Positions 1-64,000 of a stretch of DNA of 64,000 nt are shown here, one piece after another. Every line of letters starts with the position of its first letter. Within the stretch, counting starts at the first letter, position 1. Source of the DNA: an uncultured Actinomycetota bacterium. Lineage in GTDB: Bacteria; Actinomycetota; Actinomycetes; Mycobacteriales; Jatrophihabitantaceae. Location of the stretch: assembly GCA_963708645.1 (NCBI GenBank), contig CAVPTA010000007.1, positions 165,078 through 229,077 on the forward strand, written 5' to 3'. The position numbers and the translations under genes were made by a program. Below the pieces are notes generated by a model. It was not told where the DNA came from. It did no database searches and saw nothing but the letters and a program-made list of their open reading frames with translations.

Positions 1-136
1 CATTGATCAGCGCCACGAGCGCCTTGCTGGTGGTGCCGAGTTCCTTGGCCAAGGCGGAGATGCGGATCCGCTTGGGCGGGGCTGCATCGCTGGCGGTGGT
101 CTGCGGCGCTTGCGTTGAATTGTCGTTGTCGAGCAT
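1..136 (-). CDS. Partial CDS (5' end only; gene continues beyond window start). N-terminus 'MLDNDNSTQAPQTTASDAAPPKRIRISALAKELGTTSKALVALI' resembles an IF2_N-like helical N-terminal domain.
   Basis: Reverse-complement translation from ATG at ~136 with a GGAG-like RBS upstream. The K-R-I-R-I-S-A-L-A-K-E-L-G motif resembles IF-2 N-terminal-type domains. Only ~45 aa lie inside the window. Confidence 0.3.
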   Translation of the reverse strand, partial: MLDNDNSTQAPQTTASDAAPPKRIRISALAKELGTTSKALVALIN

Positions 137-337
137 CTGCTCGCGTTCTCCGTTCTGACCTCCGGGCGCGCTTCGTCGGTGCCGAGACGCGACCGCGCGG
201 AGGCGGTTGTGGCGGTTCGCACCGGACCGGCCTGTATGGCCGAACTCAGCAGCGTCCCGCGAAGTCTGCATCGAGGCAGTGAGCTGATGGCTTCAACTCG
301 CCGACCCGGGTGGTGTCGTACGTACTACGACGGGCCT

Positions 338-1082
338 TCACGCTTGCGTGCGGTCCGGAGCCAGCGGGTCGCTGACCGTCCCTCGCTCGTCGAGCGGTCC
401 CTGCGCCACGCGCACCGATACGGCCGGTGTGTCGGGGGCGAGACCGGCGACGATCCGCAACGCGGCGAGAATGTCGTCGGGTCGTACGGCGGGGGTCACC
501 TGCCGGACAACCACGTCCAGTATCGCACGCCCTCCGTTCTGGAGTGTGGGACGCACCTTGGCGCTCACCAGGGCGTGGCGTACGTCGACGGTGCGCCGGC
601 CGTCCTTGGTCACCCGTTCGACGCTGACTTCGGTCCGCGCGAGCACTGCCACGACGGCATCGTGCAGGGCGTCCGGCTCGACGCCGGGGAGCTCGATGCG
701 CCATTGCGCGGCCCGGACCCGTTCGGCGAGCGATCCCGGGCCGGCCGGGACGATCTCGAGCACGTCCAGGCCGTCCGGCAAGGCCGCGTCCAGTGCCAGG
801 CGCACCTGCTCGGGGTCGCTCTCGCGAGCGAGCCCGATCTCGAGGAATTCGGCCTCGCTGGCCACCCCGGTCGGGGACGCACCGACATAGCTGATCTTCG
901 GGTGCGGGCTGAAGCCCGCCGAGTACGCCATCGGGATGTCAGCGCGGCGCAGTGCTCGCTCGAAGGCGCGGGCGAAGTCGCGGTGCGAGGTGAACCGCAG
1001 CCGCCCGCGTTTGGCGTACCGGATCCGCAGCCGCTGCACGACAGGAGGCGGCGGCGGACCGGACGGGGTGCGACGAGGCATG
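338..1082 (-). CDS. Radical-SAM-linked protein (DUF2344; recalled as TIGR03936-type), partner of the upstream B12-binding radical SAM enzyme
   Basis: The C-terminal 250 aa of track ORF 338..1690 read 'RLRIRYAKRGRLRFTSHRDFARAFERALRRADIPMAYSAGFSPHPKISY'. The N-terminal ~200 aa of that ORF are low-complexity read-through. Start refined to the ATG giving 'MPRRTPSGPPPPPVVQRL', just downstream of the upstream gene's stop. Confidence 0.7.
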
Positions 1083-1094
1083 GACGACGTCGTT

Positions 1095-3002
1095 TCAGCG
1101 CTGGACGAGCGGCAGCAGCGAGCGCCCGGTCGGCCCGACCTGGATGTCGGTGCCGAGGTTGGAGCACACGCCGCAGTCGAAGCACGGTGTCCAGCGGCAG
1201 TCGTCCTGCTCGAACTCGCCGGTCGCGTCCTGCCAGTCGTCCCAGAGCCACTGCTTGTCGAGGCCGGAGTCGAGGTGGTCCCACGGGAGCACCTCGTCGG
1301 CGTCGCGCTCGCGGGTGGTGAACCAGTTGACGTCGATGCCGACCTGCTTCGCCGCCGACATCCAGCGCTCGAAGCTGAAGTGTTCCGACCAGCCGTCGAA
1401 GCGGCCGCCGCCGCGCCAGACCGCCTCGATGACCGCGCCGACGCGACGGTCGCCGCGCGAGAGAAGTCCTTCGACCAGCGACGGCTCGCCGTCGTGGTAG
1501 CGCATGCCGACGTTGCGGCCGAGCGAACGGTTGGAGTTGATCGCCGCGCGCAGCTTGCGCAGCCGGTCGTCGACCGTCGCGGGATCGCACTGCGCGGCCC
1601 ACTGGAACGGCGTGTGCGGCTTGGGCACGAACCCACCGATCGAGACGGTGCAGCGGATGTCCTTGTGCCCCGCCGCTTCGCGCCCCGCACGAATCACGTC
1701 ATGCGCCATTTCGGCGATCTCGAGGACGTCCTCGTCGGTCTCGGTAGGCAGACCGCACATGAAGTACAACTTCACCTGCCGCCAGCCCTGCGCGTACGCG
1801 GCTGAGACCGTGCGAATGAGGTCGTCCTTGCTGACCATCTTGTTGATCACCCGGCGCAGCCGCTCCGAGCCGCCTTCCGGGGCGAAGGTCAGCCCCGATC
1901 GGCGCCCGTTGCGCGAGAACTCGTTCGCAAGGTCGATGTTGAACGCGTCGACGCGTGTCGAGGGCAAAGACAGGCTGACCCGGTCGTCCTCGTAGCGGTC
2001 GGCGAGCTGCTTGGCCATCGGGCCGATCTCGGAATGGTCGGCCGATGACAGCGAGAGCAGGCCGACCTCTTCGAACCCGGTCGCCCGCAGGCCCTGGTCG
2101 ACCATCGCGCCGATCGAGTCGATCGACCGCTCGCGCACCGGACGGGTGATCATGCCTGCCTGGCAGAACCGGCAGCCGCGGGTGCAGCCGCGGAAGATCT
2201 CGACGGACATGCGCTCGTGCACGGTCTCGGCGAGCGGGACCAGCGGCGTCTTCGGGTACGGCCACTCGTCGAGGTTCATCACCGTGTGCTTGGTGACGCG
2301 CTCAGGAACTCCGTCGCGATTGGGCCTGACCGCGTCGATGCGCGCGTCGGCAAGGTAGCTGACGTCGTAGAACCGGGGGACGTAGATGCCGCCCGTCGCA
2401 GCCAGCCGCAGCAGCACGCCGTCACGTCCGCCCGGACGGCCGGCGGTGATCCAGTCGCGGACGATGTCAGAGATGGTCCCGACCGCCTGCTCGCCGTCGC
2501 CGAGGACGGCAGCGTCGATGAAGTCGGCGACCGGTTCGGGGTTGAACGCCGCGTGGCCGCCCGCGATGACCAGCGGATGGTCGGTGCGGTCGGCGGCGTG
2601 CAGCGGGATGCCGGCGAGGTCGAGTGCGGTGAGCAGGTTCGTGTAGCCGAGTTCGGTGGCGAACGAGACGCCGAGCAGGTCGAACGCCGCGACCGGACGG
2701 TGCGCGTCGACGGTGAACTGGCCGATGCCGTGCTCGCGCATGAGCGCCTCGAGGTCCGGCCAGACGGCGTAGGTGCGCTCGGCAAGAGTGTCGGCGCGCT
2801 CGTTGAGCACCTCGTAGAGGATCTGGACGCCCTGGTTCGGCAATCCGACCTCGTATGCGTCGGGATACATCAACGCCCAGTGGACGACGACGTCGTCCCA
2901 ATCCTTGACTCGCGCGTTGAGTTCGCCGCCGACGTACTGGATCGGCTTACTGACCTTCGGCAGCAGCGGTTCCAGGGCCGGGAACAACGAGGTGGGTGAC
3001 AC
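1095..3002 (-). CDS. B12-binding-domain radical SAM protein (uncharacterized rSAM family; recalled as TIGR03960-type)
   Basis: Conserved N-terminus 'LFPALEPLLPKVSKPIQYVGGELN' and Cys-rich radical SAM region 'IFRGCTRGCRFCQAGMITRPVRERS'. The ~636 aa length fits the family. Start refined to the GTG before 'SPTSLFPALEPLL'. The track ORF (731 aa) over-extends upstream. Confidence 0.8.
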   Translation of the reverse strand: MSPTSLFPALEPLLPKVSKPIQYVGGELNARVKDWDDVVVHWALMYPDAYEVGLPNQGVQILYEVLNERADTLAERTYAVWPDLEALMREHGIGQFTVDAHRPVAAFDLLGVSFATELGYTNLLTALDLAGIPLHAADRTDHPLVIAGGHAAFNPEPVADFIDAAVLGDGEQAVGTISDIVRDWITAGRPGGRDGVLLRLAATGGIYVPRFYDVSYLADARIDAVRPNRDGVPERVTKHTVMNLDEWPYPKTPLVPLAETVHERMSVEIFRGCTRGCRFCQAGMITRPVRERSIDSIGAMVDQGLRATGFEEVGLLSLSSADHSEIGPMAKQLADRYEDDRVSLSLPSTRVDAFNIDLANEFSRNGRRSGLTFAPEGGSERLRRVINKMVSKDDLIRTVSAAYAQGWRQVKLYFMCGLPTETDEDVLEIAEMAHDVIRAGREAAGHKDIRCTVSIGGFVPKPHTPFQWAAQCDPATVDDRLRKLRAAINSNRSLGRNVGMRYHDGEPSLVEGLLSRGDRRVGAVIEAVWRGGGRFDGWSEHFSFERWMSAAKQVGIDVNWFTTRERDADEVLPWDHLDSGLDKQWLWDDWQDATGEFEQDDCRWTPCFDCGVCSNLGTDIQVGPTGRSLLPLVQR

Positions 3003-3064
3003 GTCGCACCAGTTTACGGGCTCGTGCGGCCGAAGCTGCCCGCGTGAGGCGAAATCGGCGTCGA

Positions 3065-4072
3065 TCAGCGGAACAACGCGCTGTAGGCGTTGAGCGCGGG
3101 CTGCCCGCCGAGGTGGGCGTAGAGGACATTGGACGTGGCCTCGATGTCGCCGCCGGTGACCAGGTCGATGAGGCCGGCCATCGACTTTCCCTCGTACACG
3201 GTGTCGATGATCATGCCCTCGAGCCTGCCGGTGAGCCGGATCGCGTCGAGGGTCGAATCGACCGGGATGCCGTAGTAGTCGCCGGCCCACCCGGCGAGCA
3301 CCGTGATCTCGTCCTCGCGCAGGTCGCGACCGAGGTCGATGAGGCCGGCGGTGTTACGCGCGATCTTCGCGACCTGGGCGCGGGTTTCGTCGAGCTTGGC
3401 CGAGGCGTCGATGCCGATGACCCGACGCGGCCGGTCCTGGCCGGCGAAGCCTGCAATCATGCCGGCGTGCGTCGAGCCGGTCACGCTGCAGACGACGATC
3501 GTGTCGAAGAAGACGCCGAGCTCGCGTTCCTGCTGCTCGACCTCGTAGGCCCAGTTGGCGAAACCCAGTCCGCCGAGTCGATGATCGGACGCGCCGGCCG
3601 GGATGGCGTAGGGCGTCCCGCCCTGGTCGCGGACCTCGTCGAGCGCGTGTTCCCAGCTGCTCTTGAAGCCGATGCCGAAGCCGGCGTCGACGAGCTTCAC
3701 CTGCGCGCCCATGATGCGCGACAGCAAGATGTTGCCAACGCGGTCGTTGACGGCGTCGGGCCAGTCGACCCAGCTCTCTTGGACGAGCACTGCCTGCAGC
3801 CCGAGCTTGGCAGCCACAGCGGCGACCTGACGGGTGTGGTTGGACTGGACGCCACCGATCGACACCAGATGCGTCGCACCCTGGGCCAGCGCGTCCGGGA
3901 CGAGGTACTCGAGCTTGCGGGTCTTGTTCCCGCCGTAGGCAAGGCCCGAGTTGCAGTCCTCGCGCTTGGCCCAGAGCGTGGCGCCGCCGAGATGACGGCT
4001 CAGTCGCTCCAGTTGGTGCACCGGGCTCGGCCCGAACAGCAGTGGGTATCGCGGGAAATCAGCCAGGGACAC
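3065..4072 (-). CDS. acdS: 1-aminocyclopropane-1-carboxylate deaminase (PLP-dependent)
   Basis: 335 aa with near-identity to the Pseudomonas ACC deaminase consensus: 'YPLLFGPSP...[11 protein letters not shown]...[19 protein letters not shown]...[13 protein letters not shown]...TVYEGKSM...[16 protein letters not shown]'. Confidence 0.85.
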
Positions 4073-4116
4073 GCCGCGATCGTAATGGTGTCGGGGCGCT
4101 CTGACAGGATCTGCGG

Positions 4117-4992
4117 GTGCGTCCCGTTCCGCCGCAGGTGCTCGTGCTCGGTGGTATCGCCTCGGTGCAGTTCGGCGCCGCGATCGCCAGCAAGCTGTTC
4201 TCGCAGGCCGGGCCGGGCGGGGTGGTGCTGCTGCGGCTGGCCCTCGCCGCGGTGATGCTCATGGTCGCCGTCCGTCCGACTGTCCGTGGCCGCACGCGCG
4301 CCGACTATCTGGCGGTACTCGGCTACGGCCTGATCCTCGGGTTCATGAACTGGAGCTTCTACGAGGCGATCGATCGACTGCCGCTCGGCGTCGCAGTGAC
4401 GATCGAGTTCACCGGCCCCTTGGCCGTCGCGATCGGCGGATCGAGACGGGCGCTGGACGGGTTGTGGGTGCTGCTCGCGGGCGGTGGGGTCGTGCTGTTG
4501 GCGTTGCGAGGCGACAGTCACGACGTCACTGCGCTCGGCGTCGTCCTCGCGCTCACCGCGGGCGCACTCTGGGCGTGCTACATCCTCGTCTCGCAGCGCG
4601 TCGGCAGGACGTGGGCGCAGCTGGACGGGCTGGCGCTCGCACTGTGCGTCGGCACGCTCGTGGTGATCCCGGTCGGTGTGGTCGAGGGCGGCACGGCACT
4701 GCTTCGTCCCGAGTTGCTCGCTGGCGGCGCGGCCATCGCCATCCTGTCCTCGATCCTGCCGTACTCGTTCGAGTTGATCGCGCTACGTCGACTGCGCGCA
4801 GCCTCGTTCGGGCTGCTGATGAGTCTCGAGCCGGCCGTCGCGGCGCTCGCGGGTGTGCTCGTGCTCGGGCAGTCGTTGCGGGTGACCACCGCCGCCGCGA
4901 TCGTCATGGTCGTGATCGCGAGTATCGGGACGACGCTCACGACACGTGCGCCGGATGCGCCCGCTCCGGAGATCCCTGTCGCGCCCGGTTAA
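4117..4992 (+). CDS. EamA/DMT-family membrane transporter
   Basis: 291 aa, ten predicted TM segments in a duplicated EamA pattern, GTG start. Converges on rodA with a 4-nt overlap. Confidence 0.7.
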
Positions 4993-6173
4993 ACGGTCAG
5001 ATTGCGTCGGCGCACGGCCTGCAGCACGCCGATCGCGAGTCCCTGCGCGAACATCGACGATCCGCCGTAGGACACGAACGGCAGCGGCAGACCGGTGACC
5101 GGCATCAGTCCGAGGTTCATGCCGATGTTCTGGAACGCCTGGAAGGCGAACCAGCACACGATGCCGACGGCGACGAGTTGCCCGGTGCGATCGGCGGTGC
5201 GGGCGATCACCAGCCCGCGCCAGCACAGCAGAGCGAACAGCAGGATGAGCACGGCGCCACCGACGAGTCCGAACTCCTCGCCCATCACCGAGAACACGAA
5301 GTCGGTGCGCTGCTCGGGGACGTAGCCGCCGTTGGTCTGCGGCCCGTTGAACAGGCCCGTGCCGAACCAGCCCCCGTTGGCGATGGCGATGTGCGCCTGG
5401 TTGATGTTGTACGCCGCGCCCTGGGGGTCGTGCTGTGGGTTGAGGAACGCGCCGAAGCGTGCGAGTTGGTATTCGGCGAGCAGGCCCATCTTCACGACCA
5501 GGAACGCGCCGAGAATCCCGAATGCCAGCAGCCCGAGCGTCCATCGCGCGCGAACACCGGCGGCGATCAGAACGCCGAACGCGGCGGCGCCGAGCACCAT
5601 CGCCGAGCCGAGGTCGGGCTGCAACATGATCAACGCGAGCGGGACGGCGACCAGGCTGAGCGCGAGCAGCACGTCGACGGTCGTCGGCGGCAGGTCACCG
5701 CGGTCGCGGCCGCGTTGCGCGAACAGCACTGCCATACCGATGATCAGACCGAGCTTCATGAACTCCGACGGCTGGATCTCGAATCCGGCGCCGAGACGGA
5801 TCCACGCGTGCGCGCCGTTGATCGTCACACCGGCGGCGAGCACGAGCATCAACCCGAACACGCCCGCGAGGTAGAAGAACGGACCTGTGCGCCGCAGCAT
5901 GCGCGCGTTGATCCGGGACGCACCGAACATCAGGCCCGTCGCGAGCACCAGGTTGATCACGTGGCGGTAGAGATAGCCGTTCGGGTTGTTGCCGGCCGCG
6001 CGTTCGACGTCACGCGTCGCGGCCCATACGAGCACTGCGCCGATCAGGCCCAGCGCGAGTGCCACCGCGTTGAGCGTCCAGTCGTAGCGAGCGCGTCGCG
6101 CCTGATCGGGTTCGGTCAGCGGCGCCGGTAGATCGAACGGTGCGCGCGGATCACGTGCGAGCAGTTGCGTCAT
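4989..6173 (-). CDS. rodA: Rod-shape-determining SEDS-family peptidoglycan glycosyltransferase RodA (FtsW/RodA/SpoVE family)
   Basis: Motifs 'DFVFSVMGEEFGLVGG' and 'PVTGLPLPFVSYGGSS'. It is the last gene of the mreBCD-pbp2-rodA operon. Start refined to 'MTQLLARDPR', giving an ATGA overlap with the pbp2 stop. The track ORF over-extends by 157 aa. Confidence 0.85.
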   Translation of the reverse strand: MTQLLARDPRAPFDLPAPLTEPDQARRARYDWTLNAVALALGLIGAVLVWAATRDVERAAGNNPNGYLYRHVINLVLATGLMFGASRINARMLRRTGPFFYLAGVFGLMLVLAAGVTINGAHAWIRLGAGFEIQPSEFMKLGLIIGMAVLFAQRGRDRGDLPPTTVDVLLALSLVAVPLALIMLQPDLGSAMVLGAAAFGVLIAAGVRARWTLGLLAFGILGAFLVVKMGLLAEYQLARFGAFLNPQHDPQGAAYNINQAHIAIANGGWFGTGLFNGPQTNGGYVPEQRTDFVFSVMGEEFGLVGGAVLILLFALLCWRGLVIARTADRTGQLVAVGIVCWFAFQAFQNIGMNLGLMPVTGLPLPFVSYGGSSMFAQGLAIGVLQAVRRRNLTV

Positions 6174-8254
6174 TTGCTGACCTTGACCTGTGGCGCGATC
6201 TTGGGCAGCTTCGTCGCCGGGCGCAGTCCCTTGATGATCGGCTTCTTGCCGTTCATCCCGAAGATTCCGTCCCAGACGCGTTTGAGCATCGGGCCCGCAG
6301 CAGTCGCGCCGGTGCCGCCCTGCTCGACCATGCCGACGAGGACGAAGCGCGCGCGGACGTGTCCGTGCTGGTGGTAGATCGGACCCCAGGTGGACAGCCA
6401 CGACGTGTCGCCGTGTCCGTACACCTCGGCTGTGCCGGTCTTGCCGCCGATACGCGAGGCGTACGGCGAACCGATGTAGGCGAACGCGCCGGACACCGCC
6501 CAGCCGCGACCGAAGTTCAGCGAGCGTGCGATGTAGTCGAGCGTGCTCTGCTTCACCGGCACCGTGTTGCGCACCTTCGGCGTGATCGTGCGCACGACCT
6601 TGCCCTTGCCGTTGACGACGCCCCAGCCGATCTTGGGCGCCCAAATGCGCCCGCCGTTGACCAGCGCCGAGTACGCAACCGCGAGCTGCAGCGGCGACAT
6701 CGTCGTTTCGCCCTGACCGATGGCCATGTCGGCATTGTCACCGGCGCGGTACCGCCAGCCGTCTGTGCAGTTCTCGGACGCCAGCTCGGTGAGGTACGCC
6801 CGCTGCGAGAGGTTCGCGACGGTCTTGTACCCGCTACGCGCCGCCGCGCAGTACGCGTCCTTGTTCGCCTTCCACCGAGCCAGCCGGGTCTCGCGATCGG
6901 CGTAGGAACCGGGGGCCTGCTCGTTGGCCGGGAGGTCGATGTGCGGCAGCCGGCCGACGCCGAAGCTCGCGGCCATGTGCTGCAACCACTCGTGCGGTTT
7001 CTTGTGTTGCGCGATCCGGGCCTGGTCGGCGTAGTACTCGTTCGCGGCGGGGACATAGAAGTAGGTGTCGCACGAGTAGCCGAGTGCGTTCTCGAGGTTG
7101 ATGTCACCGAGCACTTCGGAGTCGTAGTTCGTCTTCACCCGACCGTCGATCGTCACCGACCCGGGGCATCCGTACAGAGTGTTGGGATTGATCTCGTGGT
7201 GCGTGACCAACGAGCTCGAGGTGATGAGTTTGAACGTCGAGCCCGGCGCGTACTGACCGGCCACCGCCCTGCTCAGCAGCGGATCGTTCGCGCTCGGCGC
7301 CGTGAGCGCGTGATAGTTCTTCGACGAGATGCCGCCGACGAACAGCTGCGGGTTGTAGTCGGGATAGCTCGCAACGGCCAGCACGCGGCCGGTCTGCGGG
7401 TCGAGCGCGACGATCGCACCGGCGGTCGCGGGCTTACCGAGTCTGCGGCTGTCGACGAGCTGCTGCGCGAGTGACTGCTCGGCCAGCCGCTGCAGCTTTG
7501 CGTTCAGACTCGTGACGAGTGTGTCGCCCTGCACCGGAGCGACGTACTTCCCGTCGGACACCGAATAGCCCTGCGGGCTCAAGTTTTTCGTCAATGAGCC
7601 ATCGACGCCGCGCAGCAGTGGGTCGTACTGCTCCTCGAGACCGGAGACACCGATGGTGTCGGCATCGGTGAGCGCCGGGTTGTTGCGCTTGTCCGCCGCG
7701 GTGATCTGTGACGTGTAACCGAGCACCTGCCCGGCAAGCGCGCCGTTCGGATAGTTCAAGTAGGTGACTGTCTGGATGGCGACGCCGGGATAGTCCTCGC
7801 GGTGTTCGGTGACAGCGAGAATCACCTTGCGTGACAGGTGTGTTGCCACCGGCACGGGCTGATAGGGCTCGCCCGTCCAGCACGGCGCCGGCACCGTCGG
7901 CGAGCACGGCCTGATCTCTGCGGCGAGCGTCGCTTGATTCTTGTGCAGCAACGTCGCGATGCGCGCCAATACCGATGCGCCGTGATCGGGCAGCACGTCG
8001 AGGCGGTCCTGGTCGATCGTCATGACAGCGACAGCAGTGTTGTCGACCAGCACGTGCCCGGTCGAGTCGACGATCAAGCCGCGCGGCGCAGGCACGACGA
8101 CCTCGCCGGGATGCAGCAGACCTGCGGTCTGTTCGGGCTTGTTCGGATCGATCAGTTGCACGTAGTACAGCCGGGCCAGCAGCGTCACAACCATCGACGC
8201 GACAAGCACGACGATGATGGTGAACCGGCGAGCGCTGAGCGGACGTGCTCTCAT
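6170..8254 (-). CDS. mrdA: Penicillin-binding protein 2 (class B transpeptidase, elongasome)
   Basis: Signal anchor 'FTIIVVLVASMVVTLLARLYYVQLID', a dimerization domain, and transpeptidase motifs 'STFK', 'SxN', 'KTGT' ('GGKTGTAEV'). Start refined to 'MRARPLSARRF' (ATGA overlap with the mreD stop). The upstream 69 aa of the track ORF are Arg-rich read-through. Confidence 0.85.
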   Translation of the reverse strand: MRARPLSARRFTIIVVLVASMVVTLLARLYYVQLIDPNKPEQTAGLLHPGEVVVPAPRGLIVDSTGHVLVDNTAVAVMTIDQDRLDVLPDHGASVLARIATLLHKNQATLAAEIRPCSPTVPAPCWTGEPYQPVPVATHLSRKVILAVTEHREDYPGVAIQTVTYLNYPNGALAGQVLGYTSQITAADKRNNPALTDADTIGVSGLEEQYDPLLRGVDGSLTKNLSPQGYSVSDGKYVAPVQGDTLVTSLNAKLQRLAEQSLAQQLVDSRRLGKPATAGAIVALDPQTGRVLAVASYPDYNPQLFVGGISSKNYHALTAPSANDPLLSRAVAGQYAPGSTFKLITSSSLVTHHEINPNTLYGCPGSVTIDGRVKTNYDSEVLGDINLENALGYSCDTYFYVPAANEYYADQARIAQHKKPHEWLQHMAASFGVGRLPHIDLPANEQAPGSYADRETRLARWKANKDAYCAAARSGYKTVANLSQRAYLTELASENCTDGWRYRAGDNADMAIGQGETTMSPLQLAVAYSALVNGGRIWAPKIGWGVVNGKGKVVRTITPKVRNTVPVKQSTLDYIARSLNFGRGWAVSGAFAYIGSPYASRIGGKTGTAEVYGHGDTSWLSTWGPIYHQHGHVRARFVLVGMVEQGGTGATAAGPMLKRVWDGIFGMNGKKPIIKGLRPATKLPKIAPQVKVSK

Positions 8255-8775
8255 CGCACGTCCTGCAGCACGAGCACCGGACGCGGTGCGCGCAACCTGT
8301 CGGTGCGCAGGAACAACCGCACGAGCGGCACGACGGCGAGCGCGAGCAGCCCGTCGAGCAGGGTCGCCGGAATCGCATACCGCAGCGCGTCGGTCGCTTG
8401 CGCGCCGTCTGCGCCGAGCACGGCCAGCGCGAGCGTCGACACGACCGAGGCCGCGCCGCACACGACGGTGGTGACCAGGACGTCATGTCTGATGCGGGCG
8501 TTGGGCGCATTGAGCAGTCCGCAGACAAGACCGACCCCGAGCCAGCACAGCGCCAGCACGCCGGCGGGATGCTCCGAGCCGAGATCGGTGATCAGCCCGG
8601 CCGCGAACCCGAACGCGATGCCGGCACCCGGACCGTCGACAACGGCGATCGCTGCGACCAGCAGAGCCGGCAGGCTTGCCGGGATCGTGTCGGCGAGCGG
8701 ACCGACGAGGGTCGCCTGCAGTACGAGTGCGGTCAGCAGCGCGGCGATCGCGGCTGCGATTCGGGCGCGCGTCAT
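8251..8775 (-). CDS. mreD: Rod shape-determining protein MreD
   Basis: ~174-aa polytopic membrane protein located between mreC and pbp2. Start refined to 'MTRARIAAAIAALL', directly after the mreC stop. Confidence 0.7.
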   Translation of the reverse strand: MTRARIAAAIAALLTALVLQATLVGPLADTIPASLPALLVAAIAVVDGPGAGIAFGFAAGLITDLGSEHPAGVLALCWLGVGLVCGLLNAPNARIRHDVLVTTVVCGAASVVSTLALAVLGADGAQATDALRYAIPATLLDGLLALAVVPLVRLFLRTDRLRAPRPVLVLQDVR

Positions 8776-8776
8776 G

Positions 8777-9619
8777 TCAGCGACCGCCCGCGGCGATCGA
8801 TGCGGTGCCGTGCCGTGACACAACGATGCCGACGATGTCGAGTGCACTCGCCGAAACAGTCGGGTCGACGGCGGCGATGACCGTCCCGTCGGCGGAGGCG
8901 CGCACCGTACGCACCGTCCCGATGGAGAGGCCGGGTGCGTAGCTGCTCGCGCCTTCCGGACCGGTCGCGAGCGCGTCACCGGCACGGACCTGCGCCGTCG
9001 GGTCGAGCGGGCGGAACGCGAATCCGTTGCGTCCGTTGCCGGTCACCACGCCGAGCTGACCGGTGCGCAGATCGCGAGCACCGACGCCCGACCCCGGGTC
9101 GATGGCGAGCAGCACTACAGCCGTCGATGAGTCGGCGTGCAGCACGCGTCCGACGAGCCCGGCACCGTCGGTGACAGTCTGCCCGGCACGCACGCCGTTG
9201 GCCGTGCCCGCCGCGACCGTGACCGTGTAGTCGAAACCCCCGGCGGCGCTCGTCGCGACGACCCGCGTCGGCACGATCCGGAAACCGTCGTGCGTGGCCG
9301 ACAGGCGCAGCCGCGCCAGCTGGGCCTCGGTGTGTCGGTCGAGGCGGGCATTGGCCAGTTGTTGGCGCAGCAGGGTGTTCTGCTGCTCGAGTGCGTGCAG
9401 TCGCGATTCGTCCGAACCGGCGCGTGGGATGCCTTGCAGGAACCGGCGGACGGGTCCGAGCACCGAGTCGGTGCCGCGGTACAGCGAACCGAGCGCGCCG
9501 CGCACGCCGCCGTGCGCGGATTGGAGGCTGGTGCCGCCCAGATCGAGCGCGACGAAACAAGCGGCAACGGCCGCCAGCACGATTGCCGCGACGCGCTGGC
9601 GTCGGGTCAGGCGGCGCAT
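8777..9619 (-). CDS. mreC: Rod shape-determining protein MreC
   Basis: 280 aa with an N-terminal TM segment, a coiled-coil region ('LEQQNTLLRQQLANARLD') and a beta-rich C-terminal domain. Position immediately downstream of mreB. Confidence 0.85.
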   Translation of the reverse strand: MRRLTRRQRVAAIVLAAVAACFVALDLGGTSLQSAHGGVRGALGSLYRGTDSVLGPVRRFLQGIPRAGSDESRLHALEQQNTLLRQQLANARLDRHTEAQLARLRLSATHDGFRIVPTRVVATSAAGGFDYTVTVAAGTANGVRAGQTVTDGAGLVGRVLHADSSTAVVLLAIDPGSGVGARDLRTGQLGVVTGNGRNGFAFRPLDPTAQVRAGDALATGPEGASSYAPGLSIGTVRTVRASADGTVIAAVDPTVSASALDIVGIVVSRHGTASIAAGGR

Positions 9620-9737
9620 CGCTGGATGCCGCTGAGAACGTTCGTCGGACCGCTCGTGGGCCTCTCGCTCCGCTCGGGCCCGCTCGCGGACCGATCCGCT
9701 CCTTGCGTCGCGGACTGTGCTTCTTTGCTCTTCGCGC

Positions 9738-9765
9738 GAGCGCTCATCGCGGAGCGCTCATCGCT
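9738..9765. repeat. Tandem direct repeat, 14-nt unit 'gagcgctcatcgcg' x2, spanning the mreB stop codon and mreB-mreC spacer
   Basis: Seen directly in sequence: 'gcgcGAGCGCTCATCGCgGAGCGCTCATCGCttg'. Confidence 0.4.
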
Positions 9766-10825
9766 TGTAACCGTCGACGACGACCTTTTGGAGCTGATCG
9801 AAGTGCTCTACGACAGTGGCGGTGCCGAGCACGACCGAGTCGAGCGGACGGTCGGCGACGATGACGGGGATGCCGATCTCGTGCTGCAGGCGGGCATCCA
9901 GTCCGCGCAGCAGGGCGCCACCGCCGGTCAGCACGATGCCGCGCTGGACGAGGTCGCCGGCCAACTCCGGCGGGCAACGGTCGAGGGTCGTGCGCACCGA
10001 GGCGACGATGCGACCGAGCGGCAGCTCCATCGCCTTGCGCAGTTCGTCACTCGAGACAGTGATGTTGCGCGGCAGCCCGGTTCCTACGTCCCGACCGCGG
10101 ATCTCGGCCTTGCGCGGGCCGGCGACGGGGAACGCCGAACCCACCGAGATCTTGAGCTCCTCGGCCGTCCGCTCGCCGATCAGCAGCGAGAACTCACCGC
10201 GGATGTGGTCGACGATCGCCATGTCGAGCGCGTTGCCCGCGACTCGCAGCGACGTCGACGCGACGATCCCGCCGAGCGCGAGTACCGCGACCTCGGTCGT
10301 CCCGCCGCCGATGTCGACGACCATCGAACCCGCAGGCTGGTTCACGGGCAGGCCGGCGCCGATCGCGGCGGCCATCGGTTCGGGAATGATGTGCACCCGC
10401 CGGGCGCCGGCGGCGTACGCCGACTCGGACACCGCGCGCTGCTCGACGCTGGTGATCGCGGACGGGACGCAGATGACGATGCGGGGGCCGGTGAACGCGC
10501 CCCGGCGCTTGAGCACCTTGCGGACGAAGTAGCGCAACATCTCGGCAGTGACTTCGAAGTCGGCGATGACACCGTCGCGCAGCGGACGGATCGCGCGGAT
10601 GTGGTCGGGAGTGCGGCCGATCATCCGCTTGGCCTCGGCGCCGACGGCGACGACCGCGTTGGTCTGCACATCGAGTGCGACCACCGACGGCTCGTCGAGC
10701 AGGATGCCTCGTCCACGCGCGTAGACGAGGGTGTTGGCCGTCCCCAGATCGATGGCGAGGTCGCCGCCGAGCAGGTCGACCCCACGCTGAGTACCCAGCG
10801 ACCGGGCGATCGACGTCAGACTCAC
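9758..10825 (-). CDS. mreB: Rod shape-determining actin homolog MreB
   Basis: 355 aa with actin-fold signatures 'LAIDLGTANTLVY', 'VVDIGGGTTEVAV', 'GIVLTGGGALLRGLD'. Confidence 0.9.
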   Translation of the reverse strand: MSLTSIARSLGTQRGVDLLGGDLAIDLGTANTLVYARGRGILLDEPSVVALDVQTNAVVAVGAEAKRMIGRTPDHIRAIRPLRDGVIADFEVTAEMLRYFVRKVLKRRGAFTGPRIVICVPSAITSVEQRAVSESAYAAGARRVHIIPEPMAAAIGAGLPVNQPAGSMVVDIGGGTTEVAVLALGGIVASTSLRVAGNALDMAIVDHIRGEFSLLIGERTAEELKISVGSAFPVAGPRKAEIRGRDVGTGLPRNITVSSDELRKAMELPLGRIVASVRTTLDRCPPELAGDLVQRGIVLTGGGALLRGLDARLQHEIGIPVIVADRPLDSVVLGTATVVEHFDQLQKVVVDGYKR

Positions 10826-10953
10826 GGCGGTTCCTCACGCGACGAGATGGCAGCGCGGGCACGAGTCGGCCCATCGGGATCGTAAGGTCGCTGTTGCGTG
10901 ATTGGCTGGTGCGACGCGCGGTGTTGGCGTGACTGTTGTGACTCGAGTCCGAA

Positions 10954-11373
10954 TTAGAGGGTCGGGAACCAGAGCGCGATCTCGCGCGCGGCGGACTCGG
11001 GTGAGTCGGAGCCGTGCACCAGGTTCTGCTGCACCTTCAAGCCCCAGTCGCGACCCAGGTCGCCGCGGATCGTCCCGGGCAGCGCGGCCGTCGGATCGGT
11101 CGCCCCGGCCAGTGCGCGGAATCCCTCGATCACCCGCTCCCCCTCAGCCACGATCGCCGCGACCGGGCCGGAGAGCATGAACTCGACGAGTGCCTCGTAG
11201 AACGGCTTGCCGACGTGCTCGGCGTAATGCTCGGCGAGCAGCTCGGGCGTCGCGGTGCGCAGGTCGAGGGCGGCGAGGCGGTAGCCCTTGGCCTCCACCC
11301 GGCGAAGCACCTCGCCGACCGCACCGCGGTTGACGCCGTCCGGCTTGACGAGGATGAGGGTGCGCTCGGCCAT
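10954..11373 (-). CDS. ndk: Nucleoside diphosphate kinase
   Basis: 'MAERTLILVKPDGV...NLVHGSDSPESAAREIALWF'. Start refined to the second Met (139 aa). Confidence 0.9.
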   Translation of the reverse strand: MAERTLILVKPDGVNRGAVGEVLRRVEAKGYRLAALDLRTATPELLAEHYAEHVGKPFYEALVEFMLSGPVAAIVAEGERVIEGFRALAGATDPTAALPGTIRGDLGRDWGLKVQQNLVHGSDSPESAAREIALWFPTL

Positions 11374-11397
11374 GCCAGCGAGATTACTGACCACCGA

Positions 11398-11799
11398 TCA
11401 GTGGCAGTTGGCCGGTGCAGTCACCTGCGCCGAGCGGGCACTGGTCCAGTTCCGGTAGACGCTCACCATCGTGATCACGGTCCCCGCGGGGACGGCCGAG
11501 GTGGGGCTGTTGCTGGTGGTCGTGCGGCCCGCGACGGTCTGTGACGCCTCGCTGCCGCCGTATGCGCCATAGATGATGTACCCGGTCGCGTACGCGTCAG
11601 CGGTCGCCGTCCAGCTGATCGTCACCCGCTGCGCACTGCCCAAGCACTTGACGCTCAGCGACGTCGGTGCGCTGAGCGTGTCACTCGAGACCTTCATCGC
11701 GGAACTGGACGAGGTCGTGAACCGAGCGCTGGCGACTGCCGGCCACGCGACCACGACGATCGCGACCGCCGCGAGAAACGCGGCGCGGAACAGCTTCAC
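11398..11799 (-). CDS. Small exported protein (~133 aa) with a SipW-cognate-like signal peptide; likely accessory or minor subunit of the TasA-like module
   Basis: Signal 'VKLFRAAFLAAVAIVVVAWPAVASA' followed by 'RFTTSSSSA', similar to the 'GSFTSTTSAS' segment of the neighbouring TasA-like protein. Ser/Thr-rich mature part. GTG start with GTGA overlap on the sipW stop. Confidence 0.5.
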   Translation of the reverse strand: MKLFRAAFLAAVAIVVVAWPAVASARFTTSSSSAMKVSSDTLSAPTSLSVKCLGSAQRVTISWTATADAYATGYIIYGAYGGSEASQTVAGRTTTSNSPTSAVPAGTVITMVSVYRNWTSARSAQVTAPANCH

Positions 11800-12437
11800 G
11801 CCGCGAGCTCCTCCGGACGGCGTGGACGCCAGATCGACAGGAGCAGGCAGGCGAGGACGCCGAACGGCAGCACCCGGGTCAGCAGCATGGACACGATCGG
11901 CTCTCGCAAGAAACGGATCACGGCCCCGGCCGCGGGAACGACGCCGCGCACCTGCCACACCGTGCCGGCACCGGCCCTGGCCGTCCACGGGTCATCGCCG
12001 TTGTTGGCGTCGCCCTTGGTACGGAACAGCGCGCTGCCGTCCTTGAGGTGACGGACCCAAACGACGCGGTGGCTCTCGACGCGGTGGTCTTCGACCGGGA
12101 TCTGATAGGTGATGATCTGGCCGATCCGGATGTCGGTCGCGTGCTCCGGCGTGTCGACGATGACGTCGCCAGGGACGATGCCCGGCGACATGCTCCCGGT
12201 CAGCATGGTCGCGGTGCGGTAGTGCAACACGCGGGGTCCGACCGTCATCGCCAGAAGAGCGAGAACGGCGCAGGTGAGCGCGAGGCTGCCGAGCAGGTTG
12301 ATCGACCGGCGCGCGATGCGGCGCCACCGCGGCGTGATGCTCGCGGCAACCGGTGCGGTCATGGGAGCTCTCCTGGGGGTGGGATCTGCGAGATGTTCGT
12401 GAATACCCCTGCCGGGCGACCCGCCGAAGCGGGCCAC
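11796..12437 (-). CDS. sipW: Signal peptidase I, SipW/archaeal-ER type (S26B)
   Basis: N- and C-terminal TM anchors and catalytic Ser in 'MLTGSMSPGIVPGDVIV'. The C-terminal TM 'LLTRVLPFGVLACLLLSIW' is characteristic of SipW-type rather than LepB-type enzymes. True start may be the internal 'MTAPVAAS' Met. Confidence 0.75.
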   Translation of the reverse strand: MARFGGSPGRGIHEHLADPTPRRAPMTAPVAASITPRWRRIARRSINLLGSLALTCAVLALLAMTVGPRVLHYRTATMLTGSMSPGIVPGDVIVDTPEHATDIRIGQIITYQIPVEDHRVESHRVVWVRHLKDGSALFRTKGDANNGDDPWTARAGAGTVWQVRGVVPAAGAVIRFLREPIVSMLLTRVLPFGVLACLLLSIWRPRRPEELAA

Positions 12438-12475
12438 CCGGCTGGCACGGGGGAGGTGGTGCGCGCCGGGCTAGG

Positions 12476-13102
12476 TCAGTGGGCCGAGGCGGTGCGCTGG
12501 GTGCCGGTGAAGGCGAAGTTGATCGTCGAAGCCGCACCCTGCAGGGCGTTGCCGGCGCCGGTCGGGAAGCTGAGCGTGACCCGCAGGACGTCGTTGCTGC
12601 CCGCGGTGAGAGCCGCCAGGTTGTTCAGGGCGAGGTTCGAGCCGATGACCGGCACCGACGCGAGGACGGTGCTGATCGTGCCGGCGCCGCTGCAGGTGTA
12701 GGTGTACGCCGGCGCGGTGCCGGCCTCGGTCCAGCTCGTCGAGCACTTGTCGATCGTCATCTGCAGACCATTGGTGGCGTCGGTGTCCAGCGCCGAGGAC
12801 GCGGTCGCTGTCGTGGTGAGGGTGACGGCGCTCAGGGCCTGGCTGCCGGAGTTCGACAGCTTGACGACGCGCTGGATGGTGTCACCCGGAACGATGCCGG
12901 ACGCGGCGACCGTGAGGCGGTTGTCGGTGCCACCGGCGGTGCCGAGGCCGATCGTGACCGTGCCGGCGCTGACCGCCTGGCTGGCCGAGGTCGTCGAGGT
13001 GAATGAACCGAACGTGCCGAGACCGGCGGCGCCTGCGGCAGCCGCGACGAGGGCAGCGCTGGCGAGCAGCTTCGATTTGGTGGACAGGACGCGTGCGGAC
13101 AT
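12476..13102 (-). CDS. TasA/CalY-like exported protein with SipW-cognate class signal peptide (actinobacterial 'alternate signal-mediated exported protein' family)
   Basis: Refined start 'MSARVLSTKSKLLASAALVAAAAGAAGLGTFGSFTSTTSAS'. The 'GxGTxxxF[ST]' motif after the h-region matches the SipW-cognate signal class. The mature protein is Thr/Ser/Gly/Ala-rich and beta-like. The upstream 108 aa of the track ORF are read-through. Confidence 0.65.
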   Translation of the reverse strand: MSARVLSTKSKLLASAALVAAAAGAAGLGTFGSFTSTTSASQAVSAGTVTIGLGTAGGTDNRLTVAASGIVPGDTIQRVVKLSNSGSQALSAVTLTTTATASSALDTDATNGLQMTIDKCSTSWTEAGTAPAYTYTCSGAGTISTVLASVPVIGSNLALNNLAALTAGSNDVLRVTLSFPTGAGNALQGAASTINFAFTGTQRTASAH

Positions 13103-13437
13103 TCGGAACTCCAGTGAGTGAGGTGTGCCGCACATCGCGGCTGGCTGTGGTTTGCGGCAACCGACCGGCTTGGCCGAGAAGTGCCTACGTAAATTTCGTG
13201 TGAGATCAGAATGGAACCTCGACCTCAGTTCACACCGACTTAACACGCAAGAGTTCCGACAGATTGAACGCGCAACAATTGACTGGGAATTGAGGGACCA
13301 ACCGACCGAAACGGGCGTCTGGACCCCGTACCGGCGCTCGCACCCCCGGTATACGCGTGTCCGGCTGTACCGGGAGACCCAACGATCGCTAACCTCAAGA
13401 CCGTGAGAGCCCACGAAGTCGCGCAACGGAGTGCAGC

Positions 13438-14184
13438 GTGAGCGAACACGACCGTGATGCGGTCGTGATCGAGGACGACCCAGATGTGCGCGCTCTGCTG
13501 GTCGAACTGCTCCAACAGAGCGGGTTTGCCGTCACCGACTGCTCGGCTGGCGCGGACGGATTGCGTGCGGTCCGCGACCGTGACCCCGACCTGGTGACCC
13601 TCGACCTGAACCTGCCCGACCTCGACGGCATCGAGGTGTGCCGGCGCTTGCGCGAGACCAGCGAGGCCTACGTCATCATGCTCACCGCCCGCCCGGACGA
13701 GATCGACCGTCTGGTCGGACTCGAGACCGGCGCCGATGACTACCTGACCAAGCCGTTCAGCCCGCGCGAACTGCGCGCCCGCGTCGCGGCGATGATGCGC
13801 CGCCCGCGTCGGCGCGGCGCCGCCCCGGCTCCGGCTGCCGCCGCGCCCGAACCTGACCAGAGCGAGATCATGCGCCTGGGCGAGCTCGAGGTCGACCTCG
13901 AGGGACGCCTCGCGCACCTGTCCGGGTCGGAACTGCCGCTGACCCGCATCGAGTTCGATCTGCTGGCAACGCTGCTCAGCGGGCCGCGCCGCGTGTGGCC
14001 GCGCGAGACGCTGCTGCGCACCGTCTGGGGCACCGAATGGGCCGGCGACGGGCACCTCGTCGAGGTGCACATGGGCAACCTGCGCCGCAAACTCGGCGAC
14101 GACCCACGCAACGGGCGCTACATCCGTACCGTCCGCGGCGTCGGGTACCGACTCGGCACGGGTGCCGCGTCGGACGCTGAGTGA
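13438..14184 (+). CDS. OmpR/PhoB-family two-component response regulator
   Basis: Receiver domain ('VVIEDDPDVRALL...DLVTLDLNLPDLDG...ETGADDYLTKPFSPREL') plus winged-helix domain ('VHMGNLRRKL...RTVRGVGYRL'). GTG start. Confidence 0.85.
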   Translation: MSEHDRDAVVIEDDPDVRALLVELLQQSGFAVTDCSAGADGLRAVRDRDPDLVTLDLNLPDLDGIEVCRRLRETSEAYVIMLTARPDEIDRLVGLETGADDYLTKPFSPRELRARVAAMMRRPRRRGAAPAPAAAAPEPDQSEIMRLGELEVDLEGRLAHLSGSELPLTRIEFDLLATLLSGPRRVWPRETLLRTVWGTEWAGDGHLVEVHMGNLRRKLGDDPRNGRYIRTVRGVGYRLGTGAASDAE

Positions 14185-15416
14185 CGGATCCCGGCGAGCA
14201 CCTTCGCATGACGCGCGCGGCCGCGGCGAGCGAGCAGGAGCGATTGGCGGCACTGGCTGCCTACGACATCATCGGCGCCGCCGGCGACGATCCGGTGGTC
14301 GCCGACCTCGAGGGGTTGTGCGAGGCCGCGGCCACGGTCGCGGGCGTGTCGACCGCGGTGGTCAACCTGTCCGATGACCGCCTCCAACATCAGGTTGCGG
14401 CGTTCGGCGTCAACCCGCAGGCGTGCCGACGCGACGAGTCCATGTGCCAGACGACGCTCGCCGGCGGGCGCGACATCTACGTGAGCGACGCAGCCGCTGA
14501 TCCGCGCTTCGCCACGTCCCCGTGGGTCGACGGCAAACTCGCCCGGATCCGCTTCTACTGCTCGGTGATCCTCCGCTCGCCGCAGGGTCACGCGATCGGC
14601 ACCTTGTGCGTGTTCGACGAAACGGCACGCGAGCTGGGAGATCAAGGGCTGCGCACGATCGGGCTGCTCGCTAACCAGGTCATCGACGTGCTCGAGCTGC
14701 GGCTGCGCACTCGCGAGCTGCAGCGCGCCAATGTCGAGCTCACTCGCTCGGCCGACCGGCTGGCGTCCTTCGCCGGCCAGGTGAGCCACGACCTGAAGGC
14801 GCCGATCACCGCGATCATCGGCTTCACCGAATTGCTCAGCGATATGGACGAGATCGCTGACGACACGACGATCAGCAACTACGTCGGTCGGTGCAGCTCG
14901 GCCGCCAAACGGATGCTTGCGATGATCGACGACCTGCTCGCGTTCGCTCGCGTGGGCGGTTCGCTGACGATGGTCGAGAATCCGATCGAGGCGCTGGTAG
15001 CCGAGGTCGTCGCCGATCTGGGCGCGACAGCGGCCGGCGCGACGGTAACGGCCAGCGGAGCAGACATCGTCGCCGACACCTCGCAACTACGCGCCCTGCT
15101 GCAGAACCTGATCGGGAACGCGCTCGTCTACCGCGGCGACGATGCGCCCGTGGTCGAGGTGTTCAGCGACCAGATCGGCGACAACGCGATCCTGCGTGTC
15201 GTCGACAACGGCAGCGGCATCGCGCCGGAGAGCCGCGAGGACGTCCTGCGCCCGTTGGTGCGCTTGCGCAAGGAACTGCCCGGAGCCGGATTGGGACTGG
15301 CCGTCTGCGTCCGGATCGCTGCCGCGCATGGTGGGACGATCCGCATCGACAGTGCACCAGGCGGCGGCACGGCGGCGATCGTGACGTTGCCGCTCACCGA
15401 TCAGGGCAAGGACTGA
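14181..15416 (+). CDS. Soluble sensor histidine kinase with N-terminal GAF domain
   Basis: GAF-like region, H-box 'FAGQVSHDLKAPITAI', N-box 'LLQNLIGNALVY', G-boxes 'DNGSGI' and 'GAGLGLAV'. No TM segments. GTGA overlap with the response-regulator stop. Confidence 0.85.
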   Translation: MTDPGEHLRMTRAAAASEQERLAALAAYDIIGAAGDDPVVADLEGLCEAAATVAGVSTAVVNLSDDRLQHQVAAFGVNPQACRRDESMCQTTLAGGRDIYVSDAAADPRFATSPWVDGKLARIRFYCSVILRSPQGHAIGTLCVFDETARELGDQGLRTIGLLANQVIDVLELRLRTRELQRANVELTRSADRLASFAGQVSHDLKAPITAIIGFTELLSDMDEIADDTTISNYVGRCSSAAKRMLAMIDDLLAFARVGGSLTMVENPIEALVAEVVADLGATAAGATVTASGADIVADTSQLRALLQNLIGNALVYRGDDAPVVEVFSDQIGDNAILRVVDNGSGIAPESREDVLRPLVRLRKELPGAGLGLAVCVRIAAAHGGTIRIDSAPGGGTAAIVTLPLTDQGKD

Positions 15417-15617
15417 ACCAGCCTGACGGCTCCGCTCGCCGGAGTCCTGGTCCGACGAGCGGAACCGCCCGTGCTGATCGCGCTTTTTGCGATCGAGATT
15501 CGGGTGCCGATCCCTCGCATCGGCACCGCACCACCTCGGTCGCGTCCCACCCACATGACCCGGTGGCCGTCCGCCCCGAACTGGCTGGGACGTTGGCTTG
15601 TGTAGTTGTCGCCTGTG

Positions 15618-15998
15618 TCAGGCCGTGCGAGCAAGCAGCTGGTCGACCCGGTGCACGAGTTCGCGCGGGCTGAACGGCTTGGGCAGGTAGTCGTCACATC
15701 CGGCCGCGAATCCTGCGGCGACGTCTTCGGTGGACGACTCGGCGCTGATGAGCAGGATCGGGCTCGACGCCGTCTCGCGGCGCGCCTTGAGCTGACGGCA
15801 GACCTCGAGGCCACTCATGTCGGGCATCCGGACATCGAGCACCACGATGTGCGGCGTCTCGCGCTCGGCGGCCGCCAGGGCACGCACTCCGCCGTCGACG
15901 GCCTCGGCGTGGAACCCGGCCTTCGTCAGGATCGTGGAGACGAGAGCGCGGATGTCTTCATCGTCGTCAGCGATCAGCACGCTGCTGGCGATGGCCAT
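15618..15998 (-). CDS. Single-domain (CheY-like) response regulator receiver protein
   Basis: 'VLIADDDEDIRALV...IVVLDVRMPDMSGLEV...LISAESSTEDV...GCDDYLPKPFSPREL', 126 aa, no output domain. Start refined to 'MAIASSVL'. Confidence 0.8.
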   Translation of the reverse strand: MAIASSVLIADDDEDIRALVSTILTKAGFHAEAVDGGVRALAAAERETPHIVVLDVRMPDMSGLEVCRQLKARRETASSPILLISAESSTEDVAAGFAAGCDDYLPKPFSPRELVHRVDQLLARTA

Positions 15999-16089
15999 TG
16001 ACGTCCTGCCTCTCGGTCGTTGCATTCCGGTCGAGTGCAACTTCGTCTGCCGTGGTGGTGAGCCGGGTAAGGCTGGCGAAAGTTAGGTG

Positions 16090-16137
16090 GGCGGCGGCCG
16101 GCTCCCCCCGCAGGACCGGCCGCGCCGCCCACAACAC
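16090..16137 (-). terminator. GC-rich imperfect inverted repeat (15/17-nt arms), candidate intrinsic terminator downstream of the folC-DUF4233 operon
   Basis: 'GTGGGCGGCGGCCGGctccccccgcaggaCCGGCCGCGCCGCCCAC', ~120 nt after the DUF4233 stop. No strong U-tract, which is common for actinobacterial terminators. Confidence 0.4.
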
Positions 16138-16260
16138 AGAGTGGTCGCCGAAGCTCAGGCAGGACTGGCCGGGCGGGCAAGGTTGGCAAGGTTCTGCCTC
16201 AAGCGTGACTCAAGTGTGCATATGGTGCTAAATCGGGCAGTGTCAAACCTCGCACACCCG

Positions 16261-16656
16261 TCAGGACGACAGAAGTCGCCAACCTGTCGGCGTCCCCAGC
16301 AGTTGGTGTCGGAGCCAGAGCAGGCGGCCCCAGACCATCGCGAACAGCGCCGCGATGATCAGTTGCGCGATCAGCAACACCCCGCTGAGCAGAAAGAGCA
16401 CCTGCACGACCGAGCCCAGGCCGATCCCCCACGGACGGCGCACGAGTCCGGCCGCGACGATCATCACGACGGCGAGGCCGACCAGCACAAGCGTCTTGGT
16501 CACGCCCAACCCGCCGGAACTGAAGGCGAGCGCGCGCGGAACGAGCAGCGTGACCACGGCCTCGAGTCCGAGGATCGCCGCCAGCGCACCGCGGGTGGCT
16601 CGATCGGCGCGGTGGACGCGCTCGGGATCGTCGAGCTCTTCGTTGTTGTCGCTCAT
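16261..16656 (-). CDS. DUF4233-family small membrane protein (conserved folC-downstream gene)
   Basis: 131 aa, 'MSDNNEELDD...', three hydrophobic segments. ATGA overlap with the folC stop. Same position as the membrane-protein gene between folC and ndk in other actinobacteria. Confidence 0.7.
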   Translation of the reverse strand: MSDNNEELDDPERVHRADRATRGALAAILGLEAVVTLLVPRALAFSSGGLGVTKTLVLVGLAVVMIVAAGLVRRPWGIGLGSVVQVLFLLSGVLLIAQLIIAALFAMVWGRLLWLRHQLLGTPTGWRLLSS

Positions 16657-18005
16657 CGGGCGAGCAGCAGCCGCGCCTCGCCGGCGGTGACCACCGAGCC
16701 GATGACCAGGACTCCGGTGCCTGACAGCAGGTCGTCGCCGGTGTCCTCGGCCAGCCGCACGGCGGTTTCGATCGCGTCGTCCAGGCGCGGTTCGACGCTG
16801 ACCCGGTCGGAGCCGAAGATCTCGACCGCGGCGGCGGCGAGTTCGTCGGCGGGCACTGCACGATCGGAACTGTTCTGGGTCACGACGATCTCGTCGGCAA
16901 CGGGCTCGAGGCGCTCGAGGATGCCGGCGACGTCCTTGTCGGACATCACGGCGACGACCGCGACCAGGCGACGGAAGTCGAACGCCTCGCCGATTGCCGC
17001 GACGCTGGCACTGACGCCGTGCGGGTTGTGCGCAGCGTCGACAAGGATCGTCGGGGCCGAGCGGACGGCCTCGAGGCGTCCCGGCGACCGCACGGCAGCG
17101 AAGGCCGCGCGAATGATGCCGATGTCGAGGCTGCCGCTGTCGGCGTCGGCGCCGAGGAACGCCTCGACCGCGGCGAGGGCGAGCGCGGCGTTCTCGGCCT
17201 GGTGCGCGCCGTGCAACGGCAGGAAGATCTCGTCGTACACGCCACCGAGGCCCTGGATCGTCAGCACCTGCCCGCCGACGGCGACCCGGCGGTCGGCCAC
17301 ACCGAACTCGAGCCCCTCGCGCGCGACGGCGGCGCCGACGCTCGCCGCGCGGCGCAGCAGTTGTTCGGCTGCCTCCGGCGGTTGCGCAGCGAGGATCGCA
17401 GTCGCGCCGGCCTTGATGATGCCGGCCTTCTCGCCGGCGATCGCGTCGACGGTCGTCCCGAGATATTCGGTGTGGTCGAGATCGATCGGGGTCACGACGG
17501 CGACCTCGGCGTCGAGCACGTTCGTGTTGTCCCAAGCACCGCCCATGCCGACCTCGACGACCGCAACGTCGACGGGGGTGTCGGCGAAGATCATGTACGC
17601 CATGGCGGTCACGATCTCGAAGAACGACAGCGGGACGTCGAACTGCCCGTCGACCAGTTCGATGTACGGCGCGAGCTCGCGGTAGGTCTCGACGAAGGTG
17701 CGGTCACTTATCGGCTGACCGTCCACCACGATGCGCTCGGTGACAGAGGTGAGATGCGGGCTGGTGTAGCGGCCCGAACGGATACCGAAGCCGCGGACGA
17801 GTTCATCGATCATGCGCGCGGTGCTCGTCTTGCCGTTCGTACCGGTCAGATGGATGCCGCGGTATGCGCGTTGCGGGTCGCCGAGCAGACCGACGAGGGC
17901 CTCCATGCGTTCGTTCGTCGGATGGATGTGGCCTTCGCCGCGACGTCCGAAGATGGACGCCTCGACCGTGCGCAGCTGCGTCGCGTACTTCTCGCGCTCG
18001 GTCAT
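16653..18005 (-). CDS. folC: Bifunctional dihydrofolate synthase / folylpolyglutamate synthase
   Basis: 450 aa with the Mur-ligase fold 'HLTGTNGKTSTARM', 'VVEVGMGGAWDNTNV', 'ILVDAAHNPHGV'. Confidence 0.9.
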   Translation of the reverse strand: MTEREKYATQLRTVEASIFGRRGEGHIHPTNERMEALVGLLGDPQRAYRGIHLTGTNGKTSTARMIDELVRGFGIRSGRYTSPHLTSVTERIVVDGQPISDRTFVETYRELAPYIELVDGQFDVPLSFFEIVTAMAYMIFADTPVDVAVVEVGMGGAWDNTNVLDAEVAVVTPIDLDHTEYLGTTVDAIAGEKAGIIKAGATAILAAQPPEAAEQLLRRAASVGAAVAREGLEFGVADRRVAVGGQVLTIQGLGGVYDEIFLPLHGAHQAENAALALAAVEAFLGADADSGSLDIGIIRAAFAAVRSPGRLEAVRSAPTILVDAAHNPHGVSASVAAIGEAFDFRRLVAVVAVMSDKDVAGILERLEPVADEIVVTQNSSDRAVPADELAAAAVEIFGSDRVSVEPRLDDAIETAVRLAEDTGDDLLSGTGVLVIGSVVTAGEARLLLAR

Positions 18006-20593
18006 GTCTTCGGGAGTGCGTCGAGCGCAGCGCTGATGCGATCGATCTCGGCCTCGGCGGCAGTGAGCCGGTCACGCACCTTGGTGATGACCGGTTCGGG
18101 CGCCTTGCTGACGAAGCTGTCGTTGAGCAGCTTGGTGGTGTTGACGTCGCGTTCCTTCTGTGCGGCAGCGAGGTCTTTCGACAGGCGGGCGCGTTCGGCC
18201 GCGACGTCGATCGTTCCGGACAGATCGAGTTCGACCCGCACCCCGACGGCTGTCGTGAGCGGCGATCCGGTGGGCGTGAAATCGGGACCGGGTTCGTCGA
18301 GTCGCAGCAGGGCTCGCACCGCCGCTTCGTCGATCGTTGCGTTCCCGACAGCCGGGCCGGCACCTTCTGCGACGGCTTGACGCCTTGATCGGAGCGGAAG
18401 CGCCGCACCTCGCCGACCACCGTCTGCAGGTCGCGCACCGCAGCCTCGGCACCGGGGTTGGCACGGGCGGTGTCGGCGACCGGCCAGTCGGCGATCACCA
18501 CCGACTCGCGTCCGGTGAGTTGCGGTCCACAACGTCTCGGTCACGAACGGCACGAACGGATGCAGCAGCCGCAACACCGTGTCGAGCACCTCGCCGAGCA
18601 CGCGCCGGGTGTCGTCGCCGGCCGGGCCGGACAGCGAGAGCTTGGCCAGCTCGATGTACCAGTCGCACACCTCGTCCCACGCGAAGTGGTACAGCAGGTC
18701 GGTGATCTTGGCGAACTCGTACCTCTCGTACTGCTCGTCGACCTCGGTGACCACAGCCTGCAGTCGCGAGAGGATCCAGGCGTCCGCACCGGTGACCGCA
18801 TCGGGCAACGGGCCGTCGACGGTCGCGCCGTTCTGCAATGCGAATCGCGTGGCGTTCCAGAGCTTCGTGCAGAAGTTGCGGGCGCCCTTCACCCACTCTT
18901 CGTTGACCGCCTGATCGGCGCCCGGGTTCGCACCCTGCATGAGCGACAGGCGGACGGCGTCGGCGCCGTAGTTGTCCATCCAGATCAGCGGATCGACGAC
19001 ATTGCCCTTGGACTTCGACATCTTCTTGCCGGAGCTGTCGCGCACGAGGCCGGTCAGCAACACGGTCTTGAACGGGACGTCGTCCACTCGTAGACGCCGA
19101 ACAGCATCATGCGCACGACCCAGAAGAACAAGATGTCGTATCCGGTGACCAGCACTGACGTCGGGTAGTAACGCGCGAGCTCGGGCGTCTGCTCGGGCCA
19201 GCCCATGGTCGAGAACGGCCACAGCGCGCTCGAGAACCAGGTGTCGAGCACGTCCTCGTCCTGCGTCCAGCCGGCTGGCGGAGTCTCGTCCGGCCCGACA
19301 CAGACGTCGTCGCCGTCGGGCGAGTACCAGACCGGGATGCGGTGGCCCCACCACAGCTGGCGGCTGATGCACCAGTCGCGCAGGTTGTCGACCCATTGGT
19401 AGAAGCGCGGCGTCGAGGTCGGCCGGTTCGAACTTCGTTCGTCCGTCGCGGACGGCGTCACCGGCGGCCTTCGCCAACGTCTCGACACGCACCCACCACT
19501 GCAACGAGAGTCGGGGTTCGATCGTGGTGTCACAGCGCGAGCAGTGCCCGACCGCGTGGATGTAAGGACGCTTCTCGGCGACGATGCGGCCGTCCTCACG
19601 CAGCGCGGCGACGATTGCGAAGCGGGCTTCGAGGCGGTCGAGACCCTGGAACGGTCCGGGCGTGGTGATGACTGCGCGCTCGTCCATGATGATCGGCATC
19701 GGCAGGTCGTGCCGGCGGCCGATCTCGAAGTCGTTCGGGTCGTGGGCCGGCGTGACCTTCACCGCGCCGGTGCCGAAGGACGGATCGACGTGTTCGTCGG
19801 CGATGACCGGGATCTTGCGGTTGGTCAGCGGCAGCGACACCGACTTGCCGATCAGGTGCTTGTACCGCTCGTCGTCCGGGTGCACCGCGACCGCGGTGTC
19901 GCCGAGCATCGTCTCGGCGCGGGTCGTGGCCACCACGATCGACGTGTCGCCCTCGCCGTAACGGATCGAGACGAGTTCGCCGGGTTCGTCGGTGTGGTCG
20001 ACCTCTGCGTCGCTGAGCGCGGTGAGATCGCGCGGGCACCAGTTGATGATGCGCTCGGCGCGATAGATCAAGTCGTTGTCGTACAGCGTCTTGAAGATCG
20101 TCTGGACGGCGCGCGACAGGCCCTCGTCCATCGTGAACCGCTCGCGGGTCCAGTCGACGCCGTCGCCGAGGCGGCGCATCTGATCGAGGATCTGGCCGCC
20201 GTAGCGCTCTTTCCACTCCCATGCCTTAGCGACGAATTGCTCGCGCGTGTAGTCGAATCGTCCCTTGCCCTCGGTCTCGGACAGGTGGCGCTCGACCAGC
20301 GCGTGCACTGCGATGCTCGCGTGGTCCATGCCGGGCAGCCACAGCACGTCGAAGCCGCGCATGCGGGCCCGCCTACTCAGCGCGTCCATCATCGTGTGCT
20401 GCAGGGCGTGACCGAGGTGCAGGCTGCCGGTGACATTCGGCGGTGGGATCACGATCGAGTACGGCGGTTTGTCGCTGCTCGGATCGGCGGTGAAGTACCC
20501 GCGCTGTTCCCACCGCTCGTAGAGCGGGCCCTCTACCTCTGCCGGCGCGTACTGCGTCGGCAGCTCGGGGCTCTGGGGTGCGGCGCTGGTCAT
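18002..20593 (-). CDS. valS: Valine--tRNA ligase; as given, the reading frame is disrupted by two compensating frameshifts (at ~19405-19421 and ~19079-19090)
   Basis: The N-terminal HIGH ('[14 protein letters not shown]') and C-terminal '[12 protein letters not shown]' plus the coiled-coil tail are in the frame of track ORF 18002..20593. The central ~110 codons containing the class-I motif '[18 protein letters not shown]' are only readable in the frame of ORF 19054..19599. The main-frame translation there is Arg/Ala-rich nonsense. Confidence 0.85.
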
Positions 20594-20608
20594 GGGGCAA
20601 GTCTATGA

Positions 20609-21299
20609 ATGCCGTCGTTATGGATTGGCCGGGGCTGTGAGGATGAGGGCGTGGCGCTCGAGATCACGACCGATGCCGATGCTGTGGCGCGGCTGGCCCA
20701 GATGCTGGCGGCGCTGGACCCGGTTGCGTACACGGTGTTCGGGACCATCGCAGATTTCGTTCGGCGCGACGATGCTGCCCCGTGGGCCGCACACCGCGCC
20801 GGCGCACCGTCGGTCCTCGCGGCTCGTTCGTCACTCACCACCGGCGTCGCGTTCAGCGCGGGATGGTCAGCAGTGGACGGCGTTGCGAGCGCGATCGCCG
20901 AGATGCAGCCCGCCCCGGTCGGGATCGGTAGTCCGCCGGAGACGGAGGCCGCGGTCGTCGCTGCCCTGGGGGGCCGTCCCGTGACGAACCGGATGGACGA
21001 ACGGTTGTTCCGACTCGACCTGCTGGATTTGGACCGACTCGACGGGTGCCGCGACTTCGATGGCGGTCGCACATCCGCCGGTCAACGGGGTCTCGCGCAT
21101 CGGCCCGGTGTACACGCCTCACGAACACCACGGCCGTGGCTACGGGTCAGCCGTCGCCGCTGCCGCGTCACGGGCGATTCCCGACGCGGGCGATGTGGCG
21201 TGCCTGTACACCGATCTGGCCAACCCGACGTCCAACAAGATCTATCAGCAGCTCGGCTATCGTGCTGTCCGCGACCGCACGACCGTGCGTTTCGACTGA
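20609..21299 (+). CDS. GNAT-family N-acetyltransferase, apparent frameshift near ~21050
   Basis: The C-terminal GNAT motif A/B segment 'IGPVYTPHEHHGRGYGSAV...NPTSNKIYQQLGYRAV' is in the frame of ORF 21060..21299. The N-terminal ~150 aa ('VALEITTDADAVARLAQML...') are only in the frame of ORF 20609..21361. Confidence 0.45.
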
Positions 21300-21318
21300 G
21301 CGTGCGGCCGACCTGCTC

Positions 21319-23226
21319 TCACTCGCCGTTGAGCCAGCGCTCGAACGCGTCGAACGAGTAAGGCCGTCCCAGGAACGACTCGACCATGGCCGCAGCGTCA
21401 CGCGAGCCGCCTGGCGCGAGGATCTCGTCGCGGTAGCGCTGTGCACGGTCTGCGCGCATGAGGTCGTCGCGATCGAACTGTGACAGCAGGTCCTTCGAGA
21501 TCACCAGGCTCCAGAGGTACGTGTAGTAGCCGGATGTGTATCCCGCGAGGTGGCCGAAGTTCGCGTGCAGGTGCGTGCCTTCGAGGTAGGCGAGCAGGTC
21601 GTACTGCGGCTGGATCTCGCGCACCGCGGCAGTCAGGTCGCGCGGTCGATCGCGATGCAGCAGGTACGACACCGCCGCGTAGTAGGTCTGGGTGCGGATC
21701 AGCAGTCCCTTGCCGAAGCGATCGGCAGCGCGCATGCGGTCGACGAGATCGTGCGGGATCGGCACGCCGTCCGCGTCGAGCGCGAACGCGCTCAGCACAT
21801 CGGGTGTCCACGCCCATTCTTCGAGCAGTTGCGACGGCGCCTCGACGAAGTCCCACTCGGTGGTGACGCCCGAGAACCGCACCCACCGTTGCTGCCCGGC
21901 GAGGACGTGATGCAGGACGTGCCCGAACTCGTGGAACAACGTGATCAGCTCGAAGTGCTCCATGAGTCCGCGCGACAGGTTGCAGACGAGTGCTCCTGCG
22001 GGCAATTGCCGACCAGAAACGCCACTGGTGATCGGGAACTCCGCAGCATGCTTGAACTTGCCCTCGCGCGGATGCAGATCGAGGTAGATCCGCCCGATCA
22101 CCGTGCCGCCTCGAAGCACGTCGTAGGTGTTGACGTCCTCATGCCAGGCCGATACGTCGGTGCGCAGCACGTACTCGATGCCGAACAACCGCCCGGTCGT
22201 AGTGAGCAGCCCGTCGCGCACCTTGTCGAATTCGAAGTAGCGCCGAACCTGCTGCGCGTCGACGTCATAGTTCTCGCGCCGGAGCAGTTCCTCGTAGTAG
22301 CGCACATCGGCGCGAGTCATGGGCGGCGCGTCGGGATGTTCGCTGACCTGACGCGCGCGCAGGAGCGCAAGCTCGCGACGTCCGCTTGCGTCGGCGGCGG
22401 CAGCGACGCGGTCGATGAATTCGAGAATCGCCTTGCCGGCCCCGATCATCTTGTCCTCGACGTCGTAGTCGGGCCAGCTGTCGTAGCCGAGCAACTCGGC
22501 ACGCTCGGCCCGTAGGTCGAGCATTTCGCGGACGAGATCGTCGTTGTCGGGCCAGCCTCGATCGAACATCGCGTTGGTGAGTTCGAGCCGGGCCGCCGCG
22601 TCGTTGGCGAAGGTGAGCATCGGGAGCGCGTCGGGATAGTCGGTCGAGAGCGTCACCAACCCGTTCGCACCGGCAGGGTGCGCCTGGACGTAATCGGCGG
22701 GCAGACCGTCGAGCTGTTCAGGACGCAGCTGCACCGTGCGGACGTCGTCGCGAATCACCCGTGAGAAGTCCTGCGTGACCTCGACAAGGCGTGCCGCGAT
22801 CTCACGCAACCGCGCGCGCACCGCGTCGTCCTGGTCGACACCGCTGCGGCGGAAGTCGCGCAGGATGTGCTCGCGCATCCGGTCGGCCTGCTCGTCGCCC
22901 ACCGGTGCGCAGGCAGCGATGACCTCGAACAGGCCACGGTCGAGCCGGCGATCGGTTTCGATCGCGCTCACCTGCTGGCTCAGCTGCTCGGCCGTCGCGC
23001 GGACGCCTGCGTCCGGATGGACCTCGGCGACGACCGCCGCAATGGAGCTCGCGTTGCCGAGTTCGAGGTCGGTGTCATTCCACAGGTCGAGCACCTCGAG
23101 GGTGCTTCTGGGCGTGCCGTCCTTGAGGGTCGAGCCGAGTTCACCGGCCCGGGCGACGCCCGATTGCACTCGATCGGTCAGCCAGGCGGCCCAGTCGTCG
23201 GCCGGCAGGTCCACAGGCGTGCTCAC
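21319..23226 (-). CDS. M3-family zinc metallopeptidase (oligopeptidase A / dipeptidyl carboxypeptidase-like)
   Basis: 635 aa with 'LFHEFGHVLHHVL' (HEXXH) and the downstream Glu-containing segment. Overall M3 architecture. Confidence 0.85.
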   Translation of the reverse strand: MSTPVDLPADDWAAWLTDRVQSGVARAGELGSTLKDGTPRSTLEVLDLWNDTDLELGNASSIAAVVAEVHPDAGVRATAEQLSQQVSAIETDRRLDRGLFEVIAACAPVGDEQADRMREHILRDFRRSGVDQDDAVRARLREIAARLVEVTQDFSRVIRDDVRTVQLRPEQLDGLPADYVQAHPAGANGLVTLSTDYPDALPMLTFANDAAARLELTNAMFDRGWPDNDDLVREMLDLRAERAELLGYDSWPDYDVEDKMIGAGKAILEFIDRVAAAADASGRRELALLRARQVSEHPDAPPMTRADVRYYEELLRRENYDVDAQQVRRYFEFDKVRDGLLTTTGRLFGIEYVLRTDVSAWHEDVNTYDVLRGGTVIGRIYLDLHPREGKFKHAAEFPITSGVSGRQLPAGALVCNLSRGLMEHFELITLFHEFGHVLHHVLAGQQRWVRFSGVTTEWDFVEAPSQLLEEWAWTPDVLSAFALDADGVPIPHDLVDRMRAADRFGKGLLIRTQTYYAAVSYLLHRDRPRDLTAAVREIQPQYDLLAYLEGTHLHANFGHLAGYTSGYYTYLWSLVISKDLLSQFDRDDLMRADRAQRYRDEILAPGGSRDAAAMVESFLGRPYSFDAFERWLNGE

Positions 23227-23263
23227 GAGGCCGACAGTACTGGCAGAGATCTGAAGACAGTGT

Positions 23264-23293
23264 TTGACATCTACAACTCTGAAGGGTTAGTTT
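23264..23293 (+). promoter_or_regulatory. Candidate sigma-70/HrdB-like promoter TTGACA-N18-TAGTTT driving a leaderless MFS transporter mRNA
   Basis: TTGACA at ~23264-23269, an 18-nt spacer, then TAGTTT ending ~6 nt before the ATG at 23300. No room for an SD sequence. Confidence 0.4.
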
Positions 23294-23299
23294 CGCAAT

Positions 23300-24502
23300 A
23301 TGCCCTTCACATCTTCGCGACGGGACGTCTACCTGGTCGCCGGCGCAAAAGGACTTTCGTGGCTCGGCGACGAAGTCGCGATGGTGGCGCTGATGCTCAG
23401 CGCGCAGGCCCACGGGCGGGGTGCCGGCGCGGTGGCCGCGCTGCTCATCGCGAATGCGCTGCCGCTCGTCCTGCTCTCCGGGCCGGTCGGGCGCCTGGTC
23501 GACCGCTTCGACAACCGCGCGCTGCTGGTGAGCTCAGGGCTCGCCCAGGCCGCCATCTGCACCGCCCTCGCGTTCGCGTCGTCGCAGCTCGAGGTGCTGG
23601 CGCTGCTCGTGTTGCTGGGCGCCGGCCAGGCGATCAACTCGGCAACCTGGACGGCGCTCGTCCCGTCGATCGTGCGTCCGGACGAGCTCGCGGGGGCGAT
23701 CGGCACAGTCCAGGCGGCGACGACGCTTGCGGGCGTCGCCGCTCCCGCTCTCGGCGGGCTGCTCTACGCCGGATTCGGCACCCGCGTGCCGCTTCTGGTC
23801 GACGCCGTCTCGTTCCTCGCTGTCGTCGCGGCGGCGCTGACCATCCGCACCCGGCGCGCGGTGACGAACACGCGCGGCAAGCACGGCGGGCTCGCGATCG
23901 TGCGCGGCGACGCCCTGCTCGCACCGTTGGTCGGGATGCTCGCGCTCTTCGTCCTGCTCGGTTCGATGGTCAACGTCGTCGACGTCTTCCTGATCCGCGG
24001 CACATTGCACGCGAGTGCAACGTGGTACGGGCTCGCAGGCGCCTGCTACGCGATCGGCGCCTTCGGCGGCGCGGTCGGCAGCGGCAGGTTGCGCAGTGTC
24101 CCGATGTTCGCCCGTGGGCTCGTGGCCGCGTGCGCGACGCTGGCGATCGGGCTCGCCGCGATGGGGTGCGTGCCGTCCGTGGTCTGGCTGCTCCCGATCG
24201 GCGTCGTTGCCGGCGCGGCGAACGGCGTCCTGAACGTCACGCTCGGCTCGTTGGTCATGGGCCGGACGTCGCCGGATGAGCGCGGACGCGTCGCCGCGCT
24301 GATGAGCGGGGTCTCGTCGGGCACGCAGCTGGCCGCGTTCGTTGTCGCGGGTGCGCTGACGTCGGCCCTCGACCCCCGTGCGGTGTTCGTGCTGGCCGGC
24401 GGATGCGGCCTGCTCGCCCCGCTGCTGCTCGGCCGACGGGTGCTGCGTGCCGCGCGCGCGCCGCACACGGCAGACTCAGTGGCTATGGAGACTGTCTCGT
24501 GA
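23300..24502 (+). CDS. MFS transporter
   Basis: 400 aa, 12 predicted TM segments. Motif 'GPVGRLVDRFDNR' between TM2 and TM3. Confidence 0.8.
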   Translation: MPFTSSRRDVYLVAGAKGLSWLGDEVAMVALMLSAQAHGRGAGAVAALLIANALPLVLLSGPVGRLVDRFDNRALLVSSGLAQAAICTALAFASSQLEVLALLVLLGAGQAINSATWTALVPSIVRPDELAGAIGTVQAATTLAGVAAPALGGLLYAGFGTRVPLLVDAVSFLAVVAAALTIRTRRAVTNTRGKHGGLAIVRGDALLAPLVGMLALFVLLGSMVNVVDVFLIRGTLHASATWYGLAGACYAIGAFGGAVGSGRLRSVPMFARGLVAACATLAIGLAAMGCVPSVVWLLPIGVVAGAANGVLNVTLGSLVMGRTSPDERGRVAALMSGVSSGTQLAAFVVAGALTSALDPRAVFVLAGGCGLLAPLLLGRRVLRAARAPHTADSVAMETVS

Positions 24503-25476
24503 CCCGGTGGGGCCTGATGGCCACCGGTGGCATCGCCCGCACGTTCGCCGAAGACCTCGCCCACGTCCTGGACGCGACGCTCGTCGCGGTCGGGTCGCGA
24601 TCGCAGGAGTCGGCCGACGCATTCGCCGATGACTTCGACGTGCCGAACCGGCATGCGTCCTACGCCGCACTCGCCGACGACCCGGACGTCGACGCGATCT
24701 ATGTGTCACCGCCGCACCCGTTCCACCACGAGGCGACGCTGCTCGCCCTGCGCGGTGGCAAGGCTGTGCTGTGCGAGAAGCCGTTCGCGATGTCGCTTGC
24801 CGAGTCGCAGGAGATGGTCGACGTCGCGCGCTCGTCCGGCACGTTGCTCGTCGAAGCGATGTGGACGCGCTTCCTGCCGACCATGGTGCGCGTGCGCGAG
24901 ATTCTCGCCGCCGGCACTCTCGGCGAGATCGTCTACGTCACCGCCGAGCACGGGCAGTGGTTCGCCGAGGACGCCTCGCACCGCCTGTTCGCACCGTCGC
25001 TCGGCGGTGGCGCACTGCTGGACCTCGGCATCTATCCGGTGTCGTTCGTCCACATGGTTCTCGGCGCACCGGCGCAGATCACTGCGGTGAGTGAGCCTGC
25101 GTTCACGGGCGTCGACAAGACCACGTCCGCGATCCTGCAGTACGAATCCGGCGCGCACGGCGTGGTCACCACCTCCCTGGCGGCCGCGTCCGACAATCCC
25201 GCCGCCATCTACGGCACCGAGGCGCGGCTCGAACTCGACGGCTGGTTCTACACACCCACGTCGTTCCGGGTCACCGCGCACGACGGCACCGTGCTCGAGT
25301 CCTACGAACCGCCGACCGGTGGCCGCGGGATGGAGCACGAGGCGATCGAGGTCGGCCGGTGCCTGTCCGAAGGACTCACCGAGAGCCCGATCATGCCGCT
25401 GGACGACACCCTCGCGATCATGGCAACCATGGACGCGATCCGCGCCCAGATCGGCCTGGACTACAGCAAGCTCTGA
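24499..25476 (+). CDS. Gfo/Idh/MocA-family NAD(P)-dependent oxidoreductase
   Basis: Rossmann N-terminus 'WGLMATGGIARTF', 'AIYVSPPHPFHHE', 'EKPFAMSLAESQEM'. Refined GTG start with GTGA overlap on the MFS stop. Confidence 0.85.
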   Translation: MTRWGLMATGGIARTFAEDLAHVLDATLVAVGSRSQESADAFADDFDVPNRHASYAALADDPDVDAIYVSPPHPFHHEATLLALRGGKAVLCEKPFAMSLAESQEMVDVARSSGTLLVEAMWTRFLPTMVRVREILAAGTLGEIVYVTAEHGQWFAEDASHRLFAPSLGGGALLDLGIYPVSFVHMVLGAPAQITAVSEPAFTGVDKTTSAILQYESGAHGVVTTSLAAASDNPAAIYGTEARLELDGWFYTPTSFRVTAHDGTVLESYEPPTGGRGMEHEAIEVGRCLSEGLTESPIMPLDDTLAIMATMDAIRAQIGLDYSKL

Positions 25477-25488
25477 ACGCGAATCAGA

Positions 25489-26772
<1,284 letters not shown>

Positions 26773-26897
26773 GGGCTACTCGTCTCCTCGGACTGGCGGC
26801 ATCGGTATTGGGCCGTTGGTCAACGGCCAGGGCTAAGACGCTACCCGTAAATTGAGCCAAAGTCCGCTGGAAACACGCGGACGATCGGGCAGACAGC

Positions 26898-27533
26898 TCA
26901 GTCGTCGACCATCTTGCGGGTGGTGATGACCTCGTCCACGATCCCGTATTCCTTGGCCTGGTCGGCCGTGAGAATGGTGTCGCGCTCGATGTCCTTCTTG
27001 ATCTTTTCCTCGGTCTGGCCGGTGTGTCGCGCCAGGATCGACTCCAACAGCGCGCGCATGCGGACGATCTCGTTGGCCTGGATTTCGAGGTCGGTGACCT
27101 GACCCTGACCCTCGCCGGAGGGCTGGTGGATGAGCACCCGCGAGTTCTGCAGCGCGAAGCGCTTGCCCTTCGTGCCCGCCGCGAGCAGCACCGCGGCGGC
27201 CGAGGCAGCCTGGCCCATGCAATAGGTCTGCACCTCGGGACGCACGAACTGCAGCGTGTCGTAGATGGCCGTGAGCGCCGTGAACGAGCCGCCCGGTGAG
27301 TTGATGTAGAGGAGGATGTCGCGGTCGGGGTCACTCGACTCGAGCACGATCAGCTGGGCGATGACGTCGTTGGCCACGACGTCGTCGATCGGGGCGCCGA
27401 GGAAGATGATGCGCTCTTCGAACAGCTTGTTGTACGGATTCGACTCTTTGATCCCGTAGTTGGTGCGCTCGACGAAGGACGGCAGCACGTACCGCGATTG
27501 CGGAGCGGTGGCCGGGGTGTACAGCTGGCTCAT
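26898..27533 (-). CDS. clpP2: ATP-dependent Clp protease proteolytic subunit 2
   Basis: '[12 protein letters not shown]...[11 protein letters not shown]...[15 protein letters not shown]...LIHQPSGE'. Upstream paralog of the clpP1/clpP2 tandem. Confidence 0.9.
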
Positions 27534-27542
27534 GTATGTCTC

Positions 27543-28181
27543 CTAGGCCGGGGCCGGGCTGGCGCCGTTGGGCACCTGGGTGGTGCGGGTGACGACCTCG
27601 TCGACGAAGCCGTACTCGAGCGCCTGCTCGGCAGTGAACCAGCGGTCGCGCTCCGAGTCGGCCTGCACCTGCTCGAGCGGCTGGCCGGTGTGCTCGCTGA
27701 TCAGCTTGGCCATCTCGATCTTCGTGAGCTTGATCTGCTCGGCCTGGATCGCGATGTCTGCTGCCGTACCGCCGATACCGCCGGACGGCTGGTGCATCAT
27801 GATCCGCGCGTGCGGCAGCGCGTAACGCTTTCCGCGGGTGCCGGCTGAGAGCAGGAACTGGCCCATGGACGCGGCCAGACCCATCGCGTAGGTCGAGACG
27901 TCACAGTCGACGAAGGTCATCGTGTCGAAGATGGCCATGCCCGCCGTGACCGACCCACCGGGTGAGTTGATGTACAGCGCTATGTCGCGGGTGGGGTCTT
28001 CGGCCGCCAGCAACAACAACTGTGCGCAGATCTGGTTGGCGATCGAGTCGTCGACCACCTGCCCGAGGAAGATGATGCGCTCGCGCAGCAGCCGGTCGTA
28101 CACGGAGTCGCCGAGCGACATGCCGCTGTTCGGGCTGCGCATCTCGGATGCGCGCAGCGGGTTGGGGTCGAAGCGACTCAC
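27543..28181 (-). CDS. clpP1: ATP-dependent Clp protease proteolytic subunit 1
   Basis: '[12 protein letters not shown]...[15 protein letters not shown]...[15 protein letters not shown]...MMHQPSGG'. Start may be the internal 'MRSPNSG' Met. Confidence 0.9.
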
Positions 28182-28287
28182 GTCACGGACCTTCCTTGAC
28201 GATGCGGTGGTTGGACTCTTTCGACACTAACGAAGCGACCGACGAGGCGAGCGCGGATGGGCCCCTCGTTCGCTCACAGCGTTACTG

Positions 28288-29658
28288 CTACTCGATCGGC
28301 TCATCCGCGTCATCGACAGCTTCCGCAGCTTCTGCGTCGGCCAGCGCCGACCGCAGCGCCGACAGATCGACCGAATTGCCGGATGCGTCGGTGATCTTCG
28401 CGCTCTCGAGCACCTCGGCGAGCGCCTTGTTGCGACGCACGTCCGCGTAGACGACCGGGAGATTGCCGGCCTGCATGATCTGTGACGCGAACTCCTGCGG
28501 TGCCATGTTGTACCGCGACGCCTGCCGCACGAGGTACTCGGTCAGCTCGGTGTCACCGACCTGCACCTCGGTCGACTCGGCGATCGCGTCGAGCAGGAAC
28601 TGTGCGCGGACGGCCTTCTCGGCATCGCCGCGAAGCTCTTCGGTGAATTCGTCGCGGGTCTTGCCCTGCGTTTGCAGGTAACGCTCGAACATCGCGTCGT
28701 CGTGATTGAGCGCATGGACGATCTCGTGCTCGCGCTGGTCGACCTCGGCCTTGATCGCCGACTCGGGAACGGGGAACTCGACGGTGGCGAGAAGGTGCTC
28801 GACGAGCTTGTCGCGCGCCTGCGAACCCTGCTCCATCTTCTTGACGTTGCCGAGCCGACCGCGCAGGTCGTCGCGCAGTTCGTCGATCGTGTCGAACTCG
28901 CTGGCCAGCTGCGCGAAGTCGTCGTCGAGGTCGGGCAGCTCCTTCTCCTTGACGGAGTTCACCGTCGCCGAGATCTCTGCCTCGTCACCGGCGCGATCGC
29001 CCTGCTCGAGGACCGCGGTGAAGGTAGCCGTGTCGCCGGCCGACTTGCCGGTGATCGCGTCGTCGAGCCCGTCGATGAGATCACCCGAGCCGACCTCGTA
29101 GGACATGCCCTTGGCTGAGCCGGCCTCGATCTCTTCGCCGTCGATGGACGCGATCAAGTCGATCGACACGTAGTCACCGGCCTGCACGGCGCGGTCGACC
29201 CCCTTGAGGCTGCCGAACCGCTCGCGCAGCGCCGACAACTGCTCGTCGACGTCGGCGTCGGTGACCTCGGCGTCGTCGACACTGACAGCGATCCCCGACA
29301 GCTCGGGGAGCGTGATCTCGGGACGGACGTCGACCTCGGCCGTGAAGCTCAACGCCTCGTCGTCCTGACGGGTGACCTCGATGTCGGGCTGGCCCAGAGT
29401 CTTGAGCTCGTGCTCACGCGCGGCCTCGACGTAGGTCTGCGGAACGACCTCGTTGAGCGCCTCTTCGAGGACGGCCGCGCGGCCGACGCGCTGGTCGATG
29501 ATGCGGGCAGGCACCTTGCCGGGACGAAAGCCCGGGACGCGGATCTGGGCGCCGATCTTCTTGTAGGCGGCGTCCAGGCTCGGCTTGACCTCCTCGAACG
29601 GCACCTCGACGGAGAGCCTCACACGGGTCGGGCTCAGGTTCTCGGCGGTGCTCTTCAC
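28288..29658 (-). CDS. tig: Trigger factor (ribosome-associated chaperone / PPIase)
   Basis: 456 aa from refined GTG start 'VKSTAENLSPTRVRLSVEVPFEEV'. 'GFRPGKVP' motif and acidic C-terminus. Confidence 0.9.
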   Translation of the reverse strand: MKSTAENLSPTRVRLSVEVPFEEVKPSLDAAYKKIGAQIRVPGFRPGKVPARIIDQRVGRAAVLEEALNEVVPQTYVEAAREHELKTLGQPDIEVTRQDDEALSFTAEVDVRPEITLPELSGIAVSVDDAEVTDADVDEQLSALRERFGSLKGVDRAVQAGDYVSIDLIASIDGEEIEAGSAKGMSYEVGSGDLIDGLDDAITGKSAGDTATFTAVLEQGDRAGDEAEISATVNSVKEKELPDLDDDFAQLASEFDTIDELRDDLRGRLGNVKKMEQGSQARDKLVEHLLATVEFPVPESAIKAEVDQREHEIVHALNHDDAMFERYLQTQGKTRDEFTEELRGDAEKAVRAQFLLDAIAESTEVQVGDTELTEYLVRQASRYNMAPQEFASQIMQAGNLPVVYADVRRNKALAEVLESAKITDASGNSVDLSALRSALADAEAAEAVDDADEPIE

Positions 29659-29889
29659 GCTGGTGGTGCTCCTTCGGTACGGATCGATGCACGTGCTGGG
29701 GTCGAAAGGTCTCGCAGGCGGCGCGACGGGCCGCTCGCGCACTCCGTGGCGAGGCGCGACAGACATTCGAGTCTATCGAGTCCGCTCGCGTCGTCAGGAC
29801 ACCGTCCGCCGCCGGTACCGGTAGCCCCTCGCGCGTTGGCCGCAGGTTGGTTAGCCTCACCTAAGTTTCGCAGTGAGGGAGGGCGACGC

Positions 29890-30957
29890 ATGGCTGTGTC
29901 ACGTCGGGTGATGCTCAGTGGATTCGCGAGCGGAGTGGCGGCCGTCGGGGCCGGGGCGCTCATGCCGTCCGGGCCGGCGCAAGGCAGTCCGACCGGCGGA
30001 CGGCTGCGCGAGTACTGGCTGCAGATCGATCACGTGCGCCACGACCTCGCACCGCATAAGTACGACCCGATGATGGGTGCCAAGATCACCGAGCCGACGA
30101 AGATCGACGCGCTTGTCTACCGCGCGTACACCCCGCATTGGGGACGCCCCTTGCCCGGCTCTGCGGCGCTCGGGCCGAACACGGGATTCCCGGGTCCGGT
30201 GCTCCGCGCACACGTCGGCGATCACTTGCGGGTGCACGTGCGCAACAACGACACCTACTACCAGGTGCCGCACTCGGTGCACCCGCACGGCGTGCGCTAC
30301 ACCCCGGCGATGTCGGGCTCATGGACGGCGCGAAACCCGCAGCGTGGCAGCGCGATCCCGGTCGGCAAGAGCTTCACCTATGAATGGGACGCCGTCGCGT
30401 CATCGGTCGGCACGTGGCCCTATCACGATCACTCGGTGCCGTTCCATGCCGGTGGCCCGGGAACGAGCAAGGTGCGCGACACCCGGATGCACATGGCTCC
30501 CGTCACCGAGGGCAGCGAGAAGTCGATGGAGGTCGCGGCCGAACTCGGCCTGATGGGCCACATCATCGTCGAGGAGCCCGGTGCGAAGCGTCCCGACCGC
30601 GAGATCTACCTCGTGTTCCACGACATGTACGCCGAGGACGTCGCCGGGCTGACCGGCGACGTCGACTGCTTCAACGGCCACGCGTTCCTGGGCAACACCC
30701 CGACCTTCCGCGCAAAGGTCGGCGACCACGTCCGGTGGCACATCATTGCCCTGGGATCCGAGTTCCACGTGTTCCACCTTCACGGGCACCGGTGGCGCGA
30801 TCCGTCCGGGCGCTGGATCGACAGCCAGATCCTCGGGCCGTCCACGAGCATCGTCGTCGACTACGTCGAGGACATCCCAGGAGACTGGCTCTACCACTGC
30901 CATGTCGTCGAGCACATGGAAGGCGGCATGTTCGGCGGCTACATCGTCACGACGTAG
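29890..30957 (+). CDS. Two-domain multicopper oxidase (small-laccase/SLAC-like) with twin-arginine signal peptide
   Basis: Strong RBS 'gagggagg' then 'MAVSRRVMLSGFASGVAAVGAGA' (S-R-R-x-M-L Tat motif). Copper ligand motifs 'HPHG', 'WPYHDH', 'HVFHLHGHRW', 'HCHVVEHMEGGMFG'. ~355 aa, i.e. two cupredoxin domains rather than three. Confidence 0.8.
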   Translation: MAVSRRVMLSGFASGVAAVGAGALMPSGPAQGSPTGGRLREYWLQIDHVRHDLAPHKYDPMMGAKITEPTKIDALVYRAYTPHWGRPLPGSAALGPNTGFPGPVLRAHVGDHLRVHVRNNDTYYQVPHSVHPHGVRYTPAMSGSWTARNPQRGSAIPVGKSFTYEWDAVASSVGTWPYHDHSVPFHAGGPGTSKVRDTRMHMAPVTEGSEKSMEVAAELGLMGHIIVEEPGAKRPDREIYLVFHDMYAEDVAGLTGDVDCFNGHAFLGNTPTFRAKVGDHVRWHIIALGSEFHVFHLHGHRWRDPSGRWIDSQILGPSTSIVVDYVEDIPGDWLYHCHVVEHMEGGMFGGYIVTT

Positions 30958-31011
30958 AACCTCGCTCCTGGAAGCGCCGTACCGCTGGACGCACGCTCAG
31001 CACGTGCTTGG

Positions 31012-31272
31012 ATGACGATCGTGGGCGGGCAGTGGGCGCAGGAGTCGCCGATCGGCAAGGCCGGTCGCGTCGTCGTCGCCACCCGAGGTGCCGACGGACC
31101 CGGCGAGGTCGAGCTCGAGATCCGCGGCGGCACGGAGCTGTTCATCGCGCGCTCTCGCGAGCCGCTGGCCAAGGGCACGCCGGTGATCTGCGTGACCGAG
31201 ATCGGCCCGCGCTCGGTGATCGTGCTGCCGTGGGCCGATCCCAAGGAAAGCCTGCTCGACCTGGGTGAATAG
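31012..31272 (+). CDS. Small protein with NfeD-like C-terminal OB-fold domain (no membrane-anchor region), paired with flotillin
   Basis: 86 aa beta-rich sequence 'GKAGRVVVATRGADGPGEVELEIRGGTELFIARSREPLAKGTPVICV' resembling the soluble barrel of NfeD/YuaF-type flotillin partners. Located 20 nt upstream of the flotillin gene. Only 55 nt separate it from the laccase stop, so no N-terminal TM region can be encoded in frame. Confidence 0.4.
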   Translation: MTIVGGQWAQESPIGKAGRVVVATRGADGPGEVELEIRGGTELFIARSREPLAKGTPVICVTEIGPRSVIVLPWADPKESLLDLGE

Positions 31273-31294
31273 ATCGACGAGGGAGTAATTGCAG

Positions 31295-32707
31295 ATGCTC
31301 GGGTACAAGGTGCCGACCGGAAACCAGGCCATGATCGTTTCCGGCGGACGGTCGAAGGGCGCCAGCCCGTTCAAGGTCGTCGTCGGGCACGGCGCGTGGG
31401 TCATGCCGGGGTTCCGCAAGGCGGCGTTCCTCGACCTGTCGATGTTCGAGGCGTCCGTGACCGAATCGTGCGTGTCGCGGCAGGGCATCCCGCTACGGGT
31501 GACCGCGGTGATCGCAGCCAAGGTCGCTTCGGACGAGGTCAGCATCGTCAACGCGGCCCAGCGTTTCCTCGCCGACCAGAGTCAGACGGCGACGCTGACG
31601 GGACGGATCTTCGCCGGTCACCTGCGCAGCATCGTCGGTTCGATGACCGTCGAAGAGTTGATCACCGAGCGTCAGAAGCTCGCCACCGAGGTGCTGGATG
31701 CGTCGAAGGAGGAGATGGCGCGCATCGGTTTGCTGGTCGACGCGCTGCAGATCAGCGAGATCAGCGACGGCAACTCCGGCTACATCGCTGCCATGGCCGC
31801 ACCGCACACTGCGGCGATCCAGCGCGCTGCACAGGTTGCCCAGGCCGAGGCCGACCAGGCTTCGGCGCTCGCCCGCCAGCAGTCGCAGCGAGCCCAGGCG
31901 CAGTACGAGCGCGACACCGTGATCGCGCAGGCCGGTTACAAGGCCGAGCAGGCAGCCGCGCAGTCACAAGCTGACGCCGAGGCGTCGAAGGCACAGCAGG
32001 CAGGCCTGTCGGCGCAGGCCGCGTACACGTCCGACACCGAGTCGGCGCAGGCCAAGGCGGCGCAGCGCTCCGCGCAGGCGCGCCTCGAGGCCGAGGCCGC
32101 CCAGGCCAAGGTCGAAGCCGACACCAAGGCCGCGCGCGCCGAGGCGAACCGGTCCGCCGCGCAGGCCGAGCAGACAGCACTCGCGGCGCGGGCAGAGTAC
32201 GAGGCGACCGCCAACGCCGCGCAGGCCAAGGCGGCGCAGGCCGGCCCGCTGGCCGCCGCGCAGGCGCAGCAAGAGGTCATCGACGAGCAGACCAAGGCGG
32301 CGCAGAAGCGCGCCTCGCTGCGCGAGCAGGAACTGGTGGCCGAGGTCGTCAAGCCGGCGCAGGCCGACGCCGAACGGCTCGAGATCATCGCCCGCGCCGA
32401 GGCGAAGAAGACCGAACTCGCCGCCGAGGCGATGGCGACGTCCAACCGCGTCGCGCTCGACCAACTGCTCATCGAGCAGTTGCCCGAGATGGTGCGTGCC
32501 GCCGCAACCGGCTTGCAGGGCGCCAAGCTCACGATCTTGAACGGCACCGAGGGCGTCAACGACGTCACCCAGGGCATCGTCGGCACCGGCATGGCGCTGT
32601 TCTCGACCGTGAAGGCGCTGCTCGGCAGCGACGACGACGACAAGCCGGCGTCCGATCCCAAGGAGATCGCCGCGCCCGACAAGGCGGCCAAGCTCTCGGA
32701 CAGCTGA
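31295..32707 (+). CDS. Flotillin-like SPFH/band-7 domain protein with long Ala/Gln-rich coiled coil
   Basis: SPFH core 'AMIVSGGRSKGASPFKVVVGHGAWVMPGF...VTAVIAAKV' followed by a ~200-aa A/Q/E-rich coiled-coil and C-terminal flotillin tail. Start placed at the ATG following 'gggag' rather than the upstream TTG of the track. Confidence 0.8.
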   Translation: MLGYKVPTGNQAMIVSGGRSKGASPFKVVVGHGAWVMPGFRKAAFLDLSMFEASVTESCVSRQGIPLRVTAVIAAKVASDEVSIVNAAQRFLADQSQTATLTGRIFAGHLRSIVGSMTVEELITERQKLATEVLDASKEEMARIGLLVDALQISEISDGNSGYIAAMAAPHTAAIQRAAQVAQAEADQASALARQQSQRAQAQYERDTVIAQAGYKAEQAAAQSQADAEASKAQQAGLSAQAAYTSDTESAQAKAAQRSAQARLEAEAAQAKVEADTKAARAEANRSAAQAEQTALAARAEYEATANAAQAKAAQAGPLAAAQAQQEVIDEQTKAAQKRASLREQELVAEVVKPAQADAERLEIIARAEAKKTELAAEAMATSNRVALDQLLIEQLPEMVRAAATGLQGAKLTILNGTEGVNDVTQGIVGTGMALFSTVKALLGSDDDDKPASDPKEIAAPDKAAKLSDS

Positions 32708-32716
32708 TCCACTGAG

Positions 32717-32790
32717 TCGGGGTGGCGGGATTCGAACCCACGGCCCCTCGCTCCCAAAGCGAGTGCGCTACCAAACTGCGCCACACCCCG
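32717..32790 (-). tRNA. tRNA-Pro (anticodon TGG)
   Basis: Cloverleaf deduced manually: acceptor CGGGGTG/CACCCCG, D-arm GCGC-AGTTTGGTA-GCGC, anticodon arm CTCGC-TTTGGGA-GCGAG, T-arm GGGCC? GTGGG-TTCGAAT-CCCGC, discriminator A. CCA not encoded. Confidence 0.85.
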
Positions 32791-32823
32791 GGCGCTTTCG
32801 CGCCGCCAGTCTACGCAGCTGCC

Positions 32824-35649
32824 TTACCGCGGACGATGCCGATAGAACTGAATCACCTGTTGGAAGGTGGGCCGGTTCTGCCAGTCGACCATGGGCTGTC
32901 CGACGACGCCGAGCGCGCGGAACTCGATCGAGTCGAACAGCGGCATCTTCTGCCCGGCCGCCTTCGAGTCACTCGAGTTGGTCCACGTCCCGACCTTGTG
33001 CCGGTTGCCGTTGGCGGCGAGCAGCTGCTTGTAGGTCTTGAGCAGTGCTGCGTTGAACGCAGCCCTGCACGTACGCAGTCCGCCGCGGCAGAAGTGCTGC
33101 TCCAGGCCGGAGTGGAATCCGTCGCGCGGGTGCTGACCGCGCAGCTGCTCGAGCACCGACATGAGGTAGCCCTCGTAGCCGCCGTCGTACGAGCTGCCCA
33201 GGTGCGCACCGCCGGAGTTCGGCGTGTTGACGAACTGCATCGGCAACGCCTTGTAACCGACCGCGGTCGCGCCGCCCGTCGAGCCGGGCGAGCCGATGCC
33301 ACCGGCGGCGAGCAGCCGATCGAAGATCGACCGGATCAGGTTCGGCATCAGCTGATCGCCGATGGCCACCGCCGCGTGGTGCAGGTACTGCGTGTTGGCG
33401 GGACGTGCCTTGATGCGGTGCCCGCCTGCAGCGATCCACGACCGCAGTTGCGCGAGCATCGCTTGCACGCCGGCCGGTTCCTTCTGCTTACCGATGACCT
33501 TGAGCAGCAACGGCAACACAGTCACCGCATCGAGATCCTGCGAGGCCGCAGTCTCCATAGCGTCGACGACATTGGCCCGCGTGATCTTGCCGTGGTGGAT
33601 GGCGAACTGATGCTTGAGCTGGCGTTCGAGCATGATCGAGCGATAGATCTGCCCGTACCCGTACTGGTCGTCGGCGGCCGCGAACCGTGGTGCCGGCTTG
33701 TTGTTCCAGCTGATCAGGTAACCCTTCTTCGGGTTCACGTCGTGGACGTGCTTCCACGGACCGAGGAAGCCCCTCCATTCCGCGTTGCCCGTCCCCCACT
33801 GCGGCATGCTCGGGTCGACGAAGGACGGCCTGATCGGGTCGCGTCCGCTCACGTAGTAGCCGATGTCGTGGTTGTCGACGTAGAACCAGTTGAACGTGTA
33901 GAGGATGTGCGACGCGTTCACCATCCACGAGTGCACGTTGTGCGTCAGACCTGGTTCGCCCCACTCGAGGAAGCCGATCACCGAGTCGACGTCGTGGTTG
34001 TAGGTCGAACGCTGCAGCACGACCGCGACCGGCTTGCCGTGCCAGGTCGTCCAGCCCTGCACGACACCGTGGATCGTGCGATGGATGACGTGGTCGATCT
34101 GCGACGGTTGACCTTGCCCACCGGGCTTCGGGTACGCCGTCTCGGAGTAGTCCTCGGTGATCATCGGGCGGCACTTGCCTTTGTAGAGATAGTTCGTGCC
34201 CTGCGCAGCGGGCTTTCCGCCGCCGGGATTGCAGATTTTCTCCAGGCGCGTGTCGATGACGTCGCTGCCTGCTGACGTGGCCGACCACGCGTAGTCCTCA
34301 CCGCGACCCAGCTCGACGACGCCCGTTCCGGGGAAGGACGCACCCTCGGCTGCATAGCCCGGAGCGTGCAGGTCTTCGAGCGCGAGGATCTGCGGCGCGA
34401 AGTACGACACCTGGGGCCCGAACACGGCGACGGGGTGATGTGCGGCGGTGTGGTTGGCGGTGACGAGCAGCGCGTTGCTCATGTGCTTGGGCATCGCGCT
34501 CAAACCCTTGATGATCGACATCGCCGTCGGGTTGGGCGCTGAGACCGAGCAGTTCTGCGTGGTGTCGGTCGGGCCGCCGGTGACGGGCTTGCCGTAGTCG
34601 GGCAGCGCCCGGGCGCTCTCACGGATCTTGCCCGGGATCTCGTACGGGAACGACTTGCTGGACGTCGTCGGCGCCAGCGGATCGTTGCTGGTGCGGAACT
34701 GCGCGAACGCGGACGTGCCGGCCTTGAAGCCGAGCTTCTGCCGCAGGTACTCCAGCAGGTGGGCGTTGGCCATCTCCTGGCCGCCACCCTTGCCGAAGAT
34801 GCCGCCGATGAGCCCGGCGATCGCGACCACATCGTTGACGCCCCAGTCGGCGGGCGGCCCGACGGCCGCGACGTAGTCGGCGGGCATGAGACTCGGGTTG
34901 GTCTTCGCCGCGGCGATGTAGGCGTTCACGCCGTCGACGTAGGAGTAGATCATCGACTTGGCCAGCGCACCCTGCTTGCCGTACTCCTTGGGCAGGTTGT
35001 TCACCTGCGCGATCGCGCGCGCCTTTGTGTAGGGAGCGAGCAGCAACTCGTCGTGGTCCATCTGCTCGAAGGCGCAGGACGAACCGAGGAACTGAGCGAG
35101 CGTTCCCTCGCCGTAGTTGCGCAGCACGTCCATCAGGAAGAGCCGGTCTTCGGCCTGCGCATATCCGGCACCGAAGGCAGCCGACTGTTTGGTGTTGCCG
35201 TAGATGTGCGGGATGTCGTGCTTGTCGCGATAGATCGTGACGTTGGCGTTCGGTTGCTCGGTGCGCGTGATGTCAGTGGGACGCACGCCGAACGACTCGT
35301 CGTTGTAGTAGTTGCTCAGCCCGGAATCGGCGAGGCCGTTGTGTCCGTAGAGCAGGCTGTCGTACTTGCCGAGCTGGTCCTGGCTGTTGGGCGGACGGGT
35401 TCCGTTCAACTCGAACTGCGCCAGATCGGTCGTGTTCACCAGACCGTTCTCGCCGGGCGGCAGGATGCTCATCGCTCGTCCGTCCGCATAGTCGTTGGCC
35501 CGGTAGGCGTGCGACGGCGGTGCTGCGTGCGCGCTCGCGGCGCGTGCCGGAGCGGCACTGGCCGGGCCGGTTGTCGCGTCGACGACGGAGGTGAGACCGA
35601 CGGTGGTCAGCGCGGCGACGGCGAGCGCGATCCAGCGAGAGCGTGGCAC
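32824..35649 (-). CDS. Penicillin acylase-family (Ntn-hydrolase; AHL/penicillin amidase-like) secreted protein
   Basis: 941 aa with a signal peptide 'MPRSRWIALAVAALTTVGLTSVVDA'. Conserved penicillin-amidase segments 'RDKHDIPHIYG', 'FGAGYAQAEDRLFLMD', and a processing-site-like 'GSNAL/SNALLV' region. Confidence 0.85.
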   Translation of the reverse strand: MPRSRWIALAVAALTTVGLTSVVDATTGPASAAPARAASAHAAPPSHAYRANDYADGRAMSILPPGENGLVNTTDLAQFELNGTRPPNSQDQLGKYDSLLYGHNGLADSGLSNYYNDESFGVRPTDITRTEQPNANVTIYRDKHDIPHIYGNTKQSAAFGAGYAQAEDRLFLMDVLRNYGEGTLAQFLGSSCAFEQMDHDELLLAPYTKARAIAQVNNLPKEYGKQGALAKSMIYSYVDGVNAYIAAAKTNPSLMPADYVAAVGPPADWGVNDVVAIAGLIGGIFGKGGGQEMANAHLLEYLRQKLGFKAGTSAFAQFRTSNDPLAPTTSSKSFPYEIPGKIRESARALPDYGKPVTGGPTDTTQNCSVSAPNPTAMSIIKGLSAMPKHMSNALLVTANHTAAHHPVAVFGPQVSYFAPQILALEDLHAPGYAAEGASFPGTGVVELGRGEDYAWSATSAGSDVIDTRLEKICNPGGGKPAAQGTNYLYKGKCRPMITEDYSETAYPKPGGQGQPSQIDHVIHRTIHGVVQGWTTWHGKPVAVVLQRSTYNHDVDSVIGFLEWGEPGLTHNVHSWMVNASHILYTFNWFYVDNHDIGYYVSGRDPIRPSFVDPSMPQWGTGNAEWRGFLGPWKHVHDVNPKKGYLISWNNKPAPRFAAADDQYGYGQIYRSIMLERQLKHQFAIHHGKITRANVVDAMETAASQDLDAVTVLPLLLKVIGKQKEPAGVQAMLAQLRSWIAAGGHRIKARPANTQYLHHAAVAIGDQLMPNLIRSIFDRLLAAGGIGSPGSTGGATAVGYKALPMQFVNTPNSGGAHLGSSYDGGYEGYLMSVLEQLRGQHPRDGFHSGLEQHFCRGGLRTCRAAFNAALLKTYKQLLAANGNRHKVGTWTNSSDSKAAGQKMPLFDSIEFRALGVVGQPMVDWQNRPTFQQVIQFYRHRPR

Positions 35650-35758
35650 AGTTGAGCCTCCGGAAGTAGAACAGGTTTCAGACGAGCGTCTAGACAGCTA
35701 AGCGTGAATCTGCCCAGATCGCCATTCGGGATATCCGCGCGCTCCTAGGATCGAGCGC

Positions 35759-37033
35759 GTGGCCAGTCGAGCGGGGATCGTCGTCACCGGCACCGAAGTG
35801 CTGACCGGTCGCGTCAGCGATCGCAACGGACCATGGCTGGCCGAGCAACTGCGCCTGGCCGGCGTCGATGTGGCGAACGTGATCGTTGTCGGCGATCGGC
35901 CCGACGACCTGCGCAACGCACTGGATTTCCTGGCCCGGTCGGGCGTGAACCTGATCATCACCTCGGGCGGCCTCGGCCCGACCGCCGACGATCTGACCGC
36001 CGAGATCGTCGCCGACTTCCAGGGCAGACCGCCGGCGCTCGACCCCGCACTGGAGCAGCGCATCGCCGACATCGTCGCCCGGTTGTCGGCCGGCCGCGGC
36101 TGGCGCATAGACCCCGACGCGACTGCAGCCGCCACGCGCAAACAGGCGCTCGTGCCCGCCGGCGCGACGGTGCTCGAGCCGGTCGGGACGGCCCCGGGGC
36201 TCATCGTTGCGCCACCGGAGGGTGCGTCAGGCCCGCCGATCGCGGTGCTACCCGGCCCGCCGTTCGAGCTGCAGGGCATGTGGGCGCGTGTGATCGCCGA
36301 TCCCCTCGTCGACGCTGCGCTCGGCAATCGCCCCGAGCTTCGGCAGCGCACGATGCGGCTGTGGAGCGTGCCCGAATCGGAACTCGCAGCGCGGATGCGT
36401 GAGCATGACGCGGAACTCGGTGGGCTCGAGATCACGACGTGTCTGCGCGGCGGCGAACTCGAGGTCGTGAGTCGGTTCGCACCCGACGCGCAGGACGCTT
36501 ACGACGGGTTCGAGCAGCTGATCCGCGCAAGCTTCCAGCGCGAGCTGTTCTCGACTGACGGACGCACTGTCGACGACATCGTCGCCGACGCGTTGCTCGA
36601 GCGCGGGCTCACCATCGCCACGGCCGAGTCGTGCACAGCGGGTGGGCTCGCATCGAGGCTGACCGACCGTCCGGGGTCGTCGGCGTACCTGCTCGGCGGC
36701 ATGGTCGTCTACTCGAATGCGATGAAGACCGAACTCGCCGGCGTGCCCGCGGACCTGATCGAGCGGGTCGGCGCGGTGAGCGCGGAGGTGGCTCTGGCGC
36801 TAGCGGAGGGCGCCCGCGACCGGGTCGGCGCGGACCTGGGCGTCGGCATCACCGGCATCGCCGGGCCGGACGGCGGCACGGCCGACAAGCCCGTCGGCTT
36901 GGTGTACTTCTGCGTCGCGAGCGATCAGGAACCGTTGGCACGCAAGGTGATGGTGCCCGGTTCACGCGCGGACGTGCGGGCGCGGTCGGTCACGATCGCG
37001 CTGCACCTCGTCCGGCGACTACTGGGCCTGTAG
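35759..37033 (+). CDS. cinA: CinA-family protein (N-terminal MoCF-binding domain plus C-terminal nicotinamide-nucleotide amidohydrolase PncC domain)
   Basis: 'GIVVTGTEVLTGRVSDRNGPWLA...IITSGGLGPTADD' and C-terminal 'IATAESCTAGGLASRLTDRPGSSAYLLGGMVVYSN'. Confidence 0.85.
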   Translation: MASRAGIVVTGTEVLTGRVSDRNGPWLAEQLRLAGVDVANVIVVGDRPDDLRNALDFLARSGVNLIITSGGLGPTADDLTAEIVADFQGRPPALDPALEQRIADIVARLSAGRGWRIDPDATAAATRKQALVPAGATVLEPVGTAPGLIVAPPEGASGPPIAVLPGPPFELQGMWARVIADPLVDAALGNRPELRQRTMRLWSVPESELAARMREHDAELGGLEITTCLRGGELEVVSRFAPDAQDAYDGFEQLIRASFQRELFSTDGRTVDDIVADALLERGLTIATAESCTAGGLASRLTDRPGSSAYLLGGMVVYSNAMKTELAGVPADLIERVGAVSAEVALALAEGARDRVGADLGVGITGIAGPDGGTADKPVGLVYFCVASDQEPLARKVMVPGSRADVRARSVTIALHLVRRLLGL

Positions 37034-37034
37034 C

Positions 37035-38558
37035 TCAACCGGTAACGGTCACCTCACCGGGCGCGGACACGTGCAGCAGCGTCCACCCGTGGCCGTCCGG
37101 ACTCAGGTTTGCCTGCACGCCGGGCGAGCCGTCGGCGTCCAGCACCGACGACCATCGCACGCGCAACGCGACAGTCGTCTTGTGCGGTGCAGTGATGACG
37201 AGTTCGTTCTGATCGGCATCAACCATCCGGGCAGGACGGCCGGCGATCGGCACGGGAGCGCGGACTGCGAACAGTTCCCACTGCGCGTTGCTCCAGATCG
37301 GCGTCAGGTACGACGTGTTGCTCTGCACGAGTTGGTACTCGGCGTTCTCGTACAGCGTGCGCCGGTGCAGCAGCACGTAGCCCACGGCGTTCGCGTCCAG
37401 CCATGTGCGGTACTGGTCGGCGGTCAGCGAGCCGCTGGTGACGGTCGGGTTCAGCGCGAGGTCGACCTGCGTCTCATAGCCACGCGCCAGCAGGGCGTGG
37501 GGCAGCAGCAGATCGCTGGCGTCGTGCGTGCCGTCGGGGATGACTTCGAGTCGGTACTGCGCGAGTCCGGGCAGTCGGTCGAGCCGGTGCAGAAGCGGGC
37601 CGTACTGCGCCGTTTGAGCGACCGGCCCGAAGGCTGTGCGCAGATCGCCCATCGTGGCCGAGATTCCGCCGTACACGCCGAGCGAGACGCACGCCAGCGT
37701 GACGATCGCCGATCGTCGCGCGGTCGCAACGACCGCGGGCGGCAACCAGATCCACACCATGCGGTCGAAGTTGCCGCCCAATGGCGTCGGTATCGCGGCG
37801 AGCACGACGCAGACGATTGCGCTGACGAGCACGGGCACGACGACGAAGATCTTCGGCCGCGCGATCGCCATTGCACACAGCGCGAGGATCAACGCGTTGG
37901 CCGTCGGCCAGTCGAACGGCTCGGTACCGATCGAGCCGTAGAGCAACCCGAGCACGGCGAGTGTCACCAGCGTGGTTGCGAGAACCACACTGGCGAGCAG
38001 GCGATAGGTTTTGCCGAGCCACAACGTCCCGGTGAGCGCGATGGCGAGAAAGACGCCGGCGACCGGTGACGCCAACACGACGAAGACGCCGGCCGGGACG
38101 GCGAGTACCCACCAGCGACGCCGGATCGCGATCACCGCGGCAAGTGCACCGACTGTTCCGACCGTGAACGCGATTCGTCCGCTCCACAGATCGAACCCGG
38201 CCGCAACGGTGACGACCCACGTGGCCGCGAGCGGGTGGGCACTCCCCCGCACGGCCGCCGGGCACAACAACGTGATCGCGACTGTCGCGACGGCGCCGAG
38301 CGCGGCGGCACCGATCAATGTCGACAGGAACGGCACGACGATCGAGTAGGCGCCAGGTGGCGTGGCGCCGCCGAACCACCCGAACCAGTAGTCGAGTCCG
38401 ACGCCGTGGGCTGCGGCGAACTCACGGGCCCGGGCCGCCCAGAGGTCGCCCACCGGTACCTGCAGCGCGACGAACACCGCGCTGCTCACGACCGCCGCCA
38501 CGACCGGCAACGCAGCAACCGCCACGCGGGCGCGTGGCGGTGCTGCGATCGTGGCCAT
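37035..38558 (-). CDS. Large polytopic integral membrane protein of unknown function (N-terminal ~12 TM segments plus C-terminal ~150-aa extracytoplasmic domain; possibly GT-C-like)
   Basis: 507-aa ORF with uniformly hydrophobic helices and good GC3 bias. No recognisable catalytic motif found by eye. Confidence 0.55.
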   Translation of the reverse strand: MATIAAPPRARVAVAALPVVAAVVSSAVFVALQVPVGDLWAARAREFAAAHGVGLDYWFGWFGGATPPGAYSIVVPFLSTLIGAAALGAVATVAITLLCPAAVRGSAHPLAATWVVTVAAGFDLWSGRIAFTVGTVGALAAVIAIRRRWWVLAVPAGVFVVLASPVAGVFLAIALTGTLWLGKTYRLLASVVLATTLVTLAVLGLLYGSIGTEPFDWPTANALILALCAMAIARPKIFVVVPVLVSAIVCVVLAAIPTPLGGNFDRMVWIWLPPAVVATARRSAIVTLACVSLGVYGGISATMGDLRTAFGPVAQTAQYGPLLHRLDRLPGLAQYRLEVIPDGTHDASDLLLPHALLARGYETQVDLALNPTVTSGSLTADQYRTWLDANAVGYVLLHRRTLYENAEYQLVQSNTSYLTPIWSNAQWELFAVRAPVPIAGRPARMVDADQNELVITAPHKTTVALRVRWSSVLDADGSPGVQANLSPDGHGWTLLHVSAPGEVTVTG

Positions 38559-38608
38559 CAGGTGATCGTGCCGGGTGCTCCCTGAGACGACGTCAAACGA
38601 ACCGGTTC

Positions 38609-39418
38609 CTAGGCGTCGCGCCGGCTGAGCACGCTCGCCCCGATCACCAGCGCGATGATCGCGTAGCCGGCGAGGATGGCGAGCCCGACCCAGGGCCCGA
38701 ACAGGTTCGGGTCGAACTCCGTCGTCGCCGTCACTCGGCTGCCGATGTTGAGCGGCAGGAACTTCGCGACGTCGGTCGAGTACGGATCGGGCAGTGCGTT
38801 GGTCAGCAGCGGCGCGACCAGGACGATCCCGAACAGCGTCGCGAGCGCACCGGCGGTGTTGCGGATGATGAACCCGAGGCCGACCGCGAGCAGCCCGATC
38901 AGGGTCAGGTAGATGGCGCCCCCGACGATCGCCCGCACGGCCCCTGGCGTGCTGAGGTCGGCCTGGGCGTGCGTGCTGCGCTGAGCCAGTTGACCGAGCT
39001 CGAAACCGAGGAAGGTCGTCGGCAGCGAGATCGCGAACGTCACCAGCGCGAAAACCAGCGCCTTCGCGATCAACACCGGATGCCGTCGTGGCACTGCACC
39101 GAGCGACGAGCGGATCATGCCCGTGCCGTACTCGCCGGTGATCACGAGCACGCCGAGAACACCGATCGCGAGTTGTGCGAGAAACACTCCACGGAGGCTG
39201 ACCTCGGTGGCGTCGAACTGGAATTGGGCCTTCGGGCCGCCTCCGCTCTCAAGACGGTGTGCGTGCAGCGCGCTGAACAGCGTGCCGATCCCATCGACGA
39301 TGACGATCATGACGACGAGGCTGATCCAACTCGACCGCAGCGAGCGGAGCTTGATCCATTCCGAGCGGACGACGCCGAGTTGCGTGACGCGCCCGGTAGG
39401 CAGCGTGGCGGCCGTCAT
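38609..39418 (-). CDS. ABC-2-type transporter permease
   Basis: 269 aa, six TM segments, typical ABC-2 permease pattern. Overlaps the upstream ATPase gene by 4 nt. Confidence 0.8.
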   Translation of the reverse strand: MTAATLPTGRVTQLGVVRSEWIKLRSLRSSWISLVVMIVIVDGIGTLFSALHAHRLESGGGPKAQFQFDATEVSLRGVFLAQLAIGVLGVLVITGEYGTGMIRSSLGAVPRRHPVLIAKALVFALVTFAISLPTTFLGFELGQLAQRSTHAQADLSTPGAVRAIVGGAIYLTLIGLLAVGLGFIIRNTAGALATLFGIVLVAPLLTNALPDPYSTDVAKFLPLNIGSRVTATTEFDPNLFGPWVGLAILAGYAIIALVIGASVLSRRDA

Positions 39419-40353
39419 CGCACTGCTCCGGCGGTCTCGGTCGTGCCGTGGAATTCGACGGCGTCGCGCGTGATCTCCATGAACGCCTCCTCCAGGGTGG
39501 CCTGCTGCGGGGTGAGTTCGACAAGTGGGATCGCCTCGCGCGCTGCGACGAGTCCGATCTGTGCGCTGTCGGTGCCGGTGACGATGAGTTCGTCGGGGTT
39601 CGAGCGTTCGACCTCGTAGCCGTCGTCGATGAGTAGCGCGCTCAGTCGGTCGGCCTGCGTGGTGCGCACAAGCACGGCGCCGGTCGTTGCCGTACGCACC
39701 ACGTCCGCGATGCTGCCCGAGGTGATGAACCGGCCGCGGCCGACGACGATGACCTCAGTTGCGGTGAGTGCCATCTCGCTCATCAGGTGCGACGACACGA
39801 AGACCGTGCGTCCTTCGGCTGCGAGCGATTTCAAGAGATTGCGGATCCAGCGGATGCCTTCCGGGTCGAGACCGTTCACGGGCTCGTCGAGCAACAACAC
39901 CTGCGGATCACCGAGCAGCGCCGCTGCGATGCCGAGCCGCTGCCCCATGCCGAGCGAGAACTTGCCCACCCGCTTGCCGGCGACCTCGTGCAGGCCGACG
40001 AGGTCGATCATCTCGTCGACCCGACGCCGCGGAATGTTGTGCGTCGCCGCCATTGCGAGCAGGTGGTTGCGCGCCGAGCGTCCGGTGTGGACGGCGCGTG
40101 CCTCGAGCAGCGCGCCGACCTCGTGCAACGGTGCGGGCAGATCGACGTAGCGTTTGCCGTTGATCAACGCCGTTCCGCCTGTCGGTCGGTCGAGCCCGAG
40201 CAGCAGCCGCATCGTTGTCGATTTGCCCGAGCCGTTGGGCCCGAGGAATCCCGTCACCGTCCCGGCGCGGACCTCGAAACTCAGGTTCTCCACCGCAGCC
40301 TTGTCGCCATATTTCTTGGTCAGTTCCTGCGCTTCGATCATGGACGGAATCAT
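39415..40353 (-). CDS. ABC transporter ATP-binding protein
   Basis: Walker A 'GPNGSGKST', signature 'FSLGMGQRLGIAAAL', Walker B 'LLLDEPVNGLD'. Start refined to 'MIPSMIEAQELTKKYG'. Confidence 0.85.
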   Translation of the reverse strand: MIPSMIEAQELTKKYGDKAAVENLSFEVRAGTVTGFLGPNGSGKSTTMRLLLGLDRPTGGTALINGKRYVDLPAPLHEVGALLEARAVHTGRSARNHLLAMAATHNIPRRRVDEMIDLVGLHEVAGKRVGKFSLGMGQRLGIAAALLGDPQVLLLDEPVNGLDPEGIRWIRNLLKSLAAEGRTVFVSSHLMSEMALTATEVIVVGRGRFITSGSIADVVRTATTGAVLVRTTQADRLSALLIDDGYEVERSNPDELIVTGTDSAQIGLVAAREAIPLVELTPQQATLEEAFMEITRDAVEFHGTTETAGAVR

Positions 40354-40429
40354 GCGGCACCAACGGCCGTAGAGCATCGGTGCATGCCCTGAGGGCGACC
40401 CTGAATTCAGCCCGCTCTCACCGGGGGCG

Positions 40430-41050
40430 TCACAGCGTTCGCTCACCTCGCGACGTGCGCAGCACGGTATGAAGCGTTGTGTCGTCTGCGCGATCGACAG
40501 ACAGCTCGGCGCCGACGATGGCGAGTACGCGGTGCACTTCGGCCGGGTCGGGATGGGTCGCGCGGAAGTCGGTCAGTTGCGCTTGCGGCAGCTCACTCGA
40601 CGATGGATGCGTGGTGTCGCCCCAGTCGATGAGGAACGGGATCAACCCATCAAGCCTCGGAGCGTCGGGTGAGGTGAGTCGCCATGCCAGCAGTTCACCG
40701 GACGGAGTGCGGCGCGACATCGCTATGACAGGTCCGGGGTCGTACCCGTTGCTCATCGCGTCGGCCACAGTGGCGTCGATGTCCGTCGTGCGGACCGCCC
40801 AGGTCGCGAGCCGTGGCTCTGCGTGCGAGTCGACGCCGAAGGGCCGCGCGCCGACGTGGTCGGGTTGTGCTGGATCGGGTCCGATGATCTCGAGGTAGGC
40901 CGTGCCGAGACCGACGAGGTAGTTGGCCGTACCGAGCCCGGCGTGACTGCCGCCTGGAACCGGGCGCAGGCCGGTCGTCTCCTCGAATTCGGCTACCGCG
41001 TGCGCGAGATCGGGGACTGCATAAACCAGATGGTCAAGCACGACGGTCAT
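40430..41050 (-). CDS. VOC-family (glyoxalase/bleomycin-resistance/dioxygenase fold) protein
   Basis: 206 aa, 'LDHLVYAVPDLAHAVAEFEETTGLRPVPGGSHAGLGTANYLV'. Confidence 0.65.
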   Translation of the reverse strand: MTVVLDHLVYAVPDLAHAVAEFEETTGLRPVPGGSHAGLGTANYLVGLGTAYLEIIGPDPAQPDHVGARPFGVDSHAEPRLATWAVRTTDIDATVADAMSNGYDPGPVIAMSRRTPSGELLAWRLTSPDAPRLDGLIPFLIDWGDTTHPSSSELPQAQLTDFRATHPDPAEVHRVLAIVGAELSVDRADDTTLHTVLRTSRGERTL

Positions 41051-41077
41051 GCCTCGACCGTATGCGGCAGGGCTGAG

Positions 41078-42523
41078 TCATGACTCGCGATGCCACCACG
41101 GATCCCAGCCACTGTCCAGCGCCGCGCTGGAACGAGAGACGAAAGAACAAAGAGCGCGGCGACGGAGAGTACCGCGAGGGTCGAGTATCGCGTTGTTCGG
41201 TCCGGTCGGGACGAAGTCCCGAAGCGGGGAGTCCTCGCTGGTAGGTGCGGTTGGCGCTGGAGGGCATGCTTCAGCGCCGGTCAGACTCGGGTCAGTTGGG
41301 GTGAGTCGTGGATGCGGTTGCGGCGTGGTCGTTGTTTCGGGATCGACCCAGGCGGGCGGGACCCAGTGGGGTAGGTCGTCGAGCATGATCGAAGACCAGC
41401 CCATCTGTTCGAACAGGGCGTGGTTGGCGGTGCAGACAAGGGTGCCGTCGTCGACGCAGGTGCTTCGGGTGATCGCGTAGTCGGTGACGTGATGTGCCTG
41501 GGTCCATGACAAGGGCGCATCACAGCCGGGATAGCTGCAGCCTTTGTCTCGGGCGAACATGGCGAGGCGTTGTTGTTCGGTGAACAACCGTTGCTGATCC
41601 GAATACGCCGTGATCGCCTTCGTCTTCGACAGCAGGACCAGGATCGCTTTGGCTTTCGGGTCCAGCCACCGGTCGGCGACCGCGACCGGGATCGTGTAGC
41701 CGTGGGCGGTCTGGGCGATGCCGGTGCCGTTCGCGTACTCGTCGACGGTGGCGGTGAGGACCAGGGTGGTGGCGCAGCCGTTGGCGGTGGGCAGGTCGCC
41801 TGAGGCGTAGAGCAGTTTGAGGCCGTCGAGCAGCGCGTCGTGGCGGCGTTGGCCGGGGGTGCGCGGGTCGCGTTCGCCGTCCGGGCCGGTGTGCGGCTTG
41901 CCGAGCGTGTCGAGCAGGGTCTCGAGGTATTCGGCGGCCTCGCAGGTCAGCTCGCCGGCGATCGAGGCCGAGCCCGTCCGCGCGCCGGCGCAGGGTCAGG
42001 GTGCGGCGCCGATGCGCGGTTTCGATGTCACGCAACGCGCCGTCCTGATCGACGCGGGCGTAGAGGCCGGTGGCGAAGCGGGCCAGCAGGTCCGGGTCGT
42101 GCTCGGCAGCGAACTCGAGCAGCGCGGTCTCGATACAGCGGCGCCGACTGGTCGGCGAGCAGGTCGTCGATCTTGTCCGTCATCTTCACGACCGTGGCCG
42201 CGTGCCGGACCGAGATCGACCCGTCGGCCAACGCGGCCGCGGTCTGCGGGTGTTGCGGTTCGACCAGCTCACCGGTGATCAGCGTGCGCCGCGGCGTGAC
42301 CGCCAGCGCCAGCCGCACCCGCCCAGCCGCATCATTGGCGCCGATCCTCAACGCGTCGCCGCAGCAACACCACCGTCGACTTCGCACCGAGATCATGAGC
42401 CAGCCGCTCGGTCTCGACCTGGGCGATCAGGCTCAGCTGTTCGACCTCGATCGCCTGCTTCCGAGCCTCCAGTTCGCGCAGCCGATCCAGCACCGCGGTG
42501 CCGGTCAACTGCGAGCTGCTCAC
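41078..42523 (-). pseudogene. DUF222 + HNH endonuclease (REP13E12-family-like) gene disrupted by at least three frameshifts
   Basis: An HNH C-terminus 'FARDKGCSYPGCDAPLSWTQAHHVTDY...TLVCTANHALFEQMGW' lies in the frame of ORF 41078..41587 with no start codon upstream in that frame. DUF222-like segments occupy other frames. 'SSSQLTGTAVLDRLRELEARKQAIEVEQLSLIAQVETERLAHDLGAKST' is in ORF 42332..42877. 'LALAVTPRRTLITGELVEPQHPQTAAALADGSISVRHAATVV' is in ORF 42028..42396. 'RDIETAHRRRTLTLRRRADGLGLD' is in ORF 41520..42035. Confidence 0.65.
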
Positions 42524-42554
42524 GTGTTCGATAATACCCCTTCCGAGGAAGGAA

Positions 42555-43099
42555 TGGTAGACCTGTGGACGGAGAATCCGCATAAATATATGAGGATCGG
42601 GTTCCTCGAACCGCCTGGAAACGTTCCGCTCTCGATGGGGCATGCTGTTGCCGTGAGTCGCCCTGGTGCCCGCATCGATATTCGTGCGCTGCTGTGGTCC
42701 CGCGTGTACGCAGTGGCGATTGTCTGCGTATTGATCAGTACGATCGCGTGCGTTCCCGTGCTGCACACGACGGTCGAGGCGATCGTCGTCTCGAGCTTGC
42801 TCGTCTGCTTCGGCGTCGTGGTTGCTTATCGCACTCTGCGCCTGCGTGTGACGTCTGCGGCCGGCGGCAGCCTCCATGTGAGCAACGGCTTTCGATCACG
42901 CCTTATTTTGCGAGCCGACATCGAGGAGTTCCGGATCGACGCGACCGGCGGAGCCAGGGTGGGCAATCTCGTCGTCCAAGTGCTGCTGCGCGACCAAACG
43001 ACCTACAGCCTGGCGGTCACCGCGTCGCCGGCGTTGTTCGGCGGCAGAAGAACCATACGGTGTCTTGAACAACTTGAAGACTGGCGAACGCAATACTGA
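42555..43099 (+). CDS. Hypothetical membrane protein, two TM helices plus a PH-domain-like beta region (bacterial PH / YdbT-like); noticeably lower GC than surroundings
   Basis: ATG preceded by 'gaggaagga'. 'VYAVAIVCVLISTIACVPVL' and 'AIVVSSLLVCFGVVVAYRTL' TM segments followed by 'SLHVSNGFRSRLILRADIEEFRIDATGGARVGNLVVQVLLRDQTTYSLAV'. The local sequence is AT-richer ('cataaatatatgagga'). Confidence 0.45.
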
Positions 43100-43104
43100 C
43101 CACC

Positions 43105-44046
43105 ATGCGTCCGTTCCACTTCCTCGCCGACATCCACGAGATCGTCAGCGGCGACGAGCTCGCCGAGCGCGCGAAGCTCGCAGAGGACCTGGGCTATCAC
43201 GCCCTGGTGATCCCCGATCACCTGCTCGGTCAGCTTTCGCCGGTCGTCGCGTTGGCGACAGCTGCAGCGGTGACCTCGACGTTGCGGCTGTCGGCATTCG
43301 TGCTCAACAACGATCTGCGGCACCCAGCAGTGCTCGCTCAGGATCTCGCGAGCATCGACGTGCTGTCGGGCGGACGAGTCGACGTTGCGATCGGTGCCGG
43401 CTGGAACAAGCCGGAGTACGACGCAATCGGTTTGAGCTTCGATCCGACGCCGGTGCGTCAGGCGCGCCTCGAGGAATCGATCACCGTCCTCAAGGGAATG
43501 TTCGCTGCCGAGCCGTTCAGCTTCGCCGGCGAGCACTACACGATCACCGACTACACCGGCGAGCCCACGCCTGTGCAGCGTCCGCACCCGCCCTTCTTCA
43601 TCGGCGGCGGCGGGCGCCGGACGTTGACGCTCGCGGGACGTGAGGCGGACATCGTCGGTCTTGCACCCCGCATCAGCAAGGACGCCAAGCTCGACGCACA
43701 CTCGATCACCTGGGACGCGACCAGGGAGAAGATCGATTGGGTCCGCGAGGCGGCCGGCGATCGCTTCGACTCGCTGGAGTTCAACATGTATCCCTCGGCG
43801 TGGGCGCCGACGATAACCGACGATGTTCGCGGCGAGCTCGGTCGAGTCATCGATTCGATCCGCGAACGGACGGGCGTCGAGCTGACGTACGACGAAGCCG
43901 CCGACTCCCCGCACCTGTTCGTCGGGAGCGTCGACGGCCTCGTCGAAAAGTTCCTGCGTCTGCGCGAGGAACTTGGTATCACTTCAATTCTGTTGGGCGA
44001 ACTCGGCGAGCTCGCCCCTGTGTTGGAGCGCCTCGCAGGCCAGTAA
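43105..44046 (+). CDS. LLM-class (luciferase-like) F420-dependent oxidoreductase
   Basis: 313 aa 'FHFLADIHEIVSGDELAERAKLAEDLGYHALVIPDHL...VAIGAGW...FIGGGG' matching the MSMEG_2516-type F420 oxidoreductase pattern. Confidence 0.8.
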   Translation: MRPFHFLADIHEIVSGDELAERAKLAEDLGYHALVIPDHLLGQLSPVVALATAAAVTSTLRLSAFVLNNDLRHPAVLAQDLASIDVLSGGRVDVAIGAGWNKPEYDAIGLSFDPTPVRQARLEESITVLKGMFAAEPFSFAGEHYTITDYTGEPTPVQRPHPPFFIGGGGRRTLTLAGREADIVGLAPRISKDAKLDAHSITWDATREKIDWVREAAGDRFDSLEFNMYPSAWAPTITDDVRGELGRVIDSIRERTGVELTYDEAADSPHLFVGSVDGLVEKFLRLREELGITSILLGELGELAPVLERLAGQ

Positions 44047-44054
44047 CCCAGTGG

Positions 44055-44687
44055 TCAGGGCGTCGGCGTGCCGTAGACGCGCTGGGCGTGCTTGGCGTAT
44101 GCACGGCGTCCCATCGACAGGACGGCTTTGCGCATCGGTCCGGGTACGGCACCGAGCATCTCGCGCATGACCTCGGAGTCGCCGTCGTAGGCGAGCATCC
44201 CCAGCATGCGCGGGGCGTCCTTGAACGGCGTGCTGCGCTGGGCGGCCTTGCCGATCTTCGCCCACTCCTTCTGGGTGATGCACGCTTCGACGAGAGGCAT
44301 CACGTGCTGCTCCTCGGCATCGAGGTGCTCGATCAACGCGGTGTACAGCCGCGTGTAGACCGCGGCGAGGTGAGCAGCGCGTGCGGAGTCGGCGTCCTTG
44401 CGCCAGGCCGCCCGCTCGACGACGGTGTGCTCGAGCAACTCGGCTACGACGTGGTGCTGCGATTCCATCAGTTCGACGATCGGAGCGATCTCGGTGGGTA
44501 CGCGCTCGAGCAGCTTCGGCCAGAGCATCTCGTCCTCGATCGTGTGATGGTGGTGCAGGAATCGGTCGACGAGGTCGAGGTGTGTCGCAACGAGGTTTGC
44601 GTGCAGCCGGTCACCGTGCTCGACCGAGCGCAGCAGGTCGGGCGCGAGGCGCAATTCGCGACGAAAGGCCGAGTGAATCGTCTTCAT
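44055..44687 (-). CDS. Hemerythrin (HHE cation-binding) domain protein
   Basis: 210 aa with His/Glu ligand pattern 'HHHTIEDEMLWP', 'ESQHHVV', 'HLDAEEQHVMP'. Confidence 0.7.
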   Translation of the reverse strand: MKTIHSAFRRELRLAPDLLRSVEHGDRLHANLVATHLDLVDRFLHHHHTIEDEMLWPKLLERVPTEIAPIVELMESQHHVVAELLEHTVVERAAWRKDADSARAAHLAAVYTRLYTALIEHLDAEEQHVMPLVEACITQKEWAKIGKAAQRSTPFKDAPRMLGMLAYDGDSEVMREMLGAVPGPMRKAVLSMGRRAYAKHAQRVYGTPTP

Positions 44688-44901
44688 CTCGGCGCCCGCA
44701 CCGACGGCGGTCTTACGTGTCGGGCCGAGTGAGGGTGGTCGTGGTCATTACGGCTATCTCCTACTGATCGGTATGGGGTATTGCGCAATAGAGAGCGTTG
44801 ATCCGGGCGCGTGATACATGCTTCGCGCGCCGCGCTCCCGCCACACGCCTGCTAGCAGGACGATGCGACGGGGTGGCTACTACGCCTCGACCCCACATCG
44901 A

Positions 44902-45828
44902 TCAGTTGCTGCGATCACCCAGTACGCGCATGGCCCGCAGCGTGTTCCAGCGACTCGGCTTCCCGTCGCCGTCTTCCATGACGAAATGCACCGCGCCGCG
45001 ATAGGTGTTCTCGAGCAGCCACGTGCCGTCCGGTTGCTGCTTCGACCGCACCAGTTCGACGGCTTCGCGCAGTTGGTCATGCGGTTCGCCCGCGGCACGG
45101 AAGTAGTCGAGCGCACGCAACACGTCGTAGTGCCACTGCGTCGGGAACGAGAACTTCAGATAGTCGGGGTCGACCATCTCCCCGGTGCTCAGCCGCCGCA
45201 TCAACGAGCGATCGAGCAGGTATTGATCACCGCGTCGTCGCGCGTCGGACACCGACTGCGATCCGCCCGCGCGCTCGTACTCGAGCAAGCCCTCAAGCAC
45301 GCAGATCGTTGTGTCGAACGACGACCGCACCGAGCCGTTCTCGACCTCGCAGTTCCACCCGCCGTCTTCGAGCTGCTCGCCGAGCAATCGTGCGACGACT
45401 GCGTCCACGTCGACGCCGAAGTACGCGCCGAGCGCGACCGTGCGCCCGTTGATGCACGGCTCGACCTCACCGTCGAAGAACGCCGATCCGTCGTACTCCC
45501 ACTTGCAGTTCTCACGGACGAGCGCGACCTTCTCGCGGACGATCTCGGCGTTCGGGTCGACACCGAAGTCGCGTAGCAGGCCGAGCGACGGCAGGGTGGA
45601 CGTCCACGGTTGGCCCTGCGAGAAATCGCCACGGAAGTCGGCAGGGAAGCACGCGCCGCCGGCCCAGCCGTCGTCAGCGCACAGCGCGAGCAAGCGCGCA
45701 CCCCAGCCCTCACTCGCCACGCGGGCACGCTCGGCCGCGACGTCATTAGCGCTGGCATCGGTGAGGTCGCGCAGCGCTTGCCACCGCACTGCGGGATCAG
45801 AATCGAGCAGCCATTCCGTGACGGTCAT
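44902..45828 (-). CDS. Prenyltransferase/squalene-oxidase-repeat (alpha/alpha-toroid) family protein, hypothetical
   Basis: Refined start 'MTVTEWLLDSDPAVRWQAL'. Repeated 'DGGW' and 'QQPDGTW' motifs typical of the PFTB/terpene-cyclase repeat. The N-terminal 51 aa of the track ORF are read-through. Confidence 0.45.
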   Translation of the reverse strand: MTVTEWLLDSDPAVRWQALRDLTDASANDVAAERARVASEGWGARLLALCADDGWAGGACFPADFRGDFSQGQPWTSTLPSLGLLRDFGVDPNAEIVREKVALVRENCKWEYDGSAFFDGEVEPCINGRTVALGAYFGVDVDAVVARLLGEQLEDGGWNCEVENGSVRSSFDTTICVLEGLLEYERAGGSQSVSDARRRGDQYLLDRSLMRRLSTGEMVDPDYLKFSFPTQWHYDVLRALDYFRAAGEPHDQLREAVELVRSKQQPDGTWLLENTYRGAVHFVMEDGDGKPSRWNTLRAMRVLGDRSN

Positions 45829-45841
45829 CGGCTGGATCCGG

Positions 45842-46201
45842 TCAGCCCACGCACAGACAGAACGGATGACCGGCCGGGTCGAGGAACACCCGGAACGTAG
45901 TGCCCGGCTGGTGATCGTGCTTGGTCGCTCCGAGCTCGAGCACCGCCGCCTCAGCGACGTCGAGATCGTCGACGTCGACATCGATGTGCATCTGCTGCGG
46001 GACGTCCTGGCCCGGCCACTGCGGCGCCCGGTACGAGTCGACCTTTTGGAACGCCAGCGAGTCGCCGTACTCGGCGCGAACGGCCGTCCAGTCGTCGTCG
46101 TTCTTCTCGATCGTCCAGCCCAGCAGGGCGCCGTAGAACGCGGCCATTGCCTTCGGGTCGGAGCAGTCGAGGACGGTTACGGGAAAGCGTGCGATTGCCA
46201 T
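45842..46201 (-). CDS. VOC/glyoxalase-family small protein
   Basis: 'MAIARFPVTVLDCSDPKAMAAFYGALLGWT...MHIDVDVDDLDVAEAAVLELGAT'. ~119 aa. Confidence 0.6.
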   Translation of the reverse strand: MAIARFPVTVLDCSDPKAMAAFYGALLGWTIEKNDDDWTAVRAEYGDSLAFQKVDSYRAPQWPGQDVPQQMHIDVDVDDLDVAEAAVLELGATKHDHQPGTTFRVFLDPAGHPFCLCVG

Positions 46202-46221
46202 GATCGGCAGTCTAGGAACGG

Positions 46222-47475
46222 TTGCGGACAAAGGGCGTCCGCAATGACCGCGGCTACAGTCCGGTCAACCGCATTCGCGATCATCGTGTGGTGGACGTCG
46301 ATGGCGCGATCGCGCCGGACCGGGTCAGCACCGGCCACCGCGCGCCGCTCGTGCTGCTCGCGGCCTGCGTGTTCTTTGCGATCTCGACCGAGATGCTGCC
46401 TGTCGGGTTGCTCCCCGAAATCGGCCGCGGCCTTGACGTTTCGTCGTCGGCGGCCGGCGTCCTCGTCTCGGTGTACGCCGTCCTGGTCGCCGTCTTGTCG
46501 GTCCCGATCGCGGCGCTCGCGGAGCGCTGGCCGCGCCGCACGGTGCTCGGCGTGCTGCTGGGCGCGTACACGGTGAGCAACATCGTCTTCGCCGTCGCGC
46601 CCGACTACGCCGTGGCGGTAGTGGCGCGGACGATCGGCGGCGTGGCGCACGCCGGCTTCTTCGCGGTGTCGGTGGCAGCGGCGGTGTCGTTGGTCGACGC
46701 CACGCGGTCGGGACGTGCGATCGCCGTTGTGATGGTGGGCAATGCGCTCGCACTGGTCTTCGGCGTCCCGGTCGGGACGCTGCTGGGAACTGCGCTCGGC
46801 TGGCGCTGGGCGTTCGCCGTCCTCGCCGTGGCGTTGGGCGTGCTCGCGGTTGCGGTCGTACGACTCTTGCCCGACCAGGCACCGGCTCGGGCCACTTCGC
46901 GGACGTCGGTTCTCGTGGGCATCCGCCGCCCTGCAGTCGTGATCATGGCAAGCGTGATCACACTGCTCGCGCTCGGTCACTTCACCCTCTACACCTACGT
47001 GAGCCCACTGCTGCTCCACGACGGTGTCGCACGCGGCGACATCGGAACCGTCCTGTTCGGATACGGCATCGGCGGCCTGATCGGTCTCGCGGCGGCCGGC
47101 ACGATCGTCGCGCGTCGCCCGTACGAGGCGCTTGCCGTCGACATCGTGTTGACGGCTGTGAGCCTCGTCCTCGCCGCTGTGATCACCTCGACGATCGGGA
47201 TCATCGCGGTGGTCGCACTGTGGGGAGTCGCGTTCGGCGCCTTCCCGACCCTGACGCAGACCGTCATGCTGCATTCGGCGGGTGATGCCACCGACGCCGC
47301 CACGTCCCTCGTCAACGCGACCACCAACATCGGCATCGCGGGCGGCGCCTTGCTCGGTTCACGGCTGCTCGGGGTGATCAACGCGCCCGAACTCGGCTGG
47401 GTCGGCGCCGCACTCGTCGCGGCATCATTGCTGCTTTATGCGCCCAGACTGCGTCAACGGCCCCGGGCGACGTAA
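46222..47475 (+). CDS. MFS transporter
   Basis: 12 TM segments. Start uncertain (possibly the internal 'VVDVDG' GTG). Confidence 0.8.
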   Translation: MRTKGVRNDRGYSPVNRIRDHRVVDVDGAIAPDRVSTGHRAPLVLLAACVFFAISTEMLPVGLLPEIGRGLDVSSSAAGVLVSVYAVLVAVLSVPIAALAERWPRRTVLGVLLGAYTVSNIVFAVAPDYAVAVVARTIGGVAHAGFFAVSVAAAVSLVDATRSGRAIAVVMVGNALALVFGVPVGTLLGTALGWRWAFAVLAVALGVLAVAVVRLLPDQAPARATSRTSVLVGIRRPAVVIMASVITLLALGHFTLYTYVSPLLLHDGVARGDIGTVLFGYGIGGLIGLAAAGTIVARRPYEALAVDIVLTAVSLVLAAVITSTIGIIAVVALWGVAFGAFPTLTQTVMLHSAGDATDAATSLVNATTNIGIAGGALLGSRLLGVINAPELGWVGAALVAASLLLYAPRLRQRPRAT

Positions 47476-47512
47476 GGTCGAACCAAGATCGGGTCGGCCG
47501 AGGAGGCAACCG

Positions 47513-47686
47513 ATGACGTACGTGGTGCTGATCGTGCTCGTCATCGCGTTGGGCAGCGCCTTGGTGTGGGGCGCCCGCAAGTCTCGTGACGCTGACGAGG
47601 ACATCAAATACATGAACGAGGGTCGCGGGCCCGGACGCGGAATTCTCGGCGTCTTCGGCAAAGGCAGCAACGACCGCCGGTCGTGA
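47513..47686 (+). CDS. Small (57 aa) single-TM membrane protein, hypothetical
   Basis: Strong RBS 'cgaggaggcaaccgATG'. 'MTYVVLIVLVIALGSALVWGARKSRDADEDIKYMNEGRGPGRGILGVFG'. Confidence 0.35.
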   Translation: MTYVVLIVLVIALGSALVWGARKSRDADEDIKYMNEGRGPGRGILGVFGKGSNDRRS

Positions 47687-48012
47687 CCACACTCAGCAGC
47701 CCGATCTACGATCCGCGCATGGCGACGCCGGGCGACCTCGTGGCTGCGCGTAGGTGGACCGAACAGTGCCGGGTCCGTGAGCACGAGCTGTGCCAGCACG
47801 TCGGGTCGGCCAGCACTTTCGGTCTGCTCGGCCACAGATGGTTCGTGACCCTCTGCCCGTGTGCCTGCCATTGGGGATGCCCGGCCGATTCGGTGGAACT
47901 GTCCGAATCGCAACGTGCCTGTACTTGCACCTCGAACGGTCCCGAGCGGACGAGGAACTTCGAGACGGCGCTGCGGGACAGGGCGAGGTGGCACTCCTTC
48001 CGGCGTCGGTGA
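47683..48012 (+). CDS. Cys-rich small protein (109 aa), hypothetical; GTGA-coupled to the preceding small ORF
   Basis: GC3 ~80% in this frame. 'C..C..H...C.C.C.HWGC...C.C.C' spacing. An unusual number of AGG/AGA Arg codons, so the call is weak. Confidence 0.3.
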   Translation: MTTLSSPIYDPRMATPGDLVAARRWTEQCRVREHELCQHVGSASTFGLLGHRWFVTLCPCACHWGCPADSVELSESQRACTCTSNGPERTRNFETALRDRARWHSFRRR

Positions 48013-48308
48013 TTACGTGGTGTGGCCCTCGATGTAGCCCATGCCGTTGGTCTCCGGAGGCAATTCCTCTCGCGCCGGCCACGGCGCGGGGGCGTTCACC
48101 GACGCGCGGTCGCTGTGTCGCATGACCGCACGGCGTAATCGGCTGTGGCACCACCAGCGAGTGGCAGCCGTCGAGAAGGGGTTGACCAGCGCGCGCATCC
48201 GACGCATCACGGTGCCGACATTAGCCGCTCAGCGTCGATGAGGACTCGCTCATCCGGGCTGCGGCCGTCTCGTTGACGGTCCTGATCATCGAGGATCACG
48301 ATGACACC

Positions 48309-48527
48309 ATGTTCTTCGTGGTCGTTGCGGTGATCGTTGTCCCGTTCTTGCTCATCGCATACTTCGTCGACCGCAAGGACCGCACGCACGGGCACCGGAT
48401 TGCTGCTTCTCGCGACATCGGCCGAGCAGCGCGCGACGCTCGCTCGGACGCCTGTGCGGTCGACGCGGTCGGGCCGAGCGCGACCAACGGCGTGTCGTGG
48501 ATGTCCCAACATCGGCGGCGTCGCTAG
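48309..48527 (+). CDS. Possible small single-TM protein (72 aa), hypothetical
   Basis: 'MFFVVVAVIVVPFLLIAYFVDRKDRTHGHR...' after 'gaggat'. Weak. Confidence 0.2.
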   Translation: MFFVVVAVIVVPFLLIAYFVDRKDRTHGHRIAASRDIGRAARDARSDACAVDAVGPSATNGVSWMSQHRRRR

Positions 48528-48558
48528 CCGGATGGACGGTGCGATGCCGATCGCTGCG

Positions 48559-48632
48559 TGGAGCGGGCGACGAGAATCGAACTCGCGTAATCAGTTTGGA
48601 AGACTGAGGCTCTACCATTGAGCTACGCCCGC
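48559..48632 (-). tRNA. tRNA-Gly (anticodon TCC), CCA encoded
   Basis: Reverse complement 'GCGGGCGTAGCTCAATGGTAGAGCCTCAGTCTTCCAAACTGATTACGCGAGTTCGATTCTCGTCGCCCGCTCCA' folds as a canonical cloverleaf with anticodon loop CTTCCAA. Confidence 0.85.
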
Positions 48633-48662
48633 AGCGCCTTGCGATGAGTCACAATACCGGTC

Positions 48663-50153
48663 GTGATCAGGCGATTTGCTACAGCAGCGCTCATCGGCAC
48701 GGCCCTCCTCGTCGTTCCGACGACGCCGCCCGCCTCTGCGGCGACGACGTCACGGCACATCCAGCGTGGTGTCGACATTGCGCAGCGCTACGCGGCCGCG
48801 AACGGAATGCGCTCCGGCGTCGCCGTCCTGAACCTGCGCAGCGGCCAGATCTGGCAGGCCGGCGCGGCCCGGCAACCCTTCGCATCCGCGTCCGTCGTCA
48901 AGGTCATGATCGCGACGCGACTGCTGTTGACCGGCCAGATGCACGGCACCGTCGCCAAGCGCGCGTGGTCGATGATCACTGCGTCCGACAACGATGCGGC
49001 GTGGGCGCTGTACCCGCGCGTGGGACGCGACGGCCTGCTGCCGTGGCTCGAGAAGCACTACCACCTGTCCGGGATCGGCGCGCCGCCCACGATGCATCGC
49101 ATCTGGGGCAGCACGCAGATCACGGCGCGCGGCATGGTGCGCTTCTACGAGGCGGTCTCGCACGATCACGCCGTGTGGCCGTGGCTGCTGCGCGCGATGC
49201 ACGCGTACAAGAAGGTCAGCGCGAGCGGCGAACCGAACGCGTTCGGTCTCGCCAAGGCCGCGCCGAAGTCGGCGATCAAGAACGGGTGGGACACCAACCG
49301 CGACGTGCGGCATCCGTCCAACGCGATCATCAACACGACCGGCATCACCATCAACGACGGCTGGGCGGTCGCGATCCTGTCCGAAGGGCCGCACCGTCTC
49401 TACTACTCGGGCGGCGAAAGCGTCGTCACCGGTGAGGCGATCCGGGTCATCCGCGGCATCACCGGTGGCCCGATCCCGCCGGTACCCGGCCCCCGAACCG
49501 TCGTCCTCGATCCCGGTCACAACGGCGGCAACAGCACGCACCTGCGCGAGATCAATCGACTCGTCTACGCGGGTTACGGCCGCTACAAGCCGTGCAACAC
49601 GACAGGCACGGCGACCAACGCCGGCTATCCCGAACACGCCTTCACCTGGCGCGTCGCGAACCGGGTGCGCAGCATGCTGATCGCAGACCACATCCGCGTG
49701 ATCATGACGCGGAACAGTGACACCGGCGTCGGTCCGTGCGTCAACCGCCGCGCAGCGATCGAGAGCACCAAGGGCGTCAGCGCATCCATCGCGATCCACG
49801 CCGACGGCGCGCCCTCGTCCGACCACGGGTTCCACCTGTGCGTCGACAGCCGCCGGCCCGAGGGCGCGAGTGCAAAAACGGTGCAGCTGACGCGGGCGCT
49901 CAACGCTGACCTGCACCGCACGCTCGCGTCGTCGTCCGGGCTCACCGTCGCCAACTACGTCGGCAACAACGGGTACTACTACCGCGACGACCTCGCCGGG
50001 TTGAATCTGTCGAAGAGCCCGACCGCGTTCCTCGAACTCGGCAACATGCGCAACGCGTCCGATGCCGCGAAGCAGAGCTCGCCGTCCGGACGGGGCCGGA
50101 TCGCGGCGGCGATCACGCGTGGGATCCTGGCCTACCTGAACTCCCTCTCCTAG
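48663..50153 (+). CDS. Secreted two-domain cell-wall hydrolase: N-terminal class-A beta-lactamase-like serine hydrolase domain fused to C-terminal N-acetylmuramoyl-L-alanine amidase (Amidase_3)
   Basis: Signal peptide 'IRRFATAALIGTALLVVPTTPPASA'. 'FASASVVKV' (S-x-x-K), 'ITASDNDAAW' (SDN), 'IKNGWDT' (KTG-like). C-terminal 'VVLDPGHNGGN...', 'ASIAIHADGA', 'FLELGNMRNASD' (amidase_3 Zn ligands). Confidence 0.8.
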   Translation: MIRRFATAALIGTALLVVPTTPPASAATTSRHIQRGVDIAQRYAAANGMRSGVAVLNLRSGQIWQAGAARQPFASASVVKVMIATRLLLTGQMHGTVAKRAWSMITASDNDAAWALYPRVGRDGLLPWLEKHYHLSGIGAPPTMHRIWGSTQITARGMVRFYEAVSHDHAVWPWLLRAMHAYKKVSASGEPNAFGLAKAAPKSAIKNGWDTNRDVRHPSNAIINTTGITINDGWAVAILSEGPHRLYYSGGESVVTGEAIRVIRGITGGPIPPVPGPRTVVLDPGHNGGNSTHLREINRLVYAGYGRYKPCNTTGTATNAGYPEHAFTWRVANRVRSMLIADHIRVIMTRNSDTGVGPCVNRRAAIESTKGVSASIAIHADGAPSSDHGFHLCVDSRRPEGASAKTVQLTRALNADLHRTLASSSGLTVANYVGNNGYYYRDDLAGLNLSKSPTAFLELGNMRNASDAAKQSSPSGRGRIAAAITRGILAYLNSLS

Positions 50154-50161
50154 GACGGCGC

Positions 50162-51283
50162 ATGAATCCGATGCGGTTGACCGGACCGCCCATGCCGATC
50201 GAGCTCGGCGGGAAGCCCGTCCCCACCGTCGGACGAGTCCGCATGTACGTATGCGGCATCACGCCCTACGACGTAACGCATCTCGGTCACGCGGCGACCT
50301 ACATCTGGTCCGATCTCGTCGACCGGGTGTTGTCGTGGCACGGCCACACCGTCACGGTCGCGCGCAACGTGACCGACGTCGACGACGTGCTGTTCGCCGA
50401 GGCGCGGCGCCGCGGTGAGCCGTACTCGATGATGGCCACGCTGCAACGCGCGACGTTCGAGTCGACGATGGCGACGCTGCGGGTGCGCGTTCCAGACCAT
50501 TCGCCAACCGCAGCACAGGCCGTCGGCCACGTAGTGCAACTGGCGACGGCGTTGCTCGCGCGCGACCGCGCGTACGTGCGGGGCGGGACGGTCTACGCGC
50601 GCACGGCGTCGGCCGTCGGTGACCTCGACCGCGACACGGCGTTGCGACTCTCGGCCGAGTACCACGACCACCCGGACGACCCGAACAAGGACGACCCGCT
50701 CGACGTCGCCGTCTGGCAGGAGACCTCCGACCAGGAAATCAGCTGGCCCTCGCCGTGGGGTGAGGGCCGGCCGGGTTGGCATGCCGAGTGCGCGGCGATG
50801 GTGCTCGCGCTGTACGGGCCGAGCGTCGACATCCACTGCGGCGGCGCCGACCTCGTCTACCCGCACCACGCCTGCGAGGCGGCACTCGCCGAAGGCGCCA
50901 CCGGCGTCGCGCCGTTCGCTCGTGCGTGGGTGCGAGCCGGAATCGTCACCGTGGCCGGCGCGAAGATGGCGAAGTCGACCGGCAATCTCGTGCTGATCGA
51001 ACAATTGTTGGGCAGCTATTCACCGGCGGCCGTCCGGTTGCTCTGCCTGAACCGGCCGTGGGCCGAGACCTGGGATTACGACCGCGCCGATCTCGATGCC
51101 GCTGCTGCCACGATCGAGCAGCTGTACACGGCCGCGGCCCGTCCCGACGGCGGCGACGCCGGTCAGGCGGCAGTGCCCGCGGCACTGCTCGACGATCTCG
51201 ATGTCGCAACCGCGCTCGCGATCGCGCTCGAGGACGGCGGCCAGGCGGCCCGCACGCTCGTGGAGCTGCTCGCCCTGTCGTGA
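50162..51283 (+). CDS. mshC: L-cysteine:1D-myo-inositol 2-amino-2-deoxy-alpha-D-glucopyranoside ligase (mycothiol ligase), CysRS paralog
   Basis: 'MYVCGITPYDVTHLGHAATY', 'NVTDVDD', 'SWPSPWGEGRPGWHAECAAM', 'KMAKSTGNLVL' match MshC. No anticodon-binding tail. N-terminus ~35 aa shorter than mycobacterial MshC. Confidence 0.85.
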   Translation: MNPMRLTGPPMPIELGGKPVPTVGRVRMYVCGITPYDVTHLGHAATYIWSDLVDRVLSWHGHTVTVARNVTDVDDVLFAEARRRGEPYSMMATLQRATFESTMATLRVRVPDHSPTAAQAVGHVVQLATALLARDRAYVRGGTVYARTASAVGDLDRDTALRLSAEYHDHPDDPNKDDPLDVAVWQETSDQEISWPSPWGEGRPGWHAECAAMVLALYGPSVDIHCGGADLVYPHHACEAALAEGATGVAPFARAWVRAGIVTVAGAKMAKSTGNLVLIEQLLGSYSPAAVRLLCLNRPWAETWDYDRADLDAAAATIEQLYTAAARPDGGDAGQAAVPAALLDDLDVATALAIALEDGGQAARTLVELLALS

Positions 51284-51287
51284 CGGC

Positions 51288-51884
51288 TCAGACGAGCGAA
51301 GCCACGTGCGGGACGAGGGCCCGCAACGCCTGTCCGCGATGGCTGATCGAGTCCTTCTCATCCGACGGCAACTCGGCGCTGGTCACCTCGTAACCATCCG
51401 GGACGAAGATCGGGTCGTAGCCGAAGCCGTTCTCGCCACGCGGTGCGCGGATCAGCCGACCGGGCATCCGCCCGTCGACGACGGTCTCGCCCTTGGCCGA
51501 GACCAGCGCGACCGCGCAGACGAACGCCGCTCCCAGCCGCTCGTCCGGCGTATCGGACAGCTGCGCGAGCACCAACTCGAGGTTCGCGCGGTCGTCGCCG
51601 TGGCGACCCGACCACCGCGCCGACAGCACGCCCGGCATGCCGTTCAGCGCATCGACCGTCAGCCCGGAGTCGTCGGCAACCGTCGGCAGCCCGGTGTGCG
51701 CGAAACCCTCACGCGCTTTGATCAACGCGTTGTCGGCGAACGTCGCGCCCGATTCCGGGACCTCGTCGTAGGCCGGCACGTCGTCGAGACCGAGCACGTC
51801 GACACCCGGCACGGCGGCAGCCACGATGCGGCGCATCTCGACGAGCTTCTTCGGGTTCCGCGACGCGAGGAGCAGATCGGTCAA
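51288..51884 (-). CDS. rdgB: Non-canonical purine NTP pyrophosphatase (dITP/XTP pyrophosphatase, RdgB/HAM1 family)
   Basis: '[14 protein letters not shown]', '[10 protein letters not shown]', '[27 protein letters not shown]', 'FGYDPIFVP'. Start refined to a TTG giving a TTGA overlap with the rph stop. Confidence 0.85.
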
Positions 51885-52609
51885 CTCTGCAACGCCTTGT
51901 GCTGCGCCTCGGTGAGCGATGCGCACCCGGCGACCGCGAGATCGAGCAGCGCGTCGAGTTCGTCCCGCCGGAACGGCGTGCCCTCGGCCGTCCCCTGCAC
52001 CTCGACGAACTCGCCGCTGCCGGTGACCACGACATTCATGTCGGTCTCGGCACGCACGTCTTCTTCGTACATCAGGTCGAGGCGCGGTTCACCGTCGATG
52101 ACACCGACCGACACCGCCGAGATCGAGTTGATCAACGGTTCGGGGCGGGCGAGCGAGCCCTTCTCGCGCAGCCACGACACCGCGTCGGCAAGCGCCACGT
52201 AGGCACCGGTGATCGCTGCCGTGCGTGTGCCGCCGTCGGCCTGCAACACGTCGCAGTCGATCGAGATCGAGTTCTCGCCCAGCGCAGACAGGTCGATCGC
52301 GGCGCGCAGCGAGCGACCGATCAGGCGCGAGATCTCGTGCGTGCGACCGCCGATCTTGCCGCGCACCGATTCGCGGTCGTTGCGGGTGAGCGTGGCTCGC
52401 GGCAGCATCGCGTATTCGGCGGTCACCCAGCCGAGGCCGCTGCCCTTGCGCCAGCGGGGCACGCCCTGCTGCACGGACGCGGCGCACAGCACCTTCGTCT
52501 CACCGAACTCGACGAGCGCGGAGCCTTCGGCGTACTTCTGCCAGTCGCGCGTGATCGTGACGGGACGGAGTTGGTCGGCGGAGCGACCGTCGGGACGTGG
52601 CGTCGGCAT
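51881..52609 (-). CDS. rph: Ribonuclease PH
   Basis: '[41 protein letters not shown]' and '[22 protein letters not shown]'. Confidence 0.9.
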
Positions 52610-52618
52610 GCACCGAGC

Positions 52619-54199
52619 CTACGGAGCGCGTCGGACGGAGATCGTCGAGCCCAGGAACATCACCGCGCGCTGGAACTCCGGTTCCTTCCAGTAGTCCGAA
52701 TGCCGCTTCGGCGCAGGGACGTCCGTGCTCCCCGGCGCCGGCCCGAACGGCGGGTCGATCAGGTGCGCGTCGATGTGCAGCCCACCGAGCGCGGCAACAG
52801 CGGGATCACCTGCTGCGACAGCGGTCCACGGTGGCTGCGCCTCGGCCGGCGGACCGAGGCTGATCGGACCGCCGAGGTAGTCGGTGTAGCGCCACAGATT
52901 GCGCCACCGCGGCATTGCACCGTCGGCTTCACGGTCGGTGAGCAGGTCGGCGAGCGCCCCCAGGGTGTCCGCTCCGAAGTAGGCCGGGAAGTACCGGCTG
53001 TAGAGACGACGCAGCACGCAGCCGCAGCTGAGGAACGCGACGCTCGGCACGACCTCCTGCCCGGGAGCCACAAGTTCGTCGTGGCGCTGCAGTTGCAGCA
53101 TCGCCGCCGCGCTCAACACGGTGCCCTGGCTGTGCGCGGCAAGCACGACGCCGTACCCGTTGCCGGCATGCAGGTGCGCGCGCTCAACCAAGTCGGGCAC
53201 GGCACGCTCGGCGTAACAGGGCGCAGCGAGCGGATGGCCGAGCCGGGGCCAGAACGACGCGAGATCCCACAGGATGCCGACCGAGCGCCGCAGCGACTGC
53301 CTGCGGAATGCGTAGTAACCGAGGGCGACGAGCCCGATCAAGGTCAACACCACCGCGTACGCGCCGGCAGCTTCCAGGTTGCGTACCGAGAGGAAGCCGA
53401 GACTGGTGCTGCCGCGCAACCAGTCCGTCGCTGCGGAGACACCGAAGACGTGCTCGAGGAACAGCAGCACACCGATGATCTCGCTCATCACCGCACCGGC
53501 GACCATCAGCAGCACGATCGGTCGCCCACCGATGTCGACAACGCCGCCGAGCCACATCGCGCGCAGGATCGCGGTGCGGCGCTTGCGGTCGCCGCCGGTC
53601 CAGTCGCTGCCGTAGTCGCCGACGCCTGCGCCGGGCACGATCAGCTTGCTCGTGTCGCGCACTCGCGCCAGGCGGATCGCGCCGTAGCTGCCGCAGCCGA
53701 TGAGCACAAGAGCGGCGAACGCGACGGCGACCGCGTAGGCGGTGCCCGCGTCGACGATGACCTCCGGATAGCTGAAGTAGGGCTTGCGTGGGCTGATGTC
53801 GGTCGGACGCGGAATGGTGTGGTGGGCGTGCAACCACCCGCCGGCGAACAGGTAGACGCCCGCGGTGAACACCGCTCCCATGAACACGGCCATCACCGAC
53901 AGCACCCACGTGCCGTAACCCGCCATGCCCGCCGACGGACCGCGCTCGCCGAAGTCCACCGGCCGCGCGGCCGCGCGAGCCGCGCGCCAGACGACGACCA
54001 GCAACACGACCAGCAGGCCCAATTCTGCGAGCAACAACCACAGCGCCGTACCCGCGTAGCCGGGCAGACCCGGCGGCGTCGAGTGTGGGACGCCGTACGG
54101 CCCTGGCGTGAAGTCGGCGATCGCGACCGTCGTGGCCACGGATGGCTTGTCGGCGAGGAAAGCGAATCGAATTCCCTCGGCCGCGCCGGCGCCGAGCAA
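52619..54199 (-). CDS. Polytopic membrane protein with C-terminal alpha/beta-hydrolase (lipase/esterase-like, G-H-S-Q-G nucleophile elbow) domain; 5' end uncertain
   Basis: Multiple TM helices in the first ~330 aa, then 'GYGVVLAAHSQGTVLSAAAMLQ'. Ends 10 nt upstream of rph. Upstream (54200-55127) further hydrophobic, protein-like segments lie in three different frames, including 'MQDRDVVEVRVHGVSGTPP' at 55127. The true N-terminus may therefore be frameshifted or belong to a separate gene. Confidence 0.55.
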   Translation of the reverse strand: MLGAGAAEGIRFAFLADKPSVATTVAIADFTPGPYGVPHSTPPGLPGYAGTALWLLLAELGLLVVLLVVVWRAARAAARPVDFGERGPSAGMAGYGTWVLSVMAVFMGAVFTAGVYLFAGGWLHAHHTIPRPTDISPRKPYFSYPEVIVDAGTAYAVAVAFAALVLIGCGSYGAIRLARVRDTSKLIVPGAGVGDYGSDWTGGDRKRRTAILRAMWLGGVVDIGGRPIVLLMVAGAVMSEIIGVLLFLEHVFGVSAATDWLRGSTSLGFLSVRNLEAAGAYAVVLTLIGLVALGYYAFRRQSLRRSVGILWDLASFWPRLGHPLAAPCYAERAVPDLVERAHLHAGNGYGVVLAAHSQGTVLSAAAMLQLQRHDELVAPGQEVVPSVAFLSCGCVLRRLYSRYFPAYFGADTLGALADLLTDREADGAMPRWRNLWRYTDYLGGPISLGPPAEAQPPWTAVAAGDPAVAALGGLHIDAHLIDPPFGPAPGSTDVPAPKRHSDYWKEPEFQRAVMFLGSTISVRRAP

Positions 54200-55233
54200 G
54201 GCCGAGCCGGCACACGAGGCTCGCGATCATCCAGCCGGCGCGACTCGTATGGTGCCGTGAAGCTCTCTATCGCGACGGCGACAGCCGCGAATATCGCCGC
54301 ACCGATACCGACGACGAGGCCGAGTACGTGCAGCCATCCGTCCAGGGCACCGGCGCCGAACGCGACGACCATGCCGACACCGGTCTGCAGATGCGACTGC
54401 CCGCAGCCTGCGCACCGGACACTCGTTCTGCCACATCCAGCGCGACTTGAGCCCGGGCGGCTCGGGTCCGCTCGCGCGCGGTTCAGCGAGCGTGTCGAGC
54501 ACGCCGACGGCCTCGTACGCGCGCGATCGTCCGCCCGCCGATGAGCCACAGCAGCGCCAGGACGAAGCAGCGGCACGACAGCGCACCGACGAGGAATTGG
54601 TGCGCCTCAGTATGGCCGAACAGGATGCCGTCGAGCCACGGAGGACCGGCAGAGCAGGTGTCCAACATGCGCGCATTGGTAGCCGGTCAGGTCCATGCCG
54701 ACGCCGATGAACGCCATCACGAAGACCGCGGTCGAGCACAGCGCGAGCCAACGTCCGAGCAGCCAGAGCAGGTAAAGGTCGTGGACCGGCGCCCTTCGAG
54801 TCCGTCGGCGGGTCCGCCGGCCGCATCCGCGGTGCGACGTTGAGCAGCGAGAACGGAAGCAGTAGCAACCACAGCGAACGCCACGCCGAGCCGGAGGTGA
54901 GCCCGCCCCACGCGTAGCCCTCGAGGTAGGGCCCGTCGAAGTCTGCGACGGCCGCGCCCGGGTCTCGACACGAAACGATCGCTGATGTCATCGGGATTGG
55001 CCGAGCGGTAGAAGCCGGCGCGTGCATCACCGTCCAACAAGACGACGTTCGGACGATCGAGCAGGTCCTGCGGCGGCGTGCCGGACACACCGTGCACGCG
55101 TACCTCGACCACGTCGCGGTCTTGCATGGCGCCCCCTTGCGACCGTGGCGCGACAATAGCGCTGACAAGCGGCTATCAGCGGCTGTCAGCGCCGTGTGAC
55201 CGTCGTGTCAGCGCAGCCCGCGACTGTAGTGGC

Positions 55234-56205
55234 ATGACACAACGCAACCTTGACTATGCGATCGAGGCGCACGGCCTGACCAAACGCTTCGGCGACACGC
55301 AGGCGCTGGCCGGCATCGATCTCGCAGTCCGTCCCGGCACCGTGCTCGGCGTGCTCGGGCCGAACGGTGCAGGCAAGACGACGGCCGTCCGGATTCTGAC
55401 GACGCTGCTCCGTGCGGACGAGGGCTCCGCGCTCGTCGGCGGGTACGACGTCGCTCGGGACGCCCAGCACGTGCGGCGCCTGATCGGGCTCACCGGCCAG
55501 TACGCGTCGGTCGACGAGGATCTCACCGGCACCCAGAACCTCGTCATGATCGGCCAGCTGCTCGATCTGTCGTCGCGCGATGCCCGAACACGCGCGAGCG
55601 AGCTGCTCGCATGGTTCGACCTCACCGACGCCGCGAACCGGGTCGCGAAGACCTACTCCGGTGGCATGCGCCGCCGCCTCGACCTCGCCGCATCGCTCGT
55701 CGGCCGTCCGGACGTGATCTTCCTCGACGAACCGACGACCGGTCTCGACCCGGCCAAGCGCGAGGACATGTGGGACGTCGTGCGCCACCTCGTCGACGAC
55801 GGTTCGACCGTGCTGCTCACCACGCAGTATCTCGAAGAGGCTGATGCGCTCGCCGATGAGATCACCGTCATCGACCACGGCAGCGTGATCGCGCACGACA
55901 CCCCGCACGGGCTCAAGCGCATCGTCGGCGGGCAGCGGCTCTCGGTTCGGCCGGCCGATCCGGCGCACCTCGACGAGCTGCGCCGCATCCTCGCCGACAT
56001 GACCGGCACGACACCCGAAGCCGACGGCCGCGATCGACTCACGGTCAAGGTCGACGGCGACGAGATCCTGCCCGTCGCCGTCAACCGCCTGCACGAAGCG
56101 AACATCCGCGTCGACGAACTGTCCCTCCATCTGCCCAGCCTCGACGAGGTGTTCTTCACCTTGACCGGCACCCGCACAGCTACCGACATCGAGGAGGTCG
56201 CATGA
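55234..56205 (+). CDS. ABC transporter ATP-binding protein (DrrA-like ABC-2 exporter ATPase)
   Basis: 'GPNGAGKTT', 'YSGGMRRRLDLAASL', 'IFLDEPTTGLD'. Start refined to 'MTQRNLDYAIEAHGLTKRFG'. Confidence 0.85.
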   Translation: MTQRNLDYAIEAHGLTKRFGDTQALAGIDLAVRPGTVLGVLGPNGAGKTTAVRILTTLLRADEGSALVGGYDVARDAQHVRRLIGLTGQYASVDEDLTGTQNLVMIGQLLDLSSRDARTRASELLAWFDLTDAANRVAKTYSGGMRRRLDLAASLVGRPDVIFLDEPTTGLDPAKREDMWDVVRHLVDDGSTVLLTTQYLEEADALADEITVIDHGSVIAHDTPHGLKRIVGGQRLSVRPADPAHLDELRRILADMTGTTPEADGRDRLTVKVDGDEILPVAVNRLHEANIRVDELSLHLPSLDEVFFTLTGTRTATDIEEVA

Positions 56206-57020
56206 CCACCGTTCTTGAGGCCCCATCGGCCACGACCGTCACAGCCGCGGCGTCGCCGCGCACCCGCTACCTGCGCCACGCACTCGTGGTCGCCAAGCGC
56301 AGCCTGATCAAGACCTGGCGCACACCCGAGCAACTGATCGACGTCACGATCCAGCCGATCATCTTCCTGCTGCTGTTCGTCTACGTGTTCGGTGGCGCGA
56401 TCTCGCACGGCTCGCAGCACGACTACCTGCAGTACCTGCTGCCCGGTCTGCTCGGCCAGGGCATCGCCATGGGCAGCATCGCGCTCGGCCAGAACCTGAA
56501 CGCCGACATCGAGAAGGGGGTCTTCGACCGGTTCCGCTCACTGCCGATCGGCCGGCTCGTACCGCTGCTCGGCGCAGTCATGGCCGACTTCTTCCGCTAC
56601 CTGATCATGTGCTCGGTGTTCCTGGGCTTCGGTTACGTGCTCGGGTTCCGGGTGCAGACCGGTGTTGCCGCTGCCCTGGCCGCGGTCGCGGTCGCGGTCG
56701 GCTTCGCACTGTGCTTCGCGTGGATCTCGGTGTGGGTCGGCATGAAGGCGCGCACCTCCGGCGCCGTGCAGGGCATCATGTTCTTGTTGATCTTCCCGCT
56801 GTCGTTCGGCAGCAGCACGTTCGTCCCGATCAACTCGATGCCGGGGTGGCTGCAGGCGTTCACGAAGGTCAACCCGATCACCCACCTGGTCGGCGTCGTC
56901 CGCGGCCTGATGATCGGCGGCCCCGTCGCCTCGCACCTGATGTGGACGGCGGTGTGGGCGGTCGGCCTGCTCGCAGTGTTCGTGCCACTCGCACTGCGCG
57001 CCTACAAGCGCCGGGTCTGA
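56202..57020 (+). CDS. ABC-2-type transporter permease (DrrB-like)
   Basis: 272 aa, six TM segments. ATGA overlap with the ATPase stop. Confidence 0.8.
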   Translation: MTTVLEAPSATTVTAAASPRTRYLRHALVVAKRSLIKTWRTPEQLIDVTIQPIIFLLLFVYVFGGAISHGSQHDYLQYLLPGLLGQGIAMGSIALGQNLNADIEKGVFDRFRSLPIGRLVPLLGAVMADFFRYLIMCSVFLGFGYVLGFRVQTGVAAALAAVAVAVGFALCFAWISVWVGMKARTSGAVQGIMFLLIFPLSFGSSTFVPINSMPGWLQAFTKVNPITHLVGVVRGLMIGGPVASHLMWTAVWAVGLLAVFVPLALRAYKRRV

Positions 57021-57024
57021 TCGC

Positions 57025-60000
57025 TCAGCGTGTCAGGGCCTCGGTCGGGTCGAGTCGCTTCAGTGCGGCGTCCCGGTCGAGGCCCTTCCCGCGCGCGTAC
57101 GCCGCGTCGAACCCGTCCTTACCGAGCACGGTGGTCAGGTCGCCGGTCAGCCGTCGTATCTCGACCGAACTGAGGTCGTCGGCACCTCGCAACACTGCCG
57201 CGGCACCGAGCACCTCGGCCGCCGCGACGGTCTGCTCGGCGGCCAGCAGGGCGGCCGACACCACGACGCCGACCATTGATTCGATCGGGGCGTCGCGTGT
57301 CGACACCGCCGCGGTGTACGCCCCGCTGAGCAAGGTGGCCATGCTTGTGCGGTCCGGCTCGTCGATGCGTAGCCGCGCCGCCATCGAGAGGGTGATCGCG
57401 CGGCCGTGGGACATAGCCGGGTGTGCCGCCGGAAGCACCGCGAGCCGCTCGAGCGCGGTGTCGCTCATCGAGCGGGCCAGGTCGACCTCGCCGAGCTGAC
57501 GCTCGACGTCGGCGAGCAGGCTCAGCATGAACACCGACTCGAGCTGAGCGCCCGCTTCCTCGGCGAGATCGACGGCGCGGCGCATCAGTTCACGCGCCCG
57601 GACGCCGTCACCACGCCGAAGCGCGACGTCGGACAGGCGCACGAGCAGGAAGGTCTCGTCCTCGGTCGATGTCAGCAGCCGCATCAGCCCGAGCGCCTCG
57701 GTGAAGGCCGCCTCGGCCTCGTCCAGCCGGCCCTGCAGGACGAGCAACGTTGCGAGCGCGCTCAGCGAGTTGGCAAGCCCCCACCGCTCTCCGATCGCGC
57801 GGAAGCCCTCCAGTGCAATCGCGATGTCGTACTCCATCGCCGCGAGATCGCCATTGTTCTCGGCCACGTTGGCGCGGAACATCCGGGCAGCGGCGCGCGT
57901 CCATTCGTGGTCACTCTCGAGGCCCTCGGCGAGCAGCCGGTCGGTGAGCTCGAGCAGTCCCGCGAAAAAGGCCACGGCAGGCCGAAGAATTCCGAGTAGC
58001 GGCCGGTCGTCGAGGTCGGCGTCGGCCAACCGCTCGGCGATCAGGACGAGCTGCTGCATGCCCAGCTCGACATCGTCCTGTCCGGCCTGCGCAGCAGCCG
58101 TCATCGTCGCGAGCGCAGCGGCGACCCACCGCAACGGACTGTTCTCGGCACCGGGCACATCCAGCGCGTCCTGCATCCATGGGCCGAGGTCGTGGCTACC
58201 GATCATCATCGCGTACGCCCCGAGGTCGACCGCGATCTGCACCGCACCGTCCGCGTCCTGCATGTCGCAGCGGAATCGCAACGCGGCGAGGATGTTCCCG
58301 CGCTCGTTGTTGAGCCGGTCGAACCACGGCAGCTGATCGGCGCTGATCAAGTGTGCCTGCGCGTCGCTCACGAGCTGCGCGAAATGATCGGCATGCCGGG
58401 CGCGAAGTGCTTCGAGCCCGCCGTGCTCTGCCAGCCGCTCGGCGCCGTACTCGCGAATCGTCTCCAGCATGCGGTAACGCTCGCCGTCGGCGACCAGCTG
58501 CAACAACGACTTGTCGAGCAGCGACGCCAACAGATCGGGGATCGCATCGGCGTCCAGCCTGTCGTCGCTGCACACCGCGGTCGCGCTCGCGACGGTCACC
58601 CCGGCCGGGAACACGGCGATGCGCTCGGCGAGCAGCCGCTCGTCCGCGGTGAGCAGCTCCCAGCTCCACTCGACGACCGCACGCAGTGTGCGATGCCGCG
58701 GCAAGGCGGTACGGCTGCCGCCGGTGAGCAGCCGGAAGCGGTTGGAAAGCCGCTCGGCAATGTCGTTGATCGACATGGCGCGCAACCGCGCCGCGGCGAG
58801 CTCGATCGCGAGCGGCAGCCCGTCCAGCCGGCGCACGATCTCGACAACGGCGCCGATGGAGCGTTCGTCGATCACGACATCCGGACGGGCGGCCGCGGCA
58901 CGGTCGGCGAACAGCCGTACGGCCGGAAATTCCAGCGCGAACTCAACCCCACTTCCGGCGGGTGGCTGGCCGAGCGGCGGTACGGCAAGCACGACCTCGC
59001 CGATGATGCCGAGTGGTTCGCGGCTGGTCGCGAGCACGCGGACGTCGGGGCACAGCCCGAGCAGGTGTTCGGCCAGGCGTGCACTCGCGTCGATCACGTG
59101 TTCGCAGTTGTCGAGCACGATCACTGCCGTCTTGTCGGCGAGCATGTCGGCGAGCCTGGTGTCGGCGTCCTGCGCCGCGGGCGTGGCCCGGCGATCGAGC
59201 AGGTGTTTCTCGCGCAGGCCGAGCGCGCTCAGCACGGCCTGAGGAACGTCGGCGCCATCGGTCACGGCCGCGAGTTCGGCGAGCCATACGCCGTCGCGCA
59301 CCATCAGCTTCGCCCCGGCCTCGCTCGCAAGCCGGGTCTTGCCCGCTCCGCCCGGGCCGACGATCGTGACGAGCCGATGCTCGGCGAGCGCTTTCGCAAC
59401 CCGCGCCAGTTCCTCGTCGCGGCCCACGAAGCTCGTGAACTGCGCGCGCAGGTTGCTGCGGCGATGGGTGTGTGGCTCGGACTCGCCGCGCAGCACAGCC
59501 ATGTGCGCGGCCTGCAACTCAGCGCCGGGATCGACACCGAGCTCGTCAGCCAGGCGATGGCGCAGGTCGTCGTATGCGTGCAGCGCATCGGCCTGGCGTC
59601 CCGCGGCCGCGAGCGCAGTGACCAGCGCGGCACCGACGCGCTCGTCGAGCGGGTGTTCGTCGTGCAGTGCGGCCAGATCGGTAAGCGCGCGCTCCGGTTC
59701 GCCGAGCGCGAGTTGGGCGGTGGCGCTGTCGATGCGGGCGGTCACGCGCAACTGGTCGAATCGCGCCGCACTGACGTCGTCGGCGAGCATCGGTCCGCGC
59801 CACAGCTGGAGCGCGTCATGCAGTCGCGACGCCGCGTCGGCGACGTCGCCCGTGCGCAGCGAGCGGCCACCGGAGGTGACGAGTTCCTCGAAGCGGAACG
59901 CGTCCACGTCGTCACGGCTGATCGCCAGTCGGTAACCCTCAGCCGACTGCGTGATCGGCGCCGTCTCGCCGAGCGTGCGGCGCAGTCTCGACACGAGTGC

Positions 60001-60194
60001 CTGCAGTGCGTTCGCGGCATCGGCCGGGCGGCTCGTCGACCCCATACGGCTTCGGCCAGGGCACCGACCGAAACAGCACGGCCGGCATCGAGCGCCAGCC
60101 GGCGTAGCAACGACCGCAGCCGTGCTCCAGCCACCTCGACCGCGGCACCACTCGCGTCGCGGACGGCGAGCGGGCCGAGGATCCCCACGTCCAC
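57025..60194 (-). CDS. SARP-family (AfsR-like) transcriptional regulator: N-terminal OmpR-type winged helix plus BTAD, NB-ARC/STAND ATPase and TPR-like C-terminus; frameshift within the DNA-binding domain (~60040-60060)
   Basis: 'MDVGILGPLAVRDASGAAVEVAGARLRSLLRRLALDAGRAVSVGALAEAVWG' is in the frame of ORF 59742..60194. The continuation 'PADAANALQALVSRLRRTLGE...', BTAD, Walker A 'IVGPGGAGKTRLA', 'VIVLDNCEHV' and the long helical C-terminus are in the frame of ORF 57025..60372. Confidence 0.8.
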
Positions 60195-60226
60195 GCGTCC
60201 ACTGTCCCACGGGGCAAGATCGCAGT

Positions 60227-60640
60227 ATGCGCAGTGAGACGCTCTCGATCCGCACCGGTGACCGGCCGAACGTCCATGACCTCAGCGCTGAGTGCGCAGC
60301 GTTCGTCCGCGATGCCGGGGACGGGTTGCTCAACGTGTTCGTCCCGCACGCAACTGCGGGGCTGGCGATCATCGAGACCGGCGCAGGCAGCGACGACGAC
60401 CTGCTGAGCGCGCTCGAGACGGTCCTCCCGCGAGATGCCCGTTGGTCACATCGCCACGGGAGCCCCGGCCACGGGCGCGATCACGTGCTGCCTGCCTTCG
60501 TCGCGCCGTCGCTCGTGGTGCCGGTGCTGGACGGACGGATGACGCTGGGCACCTGGCAATCGATCTGCCTCGTCGACACCAACGTCGACAACGCGGTGCG
60601 CGAGGTCCGACTGAGCTTCGTCGCCTGGCTGAGTCAGCCG
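60227..60640 (+). CDS. YjbQ/UPF0047-family protein (secondary thiamine-phosphate synthase-like); 3' end uncertain
   Basis: 'MRSETLSIRTGDRPNVHDLSAECAAFV...LNVFVPHATAGLAIIE...RMTLGTWQSICLVD' aligns with the ~138-aa YjbQ family. The frame has no stop until 61324 and runs antisense into the hydrolase gene, so the true stop is probably lost by an indel. Confidence 0.6.
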
Positions 60641-61504
60641 TCGGGTTGCAGCAGCGACCCGCGCCGGCGGCCGCACCTCGCCGGAATCGGCAAAAGCCTC
60701 GATCTCGCGCGCCACGGTGGCCGGCTCGCTGCGGTGCGGCGTGTGCCCGACTCCGTCCAGCAACCGGATCTGGCTCCACGGAAGCATCGACGTCACGTTC
60801 TTCGCCTGCCACGGCGGCAGCACGCGATCCTCGCGTCCCCACATGACGAGGATCGGGATGCGCGAGTTGATGACGATCTGCGTCCGGTCGATGTCGGCGC
60901 TCAAGGCGAGGCTTTCGCGCACGCTGGCCTGGAACTGCTCACGGGCCTGCTCGGTGCGCAGCCGGTCGTAGGTCTCCATGAGTTCGGACACCCGCACCCG
61001 GCTGGTCTCGGAGTTCGACTCGACCCGGGCGGCGATGCGTTCGATCGTGCGCGACGCACGAGGGCTGTAGAGCGCGCGGAGCAGCCGAGCGCCGGCCCGC
61101 GTGCCCATGAACGGGACGACCGGGTTGAGCTCGACGCCGAATCCGCCGGGGGCGATCAACGCGAGGCCCGCGCAGCGCGCCGGGAAGTGGTGCGCGGTCA
61201 GCAGCGAGACCGCACCGCCGAACGAGTGCCCGACGAAGACCGCCGACGTGACGTCCATCCGGGCCAGCAGCGCCTCGAGGCCGATGGCGAGATCGTCGGC
61301 GTGCGGGACGCTGTGCACCGATGAGTTGAGTGCGTAGCCGGGCAGATCGACCGCGATGACCCGGAAGCGGTGGGCCAGGAGCGGGGCTACGCGGCTCCAC
61401 GTCGTGGAGTCGGTACCGAGACCGTGCACGAGGATCAGAGGGTCGCCCGTGCCGGACTCCTCGACGCGCCATTCGGTGGCGGCACCGAGGCGCACGTCAG
61501 ACAC
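60446..61504 (-). CDS. Alpha/beta-fold hydrolase
   Basis: 'LILVHGLGTDSTTW', nucleophile elbow 'FVGHSFGGAV', 'LLDGVGHTPH'. The last ~70 aa of the ORF are probably read-through beyond the true C-terminus. Confidence 0.7.
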   Translation of the reverse strand: MSDVRLGAATEWRVEESGTGDPLILVHGLGTDSTTWSRVAPLLAHRFRVIAVDLPGYALNSSVHSVPHADDLAIGLEALLARMDVTSAVFVGHSFGGAVSLLTAHHFPARCAGLALIAPGGFGVELNPVVPFMGTRAGARLLRALYSPRASRTIERIAARVESNSETSRVRVSELMETYDRLRTEQAREQFQASVRESLALSADIDRTQIVINSRIPILVMWGREDRVLPPWQAKNVTSMLPWSQIRLLDGVGHTPHRSEPATVAREIEAFADSGEVRPPARVAAATRRLTQPGDEAQSDLAHRVVDVGVDEADRLPGAQRHPSVQHRHHERRRDEGRQHVIAPVAGAPVAM

Positions 61505-61566
61505 CGCGCTCCCCCGTCACGCGCGCCACCCTAACCGTTGGAACCTGCTCTCGGATGTGCAGCAGG

Positions 61567-61986
61567 TTACGAGTCCTTGCGACCTCGGTGTTCGCGATCG
61601 GCAGCTCTCAGCACGTTCTTCAGTCCCTCGCGCTTGCTCAGCAGCGAATCGAGCTGGTCGTAGTCGAGCCGGACGGCGCGGACCCGGCCGTGGGTCGCAA
61701 CAGTCGCGTGCCGCTGGCCGCCGTCGAGATAGGCCATCTCACCGATGATCGCCCCGGAACCGAGCGAAGCGACGATCGTGCGTCCGACGAGCACGTTGGC
61801 CTCACCGGACAGCAGGATGTATGCAGCATCGGCTGGGGTGCCCTCCTGGACGAAGGCCCATCCGTCCGGCAGCGTCACGACGCGGCCCGCCTCGGCCAGC
61901 GCGAGAAGATCGTCCTTGCTGCACTCGCGCAGGTTGGGCAGGTCGGACAGTTCGTCGGCCAGTGCGCGCTGCTCGCGGTGGGGCAC
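61567..61986 (-). CDS. Stand-alone cyclic-nucleotide-binding (cNMP/CAP-effector) domain protein
   Basis: GTG start 6 nt after 'gaggag'. 'LPDGWAFVQEGTPADAAYILLSGEANVLVGRTIVASLGSGAIIGEMAYLDGGQRHATVAT'. ~139 aa, no HTH. Confidence 0.6.
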   Translation of the reverse strand: MPHREQRALADELSDLPNLRECSKDDLLALAEAGRVVTLPDGWAFVQEGTPADAAYILLSGEANVLVGRTIVASLGSGAIIGEMAYLDGGQRHATVATHGRVRAVRLDYDQLDSLLSKREGLKNVLRAADREHRGRKDS

Positions 61987-62214
61987 CGTGGTCTCCTCAG
62001 GGGTCGGCGGGGTGGTCGGCTGGTCCGGACGGCGTGTGCCACAGCATAGGGGCCGTCCTGGCGAGGTGACCTGCTGAAAACAATGACCGGTTTCCGCACG
62101 TGCGATCCCGGTTATCCTCTTTGTGCGTGGCTGCGGCCTGAGGGGGCCGGTCCTGTCAGTGGCCACGTGTGCGCCGACGCGTTCCGGCTCGTTCGGTGCG
62201 GTGTGCGAGCGCAC

Positions 62215-62251
62215 GTAACGCCGGTGGCGAGCCAAGCGCCACCGGCGTTAC
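62215..62251 (+). promoter_or_regulatory. Perfect 15-nt inverted repeat with 6-nt spacer (hairpin/terminator-like or operator) in the divergent region upstream of the F420 nitroreductase gene
   Basis: 'GTAACGCCGGTGGCGagccaaCGCCACCGGCGTTAC', followed by 'ctcgtgttctc'. Confidence 0.45.
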
Positions 62252-62317
62252 CTCGTGTTCTCGAGGGGTTGATCAGGCGGTTCCGTCGCTCCCGCGCACC
62301 CGGCTAGGCTGTGCCGC

Positions 62318-62785
62318 GTGGGCCTGCTGACACCGCTCGCGGTCCGCATCGGCGCGATCCCCTGGATGCCGAAACTGCTTCCCCAGATCGTCTGGGTCGA
62401 CACCCGTCTCCAGCGAGCGACCCGTGGCCGTTACACGCTGCTCGACGTCGCCGGCCTGCCGAATCTGATGCTCACCGTCGTGGGTCGCAAGAGCGGCGTG
62501 CCACGCAGCACACCGTTGCTCTGCGTCCCCTACGAGGACACCTACCTGATCGCCGGTTCCTACTTCGGTGGGCCGAAGGAACCGATCTGGGTCGCCAACC
62601 TCGAAGCGGCGATGGCCGGTGAGATGCGCGTGGACGGGCGCACGATGGCGTTCACTGCGCGCGCGGTCGAGGGTGACGAGCGTGATCGGCTGTGGCTCCA
62701 CATGCAGCAGACGTGGCCGAACTTCGCCAAATACGAGCAGCGCACCAACCGCACGATCAAGGTGTTCCAGCTGATCCCGCAGTGA
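62318..62785 (+). CDS. Deazaflavin(F420)-dependent nitroreductase-family oxidoreductase (Ddn/DUF385-like)
   Basis: 155 aa, 'YTLLDVAGLPNLMLTVVGRKSGVPRSTPLLCVPYEDTYLIAGSYFGGPKEPIWVANL'. GTG start. Confidence 0.8.
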   Translation: MGLLTPLAVRIGAIPWMPKLLPQIVWVDTRLQRATRGRYTLLDVAGLPNLMLTVVGRKSGVPRSTPLLCVPYEDTYLIAGSYFGGPKEPIWVANLEAAMAGEMRVDGRTMAFTARAVEGDERDRLWLHMQQTWPNFAKYEQRTNRTIKVFQLIPQ

Positions 62786-63018
62786 TGCGCAAGTGCACCC
62801 CATGAGAGTGCAGTAGCGCGCCGGGCGAGTCGGATCCCCATAGATGCCCCCGCACCGATCGACGACCCGCCCGGCGTCGCGCTACGAACAAATCCATACC
62901 CTCAAGACGATCACAACTAACACGCAAGAAAACTTCAAGAAAACTGCAAGGAAGCTGCACCGCTAGCCTCGGCCTGTGCGCACCCTCACCGGCCTCGCCC
63001 CGCACGTCCGCCCGGAGA

Positions 63019-64000
63019 ATGTCGTCGCGGGAGCCCAACTATCGGATCAGCGTTCTCGACGCCGGCCTGTTGCGCCTCGAGTACAGCGAATCCGGAGTTT
63101 TCGAAGATCGCGCGTCGCAGACGGCGATCAACCGCGCCTTCGCGCCGAGTGAGTTCACCCTGGTCGAAACGAGCACCGGGATCGAGATCCACACCGCCCG
63201 GTGCGTGCTCACTTATGACGGCAAGGCCTTTCAGCACCGAGGGCCTGTCGGTTCGTCCCGAAACATTCGGTGACCGGGTGGGGGCGGATCTGGCGCTTCG
63301 GCGAGCCACTGTCGAATCTCGGCGGCACCGCTCGCACGCTGGACGAGGTCGACGGCGAGTGTCCGCTCGAGCCGGGAGTGCTCTCCCTCGACGGCGTTGC
63401 TGTCGTCGATGATTCGCACTCCGTGCTGCTGAGTGAGGACGGCTGGATCGCCGAACGCGAGCCGGGACGCACCGATCTCTATGTGTTCGCCTACGGCCGT
63501 GATCATCGCGCGGCGCTGGCGGCGCTGTATCGACTCGACGGGGAGCACGCCGTTGCTGCCGCGGTTTGCGCTCGGCAATTGGTGGAGCCGCTATCACCCG
63601 TACAGCGCCGCCGAGTACCTCGAGCTGATGGATCGATTCGCGGCCGACAACGTTCCGCTGTCGGTGGCGGTGCTCGACATGGATTGGCACCTGGTCGACA
63701 TCGATCCGAAGTACGGAACGGGGTGGACGGGCTACACGTGGAACCGCGACCTGTTCCCTGATCCCCCGGCGTTCCTCGAGGAGCTGCACGACCGCGGCCT
63801 CGCCACGTCTCTGAACGTGCATCCGGCAGAGGGCGTGCATGCGCACGAAGAACGCTACGCAGAGGTGGCGCGACGCATGCATGTCGATCCCGAATCGCAG
63901 CAGCCGGTCGCATTCGACCCGACCGACCGCACGTTTCTGCAGACGTACTTCGAAGCGCTGCATCACCCGCTCGAGGACGAGGGTGTCGACTTCTGGTGGC
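63019..64000 (+). CDS. Glycoside hydrolase family 31 (alpha-xylosidase/alpha-glucosidase-like), 3'-truncated by the window edge and carrying three +1 frame changes in the first ~550 nt
   Basis: 'MSSREPNYRISVLDAGLLRLEYSESGVFEDRASQ...LTYDGKAF' is in ORF 63019..63273. '...STEGLSVRPETFGDRVGADL' is in ORF 63149..63412. 'WRFGEPLSNLGGTARTLDEVDGECPLEPGVLSLDGVAVVDDSHSVLL...LYVFAYGRDHRAALAALYRLDGE' is in ORF 63270..63761. 'LLPRFALGNWWSRYHPYSAAEYLELMDRFAADNVPLSVAVLDMDWH...EGVDFWW' runs in a third frame to the window end. Confidence 0.6.

Follow-up and report, generated by a model that had tools for sequence, protein, structure and literature searches.

What do three small genes on one strand of an actinobacterial contig export, and how would the exported proteins be put together? 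The genes lie in a window of 64,000 nucleotides, the whole stretch of DNA analysed here, from an uncultured soil member of the Jatrophihabitantaceae. The initial annotation, made from the sequence alone, proposed a module for amyloid-like fibres, consisting of a TasA-like protein, a SipW-type signal peptidase and a second exported protein. To our knowledge, experimental work on TasA fibres assembled by donor-strand exchange is confined to Bacillus and a few archaea. The accompanying remark that the actinobacterial counterparts are essentially uncharacterised is correct as far as experiments go: our literature search found no experimental study of actinobacterial TasA homologues, a result that leaves absence unproven since the search by genus name was swamped by unrelated papers. 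It does not extend to the presence of the homologues in Actinobacteriota, which is already published on bioinformatic grounds (PMC9245690; bioRxiv 10.64898/2026.01.04.697558).

Our answer, to which we give a probability of about 60%, is that the three genes form an operon for a TasA-type fibre built by donor-strand exchange, not for an amyloid, and that the last gene encodes a TapA-like initiator or cap.

Layout of the locus

The three genes, called P1, sipW and P3 in what follows, are co-oriented, and their open reading frames were confirmed at these coordinates:

12476..13102, minus strand: P1, TasA-family protein of 208 amino acids, precursor of the presumed major fibre subunit (ATG start, GGAG upstream)
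11796..12362, minus strand: sipW, signal peptidase I of the SipW (ER/archaeal) type, 188 amino acids (TIGR02228, alignment with SEC11A/C)
11398..11799, minus strand: P3, secreted accessory protein, 133 amino acids (GTG start, GGAGGA upstream)

The frame of sipW extends in full from 11796 to 12437, where it opens with a GTG; translation probably begins with the ATG at 12362, which follows an AGGAG by 8 nucleotides. The gene order is the one first proposed, and the GTGA coupling that was claimed with it exists between sipW and P3, where the stop of one overlaps the start of the other (gcggcGTGAagctg), but is absent between P1 and sipW: a gap of 113 nucleotides separates these two, or of 38 should the GTG at 12437 be the start.

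Neither P1 nor P3 of this high-GC actinobacterium carries an LPXTG motif or a C-terminal anchor. In the region examined, none of the neighbouring genes encodes a sortase, and the signal peptides of P1 and P3 show no twin-arginine that would indicate Tat export. Scans of positions 11200-13600 for consensus promoters and terminators found none, and an Rfam search of the window returned only two tRNAs, both distant from the locus. The mature proteins are rich in threonine, serine and glycine, as had been remarked: Ser and Thr make up 30-33% of mature P1 and P3, and Ser, Thr, Gly and Ala together 55-56%.

P1 is a member of the TasA family

The Pfam profile PF12389 (Peptidase_M73/TasA/camelysin) matches P1 with 39.3 bits, against a gathering cut-off of 22.5, over profile positions 8-193 of 196, and close relatives of P1 are named 'TasA family protein' by NCBI; the assignment of P1 to the TasA/camelysin group is thereby upheld. 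With NF046066, the NCBIfam equivalog model for Bacillus TasA, the score is 20.3 bits, below the cut-off of 450, and P1 should thus be read as a member of the family and not as an orthologue of Bacillus TasA.

In the predicted structure, P1 is a TasA-like jelly-roll: a confident, globular beta-sandwich with core pLDDT >90, from which residues 31-50 stand out by their low pLDDT. The structural match is moderate (TM 0.45-0.49, identity 14-17%), and the solved folds nearest to P1 are all donor-strand fibres. Two features are predicted at its N-terminus:

13007..13102, minus strand: P1 signal peptide, residues 1-32, predicted cleavage between TFG and SF (basic n-region, hydrophobic residues 12-31, TIGR04088)
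12956..13006, minus strand: N-terminus of mature P1, residues 33-49, SFTSTTSASQAVSAGTV, predicted to act as donor strand (invariant residues, low pLDDT, counterpart of TasA beta0)

The putative cleavage site is modelled on that of Bacillus TasA, between TWA and AF. Of the two signal families named in the initial annotation, TIGR04088 (SipW-dependent-type signal) exists, and it aligns with the N-terminus of P1 over its full length, profile positions 1-34 of 34, at 18.6 bits against a cut-off of 19 (E 0.0016); it has no match on the N-terminus of P3 at E <= 10. The other, TIGR04089 (alternate-signal exported protein, RER_14450 family), matches neither P1 nor P3 at E <= 1.

Conservation among 68 relatives of P1 is concentrated at particular residues. 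The block 'GLGTFGSFTSTTSAS', residues 27-41, is part of a segment in which G27, T30, F34, S36, T38, S39, G47 and V49 are invariant; further along, G73, D74 and Q202 are invariant as well, and P72 is at least 90% conserved. When the P1 profile is aligned with the structure 8AUR, P72 falls on P62 of TasA and Q202 on Q232, and the invariant F34 is the counterpart of F29. In Bacillus, F29, P62 and Q232 form the 'proline box' of the protomer interface, and strand beta0 (A28-L44) inserts into the next protomer (PMC10151520); residues 33-49 of P1 are the counterpart of that strand. P1 has, in addition, a conserved pair of cysteines, Cys120 and Cys137.

P1 might nevertheless be a monomer that never polymerises, that is, a protease, an antimicrobial or a spore or cell-surface protein that shares the camelysin/TasA fold and is processed by SipW. 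The Pfam family does bear the name Peptidase_M73 (camelysin), JGI calls relatives of P1 'spore coat-associated protein N', and mature P1 is some 60 residues shorter than Bacillus TasA, with the modest TM values and identities given above. A metalloprotease, though, is rejected for a single histidine and the absence of an HExxH metal site; the strongest conservation falls on the interface residues of TasA and on the N-terminal strand; the monomer model leaves that strand unplaced; and the nearest solved folds all belong to fibres. We regard a monomeric P1 as improbable, and P1 probably polymerises by donor-strand exchange.

The initial annotation spoke of amyloid-like fibres. An older literature has TasA as a functional amyloid, and beta-rich mature proteins with a high content of Ser and Thr might suggest cross-beta fibres, detectable by Congo red or ThT. 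Cryo-EM and solid-state NMR have since established that native TasA filaments consist of folded subunits linked by strand exchange, which ThT does not stain (PMC9674648, PMC10151520), and P1 is itself predicted to be a confident globular sandwich. Amyloid fibres are, in our estimation, very improbable products of this locus.

The signal peptidase is of the SipW type

The product of the middle gene scores 60.6-61.1 bits with TIGR02228, the archaeal/ER-type signal peptidase I, whose cut-off is 51.85, and only 11.8-12.1 bits with the LepB-type model TIGR02227, whose cut-off is 47. As with P1, the equivalog model for the Bacillus protein, here NF046067, stays below its cut-off (47.9-48.5 bits against 190). 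The best sequence matches among solved structures are human SEC11C and SEC11A (E 5e-8), with the motif pairs GSMSP/GSMEP, SHRV/VHRV and TKGDANNGDD/TKGDNNxVDD. This alignment locates the catalytic residues:

12192-12194, minus strand: Ser57
12069-12071, minus strand: His98
12009-12011, minus strand: Asp118

His98 sits where enzymes of the LepB type carry a lysine, and the Ser-Lys dyad is absent. Windows of 19 residues with a mean Kyte-Doolittle hydropathy >=1.6 delimit two hydrophobic helices, one N-terminal (residues 19-46) and one C-terminal (155-178). The enzyme is therefore what it was first said to be, SipW-type and not LepB. The initial annotation had named two observations that would speak against its module, proteins without a match to the family models and a peptidase with a LepB dyad and a single anchor; we found PF12389 and TIGR02228 above their cut-offs, and a peptidase with neither. 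Given the structure of the operon and the example of Bacillus, this enzyme probably processes the precursors of both P1 and P3.

P3 is modelled with a complete fibronectin type III (FN3) domain

P3 has no Pfam or NCBIfam match of its own, and NCBIfam has no family for its relatives, nor for the proteins that take the accessory or the major role instead at other loci. Its family comprises 141 representatives at 50% identity, almost all of them actinobacterial, and appears to be undescribed so far. The features of P3 are:

11725..11799, minus strand: P3 signal peptide, residues 1-25, predicted cleavage between ASA and RF (hydrophobic residues 1-28, conserved motif)
11674..11724, minus strand: N-terminus of mature P3, residues 26-42, RFTTSSSSAMKVSSDTL, resembling a donor strand (modelled as coil by AF2, hhalign register with P1)
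11401..11673, minus strand: residues 43-133, a complete FN3 domain in which Cys52 and Cys132 are conserved (AF2, Foldseek)

The block 'ASARFTTSSSSA' covers residues 23-34. Of 94 relatives, 77 have alanine at position 23 and 86 have it at position 25, while an aromatic residue occupies position 27 in 86 (F in 74, Y in 6, W in 6); the motif A-x-A-x-aromatic is thus kept across the family, and cleavage just ahead of R26 is the likely outcome. Both signal blocks quoted in the initial annotation are present, and each is conserved, in the 68 relatives of P1 and the 94 of P3. One relative of P3, P0284, is named 'SipW-like signal peptide' by JGI.

The AF2 model gives the FN3 domain a pLDDT of 94-98. 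Residues 18-45 are modelled as coil, including the segment 26-42 at pLDDT 72-78, which amounts to a disordered N-terminus of about 20 residues. Foldseek against the PDB returns complete FN3 domains as top matches, all with probability 1.00, so that the fold itself is unambiguous. The Pfam model PF00041 (fn3) does not match P3 itself; it matches 21 of the 94 relatives, with a best E of 7.4e-7, and the source annotation of several relatives reads cellobiosidase or FN3. TIGR04087, the model for TapA, has no match on P3 and one among the 94 relatives, at E 0.064; the fold of P3 is FN3, unlike the V-set Ig of TapA. P3 had been taken for a second polymerising, beta-rich subunit, and this part of the proposal has to be given up in favour of a free N-terminal strand that leads into a complete FN3 domain. 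TapA itself combines a TasA-like N-terminal strand with a complete Ig fold, and nucleates TasA filaments by strand complementation (PMC10151520, PMC9674648). P3 matches two of these traits: its N-terminus resembles a donor strand in sequence, and in the predicted structure it is a flexible extension of a complete Ig-like domain.

Conservation and surroundings of the locus

Synteny was examined at 79 loci taken from the best 80 of 451 TasA matches, 69 of which have flanking sequence; its frequencies are biased towards close relatives by this choice. Among the 69 flanked actinobacterial loci of these best 80 matches, 54 have sipW and 45 have a P3 homologue on the downstream side of tasA; both are present in 35. 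P3 homologues downstream of tasA are also seen at loci that were found by searching from P3. Nine distant relatives of P3 were looked up as well: three lie in a tasA-sipW-P3 locus, one directly follows three TasA-like paralogues, four stand behind two unnamed small secreted proteins with no adjacent sipW, and one is alone on a 2-kb contig. Loci L082, L085, L087 and L088 have a P3 homologue without adjacent sipW or recognisable tasA. The overlap of 4 nucleotides between sipW and P3 is found in this locus and in L082.

Upstream of P1, the window contains:

13103..13437, no strand: intergenic region that separates the divergent P1 and response-regulator genes, presumed promoter and regulatory region (blocks conserved with other loci)
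13438-14184, plus strand: OmpR-type response regulator (Pfam Response_reg and Trans_reg_C)
14181-15416, plus strand: soluble GAF histidine kinase (Pfam GAF_2, HisKA and HATPase_c)

Conservation of the intergenic blocks, three TCAAT repeats among them, extends to L001, L002 and L024, the last a more distant locus of the Jatrophihabitantaceae. The search for a sigma-70 consensus between 13103 and 13437 gave none, and repeat finding in this region yielded short, unconvincing repeats only. In about 19 of the 79 loci from the best 80 of 451 TasA matches, a match to the regulator (E <= 1e-50) lies no more than 8 kb from tasA. By its adjacency, the two-component system may control the operon.

The N-termini of P3 and P1 are alike

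When the full P1 and P3 families are compared by hhalign, with no bias towards any region, residues 21-42 of P3 align on residues 28-49 of P1 and F27 on F34, which places P3 residues 26-42 in register with P1 residues 33-49. The N-termini alone score 17.4 (P 1.5e-5); the null distribution obtained by shuffling columns is 7.4 +/- 1.7 with a maximum of 15.4, and 0 of 300 shuffles reach the observed score. Residues T41 and L42 of P3 border on the well-folded FN3 domain, and the fold may therefore account for some of the match in register. The N-termini are Ser/Thr-rich. A search of the P3 family with an HMM of the P1 N-terminus (residues 31-55), which the profile-profile comparison with column shuffles replaced, gave only weak enrichment (scores above 5 bits in 11 of 94 relatives and in 7 of 940 shuffles) and missed the N-terminus of our own P3, with a score of 0.3.

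The likeness also follows the pairing of the genes. Over 48 loci, the N-termini of P3 and of its cognate major subunit are more alike than those of permuted pairs, with p 0.001, without phylogenetic correction; on the same uncorrected basis, p is 0.0125 with the aromatic residue removed and 0.017 with L081 removed. The segments were extracted automatically with HMM anchors, giving 48-56 pairs; a first test of cognate against non-cognate pairs, at 19 close loci and with segments extracted by regular expression, several of them wrongly, gave p 0.47. Among cognate pairs, the resemblance is striking in L081 ('EWSTSVSKSQTVTAGSL' / 'DWNVSASRSQTVATGTL') and L084 ('GETNTFAAGT' / 'AETNTFATHVL'), and L086 is a counter-example, in which TasA has F and P3 has W.

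There is another way to read these data: the likeness could be merely the mark of recognition by a common peptidase. P1 and SipW would then make a TasA-type fibre, and P3 would be only a co-secreted substrate of SipW, a small FN3 surface or matrix protein that binds, for example, polysaccharide or the cell wall and stays out of fibre assembly. The likeness is indeed strongest near the cleavage site, the aromatic residues of L086 are mismatched, P3 matches neither the TapA model nor TIGR04088, FN3 is a common carbohydrate-associated module, several relatives bear the names cited above, and some P3 homologues do without an adjacent sipW or recognisable tasA. However, the likeness in register runs 16 residues beyond the cleavage site, far past the range that a signal peptidase usually reads; cognate pairs share lineage-specific motifs deep in the mature part, SKSQTV/SRSQTV and ETNTFA; and the segment, which the model leaves disordered, is attached to a complete fold, exactly as in TapA. 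That P3 is such a bystander seems to us unlikely, if by no means far-fetched.

A model for assembly

Assembly by donor-strand exchange, with P3 as strand donor, would proceed as follows. P1 and P3 would be exported by Sec, and the dedicated membrane peptidase would remove their unusual signal peptides, cutting one residue ahead of the conserved aromatic in both. The freed N-terminus of P1 would then serve as an extra beta-strand in the beta-sandwich of the next P1, as in Bacillus TasA, and yield a stable filament with neither chaperone-usher nor sortase. P3 would present the same kind of strand on its FN3 domain. Since this domain lacks a strand-accepting groove, P3 could donate but not receive, and a protein that only donates would most likely complement the first P1 subunit, at one end of the filament. 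We infer that P3 nucleates or caps filaments of P1; it may be an initiator like TapA or, alternatively, a cap, a tip or an anchor.

It is tempting to go further, and to conjecture that P3 represents an unnamed, widespread family of FN3 strand donors that prime, cap or tip chaperone-free donor-strand fibres in Actinomycetota. Their N-terminal strands would co-evolve with the neighbouring major subunit, including in L082, L083, L085 and L087, whose major subunits belong to no annotated family. This generalisation is tentative, and the odds are somewhat against it. Were it true, Actinobacteria would own a modular, sortase-independent, pilus-like system in which an exchangeable donor strand bears a variable globular head; an HPt-like tail on SipW may connect this system to a phosphorelay in some genera.

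Among soil bacteria, the Actinobacteria are a major group, with Arthrobacter and Sinomonas as tractable genera, and the locus is a minimal version, in three genes, that can be tested cheaply with an FN3 protein of 108 residues and a subunit of 175. If P3 triggers polymerisation of P1, the principle of TapA, a strand donor on a complete Ig-like fold, has arisen or persisted with an unrelated domain, a family now annotated as hypothetical gains a name, and a compact scaffold becomes available that assembles itself and brings a natural FN3 module for display. If it does not, the locus is one more annotated 'TasA family protein' with its signal peptidase.

Comparison with known systems

The closest known system is the tapA-sipW-tasA operon of Bacillus subtilis. 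The two major subunits share a Pfam family and a fold, and the 'proline box' residues F, P and Q are conserved; in both operons, a peptidase gene of the ER/archaeal type lies between two genes for secreted proteins and overlaps the accessory gene; and the accessory protein joins a subunit-like N-terminal strand to a complete Ig-like domain. The differences are these. The order here is tasA-sipW-accessory; mature P1 has about 175 amino acids and the conserved Cys120/Cys137, against 234 amino acids for mature Bacillus TasA; P1 and SipW stay far under the equivalog cut-offs, at 20 against 450 and 48 against 190 bits. Where TapA has a V-set Ig domain and a long C-terminal tail, the accessory protein is an FN3 protein of 108 amino acids without sequence match to TapA, and the neighbouring regulators are an OmpR-type two-component system instead of SinR/SinI.

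The archaeal fibres of the TasA superfamily, namely the bundling pili AbpA/AbpB of Pyrobaculum, the cannulae CanA/CanX of Pyrodictium, and AbpX, have no detectable sequence similarity to P1; their loci mostly lack a dedicated SipW, or have a peptidase with 10 TM segments, and their accessory proteins are larger and multi-domain. The chaperone-usher pili of Gram-negative bacteria (Fim/Pap) are evolutionarily unrelated, and neither a periplasmic chaperone nor an outer-membrane usher is present here, in a monoderm host. With the sortase-assembled pili and other fibres of Actinobacteria, finally, the predicted fibres would share their setting, as surface fibres of Ig-like domains in high-GC Gram-positive bacteria, but their subunits are predicted to be held together by non-covalent strand exchange instead of isopeptide cross-links.

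Gene layout and neighbourhood

Positions 11398 to 13102 of the window, whose GC content is 65-70%, hold the three-gene module proposed in the initial annotation. Its genes share the minus strand in head-to-tail order and are bounded by ndk and by divergent regulatory genes.

Features of the operon and its surroundings
12476-13102, minus strand: P1, the TasA-family precursor, 208 aa, ATG after GGAG
11796-12437, minus strand: open reading frame of the signal peptidase SipW; likeliest start the AGGAG-preceded ATG at 12362, for a product of 188 aa
11398-11799, minus strand: P3, the secreted accessory protein, 133 aa, GTG start
10954-11394: ndk, likely start 11373, flanking the operon on the P3 side
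13438-14184, divergent from the operon: OmpR-type response regulator gene
14181-15416, in the divergent regulatory set: soluble GAF histidine kinase gene
15618-16040, beyond the kinase and followed by folC: lone receiver protein gene

Both sequence blocks quoted in that annotation are present: one covers residues 27-41 of P1, the other residues 23-34 of P3. The GTGA coupling that it described exists at one junction, where the GTG start of P3 overlaps the sipW stop by 4 nt, and not at the other: P1 and sipW are 113 nt apart. Only 24 nt separate the P3 stop from the likely ATG of ndk, and a search for a terminator-like site at this junction (window 11371-11400) found none; the housekeeping gene ndk may thus be partly transcribed by read-through out of the fibre operon.

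The folC-ndk-mreB-mreC-mreD-PBP2 gene neighbourhood is otherwise conserved in actinobacteria. Here its parts at window positions 6170-10825 and 16653-18005 lie on either side of the operon and the two-component genes, which have the appearance of an insert placed between folC and ndk. The arrangement of ndk, operon and regulatory genes is the same in the nearest loci, L001 and L002, and in L024, a locus from a Jatrophihabitantaceae MAG; in other genera, about 19 loci have a match to the regulator at E <= 1e-50 close to tasA. On L088, a 2-kb contig of another organism, the P3 gene likewise stands beside ndk and a response regulator, tasA and sipW being absent within the contig. We infer, from adjacency only, that the operon is under the control of the adjacent two-component system. 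Between P1 and the response regulator gene lie 335 bp of divergent intergenic DNA (window 13103-13437), in which blocks such as GAGGTTAGC and CGGTACAGC.GGACACG are conserved as far as L024. Three TCAAT repeats in the same region, spaced by 11-15 nt, are a candidate binding site for the OmpR-type regulator.

The subunit and its peptidase

The assignment of P1 to a TasA-like family holds: Pfam PF12389 scores 39.3 bits (gathering score 22.5), a database search yields more than 3000 homologues, and those nearest to P1 that carry a name (in Sinomonas, Nostocoides, Intrasporangium and various MAGs) are listed as 'TasA family protein'. In L001 and L002, both from uncultured Actinomycetota MAGs, the P1 homologue is 97% and 96% identical. 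The Bacillus TasA equivalog model gives only 20 bits for a threshold of 450; P1 is thus a member of the family and not an orthologue. A reading of P1 as a metalloprotease is not supported, since the protein has a single histidine and no HExxH motif.

In the AlphaFold model of P1, built with 68 relatives, the core is confident (pLDDT > 90) and the N-terminus is left unplaced. Residues F34, P72-G73-D74 and Q202 are among the invariant or nearly invariant positions of these relatives. Profile alignment with the 8AUR sequence equates P72 with TasA P62 and Q202 with TasA Q232, and F34 corresponds to TasA F29, judging from its position after the cleavage site. Together with F200, these three TasA residues form the 'proline box' of the filament protomer interface, the part in which TasA/camelysin proteins are said to be best conserved (Roske et al., PMC10151520).

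The product of the middle gene passes TIGR02228 with 60.6-61.1 bits (cut-off 51.85), and the bacterial LepB-type model reaches only about 12 bits. Among all sequences of solved structures it matches best SEC11C and SEC11A, subunits of the human signal peptidase complex (E 5e-8): GSMSP faces GSMEP at Ser57, SHRV faces VHRV at His98, and TKGDANNGDD faces TKGDNNxVDD at Asp118. Hydropathy places helices at residues 19-46, near the N-terminus, and 155-178, near the C-terminus. The enzyme is of the ER/archaeal (SipW) type, as proposed, and we consider the identities of P1 and SipW highly probable. Neither outcome named in the initial annotation as refuting the idea is seen: TasA-like and SipW-type models do give hits, and the peptidase has neither a LepB-type Ser/Lys dyad nor a lone N-terminal anchor.

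In Arthrobacter and Oryzihumus loci, SipW homologues are prolonged beyond the second membrane helix by about 130 cytoplasmic residues (L006:8689-9720, L030:8629-9717 and L033:975-1973). The extension resembles Pfam Hpt, the histidine phosphotransfer domain, weakly (20.7 bits, E 5e-4, cut-off 24.6; another, 14.5 bits), and the usual phospho-His position appears substituted. A response regulator and a kinase lie near these genes; the SipW of the window is without such a tail.

An accessory protein with a TasA-like N-terminus

Neither Pfam nor NCBIfam matches P3. An exhaustive HMMER search gathers a family of 141 representative clusters, mostly 125-160 aa long, whose source names are 'hypothetical protein', once 'SipW-like signal peptide', and in a few cases FN3 or cellobiosidase; Pfam fn3 matches 21 of 94 aligned relatives. 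The AlphaFold model (mean pLDDT 89, 94-98 over residues 41-130) is a complete FN3 sandwich, all its top PDB matches are FN3 domains, and residues 18-45 are modelled as coil. By prediction, P3 is a whole FN3 domain preceded by an unattached N-terminal strand of TasA-like character. In P1 and in P3 alike, exactly two cysteines are conserved across the family (Cys120/Cys137, window 12689-12745; Cys52/Cys132, window 11401-11646), which suggests one disulfide in each protein.

Of the two models named in the initial annotation, TIGR04088 ('SipW-dependent-type signal peptide') matches the N-terminus of P1 along the full profile, at 18.6 bits, 0.4 bits under its curated cut-off, and does not detect P3; TIGR04089 detects neither protein. 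Among 94 members of the P3 family, A23 is kept in 77, A25 in 86, and the residue two positions past A25 is aromatic in 86. This arrangement, A-x-A|x-aromatic, recurs in Bacillus TasA (TWA|AF) and in P1 (TFG|SF), the cleavage sites of P1 and P3 being those we infer; the conservation supports a common signal and cleavage motif.

The resemblance goes further. An unbiased profile-profile comparison of the two families aligns P3 21-42 with P1 28-49, pairing F27/F34, V37/V44 and T41/T48. Profiles limited to the mature N-termini align in register over 16 columns with a score of 17.4 (P 1.5e-5); none of 300 shuffles of the P3 columns reaches it (mean 7.4, sd 1.7, maximum 15.4), and by this sequence comparison the resemblance thus exceeds Ser/Thr composition.

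Conservation of the module

The P1 profile gave 79 loci, from the best 80 of 451 TasA matches, in taxa that include Arthrobacter, Sinomonas, Oryzihumus, Marmoricola, Gaiellaceae, Solirubrobacterales and Microthrixaceae. In the 69 where 3 kb or more follow tasA, sipW adjoins tasA in 54, a P3 homologue lies downstream in 45, both occur in 35, and a second tasA in 15. One locus, L035 (WNZI01000001.1), labelled Vibrio cholerae strain 35D, carries an actinobacterial-type tasA-sipW with 60% protein identity to P1; the contig is probably a contaminant or mis-binned.

In Gaiellaceae, the place after sipW is held by a secreted protein of 330-460 aa without family match, whose N-terminus, 'ALAAFSS', is TasA-like (L005:9182-10315 and L041:8990-10375); after it, in place of the P3 gene, come one or two divergent TasA paralogues. 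The reverse survey considers the genes upstream of distant P3 relatives (30-45% identity). Three loci (L080, L081, L086) have the order tasA-sipW-P3, and L084 has three TasA-like paralogues, then P3. In four others, P3 follows two small secreted proteins with 4-nt overlaps (L082:2911-4444, L085:1914-3450, L087:575-1973, L083:80-1112). These proteins, of 147-194 aa, match nothing in Pfam or NCBIfam and have no adjoining sipW; their N-termini, 'A-x-[FW]-[ST]-[ST]-[ST]-G-x-G', resemble that of their own P3, and they could form a further class of strand-exchange subunits, as yet unannotated. The ninth locus of this survey is L088, described above. What the loci share is an N-terminal strand of TasA-like type attached to globular bodies that vary.

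Co-variation of P3 with its neighbour

For 48 non-redundant locus pairs, extracted automatically, the N-termini of P3 and its cognate neighbour have a mean BLOSUM score of 21.6, versus 19.5 +/- 0.6 for permuted pairs (p 0.001). Without the aromatic position, p is 0.0125; without L081, the most striking locus (TasA 'EWSTSVSKSQTVTAGSL', P3 'DWNVSASRSQTVATGTL'), it is 0.017. An earlier, cruder test of cognate pairs in 19 close loci gave no signal. With four pairs added by hand, W or Y at the aromatic position of the major subunit is matched by the identical residue in P3 in 5/5 cases, and F by F in 43/47; L086 is a mismatch. None of these tests is corrected for phylogeny, and the F-to-W/Y changes perhaps amount to only three independent events. 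In L084, '...GETNTFAAGT' in a TasA paralogue faces '...AETNTFATHVL' in P3.

The main rival reading takes P3 for no more than a further SipW substrate, with an N-terminus that resembles that of P1 through peptidase specificity. Both similarity and co-variation extend 16 residues into the mature protein, which argues against this reading, and we hold it to be unlikely.

A proposed assembly and its precedent

The distribution of PF12389 in Actinobacteriota (PMC9245690) and a joint Bacillota/Actinomycetota TasA cluster (bioRxiv 10.64898/2026.01.04.697558) have been reported, and NCBI already names such proteins. P1 and SipW are as a specialist would expect. A literature search of limited extent found neither experimental work on an actinobacterial TasA system nor a description of the FN3 accessory family. 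What is new, and open to direct test, is the putative FN3 strand donor, together with the way it co-varies with the subunit encoded beside it.

The closest precedent is the TasA/TapA pair of Bacillus. Cryo-EM and NMR describe TasA filaments as folded subunits, each giving its N-terminal strand to the next; TapA, with an N-terminus homologous to the TasA strand and an already complete Ig fold, donates the first strand, speeds assembly and fits only at the filament end (PMC9674648; PMC10151520). The initial annotation spoke of amyloid-like fibres in Bacillus; for strand-exchange fibres of this kind 'amyloid' is not the most fitting term. From the TapA-like logic of P3 and the TasA interface residues kept in P1, it is natural to propose that SipW would mature both P1 and P3, that P1 would polymerise by strand exchange, and that P3 would act as initiator, cap or tip. 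We give this whole scheme a probability of about 0.6; fibre formation by P1 is likely, and for the end role of P3 the odds are even. Bacillus TasA is without the disulfide suggested for P1 and P3, and P3 would follow the same logic as TapA with an unrelated domain, FN3.
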